A DNA stretch of 64,000 nt from Harriotta raleighana (taxonomy: Eukaryota), in the NCBI GenBank assembly GCA_050575255.1, contig JBNZDD010013649.1, positions 1,752,487 through 1,816,486 on the forward strand, read 5' to 3'. The translations under genes were made by a program, and so were the position numbers. The notes below the pieces were generated by a model. That model was not told the origin of the DNA, searched no databases, and saw nothing but the letters and a program-made list of their open reading frames with translations. Of the stretch, positions 1 to 64,000 are shown piece after piece (position 1 is the stretch's first letter; every line of letters starts with the position of its first letter).

Positions 1-1110
1 GCCGGGCAAGGATGGGGGGTAATGGGGTCGCAGAGCCTGGTGCAGGAGAGTACAGGAGGCCGATAAGGAGGGAGTTTCTGTAGTCGAGCCTTAAGTTAGC
101 AAATGTGTGAGGGTTTTGGTGGTCTGAGGGGTGAGACAGTGGCAGAGTCTGGCAATGTAGTAGAGGAAGTGGAAGGCAGTGTTGGTAATGGCATGGATAT
201 AGGGAAGAAAGAACAATTGAGGGTCGAACAAGGCTTTGTGAGGTGGAGTGTGCAACCATGGATGCTGATGCTGCCAATGCTTGAGGTGTGGAGGTGCTAG
301 CACGAGCTAATCAGGAGGGCCTTGGTCTTGCTGACGTTCAGCTGTAGAAAGTTATCTCTCATTCAGGACTTGATGTCTGACAGGTAGTCTGTCAGGTCGC
401 CAATTGTTCCAGAATGCCTCGAGGTTGGAGGCAGAGAGACAGAGTTGTGTGTCATCCATGCACTTGTGGAAATTGACCATCTGTAGAGGTTGAAGGCGAT
501 GAGACTGAGGACAGAGCCCTGAGGAACACTGCACAGAAGAGATACCGTCAGCGGAGGCAAATTGGAAATGGTGTAAAAAATAAGACCTTATGTTGTTTGT
601 GACCTTGACCAGAATAATTTCCGTGCTGTGAGTGGCACCGAAACCCGATTAGAGAGATTCCTGAAGGAACTGTAGGAGAGGAATGAGTGAAGCTGGGAAG
701 TCCTTTCAAGGACCTTGGGGAGAAATGGAGTGGAAAGCAGGAATGCGTTCAGGGAAGGTTTCTGTAGGAGGGGGTAATTTTAGCTGTTTGAAGGGGGTGG
801 GAATGGTACCAGATGGTAGGGAGAGATTGATGGTGTTGGAGAGTAGGGGACAGAGGAGGTGGAGGTGCGAAGTAAGGAGAAGGTTGGGATGGGGTCAAGG
901 GAGCAGGTGGTGAGCTTCATAGTCAATATGGTGGTGATGAGATAGGAGGGGAAAACAGAATTCAAAATTGTGGAAGGAGGGTTGGGTAGGGGTCGGCATG
1001 TGGGGAGAGATGGGTTGGGAGTATCAGAGGCAGCTGAACGGATTCCCTCGATTTGGACTCAAGGAAATCCAACATCTCCTCAAAGACAGACCTCAATAAC
1101 ACCTTAATCT
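1..1110 (-). mobile_element. Degenerate L2 (LINE-2) ORF2/RT fragments with internal deletions
   Basis: Minus-strand translations give L2 motifs CSLDPIPT, VPQGSVL, DDTQL and LTDYLSDIKS in different frames; homologous to the better-preserved copy at 5207-5752. Confidence 0.85.
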
Positions 1111-1555
1111 TCCTCCAAATATTAACTATCATCAGTGTGCATTTGGAGCATTCAATTTCAGACAAATGGGTGCTCTGTGTTCTGATCCCTGTCACTTATG
1201 AACGGAAGATCTTTCATTGCTGTCTTCCAAGTTAAATGTGTCATTCTTCAGTGGCATTTGTCTCTGGAAGCTAGAATTTCCTTAATTTGCTAAGTGTAGG
1301 TTGAATAAGGTGGGTTAAAGGGGTGGGGGGGCGAGAGGCAGAGAGGTATGTTGGATACCAACACAAGTTTGTGATAATTATTATCAATAATTGGGACACT
1401 TTTCTCCCATAGACAATACCCACACAGAATTACATAGAGTAATACGGCATGGAAAGAGGACATTTAGCCAAACTGATCTGTGATTGTACTCCATATAAGA
1501 TCCTCTCAGCTGTTCCCTTCTCTCTCGTGTATGGATCAAATATTCTGATCACAAA

Positions 1556-1668
1556 TTTCGCCCACAAATATACAGTCAATTCACTTTACAGTATATTCTG
1601 TGAAGCGCTTTGGGACGTTGATAAGATGTGAAAAGCGCTATATCAAATGCAAGGATTATTATTATTAT
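1556..1668 (+). mobile_element. 3' part of tRNA-derived SINE with (ATT)n tail
   Basis: cccacaaatatacagtcaattcactttacag...tatcaaatgcaaggattattatt, matching the 3' end of the full copy at 3647-3963. Confidence 0.9.
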
Positions 1669-1752
1669 ACATTGATGCTATTTTCTTCAACCGTAACTTT
1701 CAGGATATACATTCCAACAAGTGTAGATCTAGGACAGTGATAACCCACAAGT

Positions 1753-1875
1753 AAAACGTACCATTAGATGTGCAGGGTTGTGAAGACGTTAGGGAATCTT
1801 GANCGGTGGTCGCCGTATCATTAAAAAAACGTACCATTAGATGTGCAGGGTTGTGAAGACGTTAGGGAATCTTGA
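1753..1875. other. Assembly artefact: Illumina adapter remnant between two identical 50-bp copies
   Basis: N at 1803, then CGGTGGTCGCCGTATCATT (1804-1822) plus an A-run, the reverse complement of the P5 adapter start; 1753-1802 is repeated at 1826-1875. Confidence 0.95.
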
Positions 1876-1882
1876 AAAAGGT

Positions 1883-2330
1883 AGAGAGAGACCTGATTAG
1901 AGGTCTTTCAAGTTCTGAAAGGTTACAAAAGGATAAATCGTAATAGATTATTTCCTCTGGTTGATGAATGGGTCACGGGAGAGCGCACATTTAAGATCAT
2001 CGGAAAAGGAATTAAAAGGGAGATTAAGAAAAAAAATCTGCACAGAGATTTGAAATTCTTTGCCAACAAACTATAGCTGAAGCAGAGCCCATAGATCAGT
2101 TTAAAAGGGAATTAGATAAGTGCTTGAGGAGAAATATTAAAGGGAGCAAACAGAAGAGTGGGATTAGATTGGTTTACGTAGAGAAAAGCACCAGCCCCAG
2201 ATTTGTAAAAGCCAATTAAATGGATGCTTGAAAAATCAGAATATTACAGTGTGCGGAGGTATGTGCAGGAGAGTAGAATTAGATTGAGTGGCTCATGTGC
2301 GGAAACATACTTGTGAGCCAACGGGCCAAA
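1883..2330 (+). mobile_element. Degenerate CR1 LINE 3' end
   Basis: Decayed RGDLIEVFK..KG...LFPL...TRGH coding sequence followed by a CR1-type 3' UTR (gggccaaatggtct). Confidence 0.75.
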
Positions 2331-2699
2331 TGGTCTATTTCTTCGCTGAAACATTAGCCCATAATATTAGCTTTCAGGCACTTTGCTCCCGCTCTCTGGA
2401 ACTTCATCCCAGAGTCCCTCCGACTGGGCCCTCCCTCTTTCAAAGCATGTACTGTACCAAAATGTTCCTCTTTGCCAGTACTTCAACCTCTTTGGCTCCC
2501 CCTTGCCCCCCCTCCCCCCATCCCGCCCAGCTTGGGTGCTCATCCACCATTGTGAACGTGCTTTGGAGATGTGAAAGACGCCTTACAAATGTGTATTGGA
2601 TTGTAACAGTCCCCTCATTGATACGGGGAGATGCAGGAAATTTCCAAGTTTAGATGGGATGCGTGCAATTCTCAGTTAAGCATGGTGATCGACATCTGT

Positions 2700-3118
2700 C
2701 AGACATCCAGCTGAGCAAGAAGAGAAGGACTGAGCTTAGCAGTCTGCTTATTTTCTTTTACCTCCCTCCCTCCCTCCTCCCGTCCTGCCCTGACTCCCTC
2801 CCTCTTTCCCTCCCTCCCGAAAATGAGTCTTTTAGTTGGTTTGTCCCAGTGTCACAGCTGAGCGTAAGGCACCCAGCCACATTCTCTTAGTCTGCACACA
2901 GAGTACAGACAGAGCTCTGCGATGCAAACTAGGCCGCCATTCAAGCTGTTAAAAGCTGTGATATAACTCCCTGTTGAGTTCTTGTCCACACATTTCTATT
3001 TTGTGAACCTCTCTCCGCTTCACAATATTGCCGAGTGGTTCTATTATTTAGTTTCACTCCTGTACGCAGAACGCAGCGGTCCCACGCTGTCTGCATTTCC
3101 AGTACAGCTGCAGACAGC
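2700..3118 (+). promoter_or_regulatory. Candidate promoter / 5' UTR of a + strand gene
   Basis: Repeat-free segment with (CCCT)n tracts at 2761-2818, an AP-1-like TGAGTC at 2824 and locally retained CpGs, upstream of an ATG and a GT donor. Confidence 0.35.
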
Positions 3119-3163
3119 ATGATTCTCCTCTACCTACTCCCTCTTCTCCTCTCTCTGTGACAG
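3119..3163 (+). other. Candidate signal-peptide first exon or uORF (MILLYLLPLLLSL-stop, then CAG|GTAGT)
   Basis: ATG at 3119 with A at -3 (acAGCATG); a run of hydrophobic codons; TGA at 3158-3160 inside a CT run, 3 nt before a GT donor at 3164. Confidence 0.3.
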
Positions 3164-3646
3164 GTAGTTAGATTGTTTAACATAACATTCTTGGAATATC
3201 AGATGTTTATTAGAAGCAGATTGCAAGCGTTCTGCCAATTGCTAGGCATTGTTGCCAAATAACTAAGGTTGAGAAGAATTCCATAAGGTCTGTTTGCATG
3301 GAGCCTTTTCTCTTGCCTTGTCTAAAGATCAGTACGTGCTGCAACTTTGTGAAGAAAACTTTTATTTTTGCAGGTATCCACAGATATGTAGTTTGATAGA
3401 AATATCAGGGTCGTAAAATAGACAGAAATATAAGGGTCATAAAATAGACAGATACTTGGATAGTACAAGATAGTGTAAAGAAATGAAGTGGTATGGGGGA
3501 AAGGGCAAGGCATTGGGATTACAAAATCTGTTCAATTCTGAACGGTTGGAACAGGATCGATGGGTCAAATGGCCTCCTCTTGTTTCTGCTTTGTTATGTT
3601 ATTAATTCTGTTCCAAAGCGATCTGCTTCGAAAGAGTTGGCATGTG

Positions 3647-3963
3647 GAGCTCCTGTGGCTTGGTGGATAGAGACTCCCCATTGAAGCATGAGACCTGTGT
3701 TCGAATCCAGGCAGAACAGGGCGAAACCTTGGGCAAGTTTCCTTACTCCACCTGCCTAATAATAATCCATCAAAAAACCACAATAATAAAAAATTGGTCA
3801 TTTCAATCTATGACTGTTTGTGGGACACTGCTGTGCGCAATTGGCTGCTGCGTTCCGCCCACAAATATACAGTCAATTCACTTTACAGTATATTCTGTGA
3901 AGCGCTTTGGAACGTCGATAAGATGTAAAAAGCGTTATATCAAATGCAAGGATTATTATTATT
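3647..3963 (+). mobile_element. Full-length tRNA-derived SINE, short subfamily
   Basis: Pol III A/B-box head (gttcgaatcc), ccttgggcaagtttccttactcc segment, shared body, L2-like tail ending in (ATT)n; many copies in the window. Confidence 0.92.
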
Positions 3964-4131
3964 GTTTAAATTCCAACAGGATCCCTTGGTAAAGAATCCC
4001 AATAAGAAACACCTCAAACGAGACCCAAGTATTTTATTTACGAATGATAATGTTTAGCAATGTTGAACGACTAGTGCTTATAGCATCTTCCACGTAGATT
4101 GTACTTTGAACTGATTCACAAAGGTGTTGGG

Positions 4132-4288
4132 GATAATAATAATAATCCTTGCATTTGATATAGTACTTTTCACGTCTTCTAGATGTTTCAAAGCGCTTCA
4201 CGGAATATACTGTAAAGTGAATTGACTGTATATTTGTGGGCAAAATGTGGTAGTCAATTGTGCACAGCGCACTGTCCCACAAACAGTT
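4132..4288 (-). mobile_element. SINE 3' half, inverted relative to 3647-3963
   Basis: ataataataataatccttgcatttgatatag... is the reverse complement of the SINE tail and body. Confidence 0.9.
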
Positions 4289-4504
4289 GTACTTTGGAGG
4301 AAGGAAGAGAAGGGGAACTTGGTTAAAGTATTTTGGTCAAAAGCATAGTCAAAGAGAAGTTTTAATGGGTTGGAGGAAACAACAACAACAACAACAAAAT
4401 TACATTTATAGAGCGCGTTTCACGTCAGGAGGACGTCCCAAGGCGCTTGACAGTTGGTTTAAGACCCGAGCAGGGGGAAATGTTCAGGGCGAGGGGTGGG
4501 GGGG

Positions 4505-5206
4505 NNNNNNNNNNNNNNNNNNNNNNNNNNNNNNNNNNNNNNNNNNNNNNNNNNNNNNNNNNNNNNNNNNNNNNNNNNNNNNNNNNNNNNNNNNNNNNNN
4601 NNNNNNNNNNNNNNNNNNNNNNNNNNNNNNNNNNNNNNNNNNNNNNNNNNNNNNNNNNNNNNNNNNNNNNNNNNNNNNNNNNNNNNNNNNNNNNNNNNNN
4701 NNNNNNNNNNNNNNNNNNNNNNNNNNNNNNNNNNNNNNNNNNNNNNNNNNNNNNNNNNNNNNNNNNNNNNNNNNNNNNNNNNNNNNNNNNNNNNNNNNNN
4801 NNNNNNNNNNNNNNNNNNNNNNNNNNNNNNNNNNNNNNNNNNNNNNNNNNNNNNNNNNNNNNNNNNNNNNNNNNNNNNNNNNNNNNNNNNNNNNNNNNNN
4901 NNNNNNNNNNNNNNNNNNNNNNNNNNNNNNNNNNNNNNNNNNNNNNNNNNNNNNNNNNNNNNNNNNNNNNNNNNNNNNNNNNNNNNNNNNNNNNNNNNNN
5001 NNNNNNNNNNNNNNNNNNNNNNNNNNNNNNNNNNNNNNNNNNNNNNNNNNNNNNNNNNNNNNNNNNNNNNNNNNNNNNNNNNNNNNNNNNNNNNNNNNNN
5101 NNNNNNNNNNNNNNNNNNNNNNNNNNNNNNNNNNNNNNNNNNNNNNNNNNNNNNNNNNNNNNNNNNNNNNNNNNNNNNNNNNNNNNNNNNNNNNNNNNNN
5201 NNNNNN
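4505..5206. other. Assembly gap (702 N)
   Basis: Run of N bases. Confidence 1.
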
Positions 5207-5752
5207 AGTAGTCGTGGAGTTGAGGGTAGAGGAGGAAAGGTAGAGTTGGGTGTCATCCGCATACATGTGGAAGTTAACCCCATGTCTGCGGATGATGTCA
5301 CCAAGGGGGAGCATATAGAGGGTGAAGAGGAGAGGACCAAGGACAGAGCCCTGAGGGACGCCGCACGAGACAGTGCGGGGGCTGGAGGAAAAGCCATTTG
5401 AGTGTATGAAATGAAAACGATGGGAGAGGTAGGACCTAATCCACTCAACGACAGAGCCTTGAAGGTTGAGGTGGGAGGACAGGCGGTGCAGGAGAATAGA
5501 GTGGTCGACCGTATCGAATGCGGCCGATAGGTCGAGGAGGACGAGGAGACAGAGGGAGCCCTGGTCACAGATGGTAAGGATGTCATTGGTGACCTTGACC
5601 AGGGCAGTTTCCGTGCTATGGGCAGCACCGAAACCCGACTGGAGGGGTTCAAGGAGTGAGTGGGTAGAGAGGAAAGAGTGCAGCTGGGAGGCGACGACTC
5701 TTTCCAGAACCTTGGACAGGAAGGGGAAGTTGGAGATGGGTCGGTAGCTTGA
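5207..5752 (-). pseudogene. L2 reverse transcriptase fragment, about 180 codons without stops
   Basis: [49 protein letters not shown] and YADDTQLY motifs of L2-clade RT; 5'-truncated. Confidence 0.95.
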
Positions 5753-6949
5753 AACAGGTACAACTAGAGTTTCAAGAGAGAGCTGCACAGAATGGAGGCA
5801 AGGTGTTTGAAAGCTCAGCTTCCAAGCCTGAAAAATATTGACTTTTGATATCTGGTGGACATTTTTTCTGTGTGTGTGTGTGTGTTTGTGTGGCGATAAG
5901 AACTACTGTATAATGATTGCACTCCTTCACAGATTTAGGTAATTCATAAACACACATCTTCAAGCTCAGTTTTGCATGGACGGTTCTCCAAACATTGTTG
6001 GCACATGTACTGTTGTTTCACACAGTTCCAGGCCCCAGCAGTGGAAATGAATGGTGGAGCTTTGCATGGCTGAATGTTTAAACCTTTCCCAGTCCACCAT
6101 CTGCCAAGCACATACTTGCCGATCTCTGACCACCACCTGGCACTGCAATGGGATTTTCCATTATAAGCATAGTAGGAATATGTCTGTAACATTAACAGGC
6201 AGCGTGTATTAAACCCCTCTGTGGAGGGCTATCCTGAGCTCCCTGATGGCTCTTTGAGTAAACAAACCACTGGTGTGATTTGGAGCCATACAGAACAGTA
6301 AAGCACAGATTCTGTCTCCAATTTGTACATTGTTTACTGATCTCAGTCGGGGAGCTAGTAGTTGCAATAATGTTGGCCTCAGTATCCTCTGGACAAGTTA
6401 GAGGAAAAGCACAAGTTAGAGTTGCCAGTGATGATTCAACCTGTGACTAAAGAAAATCAACTAAAGAAAATCACTGTTAGGCTCATAAAAAATCCTTTGC
6501 AAAAGCCACCGGAGGGAATAGCATAGCCTTGGAAACCAAACATCAGCATTAGCCTTTCCCTTCAGGAGAGCAAGGGAGAAAATTCAAATTGTTTTGTTGT
6601 CCTTACATAAGACGGAAGATTGCCTGGGATACATATTATTCCTGCTCTTTAGATGCAATATTTTCATCCAAGCTAACCATCTACATGGTGTGCAAGAGGA
6701 AGTGATGGATGCTCTTCCTCAGGTGTTTCGGTATTGGAGAGATTGATTTGTGGCCCCATATAGTGTTTTCATTTCTGCTCAGGTTTGTGAACAGGATCTA
6801 TAGTAGTGTCATTTGGACTGGCACAATGGTGCGTGCTCCTGTGTGAAGTTGAAAGTGTCTTGACAGGAAAGCTTTGTACAATAAGATAAATGTACTGGCA
6901 AATCTCAAAAGTTTGGTGCAGCCCAGCCAGCTTTGACGTGTAGGTTTAG

Positions 6950-7150
6950 GTTAAATAATAATGGATTATTTCCACTGGCCAGCGAGTCAGTCAGTAACTG
7001 GAGGGCACAATTTTAAAATACTAATTATAGGGGAGAGGGGTTAGAAGTAAAATCCTTATGTAGAGGGTGGTGAGAGTGTGGAATTCTCTGCCTCAAACCA
7101 TAGTTGAGTCCGTTTGATCAGGTTGCTAGAAAAGTTGGTTGAAGCAAGTA
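6950..7150 (+). mobile_element. Old CR1 3' fragment
   Basis: ttatttccactgg...gagggcacaattttaaa...gagggtggtgagagtgtggaattctctgcctca (RVVRVWNSLP). Confidence 0.75.
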
Positions 7151-7273
7151 CTGGACTAATTTTTTTAATAAATGTGATATTATGATCGGCAGATGGGAGG
7201 GTGGCTGTGAGAGCAGAGTGGCTAAATGGCCTACTTCATCTGAACATATCTTGTGATCTTGTGACTCAATAGA

Positions 7274-7652
7274 TAATAATAATAATCCTTGCATTGATAT
7301 AGCACTTTGTCATGTCTTCGGGACTTCTCAAAGCTCTTCACAGAATATATTGTGAAGTGAAGTAAATTGACTATATTTTGTGGGCAAAACGTAGTTGTAG
7401 CCAATTGCTTAAGCAGTGTCCCACAAACATTCGTGGATTGAGTGATCAAATTATTCTTTATTGAAGGTATCATTCCCACCGGAGAAGGATCCACCAATCG
7501 ACTAACAACCAGATTCCTTCTTACTGCTAGGTAAACAGAGGAATGTGGTGGTGTAAGGAAACTTGGCCAGGAAGTTTTGCCCTGTCTGGGAATCCAACCT
7601 AGATCCTCTTGCTTGCGAGGCAAGTACTCTTAACACTAAGCTACAGGATTCC
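7274..7652 (-). mobile_element. Full-length tRNA-derived SINE, long subfamily
   Basis: Same head and tail as 3647-3963 plus an extra internal module (ctagcagtaag..gaa..tggttgttagtcgatt), also seen at about 24290 and 61105. Confidence 0.9.
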
Positions 7653-8764
7653 AATTATTTTCAAACAAAACTGGACAGATTTTGAAGAGAAGTAATAATA
7701 AGAATTAAATAATAATCCTTACATTTGATAGAGTACCGTTCATATCGGGAGGAATATCAAAAGGTTATGAGGAGTTGGGTAGGAGAGGAGGATTACATTG
7801 ACTCAGGTGGAAAAAGCACCCGTGGAGACTTGGACCCAATGGCAGGACTGTGTTGTAACATTCTTTGTGTCTTAAGTCCCAAGGCTTTGTTGCAGAGGTA
7901 CATTACGATGCATTCCTCAGTTGATGGCACTAGTGGCCCTCAGTGAGTTATGGAATAGCTACATCAGTGCTAAGATGCTGGCATTTCCATCCAAAACACC
8001 GATCCATCCCATGTTTTTCTGCGGATATTCTCTGCAGTTCCGGACCACCACAATTCATAGAGCAGACAAACCTGGTACCTGTGAAATTATTCAGCCCTGC
8101 ATATGTAATCATATCTTACAGTTACATCCATCGATTAGTTCACTACTACAGACAGAAGTGATCCGTCCAAAGGGACAAGCTGAAAATTGTATTTGATCTC
8201 AAAGCTTAGCTGTAATTCAAGAACAGAACTAGGAAAGAATCTCCTTTGATTCTGATACTTCCCAATTTCCTGCCTATCTCTCTCTCTGTGAAGGAGAAGG
8301 AGGGGGGCAAGTAGACCCCAGAGCAGCTCGCAGGAGCATTCTTTCAACAAGCCCTTGTAGAACAGAGGAATAATTCTGTCCAGTTAAAAAAAATTCAGCA
8401 GCCCTTTCAGTTAGTCAAAACAAAAACAGAAAATACTGTGTTTTGATCTCTTCACATTTTAAATTATGCAACCTGTGCTGCACCATTCCTGCCGATGTAA
8501 GCAGAGCTTTAAAGGGCAATCCACGTACTATTACAGATTCATACTAGTACATTTTAGAACAGGCTGATAACAGTAGGAGTGTATGTAACAAGTCTCCTTG
8601 CCCTGTATGCACATTCCAGGCTGACACATGCAGCCTGCTTTGTGCTTCTGCACAGGATGCATTTGGTATGTTGCCTCTGGGGACACCCTTGTGTAAATAC
8701 AAGTAGATTTTTTTTACTGTATAATATTGGGGAGCGAGGATTTTAATCAACTTTCAGATTAGAC

Positions 8765-8933
8765 AAAACACAAAATACTGCAGATGCTGGAAATCTGAAA
8801 CAAAAACAGAAGTTGCTGGGGAACCTCAGCAGATCAGGCAGCATCCATGGAGAAAGGAAAGTGAGTCAACGTTTCGGGTCCACGACCCTTTGTCAGAACT
8901 GAGTTTTCCCAGCAACTTCTGTTTTTGCTTCAG
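8765..8933 (-). mobile_element. Penelope-type terminal-repeat element with fold-back and a degenerate minimal hammerhead ribozyme
   Basis: 35-bp inverted arms at 8795-8829 and 8899-8933 (32/35 match); the minus strand of 8864-8900 reads AGUU CUGACAA A GGGUC GUG GACCC GAAA CG UU GACU. Confidence 0.7.
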
Positions 8934-8991
8934 CTTAGAACCTTGTATAGATTGAAGATTTAGATTTGCATTAGTTCTGAATATTGTAAGT

Positions 8992-9100
8992 ATAATAATA
9001 ATAATACTTGCATTTGATATAACGCTTTTTACATCTTTCTCGTCTCAAAGCGCTTCACAGAATATACTGTAAAGTGAATTGACTTTATATTTGTGGGCAA
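8992..9100 (-). mobile_element. SINE 3' fragment
   Basis: Reverse complement of the SINE tail. Confidence 0.85.
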
Positions 9101-10469
9101 CTGTATAAATCTGCAGTAACAAAGCCTTTTGCCTGCAAAGGTTGAACATTATTACCAACGTATAAAATGTTTCCCCTAATGCGATCTTCATCCTTTGTGA
9201 GTCATTATGTGCATTGTCGGCCTTTTCTTGCCATTTGGATTTCTACTATTAATACTGCAATTAAAAATGTTTTTAAAATTCCTGCCGGCCCACTCTCTCC
9301 TTTCACAGTCCCACCTCATTATCCTTGCTGGCCTTCAGTGCCCAAAGGTTGTCAACTTTGACTCAGTTCGAATCCTGTAAACAGAATAGCTTATTCGCTA
9401 TCTTCTGTTTGTGGTATCATCTTTTTTGGCACCAAAAAAAGCCACTAAATGTCAGAACAGCTTTGTCATTACACTTAGCTGGAAATTCTGTCTCCCTGAA
9501 CTGGATCTTCCTCAGTATCAGACCGCCTAGCCAGGTTTTCAATGTCAAGCTTTCAGGACATGGGTAAACTATGGAGGGAATCTAGGAACAGAAGTCAACC
9601 ATTCTGTCTTATCATTTTGTTATATCCCGGCAGATTTCTTAGTTCCATTTCCCTACTTTTTCTCCAGATCACTTGCTTTGCAATTATATTATCCATCTGC
9701 TTTAGATCCTTTGAATAGAGGGATGGGTTGATGCCTGTCTAATCATTCATTACTTTAAACAGAGACGAGAGATTCTGTACAGTCGCAGTTTGTGATTGTT
9801 TCCCAAAATGTTTTAAAACACTTTATTCTTTGATGTAATAATCGACATAACGTAAACCACTTCTTTCTCTACCTCCCTCATCTCCACCAGAGTTCAGCTG
9901 CTAACATGCTTTGCTCCCAGTGCTCCTTCCATTGTATTGTAAACGAGCCAGCTTTCCTCCGTGGCCTGTTGAGCCCTTTTTACTTGTTCCATTTTGAAGA
10001 CAAATACAAAAAGCGCAATAAATCATCCATTACAATCAAAATGTCACATTCAGTCAACAGTGGAACAAAAGATGAGGTTCTGTACACAATGGAACCATCA
10101 ACATGGTGACCAGACACACGTTGACCCCTGCAAGAGGCAGCCAACAGGCCTGGGGAGAAAAGACCTGCATCCATCAGGAAAATAATCCGTGAAATATTTT
10201 ATCCAGAATATGTTTTTAATTTATTCATTTTGAAAACCTTTATTCTTTACAATCAGTTCTCCGAACACCCGAGTTTTTAAAGAGTCTAAAAAGTACCGAC
10301 CAGAGAGATAAAAAATATATTACGGAGCAGGGTTGGAGCAAGTATTTACATGGATCGGGAATCTATTTCATTATTTTCTGCAAAAAAAGCACCTCAGTCT
10401 TCAAGGAGCTGTTACTGCATAAATTGCCTCTGTAAAACTCTGTGAAGAGAAATGTTAATGGGCTGCATT

Positions 10470-11000
10470 ATGTTGCACCATCAGAGGTGCAGTCCTTCAA
10501 TGAGACATTATAAACCTGACTGTCTGTTCAGGTGGTCGGTAAAGAACTTGTGGGACTATACTTAGTCCTTGCTTAACGTCGCAGCTATGTTCATGGAAAG
10601 TGCGACTTTAAGCGAAACGACGTTAACTGAACCCATGCAGGTACATTGGACGTTCAGCGTACACCTAGGCTACACAAAGTAGTTCATTTCCACCCCCGTG
10701 AACCAAGTAACAGTGAATGTCGCGACGTTGAATGAATATATGTTCCCCTATGCATCAGCAACGTAATATGAAACAGCATTGACCAAAGCAACGTTAAGCG
10801 AGGTCTACCTGTATCTGAAAAGGTGAAACAAGGAGTGGGGAATTCCTCTGGGGTTCCTGGTCAACAATTCTCAAGATAAAGTGGATCGCTCACTCCATGG
10901 CTGTTTGTTGTATGGCACATTGTTGTGATCAAATTGAGCACAAAAACAGTCACTCCACTCAGCAGTAAATCCTGCAATGCACTTTGAGATTGACCAGTGG
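10470..11000 (+). mobile_element. Old Deu-domain SINE interrupted by a MITE
   Basis: gaggtgc..tcctt..atgagacatta..tgtctgttcaggtgg..taaaga...cctggtcaacaatt, then the shared SINE 3' body. Confidence 0.7.
10561..10811. mobile_element. pogo/Tigger-type MITE with degenerate TIRs
   Basis: Left end cttagtccttgcttaacgtcg versus right-end reverse complement caggtagacctcgcttaacgttg; TA on both sides. Confidence 0.7.
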
Positions 11001-13179
11001 GAATACCAACTCGGAGTGGAGCTCCATGAAGTCAGATGATGTGCACTCTGCACTTCCAGTGACTGCGTGGATACTCAATCAGACTTTTTAATTTAAGAAA
11101 TAACGCAAAATTTAACCCAAAGGGCTGATGCGACAGGATATGTCTTTAAAATTAATTTTGAAGGTTTCCGAAGCCTAGATTCAGCATTTGCACTGCTGTC
11201 TATATGTAGCTGCCACAGATTTTGCACCTGTTACCTTCCCCTTTTCTCCATCCCTCCTGATCCCAACCACACCTGGGTTCCTGACTAGCCAGCACTTTAG
11301 GATGTCCTCCCGACATGAAAGGCAGTGTATAAATGTGATTTCTTTCAATTGTTGTTGTATTCTTTGTTACATTTGCAGTATATTAAATCTATTACTTTGA
11401 GAACTGAGATATCAATTTTTCCTTTCATCAGAATAGTGATCAGTGTTTGAATTTGTGAATTTCTGCCCACAATATATTCTTATCCAATTCCCTGACATGT
11501 TTTACACTGTTACATTCGCAGGATATTTGGAATATCATTCTGCTCTTGTCAAAATCCTTTTGTCAAAGCTAATAGTGTGTTGCTTCTATTAAGTATCATT
11601 ATCATTGAGTACATTTATGTTTATAGTAAAGTGACTATTCATGCGACATGTCTCTCACAAATCATTCTGAGTGCCTCAGTAAACTCAACAAACTGAAAAC
11701 AGATAGACTACACTTTACAGTAAATCCTCTTGCAGAACTTTGAGCTATTTTGATGGTGCAATAAAGCTACATAAGTATCAAATGCAGGCATTATTATCAA
11801 CACCCATTGATTGATCAGAAAATTATAGAAATTACAGCTTGGAAGGAAGCCATTTGGCCCTTTGAGCTTACTTGTGATGTTGACATTAAAGATGCAACGA
11901 CAATATTTTGGAAAAAGAAAGTGAAAAAAAGTGTCCTGACCAACAATGCTCTGTATGAAATCAGCTCACAATTTATCTGTTGTTTGCCTACAAATATATA
12001 GTCACTACACTTTCTGCAGAAATTCCATGTGAAGTACTTTGAGAAGTTTATAGGTCCTATATCAAATGCAAGGGTTATTATCATGCGGCATAACAAGTCT
12101 GGACGTGGAAAGAAGCCAGGGTATTGCTAAACAGAATAGATATTTGATCATTTTTGAATAACAATCCAAGTGGATCAACACACAGAAACTTGGGTTTCAA
12201 TTGCAAGTTCTGAGGTTATCTTTCATAAACCATCAGGAACAGCACAATATGAGAACTTGGATTTTTTATGGAGTTTAGTTTAGATTCCTTGTTGTGCTCT
12301 CAGGGATGTGCCTGGCGCAGACAGCCGATACAAATCCCACAAGACGATATCATTTACAGCTGCAAAAGGAAGTGAGCGAGCTCAGTAGGATACGACATGG
12401 AAGTGATAAGTGTCAAGGAAACCTAGCACTTTTGAAACATGTTATCTGATCCAACACCTAGCTATAGATTTATGTGTCCATTGCAGCATTTTATTTCAAC
12501 TGTGTGACTTTATTGTGCCACGAAACATTATTTGTGACACTCTGGCAATAGATAACATAATTGATGTGACATAATATCCACTATTATCTTACATTTGTCT
12601 GCTTGAAAACAATGAGGGTTTGTCATTCAGGCAGAGGCTAGTCTCTGCTCACTTGTGGATTAATCACCCTGGCCAATGTGATTACTCAACCTGGAAAGCA
12701 CCTTTTACCCCATTTTGCAGGTGAAACATTGCATTTTCATTCTGCTCCCTCTCCTGAACTAGTTAGACTAATTTTTTCCCTCTGCGGAGTACAGTTGTAT
12801 CTCCTTTGAATGCCTGTTCAAGTTCGAGCCTAGACATTGGCAGGCTGTCGAAATCATGTCTGAGCCCAATTCTGTTCTCACCCACTATGCACACTTGAGC
12901 TGAGGGTAGGATTGTGCTTATCTCTGATGGATCCTGTGGTCAAATAGTCTATGATGCTCTTTGTCTAAGTTCGCTCATGCAGAATGTGCCCACTCAGGCG
13001 TAGGACAGGAAAAGGCTTTGGTGACTGCGGAACTACAGTTCAACCTGAGCCACGCTCTTCAGGAAAAGAGAAAAAATTGAGAAAGGGAAAAAAGAAAATG
13101 AACAACAATTTACATGTGTATTTGTATAGTTCTTTTCATTGTAAGAAGAACACCTTGAAAGTACTTCCAAAAAAAGATA

Positions 13180-13610
13180 TAATAATAATCCCTGCGTTTG
13201 ATATTGAACTTTCATATCAGTAGGACTTCTGGAAGCACTTCACAGGATATATGAGACGTATTCTGATTGTGTGTATTATAGGCAAACCCAACAGTCAATT
13301 TGCACACAGATATGATCCATAAATTGCTATGAAGTGAATGACCAATTTTATCTGAGGGATAATTGGCTATGACACCAACCAGGAGAAACTCCCTTCTCTT
13401 TTAGAATAGTGCCAGAGAACTGTAACACTCATCTGAACAAGCAACAAGACCCTCAGATTAATGTATCATCCAAAGGACAGCATTTTGGAGCATACTCTAG
13501 GAGTATTGGCCTAGGTTTATCAGTTCAAAGCCTTCACACGGGGTTACAATCAACACCTTCTGACTTAGAGATGGGAGCTCAGAGAAGGATCACTGCACTG
13601 TGAACGGAAG
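13180..13610 (-). mobile_element. Old Deu-domain SINE
   Basis: Reverse-complement tail, body, aatagtgcca..., cctcag.ttaatgt.tcatccaaaggacagca and a tRNA-like head. Confidence 0.7.
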
Positions 13611-14717
13611 AAACTGAGAGTGTAAACTAAAGGTCTCGGCCAGAGATACCATTCAAGATAGTTTTTAAAGCAGGGATAGATGTTGGAAGGCGAAGGGAAT
13701 TTTGTGAGTGTTCCAGAAAGTATTTGTGGATGGGGGAAGAGTCCTTGAGCCTTTGTCACCAATATTGGGAAGTTGGCAGAGAGAAATGAGCAGTAGTCAG
13801 AATAGCAAGAGGGCAAATTCAGAGTGAAAACGAGGCAAAATAATATTTTTTTTAAAATTAGTAAGAGTTCAGTAGTCTGGGTTTGCTGTTTCAGGAAGTG
13901 ATATCCTATAGCTTCTATGTAAAGAATATCACAATGAACCTTTTTTTGGTGAGTTGCTCCTGTTTAATGTTTTTACAACTCACGTTGCACCATTTTTAAT
14001 TCACACATTTCCTTTTTTTCAAAGGAAACGCCGCCACTCATGCTTATGATGTGTCAGTAGGAGGTTAATGAAAAATTATGTTTATCAGCCCAGCAACTCC
14101 CTGTAATTGCAAGCTCACCACTGGTACAATGACAGATGGTTGGTACTGACCATCAAGATATTTTCAAAGATGTAATCAAACCACCCATTGAGGAGCTATG
14201 GAGCCTATGAGAATTTGGGATTTTATTGCATTGCTTGAAAATTCAAAACACGGTGTTGTAGCTTAAAGTGCAGTAGACTTTGGGGGATTTTGGAGCAATG
14301 TCATTTCTTTTTAGAGCACCAGCATTCGGGTAATTGCGCTTCAGTGGTTACCGGGTACTCGGTTCTTGAAATCTGTCTTGATAGAGCTGATGAGATTCAA
14401 GTTACACGTCAATAAATCGGTCGTATCCTATTACTGGCCCCTACGGGGTCTTAATCGTTTTACCTCAATGCTAATTGACGCCTCACCAGGAATATTAATT
14501 GGAATTCATGCTAATGATGACTCTTTGCATGCAATTCCCTAAACTTGCCACAAAACAATCATAGAACAATAGTTCTCCCATCGGGAGACCAGAATCCTTA
14601 AAAAACAAATTTGTAACCTCGGATAAACAGGAGAGGAAACACTACGACCAAGACTTAATCTGACTAGTCTTATTCTATTAATCAATCCGTTAATTTTGCC
14701 AACTGTGTTCTATTTGT

Positions 14718-14945
14718 GGAGTTCTGTATCTCAGTGGTTAGAGCACTCACCTTACAAACGAGAGAACTAGGTTCGATTTGAGGCGGTGCCAAACCTTGGG
14801 CAACTTTCCTTACTCCACACTCCTAATAATAACCTCTATATATTCCAAAATTGGTTATTTCAATCCACAATTGTTTGTGGGGTACTGCTGGGCACAATTG
14901 GCTGCTGCATTTCACTCACATATATACAGTCAATTCACTTCACAG
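14718..14945 (+). mobile_element. tRNA-derived SINE lacking its tail
   Basis: ggagttctgtatctcagtggttagagcactc...ggttcgatt head plus body. Confidence 0.88.
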
Positions 14946-15429
14946 TTTTCTTCTGATAATTTTCAGAACACAATTTGCTTGATTTTCCCTTTTTATTCTT
15001 ATCTTATTCTGTTCTTTGTGTAGTGCTGTAATGTATTGGTTAAAACAATTGCCTCTCAAGGGAGTGGGCCTGGCTTCAATTCCCTGACAGAGTGAAAGCT
15101 TGGGAAATTTGCTTGTTCTACACACCTCTGTTTCCCTAGCGGTAATTTGGAACTCGGTTGTCAAGTTGATTGGCAGTTCGCTTTCTGGGGCTCTGAATGA
15201 CACAACTGTAATATTCTCCTAAACTTTGTTGTAGATAATGCTGAGGTTCAGAGTCTTACTAACCTTCTCTTTCTAGTGCCTGATTGTCGTGTTGTGTCGC
15301 TGAATACTCGGTAAAGGTTCAGTGCCTTTTTTCTAACTGTTCCACATACAACAACATCACAACAGTAAAATTACATTGATAGAGAGCTTTTCACGTTGGG
15401 AGGACATGATCCTTCTACGATCCAAAATA

Positions 15430-15877
15430 CAGTAAAACCCTGTTTATCTGCCATCCACAGGACCTGGCCCGTGGCGGTTAAACAGTTTTCCGGTTGAACG
15501 TTTTTTTTAAAAAAAGTTTAAAATTTTTAAAAGAAAAGAAAATTATTTTAATATACAGCATATTAACAATAGACCAAATAATAACAGAATATTGTATTAG
15601 CACTTTTTTTATTTTTACTTAACTTCGCAATGGCAGCCCTCACCCGACGGAGGTAAAAAAAAACATGACTTTTAAAAGGAGCAGGAGCAAGTTGAGACCC
15701 AACTAGCGGCCAGCCACGAGTACCTGCACCAGTACTCGCGTGTGACAGTCGATTCATTAAATGCGTCATCACTATTTGATGGATAACTTTCAGTTCATCG
15801 AATCGGGACTTTTTTTTTGAGATGGCGGGTAATGGATTTTTCAGTGCACCGAGTCACGGATAAACAAGGTTTTACTG
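15430..15877. mobile_element. Tc1/mariner-pogo type MITE, family A (CAGTAAAA termini)
   Basis: 19-bp TIR cagtaaaacc(c/t)tgtttatc with one mismatch; TA duplication at 15428-29 and 15878-79. Confidence 0.92.
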
Positions 15878-16864
15878 TAGTAGAAATATTTCCCAGTAGT
15901 AACGTTTCCTGAACTGGTAATGGGAGGCTTGGTGGTTCCTCTTCAGTTCCACTTGATATTCCTATCACAGTACTGCTCTAACCTCATGCTACTTTTTAGT
16001 AGGTGCTTAGGTTGACATAACTACCCTTCTCAGTTATCTCTGAAGGCAAAATTCATCCTCTGTGGAATCAAATGATAGTGGGATTTTTCTATACAATCAT
16101 TGCATTGTGCAGCAGCACACATCCAAATCCTGTAGGAAATTGATCGAATCCTATGATCTTTCTGACTCTGAAGAATTCTAAAATTTCCTAGGCAAATGCT
16201 TTCAGTAATGATGTGACCTCTAGTGCTTTGTTTTAACAAAACATTAAGCCAATTGAGTGTTCTGTATCCGGTCAAGTAATTTTGTCAGTTGATTTCCACT
16301 TCAGCTGTATAATTTGTTGAACAAGAATACATTGTCATTTAGTCAATAATAATATAATTTTTAATAAACAATAAATGAATACATTAATAAAACATGCTTC
16401 GGGGATAGAGAATCATTCAAATCATTCAAACCATTAGAAAGTACAGTATCTAACTTGATAAAGAAGGCAGTTTGGGAAACTGGATTCAACCAGCGAAAGA
16501 CCATGTAGATGGGAGACTCAAAGTGGTTGGTCAGTTAGCATGTGATAAGGATTTAGAATATAGGTTTTATACTGGCTTTTGGCTTTTTAGTTAGTCACTA
16601 TATTTGTACATCCTTTGTTCAAACATATGATTTAAAAAAAAAAAAAATTACTCCAATTAAGAGAACTGAGCACATAGTGTTTTTAACTACCCTTGTAGCA
16701 GAGTTTCATCAGTAATTTTCTCAGTAATTGAAGTATTCAACACTACTTACACATTAAAACAATACTAAAAGTGCGGTATCATTTCTGGTTTAGTGCCATT
16801 AATTAGATTTTCAGTCCTGCCACCAAGTTTGTATCCAGAAGGTGCTTTGCGAATCATTTGACTT

Positions 16865-17050
16865 GGAGTCTTGTAGTGTATCCTGGAGTAATCCCTTCAA
16901 TGATAATGAGAAGAAGGATTTGGTCACTCATTCTTCAACTATTTGTGGGTCATTGCTGTGTGCAGTTCACTTTACCATGTATCCTGTGAAGTGCTTAAGA
17001 TATCTCAATGACGTGGTAAAGAGCTATATCATATGCAAGAATTATTATTA
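16865..17050 (+). mobile_element. Internally deleted SINE
   Basis: Head remnant ggagtcttgtag, partial body and tail ...atatcatatgcaagaattattatta. Confidence 0.7.
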
Positions 17051-17052
17051 TC

Positions 17053-17181
17053 TTTTCAGACGAAGGGTCATACACCCGAAACGTTGACTCACTTTTCCTT
17101 TCGTCATAGATGCTGCCTGACCTGCCAAGGCTCCTAGCAATCTGTTTTTGTTTCAGATTTCCAGCATCTGCATTGCATTTT
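17053..17181 (+). mobile_element. Second copy of the Penelope-type hammerhead element
   Basis: CAGACGA A GGGTC ATA CACCC GAAA CGTT GACT followed by gatgctgcctgacctg...tttcagatttccagcatctgca; homologous to the reverse complement of 8765-8900. Confidence 0.72.
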
Positions 17182-19069
17182 TGCAAGGATTATTATATTA
17201 TTATTATTCAGCTGTAATCTGAACTGAATTTTATTACAGCGAATTCGACTTTAGCATATTTCATTTTAACCTTAAGAGTTTCATAAAGTTATAAGAAAGG
17301 TGAGTGCACATCAGATGAAACCCACACATGTGCTCTCTCTCATGAGGCCCTGCTTTCCCTGAACGCGGTCCCTGATGAGGGTCATTCAGAGCAGATATAA
17401 TAACTGCAGTTTCAGGAAGCGATGTCCTGTAGCTTCTATAGTAGCACTGGGAAATAAATCAGCCTGTCACATCTAGACAGATAAAACAGGTTAGATTCTT
17501 TAATCGATTTACTTTAGTTAGTTGAATACAGTGTTTACATTGCCATATATCTGTAGCACAAAACCCCCATAGGCTCTGGGTATTTATCAAGTCCCCCCTG
17601 TTTGTGTGACCATTAGTGTAAGTGAAAGGGAATGAATCCAGGTCTGCTGTTACATGGCCATAAAGTGATTTATTCAAAACCAGAAAAGAATGTTGATTTA
17701 TTTTCTCAACCCCCTGAGAAGGCAGACAGACTCCTCTCGAACAGCAAGGGGTGCTTTTCAGCCACTCAACAGGAGGTCCATGAGACTTGCCCACCTATTT
17801 TGCTTCCCACCCAGTAGGAAGTGTTTGCCCTCCACAGGATGTCTCCTCTTTCTCTCTCTCTAATCCTCGCCCCCCCATGTCTGAACTCACAACTACCTGG
17901 GAAACTCTGGATTCAAATCAGAGTTAATTGGCTACTGTCAGAAATGAATTTTGAAACATGAGGTGATCATTTAATTTATATTTACAGGCTCCTTTTAACA
18001 ATTTTAAGAAAAAAATGAAAGATTATAATAATCCTTGTATACAATCCAAAACTTTTCATGTCAGGAGGATGTTAATGCAGGCTATCTTCCCTCCGGTTGG
18101 ATTACAAAGGTCAAAGCAACCAAAGTCGTCACTTCCATTTATTTTCAGGAGATTTTATTTTCAGCCGGACAATGAGCGACCATCTCTCAGGCTCAGAGGC
18201 ATCTCCGAGACAGTTAGGCTGCGGATGTAGCTTTTTTTGCAACCCTTGTAGCAGATTTTCATCAGTAATTTTGATGCTCCCGGCTTCAGCGAACCACAGG
18301 AAACAAAAAGTGGGAATGATGGCATAGCTTTACAGTGTTGCTATCCGGACGGACTCCCAATTCTGTTCTGACCATGAACCATTGTGACATTCCTTTAAAG
18401 ACAATTAAAGCCTTTTTTCTCTGTACTTGCGTACAGCTCCATTCAGTGCATTACCCATTATTTCACTGTTGAGTCTTGACAGTGATTGTCATCAGGTTAT
18501 TCCACCACAGTCACCACAGAGAGCCTCACCCGATGATAACAATAATAATAATAATCATCGTATACTGTACTAATGCTTGCATTTGATACAGCAACTTGTC
18601 AAGACGTCTCGTAGCGCTTCACAGAATACATTGTAAAGTGGAGTGACTGTGTATTTGGGCTGAAGTGTCTGTCTGCCTTGCAAGAAATTCAGGGTAGTGA
18701 TCTGAAGCAGGAACTCTGACTCTAACCCAGGCTGCTTGCTTGAAGCCAACTGCTCAAACCCAATTGAGATCAGCCAGAGTAGTGAGCTGATCTCTGTTGG
18801 GGTTCTGTGTTTTGCTAAGCTGCATTGATCGGGCTGGGATTTTTAACTCTCTGGGCCTCAATGGAGCATTTTGTTTTAAATTTTCCAGTTGCAGATGTGA
18901 GAAGAGTCAATGTCGAGAAAATCTCCAAACAGTGCACCCATTTCACCACCAGCAAAGGCCACACAGGCTGCTGTTACCTTCAGATGAAAGGTCGAGACCT
19001 ATCTTGGGAAGTCTCTGACCTTGGATGTATCAAAGGCAAGCAGCAGAGAAGTAGCTGCGCTGTGCTATA

Positions 19070-19746
19070 CAGGCAGTCCTCAAGTTACGTCAGAGTTAGG
19101 TTCCTAAGATGTGGTGTAAGTCGAATTTGTATGTAAGTCGAGTCACCCCCCTATAATGCTTACAGTAACATACAGTGATTGGTTGTAGTGTATAGTGAGC
19201 TGCCCTCTCTCCCCTGCACCCCTCCTAATATGTACAGTACTGTAAATAAAATAAAATATTACTATGTACTTACATGGCTTCATTGTGAGTCTGGCACTCG
19301 ATGTAGTGCAACACAGGAGATCACACGTGATGTAGCGCAACACAGGAGATCACACGCGACGTAGCGCAACACAGGAGATCACACGCGACATAGCGCAACG
19401 CAGGAGATCACACGTGACGTAGCGCAACGCAGATCGCACGTGACGTAGCGCAGTCTAAAGGCTGGAGAGTACTGTACCGCCGAGCTCACAGACTCACACA
19501 GTACCTGTGCAGTACACACTCGCGTCTCGCCTCCATCCTGTTCCTGTCCTGAACACGTATCGTGGTCCCATAAGTGTTGAGAGCGGCGACTCCAGTTTTC
19601 TATCGTGCGTGGGGCAACAAAAGTATTTACATAGTAGTGTCGTAACTTCGAGACCTCGGATGTAACTCGGACATAATTTTACTGATTTTAAGTGTCGTAA
19701 CTTCGAATTGTCGTACCTCGAAACGTCGTAACTAGAGGACTGCCTG
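19070..19746. mobile_element. Tigger/pogo-type MITE, family B
   Basis: 20-bp TIR caggcagtcctc(a/t)agttacg; TA duplication at 19068-69 and 19747-48; subterminal gtcgtaacttcga / gtaagtcga repeats. Confidence 0.93.
19301..19452 (+). repeat. 29-bp minisatellite, about 5.3 copies
   Basis: Unit a(c/t)gtagcgcaacacaggagatcacacg(t/c)g starting at 19301, 19330, 19359, 19388, 19417 (shortened) and 19443 (partial). Confidence 0.95.
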
Positions 19747-19837
19747 TACACACATTGCAGTAGAATCCAGTTTCATTAAAACACTGGTTGATTTTACCGT
19801 GGACTGAAGCGGTTTGCTGATAGCGACCAGGTTCTTA

Positions 19838-19877
19838 GGCATTTTCTAGTGCCATTTTCTAGGCACTAGAAAATGCC
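19838..19877. repeat. Perfect 16-bp inverted repeat with an 8-nt loop
   Basis: ggcattttctagtgcc-attttcta-ggcactagaaaatgcc. Confidence 0.9.
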
Positions 19878-20264
19878 CTTTGTCAGGTTGAACGACCTGC
19901 ACCCCACCATTGGAGGTTGAGGTTCCAGTGACTACACCTAAAAACTCTGGAGAACTCTCCCCCAAACCCTCCACCTTGCCCCCCTCTCCCCCTGAAAACC
20001 TTCTTCTTCGACTGTGTTTCTAGCCACCTCCCCCCACCACCCCCACCTCAGTCAGACTCTGCCACTGTTAAATGTTCTGAATTGCTTTCCTGTATGAAGG
20101 GTGCTATATACGTGCACGTTTTGATGCTGCCAACATTACTTTGTGTTTGTGCATGATGCTGGAAGTTGGCTATGTTTTAGTGCCTGACATCAGCTAGCTT
20201 TCTGTGTCAGTGTGAATTTGACAGTGAATGTGAAAGTACTGAGGTTCCAGCCACTGTCACTAGG

Positions 20265-20781
20265 CGTGTACTCTCCCGCACCAGGCTTCATGACCACATC
20301 ACTCCCACCCTCGCCCGTCTCCACTGGCTCCCCATCCCCCAGAGGAACGAATTCAAGATCCTCATCCTTACCTACAAGGCCATTCACGGCCTTGCTCCCT
20401 CCTATCTCTCCGACCTACTATCCGCCTATCTACCTGCCCGTACCCTCCGTTCCTCTGTCTCTGGTCTGCTCCACATCCCCTGCCCTAACCGTCCTACCAT
20501 CGGCGGCCGGGCTTTCAGCCGCTCAGCCCCTAGGCTCTGGAACTCCATCCCCCAGTGCCTTCGCCTCACTTCCTCCCTTTCCTCTTTCAAGGCCGGTCTC
20601 AAGACCTTTCTCTTCGACCATGCCTTCAGCTCCCCTCTCGACTCTCTACCCCCTCCTCGCTCCCACCCTCCCCTCACCCTGAACATTTCCCCCTGTTCGG
20701 GTCCTAAACCAACTGTCCAGCACCTTGGGACGCCCTCCCGATGTGAAACGCGCTCTATAAATGCAATCTTGTTGTTGTTGT
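20265..20781 (+). mobile_element. Young L2 3' end (ORF2 C-terminus, UTR, (GTT)n tail)
   Basis: Open frame RVLSRTRLHDHITPTLARLHWLPIPQRNEFKILILTYKAIHGLAPSYLSDLL...LWNSIP...FKAGLKTFLF, then the 3' stem-loop and gttgttgttg. Confidence 0.93.
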
Positions 20782-22169
20782 ACTATCATTTTGCAATGAA
20801 ATGCAATTTTACATTGATATAGCACTTTTCACATAGCTGTGCACAAATGGGCTGCCTTGTTTGCCTACAAATATACACTCACTATATGATAGAGTACATC
20901 CAGTGAAGAGCTTTGACATGTTCTCTTAATGTGAAAGGTGGAACACCAAATGCAAAGATTATTTGATTTGCACCTATAAACCTGAATCATCTCACTTCAT
21001 AGTGCTTTGTAGGAAATTCCAATCAAATGCATAGACTATTCTTCTTGACAAACACAGTAGACCTTTTACTTGTAGCAAGTTTGCACATAATAGCCATGAA
21101 CTATCTGGAAGTTTGCATAAGAACCCATGCATGCATGCATTGCGATTGAACGTGCTGTCAATACTTAGGCCGAGTTTATTTATTTATGTAATCATACATG
21201 CCTAACTTGCTACTTCGGATACCTTGTCACTGAACCCCTTTCACCCGGAGCGACAAACTGTCAGTTTACTGTTTCACATCCGCTGATATTGTGGCCGACG
21301 TTATAATACACATCTTGTGTTTATCAGCAAATCACTTCAATGTACAGTATATTAGTTTCCTGATAAACAGAGGTGTAGCTGATCTAAAACTCTTGCCAGG
21401 AGATCCCGAAACACAATTGAGGCCAAAAAAAGGCACTTTCATTGTCATTTCTGCTGACAATCTGGGGTTTTGTTGATAAAGAGAACAAAAAGTCTGAGGA
21501 GACGGCATACTTTGAAAAGATCGGGATGTAAACACATTGCGTGTAACACCAAATTGACCTGTACCAAGTAATTACTGCGATTGTTTTGGGTTATACACAA
21601 TTTCAGATTACATTAACCTTGGAGCCTTGGCAGTCATTTCTTCATTATTTGTGCAATAATCAAACAATGGGTAATGTGTTTATAGTTATTGTTTTACACA
21701 GACTGCTCAGGATGGGAAGCTGTGTGTCACACACAATGTCATCCATGGCATGTGTGTGCTGGGTTGCTTACGCATCATTAAAAGAGCTCATTTTAAGCAG
21801 TATTCTTCAATAAAAATTGGACAAATATTGACCCTTGCATTTGATATAGCACTTTACCATCCTTAAAGACCTTCACTGAATTTTCTGCCCAGTATAGTTT
21901 AATGTATTTGTTTAAAAAAACATTCTATCTAGTGTGGCATGACATAGAAGGGGAGAGTTGTGAGTTTGAGAGTATTGAGCATTGGAGTTTCCCACAGTTG
22001 ATTAGGTTGTATGGGCACTTAATGCTCTTAAAAGGTTGTGCTTTTCAGAACTGGAAGCTCCATTAAAAAAGAACACAGGATGAAGAGACTATCATTCTTG
22101 ATGAATAGGTCACTCACATATCAACATGGAACATAACAATAGTACTTCTTGCATTTGATACAGTACCTT

Positions 22170-22405
22170 AATAATCCCTCCAAAAAACCCAACAATAATA
22201 AAAATTGGTCATTTCAATCCTCGACTGTTTGTGGGACACGGCTGTGCGCAATTGGCTGTCGCATTTTGCCCACAAATATACAGTCAATTCACTTTACAGT
22301 ATATTCTGTGAAGCACTTTGAGACATTTAGAAGACTTGAAACCACCATATCAATAATAATAATAATCCTTGCATTTGATATAGCGCTTTTCACATCTTAT
22401 CAGTC
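22170..22405. mobile_element. SINE body (+, 22170-22345) joined to an inverted SINE tail (-, 22352-22405)
   Basis: Body matches 3647-3963; followed immediately by aataataatccttgcatttgatatagcgc. Confidence 0.85.
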
Positions 22406-35014: not shown

Positions 35015-36414
35015 GTTATTCTATGTGAAGGATGCTATAAATATGCAAGTTGATATTGAATCACTGCTAGGCTGTAATTGGAAATAGTTCTTTCATCAAT
35101 GCATTAGGGGCTATAACCACCCTTTATTGTGATGTATATGACCCAAATAAGAGGAGAGGATTTGCGAAATACTGGTAACAAAGTCACAATATAAAAGCGC
35201 TACTCTGCTGGCTACTGCACGTTTTATCATTATTATTATTTATCAAATTTCATAGCTTAGTACAGTTTGATTTACAGAAATATAAACAGACAGCCCTTTA
35301 GAACCATTGGTCTTTTATCAAGGTGCACGCTGTTCTGTGGCTGCAATACCAGGATTTGTAGTTACACCTACATCCAGATCTCTGTTGATGCTACTCTAAA
35401 TAACAGGAGCTCTCCAGGGTGCCACCCTTCCAATTTTCCTCTCTGCAAAGTGAAAACCACTTGGCTTCTGCTCAGCTTCCTTCCTCCGAATGGGGTGAGA
35501 CCAGACACTGTGTGTGTGTATGTGTGTGTGTGTGAGCAAATGCAGCCACAAAGCTGGATTCAGTAATAATAATGATAATCGTTGCATTTGTTTTCAAGCT
35601 TTACCATGTCCTCGAGACATCTCAAAATGCTTTCCGGGATTTAATCATGAACTGAAGTGACTGTATTTCTAGGCAAACAGGGCAATCAGTTTGCACACTG
35701 AGCGTTGAAGTGAGTAACCAATATTAGCACTCAGTGTGTGTGGGAGAGAATATTCAAAGCCCAGACATATTTCCTTTAACTCTATTTTGTTTTAGGCTTT
35801 GTATTTGTGTGTGTCTAAATAATAAGATTCTGACTCATTGTGTCTTATTTAAGGAGAGTGGCTAGGTTGGAGTCTTGGAATTATTTAGTCATAAGCTTTA
35901 ATAAGGCTGCCATTCTATAAAGTCTGTAGTGGCAAGACTTCATAAAAGTGATTTATCAGTTTCATTAATTTAACAATTCATAGAGTAGACTGACAAACTG
36001 CTTCTCACTGGCTGGATGCCATATAGCCACTGATAGGTGTTTGGAGATTACTTGGTGTCGTCCTGTTCTGCATTGTTGTTGTGGGTCTTTGTTTGGCGGC
36101 TGGTTGTAAATGGGAGGTATGCTTTTCACAGCTCCTTTCCAGGCTCATAAAGCAAAACTAATCCCATTGTATACATTGTGTCTCGCACCTCAAAGCAGCA
36201 AGCCACAAACTGAACAAAGTTGACTCAGTCTACATGAAATCCATTCACTTTGTACCCCCGTCACTTGTTTTCCCTGTTCATCCACTTGATTTCCTTGTTA
36301 ACACTGCATCAAATAGGAATGAGTCCAAATCAAGATCTCGTGCTTCTCCTTCACCATCTGTTGATTCAGAGAGTCTTTCCTGGTGCTTTCACAAAGCGAC
36401 TCGTAAGATGTAAA

Positions 36415-36810
36415 ATTAGCAGCCTGGGTCAGTTGGGAATACTCTTGGCTCTGAGTTAGAGGTTTGCAGGTTCAAGCCCCACATCAGAACTTGAAACTCG
36501 GTACGGGGCTGATGCTCCAATAAAGTGCTTGGTAGTGCCACCTTTCAAATGAGACTTTAAAACCTAGGTTGTGTCTACCTGTTGAGCTGGATTTTAAATA
36601 TCCTTTGGCATTATTTGAAAAGAAAAGAGAATTTCTCCTGGTGTTCTGGCCAATAATCCACCAGATAAAATTAATAATTTGCTTCATGGCTGTTTTGTGG
36701 CACATTGCATTGTGCAAACTCTCTTGTTTACCTACAAAACTACACAGTGACTACACTTTAAAGCAAATCTTGTGAAGTATTGCCAACATGAAAGGCGATG
36801 TATCATTGTA
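36415..36810 (+). mobile_element. Old Deu-domain SINE with tRNA-like head
   Basis: actcttggctctgagttagaggtttgcaggttcaagcccca head; gtgccacctttcaaatgagactttaaa...tggcattatttgaaaag...ttctggccaat; shared 3' body. Confidence 0.75.
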
Positions 36811-37164
36811 AAGGTGTTGTTTTGCAACCTGGAGACATCTTTGCATCCTCGCTTCTTTGTCGCTTTTATATTGCTTTGTTCTTGGCATTTCACAAATCCT
36901 CTACTATTATTTGAGTTACAGATATCACCAAAATAAACCTCTGAATAGCGTTCTACACATGCACAAAAGTTTGATGAAACTGCAATACTTGCGCAATGAT
37001 ATCCACCATCTCATCCGATGGACGGTATCTCTGACAATGCAAGACTCTCCCAGCATTGCACTGCCACAGGAGTGTCAGCCTGAGCTTTGATAGGTGACAG
37101 TACACACTACAAACCCTTTGAAATGTCTCAATGATATAGTAAGATGATACATCAAATCCATGTA

Positions 37165-37496
37165 CAGTAAAACCCTAATTGACTGTGCCGGATAAACGGG
37201 GGACAAGTTGCTGAAAACCCAACATAAAAAATTTAACTTATTTTAAAATATACCATGTTAATAATAGACTAAATAGTAACAGAATATTGTATGGATACTT
37301 ACCAATAAAGCATTCCAGCACAGTCGGTAAAAAGATTGGTAAAAAACCCAAGTGCGGAAGTTTAATAAGTTCTCATGTGCACGCATTGCACGCATGCACA
37401 AAGTGAGCAAACTCGCGATTGCTGGAATGGAGAATTACCCCAGGAGGGGGTTGAGCAATCCGGTTGATCGGGTCACGGATAAATAAGATTTTACTG
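37165..37496. mobile_element. MITE family A, short variant inserted in a SINE tail
   Basis: TA-cagtaaaaccc ... cacggataaataagattttactg-TA; the SINE tail atcaaatccatg|...|ttattattatt continues across it. Confidence 0.85.
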
Positions 37497-38715
37497 TATT
37501 ATTATTATTTTAGGCTGACCCTCCCCCTCCATGTCCCCCGACCCACCTGTAATTTTATTGTTGTTGTTCATTTTGAAGCCGATTGTCAGTAAGTTTCTTT
37601 TAAGAACTAGGTACAAGTTAAGATTCAATTAAACATTTTTCAAAATTATTTGAAATACTATATAAATACGGACTAGAATTTCTATTTCCATGTAGAATTT
37701 CTTCCTATATATTCTCAAGGGTGCATGGCAAATGAAAATAATATTTATTTTAAAATGCTTTCAAAATCCATACAACTCTGTTTGAATAACATACTCCATC
37801 TGCATTGCTCTATAGTCATTCTCAGCCCTAATTTCCTGCTCTGCTACATGTGGTCTTCCATTATTGCAATTTTGTACAAATATTGTATAAAATGCCTAAA
37901 TTATTATTCTCTGAGGGACGCCGAATGAAGTTCTGACCTTCATTTTCTAAATATCCACAGTGTGTACATCAAATAAAAGGCGCAGCTGGGATTAGAATGG
38001 GGGATTATTTGCAACAGGTATCTGCATTGCACAGTCAAGAGAGCAAACCATTAAAAAATAATGTGTGTATTCACGTGTATATGGATGCCATTACATGGAC
38101 ATGACTATGTGTGTGTGCATGTGTGCGGCACAAAGAGAGAGGAAAGGGGTGTAATATGTCTTTAAAGGTACAGTGTGTCTTCACTTGACAAATCCACTTT
38201 ATATTTTGCATTTCCTGCCCCCCCCACCACCCCAGCGAAGTTGTTTGTGTGGAATACACAATGAGAATTGTCAGCAGTGCTGGGGGATACAGTGAGTGAG
38301 CACCTCGAGGACTTCAGATGAGATGCGTCCCAGGCTGAAGGGGTGAGCTATCTCCGTAGGCTGTTGCAAGGTTCCTAAGTGCATTGGATTTTGAACAGCC
38401 TCAAATTGGGTCAATAGCACCAAAAGTGCCCACAGATTGGCAGAAGCACTCTGAGATTCAATAAGGAATAAGAGTGCATTTCCAGACTTGGGGCAGATAG
38501 ATGAATGTGTTTGTCAGTATATACACAGCTACTACCCAGCAGTTTATCTGGAGCGTTTATCTCTTTTGGGACAATGTCAAATAGAAATAATAATAATCCT
38601 TATATTTAGTACAGCGGCTTCATGTCGGAAGGATGTACCAAAGTGCTTCACAGGTAATGCTGTAAAGTGGAGTGCCTAAGTGTTTTGTCTGTGAAAATGT
38701 TGGAAAACACCCAAA

Positions 38716-39013
38716 TAATAATAAATAATAATAATCCTTGCATTTGATATAGGGCTTTTCACATCTAGACGTCGCAAAGCACTTCACAGAATATGATGTA
38801 AAATAAATTGACTGTATATATGTGGGCAAAATATGGTAGCTCATTGCGCACAGCAGTGTTCTACAAACAGTCGTGGATTGAAATAACCAATTATTATTGT
38901 TGTTTGAGGGATGTGGATTAAGGAAATTTACCCAAGTTTTTGCCCTGCCTGGAATCGAACCCAGATCTCTCGCTTGTAAGGCGAGTGCTCTAACCACTGA
39001 GCTACAGGATTCC
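38716..39013 (-). mobile_element. Full-length SINE, short subfamily
   Basis: Reverse-complement head ggaatcctgtagctcagtggttagagcactcgccttacaagcgagagatctgggttcgattcc. Confidence 0.92.
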
Positions 39014-39883
39014 AAACAACTACAGTATAATAGATCACGGGTGACAACAAAACATGTTCTAATGTTGTTCTTATGTACTCTTTATACAGTGCTCTCAAAT
39101 GGACCCACAGCCCAGAAATGTCACAGTAATCTGTAGTTTTCCATTTGAGGATGTGACCTCAGTAACTTCTGAACACTTCAATGTATAATCCTGGAGTCTT
39201 CATTTTAAAATTGACAGTGGTGTTTCAAGCAATAACAATCTCACTGACCTGTTTAAATGGTCTCGAGTGCCCCAGCTGTCATTTTAACATTATCATGGCT
39301 GACCTTCACACACTGTCGATTCGCTCCCTCCCCCTTTTCCTCGCTCACTTGTTTGTTCCTTCCCTTCCCCCCAGTGCACTGAAGTCAGATGTAATAATCC
39401 TGACTTGGAGGCAAAGGAACCAGGTCAGCATCCTTCAAGGGGTGTGGGATGTAGGTCACATCATGAGAGAAGCTACTTCTCATAGAATTTATTAACATGG
39501 GAAGAAATGGCTAAGAGGCAAAAATATTGCATCATATTCAAATACCAACCACATCATAGAGGAACAGCTCTGATTTATACACAACAACAACAGCTGGCAT
39601 TTATATAGCGTCCTTCACGCGGGGCAGCATCTTGGAGCTGAGATTTACAGTGATATATCTGTAAATCTTATCACTAGAGACATTAATCTTGATTCTTCAT
39701 CCATGCTCTAGATTGCCTGAACGGATTGTTTTGGCGCCATATCATTCTGTTTAAATCTATGCTTACACTTAAAGCAATTATGCTTTACGAATTGAATTGT
39801 TGCTGCTGGCTCCTGCTGTCAGTGAGAGCATTCACATGCTCTAAACACTGTTTGGTAAAGGATATGTAAATTGAGGCCTAAGC

Positions 39884-40116
39884 GGGGAAAAATTCTACCT
39901 GGGTCTAGACTTGCTCTATTTTCTTAGCACCCCAGAACATTCAGACTTTGACTAATTTTTAAACGCAGCCTGAAATTTGAAACCAGTCTTCTTTAAGCTC
40001 TTTTAACAACAACAGAAAAACAACTTAAAAGTTGAGAAGGAATTCAACGATTTGCCAAATTCTGTATGGTCTAAAATGATACATAAATAAAGTCTAGACC
40101 TGATGGAATTCTCCCC
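39884..40116. mobile_element. Old hairpin/MITE-like element
   Basis: ggggaaaaattctacctgggtctagactt versus reverse complement of the right end ggggagaattccatcaggtctagactt. Confidence 0.55.
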
Positions 40117-40614
40117 CTTCCCCACCCCCCCACGCATACCAACAGTTTGTATTTTTACTTTGTAATCGTCTGAATGGGTTTTTCACTACTGAAAAAAGGA
40201 ACAAACACTCCCCATGAAAAAAGACCTGCTAGGTCCACTTTAAGGAGTAAAGTTTCTACTGTGCTGTTTAGCTCTGGGTTTGGTTTGGTGGTAAAATAAT
40301 ATTCAAACTAGCTTTATTTTGGAACAGATTTAATTACGCTGGTTTGAGTGATGAGGCTCCAGCAGACCTCCTGTACCTTGCCCATGTGGTCATGTTTTTA
40401 CTGTGTGTGCCCAGTGCGAGTGTCTGCGGGCACTAGATTCATATTAATTGACAGCCCAGAAGGGGGCCACTCATCCCATCACTCGCAATGAAAGAGCTAT
40501 GTGTTTAACTACACAGCGGCATCACAGCCAAGCTTTATTATCCACTCAAACACTCACTTTCCAGCAAAGGTAGCGGTGGACTGGGATGGGGGGCAGAGGG
40601 GTTTTTATAGAGCG

Positions 40615-40920
40615 AAGACTATATTTGTGGGCGACCACAGCAGCTAATATGCGCACAGCAACATTCCACAAACATCCTTGGTGTGAGTGACCAAATTTAT
40701 CTGGGGGATTGTTTGCTAGGATAAGAGGAGAAACTCCTCTTTTCAAATTGTGCCTTGGGATTTTTAACTTCCATGTTCATCAGTTTAAGTGATGGTACCT
40801 CTGCAAAATGCAGCATTCGTCCAGCACAACATTGGATTGTCATCCTAAAGTTGCAGGGCTTGAATCCACAACTTTCTAACTCAGAGATGTGAGTATTACC
40901 GGCTGAGCAAGACTGACACA
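40615..40920 (-). mobile_element. Old Deu-domain SINE
   Basis: Reverse-complement body, aaactcctcttttcaaattgtgcc, and head ctttctaactcagagatgtgagt. Confidence 0.65.
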
Positions 40921-41599
40921 CTTTCACCCTGAATGGTGGCTTTACATACAATCGGGCAAACACAATGCAGCTGAATGTGTTATAGAAAAACAGTTCGAGA
41001 CTTTAGTGTAATTCCTTTTAGGCAAGATGTTTTGTACAAAACAAAGATGTCAACCTTTGTGTAGATGACTGTGGCAAAAATCTGGAGACTAAAGAAACAC
41101 ACCCTTTGATTTTGCTTTTCAGTCTTTAGTTGGTGTTAAGTTTCTTGCTGTTAAACAACAACAATGAGAGTGCAGTTGCAAACCCACAGATTTGTTCTGG
41201 AGTCTGGCCAGTCACCACCCTGATTCATCGCTGGAGTCATCACTGCTGACAGCTTGCTCCTTGTGTCTGTGTGGTCCAGAGCTCCTGAGTCGAATAGGTT
41301 TTATTGTGGCTGTTTTATTCATTGTTTCTATATCAACTGCAAGAATTATCATCATTATTTGGGTTGAGAGTAAGGATGCCATGACAGAAGCTGAATCGCT
41401 TGCGTCCCACAATCAGTCATGATTTGAATGACCAAAATTAAAATATTTTGGGGGGTGCGGAGAGATTATTAATTGAATAACATCTGGATTCCGACTTGCT
41501 GTTACATAAACAGAGGAGCGTGGAAGTAAGGAAACTTGCCCAATGTTTCGCCCTGCCCAATAATCAAACCAGCATTCACTGCATTTAGTATTCAGTATT

Positions 41600-41960
41600 G
41601 CGACCTAACCCTATATCTATTTGTCTGCTCCCTCAGCATGCTCCGCCCTGCTCCATGTCCCCTACCCAGCCAACGCCACTATTGGTAGTCAGGTTTTCAG
41701 CCCCTCTGCCCTCAACACTTTGGAACTCTGTTCCATAGTCCCTTTATCTTGCTCCATCCCGTGCCTCCTTCAAGGCACGTCTCAAATTCTTCTCTTTGAC
41801 CGTGCATTCGGCCACCCAGGTACCCCTTCCCTCCCTGCCCTCCACTGCCCCAGCTCCCAACCACTACCCTCTCTGCCCTTCACTGTCCCTGATCCCAACC
41901 CCTACAATCCCTGCCCTCCATCCCCCCTGGTCCCAATCTTCTACTTGGTCCAAATCTCTG
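41600..41960 (+). mobile_element. Degenerate L2 3' fragment
   Basis: LLHVP...TIG..VFS...tggaactc...ttcaagg..cgtctcaaa..tctctttgac, homologous to 20460-20630. Confidence 0.75.
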
Positions 41961-42195
41961 ACTGTCTAAGTGAAGCTGAAAAGGTGCAGCCCAGTTATAA
42001 TGGAGTCGTCTGGGTGCAATGTTTTGTGACCAAAGAGCCGATTTCCAGGTCATCAGGAGCATCATCGCTATAAATCACCACAAATCCAGAAATATTCCAT
42101 CAAGACACACATTAGACAGTTGAACACAAATGTACCTCAACTCTTGAGAATGTTCAGGGGCTGGTGGGGACAAGGAGATCACAAAACTCCCACCA

Positions 42196-42432
42196 AACCA
42201 TGAGCAAGTTTCCTTCTTCCACAAACCTGATAATAATCCCACATACAAAAAAAAATTGGTTTCTTAATCCACAACTGTTTGTGGGACACTGCTGTGCGCA
42301 ATTAGCTGCTGTGTTTCGCCTACAACATATACAGTTAATTCACTTTACAATATATTCTGTGAAGCACTTTGAGACATCTAGAAGATGTGAAAAGCACTAC
42401 AGTATATCAAATGCAAGGACTTATTATTATCA
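42196..42432 (+). mobile_element. Headless SINE
   Basis: gcaagtttccttcttccac through atcaaatgcaaggacttattattat. Confidence 0.88.
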
Positions 42433-42499
42433 TCACTTCCTGGTGTCAGTTACAATTCCTGCGCATGGCAGGCATAGTACAGGAAGTGACATCAGTGGC

Positions 42500-42803
42500 A
42501 ATAATAATAATAATCCTTGCATTTGATATAGAGCTTTTCACATCTTCTAGATATCCCAAAGCGCTTCACAGAATATACTGTAAAGTGAATTAACTGTATA
42601 TGTTGTAGGTGAAACGCGACAGCCAATTGCGCACAACAGTGTCCCACAAACGGTCATAATAATAAATAATAATGGATTGAAATGACCAATTTTTTTTTTT
42701 TTTTTTTTTTGGAGAGATTATTATTAGGAGTGTGAAGTAAGGAAACTTGTCCAAAGTTTCGCCTTAACTTGCCTGGATTCGAAGGCAGATCTCACGCTTG
42801 CAA
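42500..42803 (-). mobile_element. SINE, inverted relative to 42196-42432
   Basis: Reverse-complement tail, body and partial head (ttgcaagcgtgagatctgccttcgaatccaggc). Confidence 0.9.
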
Positions 42804-44329
42804 TCTGATGACCTGGAAGGCAGCCATTTTTTAGGATACAAGGCTGTTTTGGCTGCCCTTCAGCCTCCAACTCTCAGCAAACTTGCATTCATCCAGAGTG
42901 CTGATTTGCACTCATGTGCTTTCTCACACGATCTGATGGGAGTATCCGTTAACAGTTTAACATTCACTGGACCCATGTTGCGTGCCGTGGCTGAATGTCA
43001 ACTGTCCAAGGTAGATTTGGGGATGTGTTATTTTGCCAAACATACAAATCAAACGGTCTACAAATATCACAAACACAACCACGGTGCTGTATGTACAGAC
43101 AGGAGCAACTGGGAGATGGAAAATTTGGGTTAACGTAAATACAAAATAAATGCCTTCTGAGTTTAGAAAAGGTCATATCCATAAATTTACACTACAAAGC
43201 AAAGAGGATTATTGGTGCTTGTATACACTGTCTAGGTTTTTTACAGCTCACCGCGTTTTAGTACTTTGAAGTGCTGAGGTGTAAAAATAGCACATTACAG
43301 TATAACCAAGATCACATCAGTATACAGTGCTATTATGTTTGGGATCAGATGCATCTCTGAAGTGCCCCTAAATTACCATCTTTTGCTGCAACCCCACTGA
43401 TGTATGCATTTCCCCCCATGTTAAGAATTTGAAATAGGATTTCATTGAAAAAGTCAGTGAACAGACCCAACCATCTGAAGCGTTTGGAGATATCCTCCTG
43501 AAGTAAAAGACACCATATCAAAAGCAAAGGATCACTATTACAAACATACAAAGATTCGTCACTCAGCAAGGTTGCAAACAAAAGCTTACATAATATTACA
43601 ACTGTGGTAGAGACTTTTAATGTAAAAAAAGTTTTATATCTATAAGAATGTAATAATAATCCTTGCATTTAATATAGAGCCTACTCGTATTGTTGAAACA
43701 TCTCAAAGTGCTTCATGGGATTTTCTGTAGGAGTAGAATCCTGCGGATTGAATTAAATTTTAACAGCGATTCTTCCAATCTCTCACTTGTCTTCATTACC
43801 AACAGGTTCAGTTTCTAGGCTTGAGGTGCTCATGGAAGTGGAGGTTTCCAGCACTTAGGCACAATTACTGCAAATAGTCCTTAGGAAGCCCTGCCTCGAT
43901 CGCATGCCATCACAAACCATTACTCTCAGGAAGCCCTTAATTGTTTAACTGGACTAACTACTCAGGGCTATAAACCGACTGAAACAGTTTGAACTGAAGG
44001 AAATGACTGACAACGATTTCTCTAGAGTAGCTATTGCCTCATTTAAGTAAGTATAACTCCCGACACAATTTGTTACACTATTACCTGATCACAAGCTTGT
44101 TACACCTTTTCTGGTTAGCTAATTGCAGCTTGCCACATTTTTACTAGATACCTGACAAATGGTTTATTAGCAATTAGAAGGCAGCTAGTTACCCTTTTAC
44201 AAGCTAGCTGACATGCAGTTTATTATGCTGATTGTAGCTAACTGGGAACTGGAGTTCCTCAAACTCTCCCCACTACTCTGATCAATCATGCTGCTTTCAA
44301 ACAGTGAAATTGCATCCTCCTCAAGTTAT

Positions 44330-45570
44330 CAGAATCATACAGCACCGAAGGAGGCCATTTGTCCATCGTGTCTGCACCAGCTATGAAAGAACTGTCCAAC
44401 TCAATCCCACCGGCCCACTTTCTCTCCATATCCCTGCAATCTTATCCTCCCCAAATACCCATCTCTTAAAAGATGTTATTTAATTGGCTTCCACTAGCCT
44501 TTCAGGTACTGCATTGCTCAGATCTAAACAACTCCCTGGGTGAATTTTTTTTCCTAACCTCCCCTTTGTTTCTTTCAACAACTATCTTAAATCAGTGTCT
44601 TCGGGTTACTGACCCACACGCCAGTGGAAACAGTTTTTCCCGGTTCAACCTATCAAATCCCCTCATTATCTTGAAAACCTCCATTAAATTCCCTCTTAAT
44701 CTTCTCTGATCTGGGGAGAATAATCCTAGTTTCACTAACCTCTCCTCATAACTAATGTCCTTCGTTCCCTGGTAGCATCCTTGTAGATCTCCTTTGTACC
44801 TTCTCAAATGCCTTAACATGTTTCCTAAAGTGTTGCTCAGAACTGAACACAGTACTCCAATGGAGGCCTAACCAGCATTTTATAAATATTCATCATAGTC
44901 TCCTGACTTTTGCACTCTATGACTCTATTTATAAATCTTAGTATCCTGTATGCTTTTTTAATAGCTTTGTCTACCTGTCCTGCCACCTTCAGAGATTTAC
45001 TTCTGATAATAATAATCCTCGCATTTTGAAATAGAGCTTTTCATGTCTTCTAGACGTCTCAAAGTGCTTCACAGAATATACTGTAAAGTGAATTGACTGT
45101 ATATCTGTGGACAAAACGTGGCATACAATTCTGCACAGCAGTGTCCCACAAACAGTCGTGAATTGAAATGATCAATTTATTATAGTTTTTTTTGACGGAT
45201 TATTATTGGGCATGTGGAGTAAGAAAACTTGTCCATGGTTTCGCCCTGATCTGCCTAGATTCGAAACACAGGTCTCACGCTTGTAAGGCGAGTGCTCTAA
45301 CCACTGAGCTATATGGATTCCCAGGTCTCCTGAGTTCATTTACCCCCTTTGAAATTTTACTATCTAGCTTATACTGCCTCTCCTCATTCTTCCTACCAAA
45401 AAACAACACTTCACATTTTTGCACATTAACCGTCATCTGCCAAGTATCTGTCCATTTTACCAATCTGTCTAAATTGTCTTGGGACTCGGGTGCTAATCCT
45501 GCTCACCATTTATTACTTTTCCTAGTTTAGTATATCTGCAAAGTTGAAAATTGTGCTCCCTACATTCAGG
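44330..45570 (-). mobile_element. CR1 LINE 3' portion interrupted by a SINE
   Basis: WTDTWQMTVNVQKCEVL; YEERLVKLGLFS..RRLRGNLMEVFKIMRGFD..LFPL..VTRRH; CR1 3' UTR (aatggcctccttcggtgctgtatgattct). Confidence 0.9.
45005..45321 (-). mobile_element. Full-length SINE nested in CR1
   Basis: Complete head to (ATT)n tail on the minus strand; CR1 homology continues on both sides. Confidence 0.92.
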
Positions 45571-46021
45571 TAAGGTGAGCGACACACTGTTTTCCCCACT
45601 ACATTTGCTTTAGATGTTGTGTAGCTTGAAGAGTCACAAGGGCCACAAAGTTAGTAAAGATTTCACTGTGGGGCACACAACTTGAGAAGTTATAATGCAG
45701 GAGTCACATGTCACTCTTTTCTGCACCAGCACTTTCGAACATTTGCTTTGGATCAGCCACAGCTTCAGGCAGTCAAACAATTCTCAGCTTCATATTACCC
45801 AGGAGGCCTCTGTATCTATCATCACCGTTGTTGCTCTTGACTGAAGCGCGTCTTATCTTACACAAAGGACCCTTTAAACACCAAGCTTGACACTAAATAA
45901 CTGGATTGCATTTCACTCTTTGCCTAAGTTTGCTTTTTTCTTCGATGCTTTTGTCAGTGCTCCTACCGTGATATCATTGCGGGTACATTTTACGACACCG
46001 TGTGATAATTTGCAACGACAC

Positions 46022-46330
46022 GAGGGAGTGCTGTCAGAGTTGCTGTCTTTTGAATGAGGTATTAAATTGAAGTCCCATCTGCCTCTTCAGGTGGACATTG
46101 GAGTTTTTTGTCCTGGTTAACAATTGCTCCAGATAAAAATTGATCATTCACTTCATGTCTGTTTTTGGGACATTGTTGTGTGCAAATTGTTGCTTTCACC
46201 TGCAGTCAACTCACGTTGTTTCGCCCACAAAACATGAGTCAATTCATTTTCCAGTGTATTCCATAAAGTGCTTTGAGACATCTCAAAGATGTGCTAAGGG
46301 TTTATATCACATGCAAGGATTAATATTACA
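46022..46330 (+). mobile_element. Deu-domain SINE, partly deleted
   Basis: gagggagtgctgtcagagttgctgtcttttgaatgagg..ttaaa..cccatctgcctcttcaggtggac... Confidence 0.75.
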
Positions 46331-46380
46331 TTGTAACCTCTGAACCACTATGAAAGTCCTTCTGATATGAAAGGCGTTAT

Positions 46381-46495
46381 AATAGTAATAATAATCCTTG
46401 CATTTGATATAGTGCTTTTCACATCTCATCAAAGTCTCAAAGCGTTTCACAGAATATACTGTAAAGTGAATTGGCTGTATATTTGTGGGTGAAAT
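46381..46495 (-). mobile_element. SINE 3' fragment
   Basis: Reverse-complement tail. Confidence 0.88.
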
Positions 46496-47086
46496 ATATC
46501 AAATGTAAGCATTATTATTAGTATCAAAAATAGTTCCTCAGTAAGTTTAAAAAAAAAGTAAAAAATAATTCCTGGTTATATTTTAATGGTGTCCACTGTT
46601 TTCCTCAGGGAAGAGCAGTTACATGGTGTAGAAGTTATTATGTAATATTTAGACCATGTCAAACTGCAGAGCTAGGTACTATTTCCTGTTCCCCAGCCAA
46701 GAGGGCAAGCTGACGACCTGCTCTCGGACCTCTTGTCAATTTCAATCTGGCCACCAGAGCAACCTGATTCCCTTAGATTTTTTTCGCCCCCTCTTCCTTC
46801 AGGGAGAAGCATTTAACAGCTTCTTAGCCCCAAATTGCCATAGGCGACATTGAGAAGTCACTGTGTGTTAATTGCTGACTGTAATGCTCACCTGAGCACT
46901 CTTTACCATTGATAATCCTGAATATAATAATAATAATAATAATCCTTGCATTCGACATAGTGCCTTATCTCATTGTTGAGCTGTCCCACATGCTTCACAG
47001 GATATTTGGTAAAGTGGATTAACTATGTATTTGTGGGCAAAATGCGGCAGCCAATTGGACACAGCCAGTTCCACGAACAAAAACAT

Positions 47087-47978
47087 GAACAACAACCAAA
47101 TTATATTTGTATTAAATCTTTGAGGTCGGGAAGATGTCCCAATCAGTGTTTTGGAACAATGCTGGGGCCAGGACCGGGAAGGGTAGAGAGCAACGGGGAA
47201 GGGAGATGACCGAAAGCGAGGTTGATGAGGAGGGTCTTTCAAAAAGGGAGGGGGCGAGTTGGAGGGACTGCGGGATGGCGTCAGAATGGCTGAAGGCCCG
47301 CTCTCCAGTGGTGGGGAGGGTGAGGAGGGGACCTTTTTCTGTGCTGTTCATGTGGTTTATAATCGTATCAGCTCCCCTTTTAACCAGCTCCAAATGATAC
47401 AAGACTCTGACGCCCATGGGGGACATGAAGCAGGCCGGAGCTCTCTGAGCGGAGGGAGCGAGCAGATTGTTAAGGAATGCAGAGATAGGGGGAAGTGAGG
47501 CCTTGGAGGGCTTTGAAAGTGAAGACCAAGATCTTGAAGTGTATCCTCTGTGTGATGGGGAGCCAGTGGAGTCGGAAGAAGATGGGGGTAATAGGGTCAC
47601 GGAGTCTGGTGCGGAAGAGGACACGGGCTGCAGTGTCCCTGATGATCTGCAGCCTTTGGAGGAAGGAGTTGAGGGGCTGACAAGCAGGGAATTTGCATAA
47701 TCAAGCCTGGACATTGTTTTGTTCTTGTGTTGCTTGTATGAAGATCTCAGCGGCCTGTGGAGTGAGGTAGTGGTGGAGCCGGGTAATGTTGTGGATTTGG
47801 GGGAAGACAGAACAGGTCATGCCATGGATGTGGAGTAGAAAGGATAGTTGAGTTTCCAACAAGATGCCAAGGTTCCAGACTGGCTCAGAGAGGTGGAATC
47901 TGCATCCATGGACGGTGATGCTATCAGTTCCTGAGGTGTGGAGGCCCTAACGGGAGCCAATCAGGAGGGACTCGGTCA
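47087..47978 (-). mobile_element. Degenerate L2 3' region carrying a 90-bp insertion
   Basis: SRLDYANSLL, ERAFSHS and IPQSLQLAPSL motifs; (AAC) tail at about 47087. Confidence 0.85.
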
Positions 47979-48129
47979 CTTTACAGTACATCCTGTAAAG
48001 CACTTTACAGGGTAAAGTGCTATATCAAATGCAAGAATTGGTGTTATTATTATTCATTAAGACCCGAGCCAGCTGAGGGAATACAGCAGATAGTGGTATG
48101 GAGTGTGTGTAGATGGGAGAGATAAGTCA

Positions 48130-48290
48130 TTTGAAAGTAAAATCGAGGATTTCAAAATCAATATATAAATTTTCTAAAGGGAGGTAGTGGAGCCTGGCAA
48201 GAACTGGGTGATGGGATACAGAGGTATGGTAAAGGAGAGCACATGGGCGTCAGAGTCTTGTATAATTTGGAGCTGGTTAATAGGGGAGCT
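48130..48290 (-). mobile_element. Older L2 fragment
   Basis: PINQLQIIQDSDAHVLSFT..PIT resembles the L2 motif LQLIQNAAARVL...HITP. Confidence 0.7.
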
Positions 48291-50099
48291 GATTCGATTA
48301 TAATCCACATGAACAGCACTGAAAAAGGTCTTTCCTCCATTACTGTTCATTTCTCTCCCCTTACAATACAATAGCACTCAGGTCTCCACTTGCTGTTACT
48401 CGACTGGATGTTATCCAATAAGCTGTGGCGTTGGGACACCCTAAATCAGACTGCTTTGAAGTCTTTTCCTCACCGCTTTTGTATGCCAGCCCCTAATACA
48501 TTTTCTGCACTAGTTCCAACAATGCCTTGAGGGTTTTTTTTCTGAAGAATGCAAACAAGATCAGTACTGTTAGGTTTGTAATATTCAGCAGATAATTAAA
48601 TAGCAAAATGGGGTCCTTTGCTGGGACTCTTCCTGTTCCCAGTGTGCACAAGTGACCTGGATTTGCAGCTAGTTCAATTTGCAGATGACAAGCAAGTAGG
48701 GGGTGGAATGTACAGTCAGTTTTTCCATCAGCCAGGTGTCCCTGATACATAGAAAAACCCATCACCATCCAAACCAAACACAGTTCCGTGCATCCCGCCT
48801 ACACACATAGATACTCCCGAGAAGCTTATTGAAATGGAATGCACTCGCTCCTGAGAGGGATGCATTCTGTTTACCTAATGTACTGTATTAGGTAGAGGTT
48901 GACAAGAGCCAAGGCTTAGGGACCCCAGAGTGTGCATTAAGGAGAGTGCTGGATTCCAATCAGTGAAAAACACATTGGCTTCTGTTCCTGTCACACACTC
49001 ACTTGAGGGCTTCTTGGCTGATCAATGCCGAATAATGCTGAGGTATGATTAGGCTTCAGCCTCCCTCTTATTATTTTCAATTAATTAACTGGCCTACACA
49101 TGCGAGTTGGGCAGTGTCAGCAGGTTGTACACCATACAGCGTATGGGAGTCAATCCTTACTCTTGCCACACCCCACGTGCACTTTCCATGGCATGGTCAC
49201 TGGTACACTGCCCTTTACCCTACTTCATGGAATCAGAGAATCTTATAGCACAGAAGGAGGTCATTCAGTCTATCCTTCACTTGAACTTTTTTTGCACTGA
49301 AAGCTTTGAAGCAACCCGCTGCTGCATTCAGGCAACTCAGCACTGACTGTGAGTGGCATTTTCTAAAAGTATTTTGGTTTTATCTAATATTCCAAAATGA
49401 CTGCTTAAGTGCGTGCTTTTGGCACTGAAAAGTAAGGCTTGCTGCGTTTTGGTTCCAAATGGTTTGTGCTTTTCTTTGATTGTCAAAGACCTTTATTATC
49501 TTAAATCATATAAGTGAAATGTATAATTTCACTGACATATGATTTGTAGTTCTGGTTTAAAAATGTGAGGCAGATAATACTCTTACTCTGACACTGCCTA
49601 TTTAACTTTTACAGAATTCTGGAGGTTGGCCTATCGAAAGAAAACTAATGACTTGTTAGGAGTTTTTGGAATGGTTCAAGCTGACATTTTGCTGGTTTCT
49701 ACTGATAAAGGGTTGTCTGGAACCCTGTTCAGAGCCATTTTAGTTATATGAAAGAAGCCGTTCGTTTTGCCTTGAAAGCAAGCTGAGTTTTGCTGAACTG
49801 GTGACCCGAGTTTCAACATTCCCAGACTGCTGCTTCCCTCCCGCACTCACAAAGTGGCAGCCTGTAACCCACTAGTGGGAAGAAGATCTCCTATTAACTA
49901 GTGTGATGTCCCACCCACACACCTTCTGTGAACAAGCGCAGGTTTCATTATTGTAAGCTTTGTTGAAATGCTTGAAAGACCAGTGAAGCTGTTTTGATTT
50001 TGTTTTGTTAATTGAACACCAATTTCTTTTTTTTGTTGTCATTTTTCTCCCGCTTCTCTTGTGTAGGTGCTGACTCATAACTGCTCCACAGTAACATCT

Positions 50100-50420
50100 T
50101 CTATATGTCTACCCTATCAAAACCTTTCATAATTTTAGGGATCTGTATCAGGTCACCCCTCATCCTTCTCTTTTCAACAGAAAAATCTTAAACTTATTCA
50201 GCCTTTCCTGATAGGTACAACCTTGCAGTTCTGGTAATCCTTGTAAATCTCCTTTGCACCTTCTCTAGTGTTATCTTTTCTATAATGTGGGGACTAGAAC
50301 TGCACATAATGCAAGTGTGGTCTAACCAAGATTTGATATAAGTTTAGCAGAACTTCAATGCTTTTTATTTCTCTCCCTAAAAAACACTTGGTTTGTGTTT
50401 TCTATGGTCTTATTAACCTG
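50100..50420 (-). mobile_element. Old CR1 fragment
   Basis: Reverse complement encodes YQERLNKF..FSVEKRRMRGDLIQIPKIMKGFDRVD. Confidence 0.8.
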
Positions 50421-52403
50421 ATACAAACTGATGTGAACCTGATGAGAATACAAACTGTCTTCTCCTGACCTACGAACATATAGTTTCCATCAGAGGATAT
50501 TGAAGAGTTGATTTAGTAGCATATAAATCCAGGTCCCATCTGTCTGTTCAGACGGACATTTAAGAGCTGATGGCGTCCTTGCCAACAAATTCCCAAAATA
50601 AAATTCACTCGCTCCATGGCTGTTTGTGGAACATTGCTGTGCCATATTGGCTGCCATATTTCGCCCACAAAATATAAGTCAATCCTGTGAAGTGCTTTTA
50701 GACATCTCAATGATGTGATAAGGTACCATAATCAAATGTAGGGATTATTATATAATGTTGGCTACATTTTCTCATCTGGTTACACAAGATTATTAAAAAA
50801 CAAGGGGAATTACACCTGAGCCTGTTCCTCAACATCCTCACACACACTTGGCTTCAAAAGCCCTCACAATGCCATTCCGGAATAGGTTCTCTGGCTGAGT
50901 TTTTCTCTCCCTAACCGATGCACACTGAGGCTTTCACTGCTTCCCCAGCTGAGGTCAGCAAATGTAGCACAGGCAGATCTACAAACTGCAACCGTCTGGT
51001 TTTTAGAGCTTTGTACTGTACTACACCACATTCATTCTATTCTTACTACTGTACTTGGATGCTGGATGCTGCTGTTTTGATCAGCACGTTTGGTAGAAAT
51101 TAAAGCATAGTTTTTTCAAATCTTAGATTCGGGCATCAGTTCTGAAAGATTCTGTTAACTGTCGGGCATAAGTTCATTGTAATTATGGATGCCTGATATT
51201 TTTTATATATACATAGAAAAGTAGTTATTATGAAAGCAAAAAATGTTTCTTTTGTGGTCCTCGCAGTTCCATTAATGGCTCTGCGTTTGCAGTAGAATGC
51301 AGTGCTCCACCCAATGCAGAACAGAAGCATATTGTTTGTGTTTAATTTTAGCCCGCTCTTCATTCATTCTTCCCTCCTGTTCAATCAGACTTTTAGGTGC
51401 CACTCCGCACCACAACAGCTGGAGATTTTGTTTCTGACATGCAGATTTCTGTCTTTAAGAGAAAAAAAAACCTCCATGGGCAACTGCCAAGATATAATAC
51501 CATTTGCCCTTTGACAAATGGTGTTTTAATCTGGAGACTGTTCGTTCCATACTGTTCTCTGCTCCACTGTACCAAAATGCCGTTAAGTCAAAAAATAAAG
51601 CCCCTTTTGGCAGAGAGATTGGGAAAATCATTACAAATCCTGTTGTAATGTACTTATTTCAGCTCCACTCTCTCGGTACTCTTCTTTGCCACCTGCTATT
51701 CTGCAACCGGGAGGTCCAGCAAAAGCAACCTGCTCATTGAGAGGAGCCGTGGGAATAAACTGTTAGAACAAAGCTGGTTGTAATGGGGTTCTGACTGCAT
51801 TAGTCAGACACACACAGAGAAAACCTCAGGTCTAGAGTAGTGATACGGTATATCTACAGGCACCAGAACGCCAGCCAAATTATACCTACCTCCTGAGGAG
51901 AGAATGTCATTCTTGTGTGACTGGATTCACTCTCCGCCTGTGAATATGACATCATTGCACTTTACAATAAAATCCTCTGAAATGCTTTGATATTTTTGAT
52001 GATGTGATAACGCACTGTATCAAATGCAAGGATTATTATTATTTTCGCTCAAGCCTCCGATACAGAAGTTCAGTATATGACCAGTAATTAAATAATTTTA
52101 TATTTGATATAGTCTTTTACATTGGAATGATGTCTCAGAGTGGTTTACAATATTTACTGCAAAGTATCATGACTTTGTGTGATATAGGTGAAGGCAGCAG
52201 CCAATTTGTGCACACCAGTGTCCTCACGTATAACCAACCATGAAGTGAGTGAGCAATTTTATTTGGGACTTTGTTGGCCAAGACACTAGGAAAAACTCGC
52301 TTCACTTTTTTGAGTGGAATCTTTAATAATAATCCTTGCGTTTATTATAGCGCTTTTCACGTCTTCTAGACGGCTCAAAGCGCTTCACAGAACAAATGAA
52401 TAG

Positions 52404-52633
52404 ATGAATAGACAGTATATTGTGGGCAAAACGCACTATGCCTTATATGTGTGTATATATATGTACATATAATATCCACCTAAATAGGCAGATGGGACCT
52501 CAGTTTAACGTCTAATNCCAATGAATAGACTGTATATTGTGGGCAAAACACACTATGCCTTATATGTGTGTATATATATGTATATATAATATCCACCTAA
52601 ATAGGCAGATGGGACCTCAGTTTAACGTCTAAT
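52404..52633. other. Probable false tandem duplication (two haplotypes joined at one N)
   Basis: 113-bp units at 52404-52516 and 52521-52633 separated by N at 52517; three substitutions between them. Confidence 0.85.
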
Positions 52634-52875
52634 CCAAAGGACAGCACCTCCAGCAATTCAGCACTCCCCCAGTACTGCATTGGAATATCAAACTAGATTA
52701 TGTGAATTCAAAGTCCTGACCTGGGGCTTGAACCTACAACCATTGGATAGTCATTGTGTTAGACCCGAGCTGGGACAAGGAGGGTGGAGGGAAAGGCAGG
52801 GATTTGGAGTGACTGGTGGGACCTTCGAAGAGGATCAAGAGTTGAAAGTGAAACTGACTGTACTAGGCTGACACA

Positions 52876-53053
52876 TAACAACAACAACAACAGAATTACA
52901 CTTATATAACGCCTTTCACGTCGGGAGGATGTCCCAAAGCGCATAAAGCACCTGAAGCTGTTTGTCAGAGTTTTCTCTGACACAGTGACTGTCCAACGCC
53001 TTGGGACGTCCTCCTGACGTGAAAGGCGCTATACAAATATAAATTTGTTGTTG
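52876..53053. mobile_element. Two oppositely oriented L2-type tails with (GTT)n ends
   Basis: aacaacaac..cgcctttcacgtcgggaggatgtcccaaagcgc (-) and cgccttgggacgtcctcctgacgtgaaaggcgctata..ttgttgttg (+). Confidence 0.85.
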
Positions 53054-54914
53054 CTTACCTTAGATTGGTTAGTCTAGATGTATCATGTCTTTGAGACGTA
53101 TTCAAAAATGTTGTCAGACATGAAGAGCATAATTACCCAGGAATAGCAGTTACAAGTATGTCACCGCAGATTGAACTGTGGAAAATGAAACATGGATTCA
53201 ATTAACCAAACCAAAGTTGCCCTCTCCTCGGCCTGACCAAGCCTTTCACTAGCATTTGGCAGCAACAATAGAAATTCTTACGGCTCCCTTTGCCAGGAGC
53301 CACCCAGTGTTGCCTTAAACTTTCCCGGGTTTACTCACAGCATTGTAATGTGTTGTGTGCTTGTACAGAAACGTACAGCTTCAGAACGGACAGAAGTGGA
53401 ATTTGCAATTGCCACACTGTTGAATTTCTAATTGCTCTGTTTTTCTTCTTTTCTTTCTCCTCTAATGGAATTTTCTTCAATACTCCCTGCAAGATACTGC
53501 CTTAATTTGACAAAGAATTCCCCTGAGTTCGGCCAATATTGATTGCTATCCTCCAGTCTTTCAAATTCTCTACTATTTAGACGTATTTCTTTGTCCATGC
53601 TTTGAGCTGTCTTTCGTTTCCCACCCCCAGCATGGGTGGGGTGTCCAGCCAGCTGTCTTAAGTGCTTTGGGACATCCTGCTAACATGAAAAACGTTGCAT
53701 AAATATGAATTTGCATTATGTTGTATCATTTGTTAAGACCGACTGCTGTCTTGCAAGCTTGTGGCTGCGCTGATTTCCGAGATGCGGTTGACTCGAGGGG
53801 AAAACAGCATCGATAATCATGCAATTCATCTTGTTTATACCTGCCAAAACTTCCTCTTCTTTAAAAGGTCGGCATTGTGCGTGTGGTCAGTGCACTGTGA
53901 CAGAGATACGAGCAGATTTCACCTGGTGATGTGCGGTCTGTGATTTGGTTTGCTTCAGTCTTGTCTGTGCACATATGGCATCGTTGGCGAGGGGCCATCT
54001 TGCCTGCGTCAGCTTCAGCCACGCCACTGGGATTGGCAGGGGTGCCCAGGAGAACCTACCGTGCATTCCTTTATCGGAGAGCACAAACGTCATTTTAAAT
54101 GATGTGAAAATTGAACAGGACTTTGGAGGGAGTGGAGAGAGAAACCAGACAGAGAAATAGGGACTGGACAAATTTTGTCTGTTAATAATAATCATTGCAT
54201 TTGATTATTTGCACCTTATCATGATATTGAGATGTCTCAAAGCGCTTCACAGGGTATACTGTAGAGTGGTTTGCCTATATTTTGTGTGCCAGAAGCACAT
54301 ACTTATACGTTATTAGTTTCTTGCCATAATTTCTAAGGGGAAATTGGCTTGCCATGTTCGACTACAAATAAACAGTTGCTACACTTTACAGTAAAATCCT
54401 ATGGGCTGCTTTGAGACATCATGACACTGCAAAAAGGTACCATATCAAATGCTAGGATTATTATTAATATAGTAAGTTAATAATTAATTTTGGCTGTTTT
54501 TACCTTTAGGCTGTAGAAGAATGAAAAGTATGGTCAGACTTATCTTTCACCCCTGATACTTACTGGCTTGCAATCCTTCGCAGGATTCTTTCTTTCACAG
54601 CAACATTGGTGGGTAGGAGGGTGGGGGCAGAGTCGATGCTGTCACTTTTTCCAAACAAAAATCTATTCGACAAAAGCTTGAAGACGGGAAAAGCTGTGTG
54701 CCATTTTCATAATGGCCATGGGTTAAATTGTCACGTCATTTGTACAGAACCCGCTGAGAAAATTGTGTTTCACAACCACAATTTGTTTTCATTTGGACAG
54801 TGCGTGCCCCTTTCAGTGGTGTGAGTTCTGCAAGGCTCCATTAATGCCCCACAATCTGAATTGCATACCAATTTATAATAATTGGTTAGCTGCATGCTGA
54901 GCTCCAAGGAGGGA

Positions 54915-55135
54915 CAGTCTATGATGCACAGTGGGTTAGCACTTTTCACTTCAGGGAGCTGGGTTACAAATCAGCCCAGGCTCTCCTCTCCTGTCGGGTG
55001 TAACCGTCCAAACTGAAATAAGTTGTGGCACTTTTAACCCTGTTCCAAATGGAAGCGGCCACGGTCTGATACCTAATTGGTAATTTCTCTGAGAGGCAGC
55101 AAGGATGCCTGGTGCAGGAAGTAGAAATGTCACTC
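54915..55135 (+). mobile_element. Ancient SINE resembling LF-SINE
   Basis: Colinear blocks ctttcac.tc.gg..ctgggtt..aa..cagcccagg, tgaaat.agttg, ctaattgg and gagagg..caagga resemble the LF-SINE consensus as recalled. Confidence 0.45.
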
Positions 55136-55359
55136 TAGTTCAATCTGCTAGTTTATGCTTCCACCCATGTTAAGTGAAGTAGTGGGAATACACTTCTGTT
55201 GGACTGCTGTTCCTCATTGTACAAACTTAATTTTTTTAAAAAGACCTACCCATCGTCACTGACCCACCCCTGCGCAGCCAAGCTAAATAGCAACTCGGTG
55301 GCCGAAGATCACTTCAGGTTTGGGAGTTTGACCTCAGGGATTTAGCTGATAATCCACTC

Positions 55360-55750
55360 CGTGGGGGGAGCATGGTGTTGTTGGAGGGGCTGTACTTCAG
55401 ATGAGACATTAAATTGAGATCCCATTTGCCTGTTCCTTCACCTTCTTCCGCCTCCCCTGGGCGTTATTGGGAAGTGCTCTGAGATGCCGTTCAGCGTGGA
55501 GGGCGCTATATAAACCCAAGTTGTTGTTGTTGTTCCAGTGGATGTTAGGTATCCTGTGGTACTAATCAAAGAGAGAAAGGAGTTTCTTCCATTGACCTGG
55601 AGCAACAATCCTGCAGATAAAATTAGTCGTTCAAAGTGGCAGCTGTGTTTGCCTACAAAATGCATAGTCACAACAGTAAACCCCTGTGAGGTGCTTTGAG
55701 ACATTCTGATAAAAGTGATGAGGCCTGATATTAAATACCAGGTTATTATT
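55360..55750 (+). mobile_element. Deu-domain SINE with a nested 100-bp (GTT)n-tailed insertion
   Basis: Deu-like sequence is interrupted at tgttcc (55431-36) and resumes after tgttcc (55531-36). Confidence 0.75.
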
Positions 55751-57249
55751 GCACCTGTAAGTGTAAAACCAGGTAAACAACGTATTTTTACAATAACATT
55801 TATTGATGTAATTGGAGTGACTTCAGGGCTGGGTTTGAGACACCTGGTTAGGCACTTTATTTTTACACAACATCCAAATTATATAAAGCAAACAAAGCAC
55901 TACATTTTTATGATGTACTGGTAGCCTCAGCAAGGTAGTTCTTTCAACCTGGCCTCCAATCCTCCAGATTAATCGGAGTTTGCCTTCTAGCAGTCACTCG
56001 GACTTTACTACCTGCAAAATAGCTCCGCTGTTTGCCTACAAATACAGTCACTGTAATTACTGTTTGCACAAAACACTCACTGCACTTTACAGTTTATCCA
56101 GTATTCATGGTAAAGAAGTGCTTTGGGACGTCCTCCCGATGTGAAAGGCACAATATTAAACATATCAAAAGTAGTATTATCGTTATTATTATCATGAAGC
56201 AATTTGAGACTTTCCAGTGTTAATCTGTTGTTTCATTCTTTAATGATTCCTATTCTGTTATATTTGGGACGTATATTTAGAGTCTGCTCTGCCTCTCGGT
56301 AGCCAATACAAATGACTGCCGGCAGCACCCCTGTCAGAGTTTGCAAGACATATCTGCTTGTTAGAGTTGATTCCAACAGTACCCTGTTGTTCTGCCACTA
56401 ACATACAAACAAAATGTAAACTCGTTTACCTTAAGTAATCACTACTCAAAGACCTTTTCAGTACTCCACTGAGACCTATACAAGATACGGTGAGCTAATG
56501 CGGAATGTAACTGCCTGAATGCTAAGTGTATTATTAGCTTTGTGCATCCTAATGTACATACTGTATCTTACATTATCTAATCTATGGTGTTCTGCAAAAG
56601 TGTAATGATGTGCTTATGAGCCAGGAGGTGAGCCCTAACTAGCAATTAATGTGCACCACAGTTAGTTTGCGAGGTGAATAATCCGAGGGCACTTTGAGCC
56701 TTCTGAGCCCCTAAATCCTTTCCAGCATTTAAATCCTTGTCTCGTTCCAAGTATCTGCAAATAAATAGTTGAGAGTCATCTTGTCACAGCAGCAAAAAAT
56801 TGCACTCACCTTGGGTTCTTTCCCGCAGGATGAATAATAATCCTTACAGTTGATATAGCACCTTTCAAATCCCTTTCAGAAAGTCTCATAGCGCTTTACT
56901 GGATTTATGGTAAAGAGTATCCAAATCAGGTCTGGAACAGATGAACGCACACTCTTCCAAGAGAGACGCATCACGCTTACCTCATACCAGTTCTCTAACT
57001 TTAGTTAGATTTTAAAATGCATAGTTGAAAGAGTTCCTGCTCCCAGTGAATAATTTTTACCTGGTTACTGGATAGCGTATTATTATATGAGGAAGTGTGC
57101 ATTAATAATCCTTGATTTGATATGGTGTCTTAGCATGTTGTTGAAATGTCTCAAAGTGCTTCACAGAATATACTGAGAAGTGGATTGCCTGTGTATTTTG
57201 TGTCATTGGTACATTTTTAATATGAAATGTCTTGTCATTGAAGTGTAGA

Positions 57250-58036
57250 ATCCTTGATCATTACATTTGAAACGGCATCATTCATGTTGGAAGGATGCAG
57301 TTTACAGGATTTTATTGTAAATTGTAGTGGATTTTGTTGACTAGTTGGCCAGCCAATTGTCATCCAGCAATATACCACAGACAACCATGAAAGTGAATGA
57401 CCAATTTTATCTGCGAGAATATTGGGTAGGATACAGGGAGAGAGAAATTCCCTTTTCTTTTTGAATAGTGCCACGGGATCTTTTAACATCCACCAGAACG
57501 GACAGAGAGAACCTTGGATCAAAGTGTCAACAGAAGGATAGCAACTCCTCACTAATTATAGTACATTACAGAATCACATGGGCCATTCAGCCTATCTGTT
57601 CCATACTTCCCTGTCAGCCATGACTCTCGGTTCAGAGTTCCTTCTACCAACCTCCCACTCCTCCATTCAGCAGGCTCCAGTCTGCTCCTTAACCCCAGCT
57701 CGACCTGCCTTACCATCAGTTCCTGGGCTTTCAGCCTCTCTGCCCCCACACTCCATCTCACAGTCCCTTTGCCTTGTTTCCTCCTTCGACTCTTCAAGGC
57801 TCATCTCAAGACCGTGCTTTTCAATCGTGCCTTCAACTGCCCTTCCATATCTCTTACTCCCCTCTTCTCTACCCTGTCCCTCCCCCATGCTTGGGTCCCG
57901 ACCCCTGACTGTTCAGAGGGCGTCCTCCCAACGTGGAAGGCGCTGTGTAAAATGTAATTATTTTCTTGTGGTGGGACTGAATCACACAGCCTTCTGATTC
58001 TGAGGTGAGAGTTCTGCCAATGTGAGCCAAGCTGAC
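57250..58036 (-). mobile_element. Deu-domain SINE (-) split by an L2 3' fragment (+, about 57610-57960)
   Basis: gaatagtgccacgggatcttttaacatccacc segment and head ccttctgattctgaggtgagagt flank L2 sequence (FKAHLKTVLF plus tail). Confidence 0.75.
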
Positions 58037-61000
58037 AGGCTGAATGTAGACATTCGGGATATTGGAAGGGAAAAACAATTAGCAGCTAAATGCCCGTTGT
58101 GCAGATTTGGGGTGTCAGCATCTGCATTTTTTGATCTTACACTGTGTGATTAACTGAACTCCTGACTCCATTAGTATGTGACTCCTGTGATCAGGTTTAA
58201 TCTAGACCCACATTAAAATTTTTGATTTGCTCACTCTTGGTGACAAGCCTGTGCTAAATATTCATTACAATCCTCTTGATTAAACATGATCATGAATGTT
58301 GCTGCCTTTTATTTGTGCTGAAATCTCTAGCTGACCTGCATTATTCAGATTGCAATTCGAAGAACTATCTCACACATCCGATAGCCATCTCACTGAATTT
58401 TAATCAGTATACAGTTGGCATGTTTTATTTAGCAGATGTAAATATATTTCAAGCTCATTTATTGGCTTCTTTCTAAAGAGCCGGGTTGTAATTTCCTGCA
58501 GCAAATAATGTTCGATTGCAGTTTTGTTTGCTAGGAAATTCAAGACTTATTAACGTTGATGGGTTTCTGATCCTCATCTGTCCTCTACTCATCACTCTTT
58601 TGTGTTGAAAAAATACTGTAATGTACCATCTATTAGAAAGTGTCTTGATAAATAATCCTTGCATTATAATATGGGACAGTATGTTCTTTGATATGTTCTT
58701 TGAACGGGCACAGATGGTACCTCGATTTCACATTTCATCCAAAGTGCTGCCTGGAGTTTGTGATTCCAACATCTCCAGCAGTTTGCTGGAATATCAGCCG
58801 AGACTGTGAGTTCAAAGGCCTGAAGTGGGGCTTAAATACACAATCTTTTGACTCACAGGCGAGAGTGCTGACATTTGGCATCTGGACCTGGAGCTGAAAT
58901 ACTTGAATTCGCATTATTTTCCCTTGTAGAGTTTCATAAGGACAATGGGAATCGTCGAACATCAAGTAAACTAGAGGAGGCGGCTTTAAGGGAGTTCACT
59001 CACCAAAGCCAAGATCAAAGATAGACTTTTTAAGGTGGGGGTTTAAAGGCGGAGCGAGAGCGCAAGAGGAAGTGTGAAAGGGTGGATTTTCCCTTTCTCT
59101 GTCCTTGCTCGGTGGATCTTCCCTTCTTTTGGTGATGACCCGATTTCTTTGACGAGATGTTATGAGAGTGGTACCAACTGAGCCAGGCTGATACCTGGCA
59201 TGTAGAGGATCAGACAAGACGAGGAATTGATGGGATTGTACATGTTTGATAGCAGCAAAGATTTGCTTTGGTTTGCTGGATTACTAATTGATTATGACAT
59301 TAACTTTAACAGTGGTGAATTTCTTGAGCGTAGCATAGGTCTCCCTTATAATTTAAAACTATATCAAATATTGATGTTATTATTGAAACCGATTGAAGGG
59401 AGATGGTACATGCATTTGTGTAATAGCTATCGTGCACCTGAACATGAGCACTTTTGTTGAATAATGCATTTTAGGATTACTTCAGACACTCATTCTACCC
59501 CATGCCTAAACTAATCGTGACATACATTATTCACTCATAGTGCACGCATTCTCCATTATTGTTGCTTAATTTCATTTGACGGATAATGTGTGACATTTTG
59601 TCTGTTTATCTCTGGATTATATTTTCCAGCCTAGAATTTAGAATCATAAGTGTAAACAAACAAGAATTAAAGCAATGTTTGATTTGAACACCCAGTGTTC
59701 AGTTACAACCTCCGCCTCAATGAAAACAATGTTAAATGTCTTTGAAACAAAGTCTCTTAATTCTAGATGCAACCTTACAACTCAGTCCCGTATCTATCAT
59801 GCTGCTCGTTCATAGCGCTTTGGATAAAATTTTATGTTTCTCTTTGATATCAGTTGAGAAGACTTAGGGAGTGTAGTTCTTCCCCTTCACCCCCATTTAT
59901 TCGCCTTGGCACGTCCTCCCGACAAACTAGACAAATGTAATTTTGTCGTAGTTGTTGGTGTTGTACTTCTGATGTCTCCTCTACCCTCTTCCTCTGGAAT
60001 ACATTTGATTTCCTTGTTGTTCCATTGTGGGACCGTTGTGTAGATGCTGGGCATTTTGCCCTCCTTTACCCATAAACTTGAGAGTGCCATTGATTATTTC
60101 CTGGGGGTGGGAGGGTGGGAAGGGGAGGAGATGCTACGCAGGCAGGCAGGTTCAATGCTCTCCAATGCCCATATAAATACACCGCCCACACTCACACAAG
60201 AGCCAAAACGTGGGAACTCCAGTCCAGACTGTACATTGGGGATTGTGAATGCTGAAGTTTAACAAACTATATAATTGCCAGTTCAAATACTGCCTGGCAA
60301 ACTTCTCTCTGCTTATTCAGCCAGCCCTTCCCAGAACACCTATGGCTGTGTTGCAACAAATACTGTACAATAAATTGCACCGGTTATTTTTAAAATTCTT
60401 GTTTATTCTGGAGGGCGTTTTGTGATGTAGGCTAACTGGGAAATTCAGACCTTCGAACAGTTTGTGCTCTATATAGCGTGGTGAAAAGGGATGATTTATG
60501 TAGGGTAACAACTAGTTGAAGTAATTGGGTCAGTACTTATCACAATTTTTTTGCTGGGGTGGCAACACGGTGGCATTGGGCCAGACATAGTACAACACTG
60601 CAATTCCCCAGTGACCCGGTGGATAAAGCCAGAGCTCAGTTTGGCACCAAGTTTTGGAGAGCAGAGGTTGCAAGTTCGATTCCTGTTCTGATGGTCACAG
60701 ACAATCGTCTTTCTCTAGATCACTAGACAGTTATCTGCTGGAAGGTAAGCGAGGACAAGCCTGTGATTCTTTCTTCTCCCCACCCCCACAGATGAATACC
60801 CTGGCAACACTCATAGACATGAATAATGGATGCTTAGGTGAGGTGGCACATGGCCGTCAATACTATAGGAGATGAACATACAATCTTACTATCGCTTCCA
60901 GCCTTCTTTCTTATGTGCAGAAAGCCAGTCAGAACCAGGAATGTACTACGCCTCCTGTATACAGTATAGCACTCACAATGTGATTATCAAAAACAGACCG

Positions 61001-61059
61001 GACCACAGCGTGTTATAATGTTATTTTAATAACATTTTATTATTATTTTGGACAGGGCC

Positions 61060-61370
61060 AAATGTTAGGCAAGTTTCCTTACTCTGCACGTCTCTTTTTA
61101 CCTTGCAGTAAGTAGTAACCTAGTTGTTAGTCAATTGGCAGAGTGTTTACTGGAGGTAATAATCCCTTCACAAAAAAAAACATAATTTGATCACTCAGTC
61201 CTAGACTATTGTGGGACACTGCTATGTGCAATTGGCTGTCATGTTTCACCTACAATATACAGTCAATTCACTTTTCTTGTGACAGTATCTTCTGTGAAGT
61301 ACAGTACTTTGATACATCTCAATGACGTGATAAGGCATTATATCAAATTCAAGGATTATTATTATCATTA
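61060..61370 (+). mobile_element. Headless SINE, long subfamily
   Basis: ggcaagtttccttactc, the extra module gcagtaag...gttgttagtc.attgg, body and tail. Confidence 0.85.
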
Positions 61371-61881
61371 TAGGTCTTAAATCTGCAACCTTCTGACTCA
61401 GAGGTGAGAGTGCTACTAACCAAGCCAGTGTGACAAACATGCATTGAACATTTTGAAAGCTGAGATGTTTTCTCTGAGTTTAGCTTTGAAAGTCAATTTG
61501 TCCAATGGGATCACACTCTGTGGGTGAGGGGGGAATCTATTTCTCTGCCAAGCTGGAGATGGAGAACTGCCATTGATTTAATGTTCTGTGTGGAAAAAAA
61601 TAATTGCAAATGCATCCCATTGATCTCAATCAAATTGTATAATAACATCACAGTCTTATACTTAATCCAGAAAAATGCATTTATCAATATAGAATGTTTG
61701 TCTCTTACATTATGTATCATTAACACACTCTATATCGTGCAGTTTTGTGCACCTTTCCTGCAATGTACTGAGACAGGCTATTGCTCAGAGATGAGATGAT
61801 TGTGTCCTCGGGCTCTGCGGCAGTGACTTGCAAAATGCACTTGTTCCAAAACAGAAACTGTCCCTTGGTGTGGATCCTGTC

Positions 61882-61935
61882 ATTGTCACCATGGACGTTT
61901 CCTCATTGTACATTGTCATTTCCAATTCTGGAGCT
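61882..61935 (+). pseudogene. Penelope-like RT motif remnant
   Basis: IVTMDVSSLYIVISNSGA resembles the PLE RT motif LVT(M/L)DVxSLYTNIP; short, and the flanks are unrecognisable. Confidence 0.5.
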
Positions 61936-62369
61936 CAGATTTCCTTTTGCTACCAGGCAATTAATTACTTTGTTGGAAGACAGCTTGTTCTGAATTTCAT
62001 TTCAAAAGCAATAAACATGGTCTGCATTTTACATTGATTTATTTTTCTTCCAAATGAAGCAGTGTGTGGTGTGTGTGTATTGGAGGGTCGGGGTGGGAGG
62101 GGTGGTGGGGGAGAGAATAATTGGAAATATATCTTCTCATAAACATTGTCTTTTTTTCTGATTTTTAAACAAAACCTTGTACATTATCTTACTTTGAAAG
62201 AAGAAATTCCAACATTTCCCCGGAAGGAAGACTTTTGATTCTACCATCCAGCAATTACCGGCTTTGGTGAAATTCAGTGGACTCTTATCTTTTGAAATTA
62301 CTTTTTTTCTATAAAACTAAGTTGAGTAGTGTCTGGTTCCATATTTCGCTGCCTAACCTGATACTCCAG

Positions 62370-62640
62370 GGCAGTGGTGGGGGAGCGCTGCAATGTCAGA
62401 GGTGACATCCTTTGGATGAGATGTTAAACTGAAGTTTGGCCTGCCTGCACGGGTGGACATCAAAGATCCCGTGGCACTGTTCACCTGGTGTCCTGGCCAA
62501 CAATCTGAAATCGGTCATTGACCTATTGAATGTTTGTGGAACATTGCGTGCCAAAATTAATTGTTTGTCGACGAGATGCAAAGTCGCTAGACTTTACAAT
62601 ATATCCGGGGAAGTGTTTTCGGACATCCTCCTGATATGAT
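62370..62640 (+). mobile_element. Deu-domain SINE
   Basis: gtcagaggtgacatcctttggatgagatgttaaactga...gggtggacatcaaagatcccgtggcact...gtcctggccaaca. Confidence 0.8.
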
Positions 62641-63884
62641 AGGAGGTATACCTAATGTGAGGCTTGTGAGTATATTTTGTCCCAGGTTTGGAATGAGATG
62701 CCAGGACATTTTGTTGACAATGGATGCTAACTTTGCCTTCTGAAGGAGTACTTGACATGAGTCTTTCCCTCGCTGCATGTTGACAGACAACCAACAGACT
62801 CTGGAGCTTTTTTTGAGTCAAAAGGTTGAATGAAAGGTAGACATGCTCTTGAGTTGTACGAATTGACATTTCAGTGATTAAAAGGTACAGAGCAGAAAAG
62901 TTCAAAGAAAATGATAGGCGGAACATTTTTTCAATGCTTTACTGACTAATGGGTTCTGCTCCTGCTTTGCGTTTTACAAGTTGTCAGATTTGTGTGAAAT
63001 TTAAGTAACTTTCTCCATTATAAATACAGCGTGAGGCTCGCCATGGAATGGAGTGTACCTTGGATTTTACATTTGTTATGTTTTTTTTCCATTAAAGCAG
63101 AATGACCTTTATAAATACTTAAACAACTGTTCCTTCAAGTAATGAGAAAATGGAGGATGTCAGACTCCTTCCTATTGTTTGCTTTGGAGTTTTGAATAAT
63201 TTTTCAAACCCTGGTGGTATATTACCCTTTCTCGCATACGCAAGATACTGTAATTCGATCTAAACCACACTCCTTAAATCTGATTAGTTTCCGTTCAGAT
63301 ATTTTCAAGGAGGGAAAAGCAACAAGGTGCAGGAAATTGGAGAAAATATGATTTCAGAACAAAACTAATGCACAGGACAGTCTAAGAACCAAGTCGCTCT
63401 ACCTTGCTCCCTCCCTCACCTTATTCAAGGTCTATCTCAAGCCTAACTTTGACCATAGCATAGGTCATCTTTCCCCTCTTCGCTCAGATTAGGGGCAAAG
63501 CCATTATTGTTAAATGCCACAACTTCTTGGCCCTTGGAAAACCATCCTCGCTTGAGACCAGACTTGTATCAAATAAGTTCTGATGACTCTCCAAGACTGA
63601 ACAGCCAGAACTGTGATTTGTGGTAGAGATTTTTCATAATGGTATTAAATTATTTATTCTGTGTTTTTTTTTAAAAAAGTCAAAGTAAATTGAAAGTGAA
63701 TGATGAAATGAAGTTGAATGCGCCTAAAGCATAGAAAGTGCAAAGCAAAATTGAATTGCATCTGAACTAATGATGACATGACAAAAATAAATCATCAATC
63801 AAAAGCTTTAGCACTTGAATACTTTGTGCATTCGGTCAATTTTTTAATATTACCATTTATTACTCATATGCAGACTGTCATTTC

Positions 63885-64000
63885 TGACTTGCATGTTGTC
63901 CTTGGAATGAGAGGTCGAACCGTTGTCCCAACTCCCTGTTCAGGTGGATGTTAAAGATCCCATGGTAACTATTTGAAAAGAAAAGGGAGCTTCTCTCATT
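63885..64000 (+). mobile_element. Deu-domain SINE cut off by the window end
   Basis: gttcaggtggatgttaaagatcccatggtaactatttgaaaag. Confidence 0.7.

Follow-up and report, generated by a model that had tools for sequence, protein, structure and literature searches.

What element carries the hammerhead-like ribozyme motif on the minus strand of this DNA, and does ribozyme cleavage set the ends of that element's copies? We followed the motif from the window, the whole 64,000-nt stretch of Harriotta raleighana DNA analysed here, into the 1.1-Gb genome, in which copy counts from exact strings and patterns are lower bounds. We conclude with high confidence that the motif is a minimal hammerhead in the pLTR of a Neptune-type Penelope-like element (PLE), and that its two insertions in the window are short, mutated and likely inactive.

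Hammerhead motif and its two insertions

The motif, assigned from sequence and folding and numbered by the standard hammerhead convention, has the following parts.

8864..8900, minus strand: minimal type I hammerhead motif
8897-8900/8864-8867, minus strand: helix I, 4 bp, with a G-U pair adjoining the cut
8890-8896, minus strand: hammerhead core, with G8>A at 8891
8889, minus strand: bulged A
8876-8888, minus strand: helix II
8872-8875, minus strand: GAAA
8868-8873, minus strand: palindrome AACGTT
between 8868 and 8867, minus strand: predicted cut, after GAAACGUU

Element coordinates count from ribozyme C3 as 0, which places the predicted cut between +28 and +29. A sequence-only reading had taken minus-strand positions 8864-8900 for a minimal type I hammerhead, and the sequence matches as written (AGUU-CUGACAA-A-GGGUC-GUG-GACCC-GAAA-CG-UU-GACU): a helix II closed by G10.1-C11.1, a bulge at 9/10.1, a short helix I and a palindromic 15.2-16.2 are all present. 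The Rfam hammerhead models that the same reading had suggested as a check gave no match in the window at E<=1 and none to the intact copy L286 at E<=10, and the folding energy of the motif is unremarkable (z -0.14 to -1.0), so the case for a hammerhead rests on motif, position and copy number. We considered whether the inversion junction had produced helix I of the window copy by accident; long copies with the same AGTT rule this out.

The motif lies in the first of two stubs, whose features are as follows.

8796..8901, minus strand: very probable pLTR of a Neptune-type element, from the main family 5′ start (-5/-4) to about +100
8764..8795, minus strand: tail of about 32 nt, which in longer copies continues into the 5′ leader and ORF start
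8899..8936, plus strand: inverted, shorter second arm of 38 nt, covering pLTR +67..+104, no tail
17055..17172, plus strand: second, more diverged stub, 86% identical to the majority, starting at -2, tail shortened
17034..17048, plus strand: likely target-site duplication on the left of the second stub, 15 nt with one mismatch to the right copy, by eye
17182..17196, plus strand: likely target-site duplication on the right of the second stub, by eye

The first insertion is 173 nt long and consists of a 137-nt minus-strand arm (8764-8901) joined head to head, with a 3-nt overlap, to the 38-nt inverted arm (8899-8936). Across pLTR and tail the minus-strand copy is 96% identical to the family majority, and fold prediction in its own context gives a long hairpin with the inverted arm in which helix II is absent. 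The second copy, at 17057 on the plus strand, reads CAGACGA and is 86% identical to the first over 121 nt; it carries U4>A, is without the 5′ strand of helix I (TTTT for AGTT) and has one broken helix II pair, and its left duplication sits in the AT-rich end of another abundant repeat. Neither window copy keeps the full core, and with G8>A in the first and U4>A in the second both are likely dead, as the sequence-only reading had expected.

Judged by its tRNA-like head (27-52 bits with Rfam tRNA) and its (ATT)n end, the abundant repeat is likely a tRNA-derived SINE. Its pieces in the window include 7580-7647, 32102-32169, 38944-39008 and 45250-45318, with about 20 related ones (for example, 4133-4268, 22183-22407 and 42230-42654), and the second hammerhead stub sits within the end of one copy. 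About 130 nt past that stub, 17276-17305 on the plus strand could, by eye, be a micro-exon, with a consensus GTGAGT donor right after it. A Pfam scan of 47 of the 151 window ORFs gave no match.

Source element

The source element runs in the order pLTR, tail, short leader, ORF, 3′ UTR of about 270 nt and pLTR, and its ORF contains an RT with YIDD, a CxxxxCxxC linker and GIY-YIG. Close copies of the motif in part extend upstream into a GIY-YIG frame, and all 30 GIY-YIG loci, a set that includes the query itself and two duplicates, are followed downstream by the same-strand hammerhead repeat, in most cases at a distance of about 270 nt. The CxxxxCxxC pattern is kept in 23 of 29 linker translations, the endonuclease region has a CxxC and downstream histidines (CCHH-type), and an RT followed by a C-terminal GIY-YIG is seen in long, broken copies; the longest element frame is 469 aa and no intact full-length ORF was found. 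Fragments from this genome reach Pfam E values of 9e-5 for RVT_1 and 3e-4 for GIY-YIG, both under the curated cut-offs; the homologue P0001 passes the Pfam GIY-YIG cut-off, and sharks and rays hold named relatives with RT and GIY-YIG. A 5′ pLTR and tail precede an ATG-type start in seven of seven translated loci (one has ATA), and a pLTR with hammerhead at both element ends, an inverted 5′ copy and a tail are all present. This putative assignment, whose clade name comes from features of the element, matches an endonuclease-bearing (EN+) PLE with a Neptune/Nematis-type linker finger. The long RT/GIY-YIG-coding copies terminate in the same 136 nt as the stubs, and the window copy is 95-96% identical to two of them (L006 and L010), which argues against the distinct short non-autonomous family that had been proposed from the window. 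A metagenome search yielded two distant GIY-YIG loci among 222 candidates, both without the hammerhead pattern.

Several further observations concern the wider family. At seven loci (L252, L254-L256, L258, L266 and L268) the last part of the leader is a pyrimidine tract with TAG, three bases before the ATG; it resembles a 3′ splice site, and a clear donor was not seen. Two shark/ray NCBI gene models, 'divergent protein kinase domain 1C isoform X2' and 'mucin-2 isoform X2' (P0005 and P0006), include the element's endonuclease region and are probably annotation read-through into PLE copies. A second subfamily shows the same multi-kilobase inverted arrangement of ORF pieces at L140, L141/L142, L145, L146, L150 and L151, and also at L026, L027 and L220, together with an identical nested junction of pLTR, 154 nt and pLTR; it seems that this palindromic composite spread as a unit. 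The flank of L143 holds, at 8084-9232 on the plus strand, a putative integrase-like frame of some LTR-type element.

Copy number, consensus and decay

The family is abundant. An exact 32-mer with the intact core has at least 310 genomic copies and its G8>A version at least 57, with no matches to the reversed control of either; a looser intact-core pattern has at least 1,809 matches in the genome versus 20 for its reversed control, and a 26-mer further 3′ in the pLTR has at least 1,853. The majority sequence from 378 distinct matches has the full hammerhead core. The complete core CUGACGA...GAAA..UH, inferred in the sequence-only reading from the two local copies, is therefore present both in this majority and in the exact copies, and the general form CUGANGA...GAAA..UH is found in the family and not in the two window copies.

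We analysed ends and decay in a sample anchored on the 3′ pLTR (70 loci from the first 100 of the 1,853 matches), which, with 2 of 77 left out, gave 75 distinct copies, whose ends were mapped against the majority reference. In this sample among the matches listed, G8>A occurs in 5 of 42 copies and the guanines of the other CpGs are changed in 9/47, 11/49 (G12) and 11/64; all four CpGs decay alike, catalytic G8 and G12 included, consistent with the earlier attribution of G8>A to CpG decay. Core, helices and palindrome are all kept in 9 of the 75 copies from the matches listed. Non-CpG change amounts to 12/336 in the core versus 284/3,622 in the rest of the pLTR, a comparison confounded by base content, and selection on the source elements may explain the lower figure. 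Covariation in helices I and II, to which the sequence-only reading had looked, was not seen: double changes at helix pairs do not exceed independence among 266 ungapped copies within the one family, a weak test because neutral copies of closely related sources can hardly show any.

Ends of copies and the start-site pattern

Among the matches listed, 3′ ends fall at +130..+132 in 33 of 75 copies and at +96..+101 in 22 of 75, and 47 of 75 copies have a head-to-head partner, both arms being counted where both hold the anchor. The 5′ ends in the same listed matches gather at -5..+3 (31/75), with none (0/75) at +28..+30; the others lie upstream of -10 (12/75), at -9 (one copy) or at +4..+45 (31/75), and 14/75 start at +19..+28, adjoining helix II. 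Start density in this sample among the matches listed is about 7.8% per base at -5..+3 versus 0.7% upstream and 1% downstream. Genome-wide, the native C at -5 is absent in 717 copies (-4 junctions), 585 copies have C at -5 and not at -6, a start at -5 like that of the window copy, and 827 copies read through CCCC. That starts fall at the first bases of the ribozyme and not at its cut site is likely because the copies were made from uncut RNA beginning there.

Internally deleted copies converge on the same point. Of 20 loci selected because they hold the ORF start, 7 carry internal deletions, and all seven rejoin at -4/-3 from seven different ORF breakpoints, which looks like an RT reaching -4 and then jumping. 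Most of these copies (L280-L283, L285, L287 and L293) have two direct hammerheads a few hundred nucleotides apart, and it is possible that such two-hammerhead copies are raw material for retrozymes.

Junctions at this start also carry an excess of G. The base before the -4 junction is G in 377 of 717 copies, where about 28% is expected, and a G precedes the -5 junction in 10 of the first 100 matches listed (hand count); in the local data a junction G occurs in 19/34 copies versus 15/75 at other starts. For 30 G-junction loci, a lone extra G lies next to a target duplication in two, the G is inside the duplication in two, and our script detected no target duplication in 26. By hand count 23 of the 30 read TG and 14 read TTG, which also fits a jump to the TTTTG end of the tail. 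Whether it arose from a cap or from a tail jump, the junction pattern points to a probable RNA 5′ end at -5/-4. Position -4 is the A of CCAGTTC, an Initiator-like sequence that fits the Initiator consensus YYANWYY, and the CCCC before the -5/-4 start is not a hammerhead NUH site. The Penelope pLTR is described as having an internal TATA-less promoter with an Initiator (PMC2377424), and an extra G at full-length L1 junctions has been attributed to the cap (PMC11702581). Taken as a trace of the template, starts at the ribozyme head with an upstream G suggest run-off from uncleaved, probably capped RNA.

Proposed route of insertion

Biochemistry of PAc, the Poseidon element of Anolis carolinensis (PMC11167929), together with the ends mapped in this genome leads us to propose the following route. 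Pol II transcription would start at the head of helix I to give a probably capped RNA; the element protein would bind this RNA uncleaved and cut target DNA; and reverse transcription would prime inside the uncleaved RNA at either of two tail boundaries, +100 or +132. The cDNA would then run off at -5/-4, where the 5′ end of the RNA coincides with the first base of helix I. Joined to the target it would leave a solo stub, joined to a cDNA primed from the other DNA end it would leave a head-to-head pair like 8764-8936, and by jumping elsewhere in the RNA it would yield long or internally deleted copies. The window insertion itself would combine a tail-primed cDNA that reached -5 with a short cDNA, joined over CAG microhomology. 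PAc in vitro initiates internally at both tail ends and extends both DNA strands, as reported in PMC11167929, which would account for the two 3′ end classes and the inverted-pLTR pattern, and unprocessed RNA is there the dominant substrate.

In the source transcript the ribozyme likely does cut, though weakly and only as a dimer or with protein, and its cut likely does not set the ends of insertions. Nearest-neighbour energies predict that in the intact monomer the core is paired to the palindrome (-10.8 versus -8.2 kcal/mol) and that a 6-bp AACGUU duplex beats the active register (-17.1 versus -14.5). A ribozyme predicted to be this weak agrees with the low activity described for minimal hammerheads (min-HHR; PMC4209133) and with the protein-assisted cleavage of PAc. 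In its full form, the proposal is that the genome is a fossil record of the in vivo template, a capped, uncleaved Pol II RNA starting at the first base of helix I, where Initiator and ribozyme overlap; that cDNA synthesis by the Neptune RT, strong-stop-like, extends from the tail to the cap; and that the success or failure of the next jump decides between full, deleted, solo and palindromic copies. We judge this proposal evenly poised between right and wrong. If it is true, the hammerhead is dispensable for setting insertion ends in vivo.

Alternative explanations

The most durable alternative, which we regard as unlikely though well short of negligible, accepts the same element but has hammerhead cleavage and RNA circularization drive its cycle, as in the Cervera and De la Pena model, with the pile of starts at -5..+3 arising from RT stalling at the ribozyme fold or from a 3′ splice site (CCCCAG/TT). 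The intact core in the family majority speaks for it, as do the low non-CpG change in the core (12/336 versus 284/3,622, confounded by base content), the 14/75 starts next to helix II among the matches listed, the partial tandems L276 and L288, and the D. virilis Penelope intron that is described as ending at the helix I 5′ end (PMC4209133). Set against these, no listed copy of the 75 starts at +28..+30, the -4..-2 starts share no common upstream exon and some adjoin a target duplication, RT stalling predicts no G excess at -5, and catalytic mutants are reported to leave PAc insertion in vitro unaffected (PMC11167929). A ligated circle leaves no trace at +29, so cleavage and circularization are only weakened as an explanation.

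Far less probable, in our estimate, is that the 136-nt unit is a self-propagating non-autonomous element (a non-LTR retrozyme or SINE-like unit), which would be transcribed, cleaved as a dimer and then mobilized in trans with the help of the Neptune protein. Short copies that share a sharp 5′ end do abound (717 at -4 and 585 at -5 junctions), internally deleted copies in part have two direct hammerheads 209-765 nt apart, and retrozymes are described as deriving from PLE pLTRs and reported in one chondrichthyan (bioRxiv 10.64898/2026.07.22.740005). However, a sample of a few hundred loci contains 45 same-strand neighbour pairs within 800 nt and no head-to-tail array: the pairs are single-N assembly overlaps, partial tandems, nested inversions, internal deletions, split matches and separate insertions. 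Six larger regions comprise three duplications that are 99-100% identical including flanks, the rest being inverted or nested copies, so the search for tandem arrangements that the sequence-only reading had called for found none in either set. Nor do the seven different breakpoints of the deleted copies or the 95-96% identity of stubs to ORF-linked copies favour an independent unit, and the PAc template is reported to need 172 nt of ORF (PMC11167929), which a stub without ORF sequence would presumably lack. Partition folds of three natural two-hammerhead copies show no inter-copy helix III, which says nothing against a dimer because the program cannot represent the nested form.

Many tandem duplications in this genome are 99-100% identical (for example, L061, L062, L064, L101, L320 and L326-L328), with a single N or a gap at the joint in some; they resemble overlaps left by assembly, and tandem counts in this genome will come out too high because of them.

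Weakest of all, and by a shade the least probable, is that the pattern is a vestige or coincidence of promoter or RT-binding sequence that never cleaves: the lack of covariation and of an Rfam match, the ordinary folding energy and the predicted locking of the monomer core and favoured AACGUU register would fit, but core, bulge before helix II, G10.1-C11.1 and palindrome are all as published for min-HHR (PMC4209133), the place within the pLTR is as expected, and the PAc hammerhead, silent alone, is reported to cut once protein is added (PMC11167929).

Comparison with known systems

As a ribozyme-bearing element the family is ordinary, a chondrichthyan example of a kind described in 2014. PLEs are stated in general to carry minimal hammerheads (PMC6155905), and min-HHR are described in metazoan PLE pLTRs, including fish Xena, Poseidon and Neptune (PMC4209133); hammerheads in Neptune pLTRs were thus already on record when the family was put forward as the best candidate in the window for an under-described system. 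The motif shares with min-HHR, as set out in PMC4209133, type I architecture without helix III, a palindromic 15.2-16.2, a bulge before helix II, G10.1-C11.1 and a 4-bp helix I, and its copies are likewise mostly single and truncated, some on opposite strands 100-700 bp apart. It differs in its 5-bp helix II, in a single family accounting for almost every one of the first 100 listed among at least 1,809 core matches, and in its cartilaginous-fish host, the word 'shark' being absent from the main text and searchable supplements of PMC4209133.

With Neptune-clade EN+ PLEs as characterized in PMC8557442 the element has in common an RT, a CX2-5CXXC linker and, at the C terminus, a GIY-YIG with CCHH-type residues, as well as a pLTR, an inverted 5′ copy, a 30-40 nt tail at one end and heavy 5′ truncation; it differs in that an intact ORF was not found here, and the likeness is one of features. 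Nematis too is described as having the linker finger (PMC8557442). Like PAc in the account of PMC11167929, the family has two 3′ end classes one tail apart and none at the hammerhead cut site. It belongs to another clade, its ATG lies about 170 nt downstream whereas the PAc ORF begins inside the hammerhead, and a fixed 5′ run-off point or extra G was not found in the accessible text of PMC11167929. Non-LTR retrozymes, as presented in bioRxiv 10.64898/2026.07.22.740005, share the type I hammerhead, derivation from pLTRs and monomers scattered genome-wide. They are defined there by tandem hammerhead-bearing units, none of which was seen in our sample, and the chondrichthyan retrozyme families of that preprint may include this Neptune-type family.

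A literature search, covering few subscription journals and not Repbase, found no account of a Neptune hammerhead in chondrichthyans and none of a cap-like G at the junctions of PLEs. The end map, in which stubs often begin at the ribozyme head and not at the cut site, is a useful addition to two published positions: a 2014 model in which the PLE hammerhead cuts and circularizes the template (PMC4209133), and 2024 in vitro work in which it is dispensable (PMC11167929). Head starts in thousands of copies, 0/75 starts at the cut site among the matches listed and the G excess together form an in vivo argument for dispensability, and the start pattern predicts a single-base transcription start.
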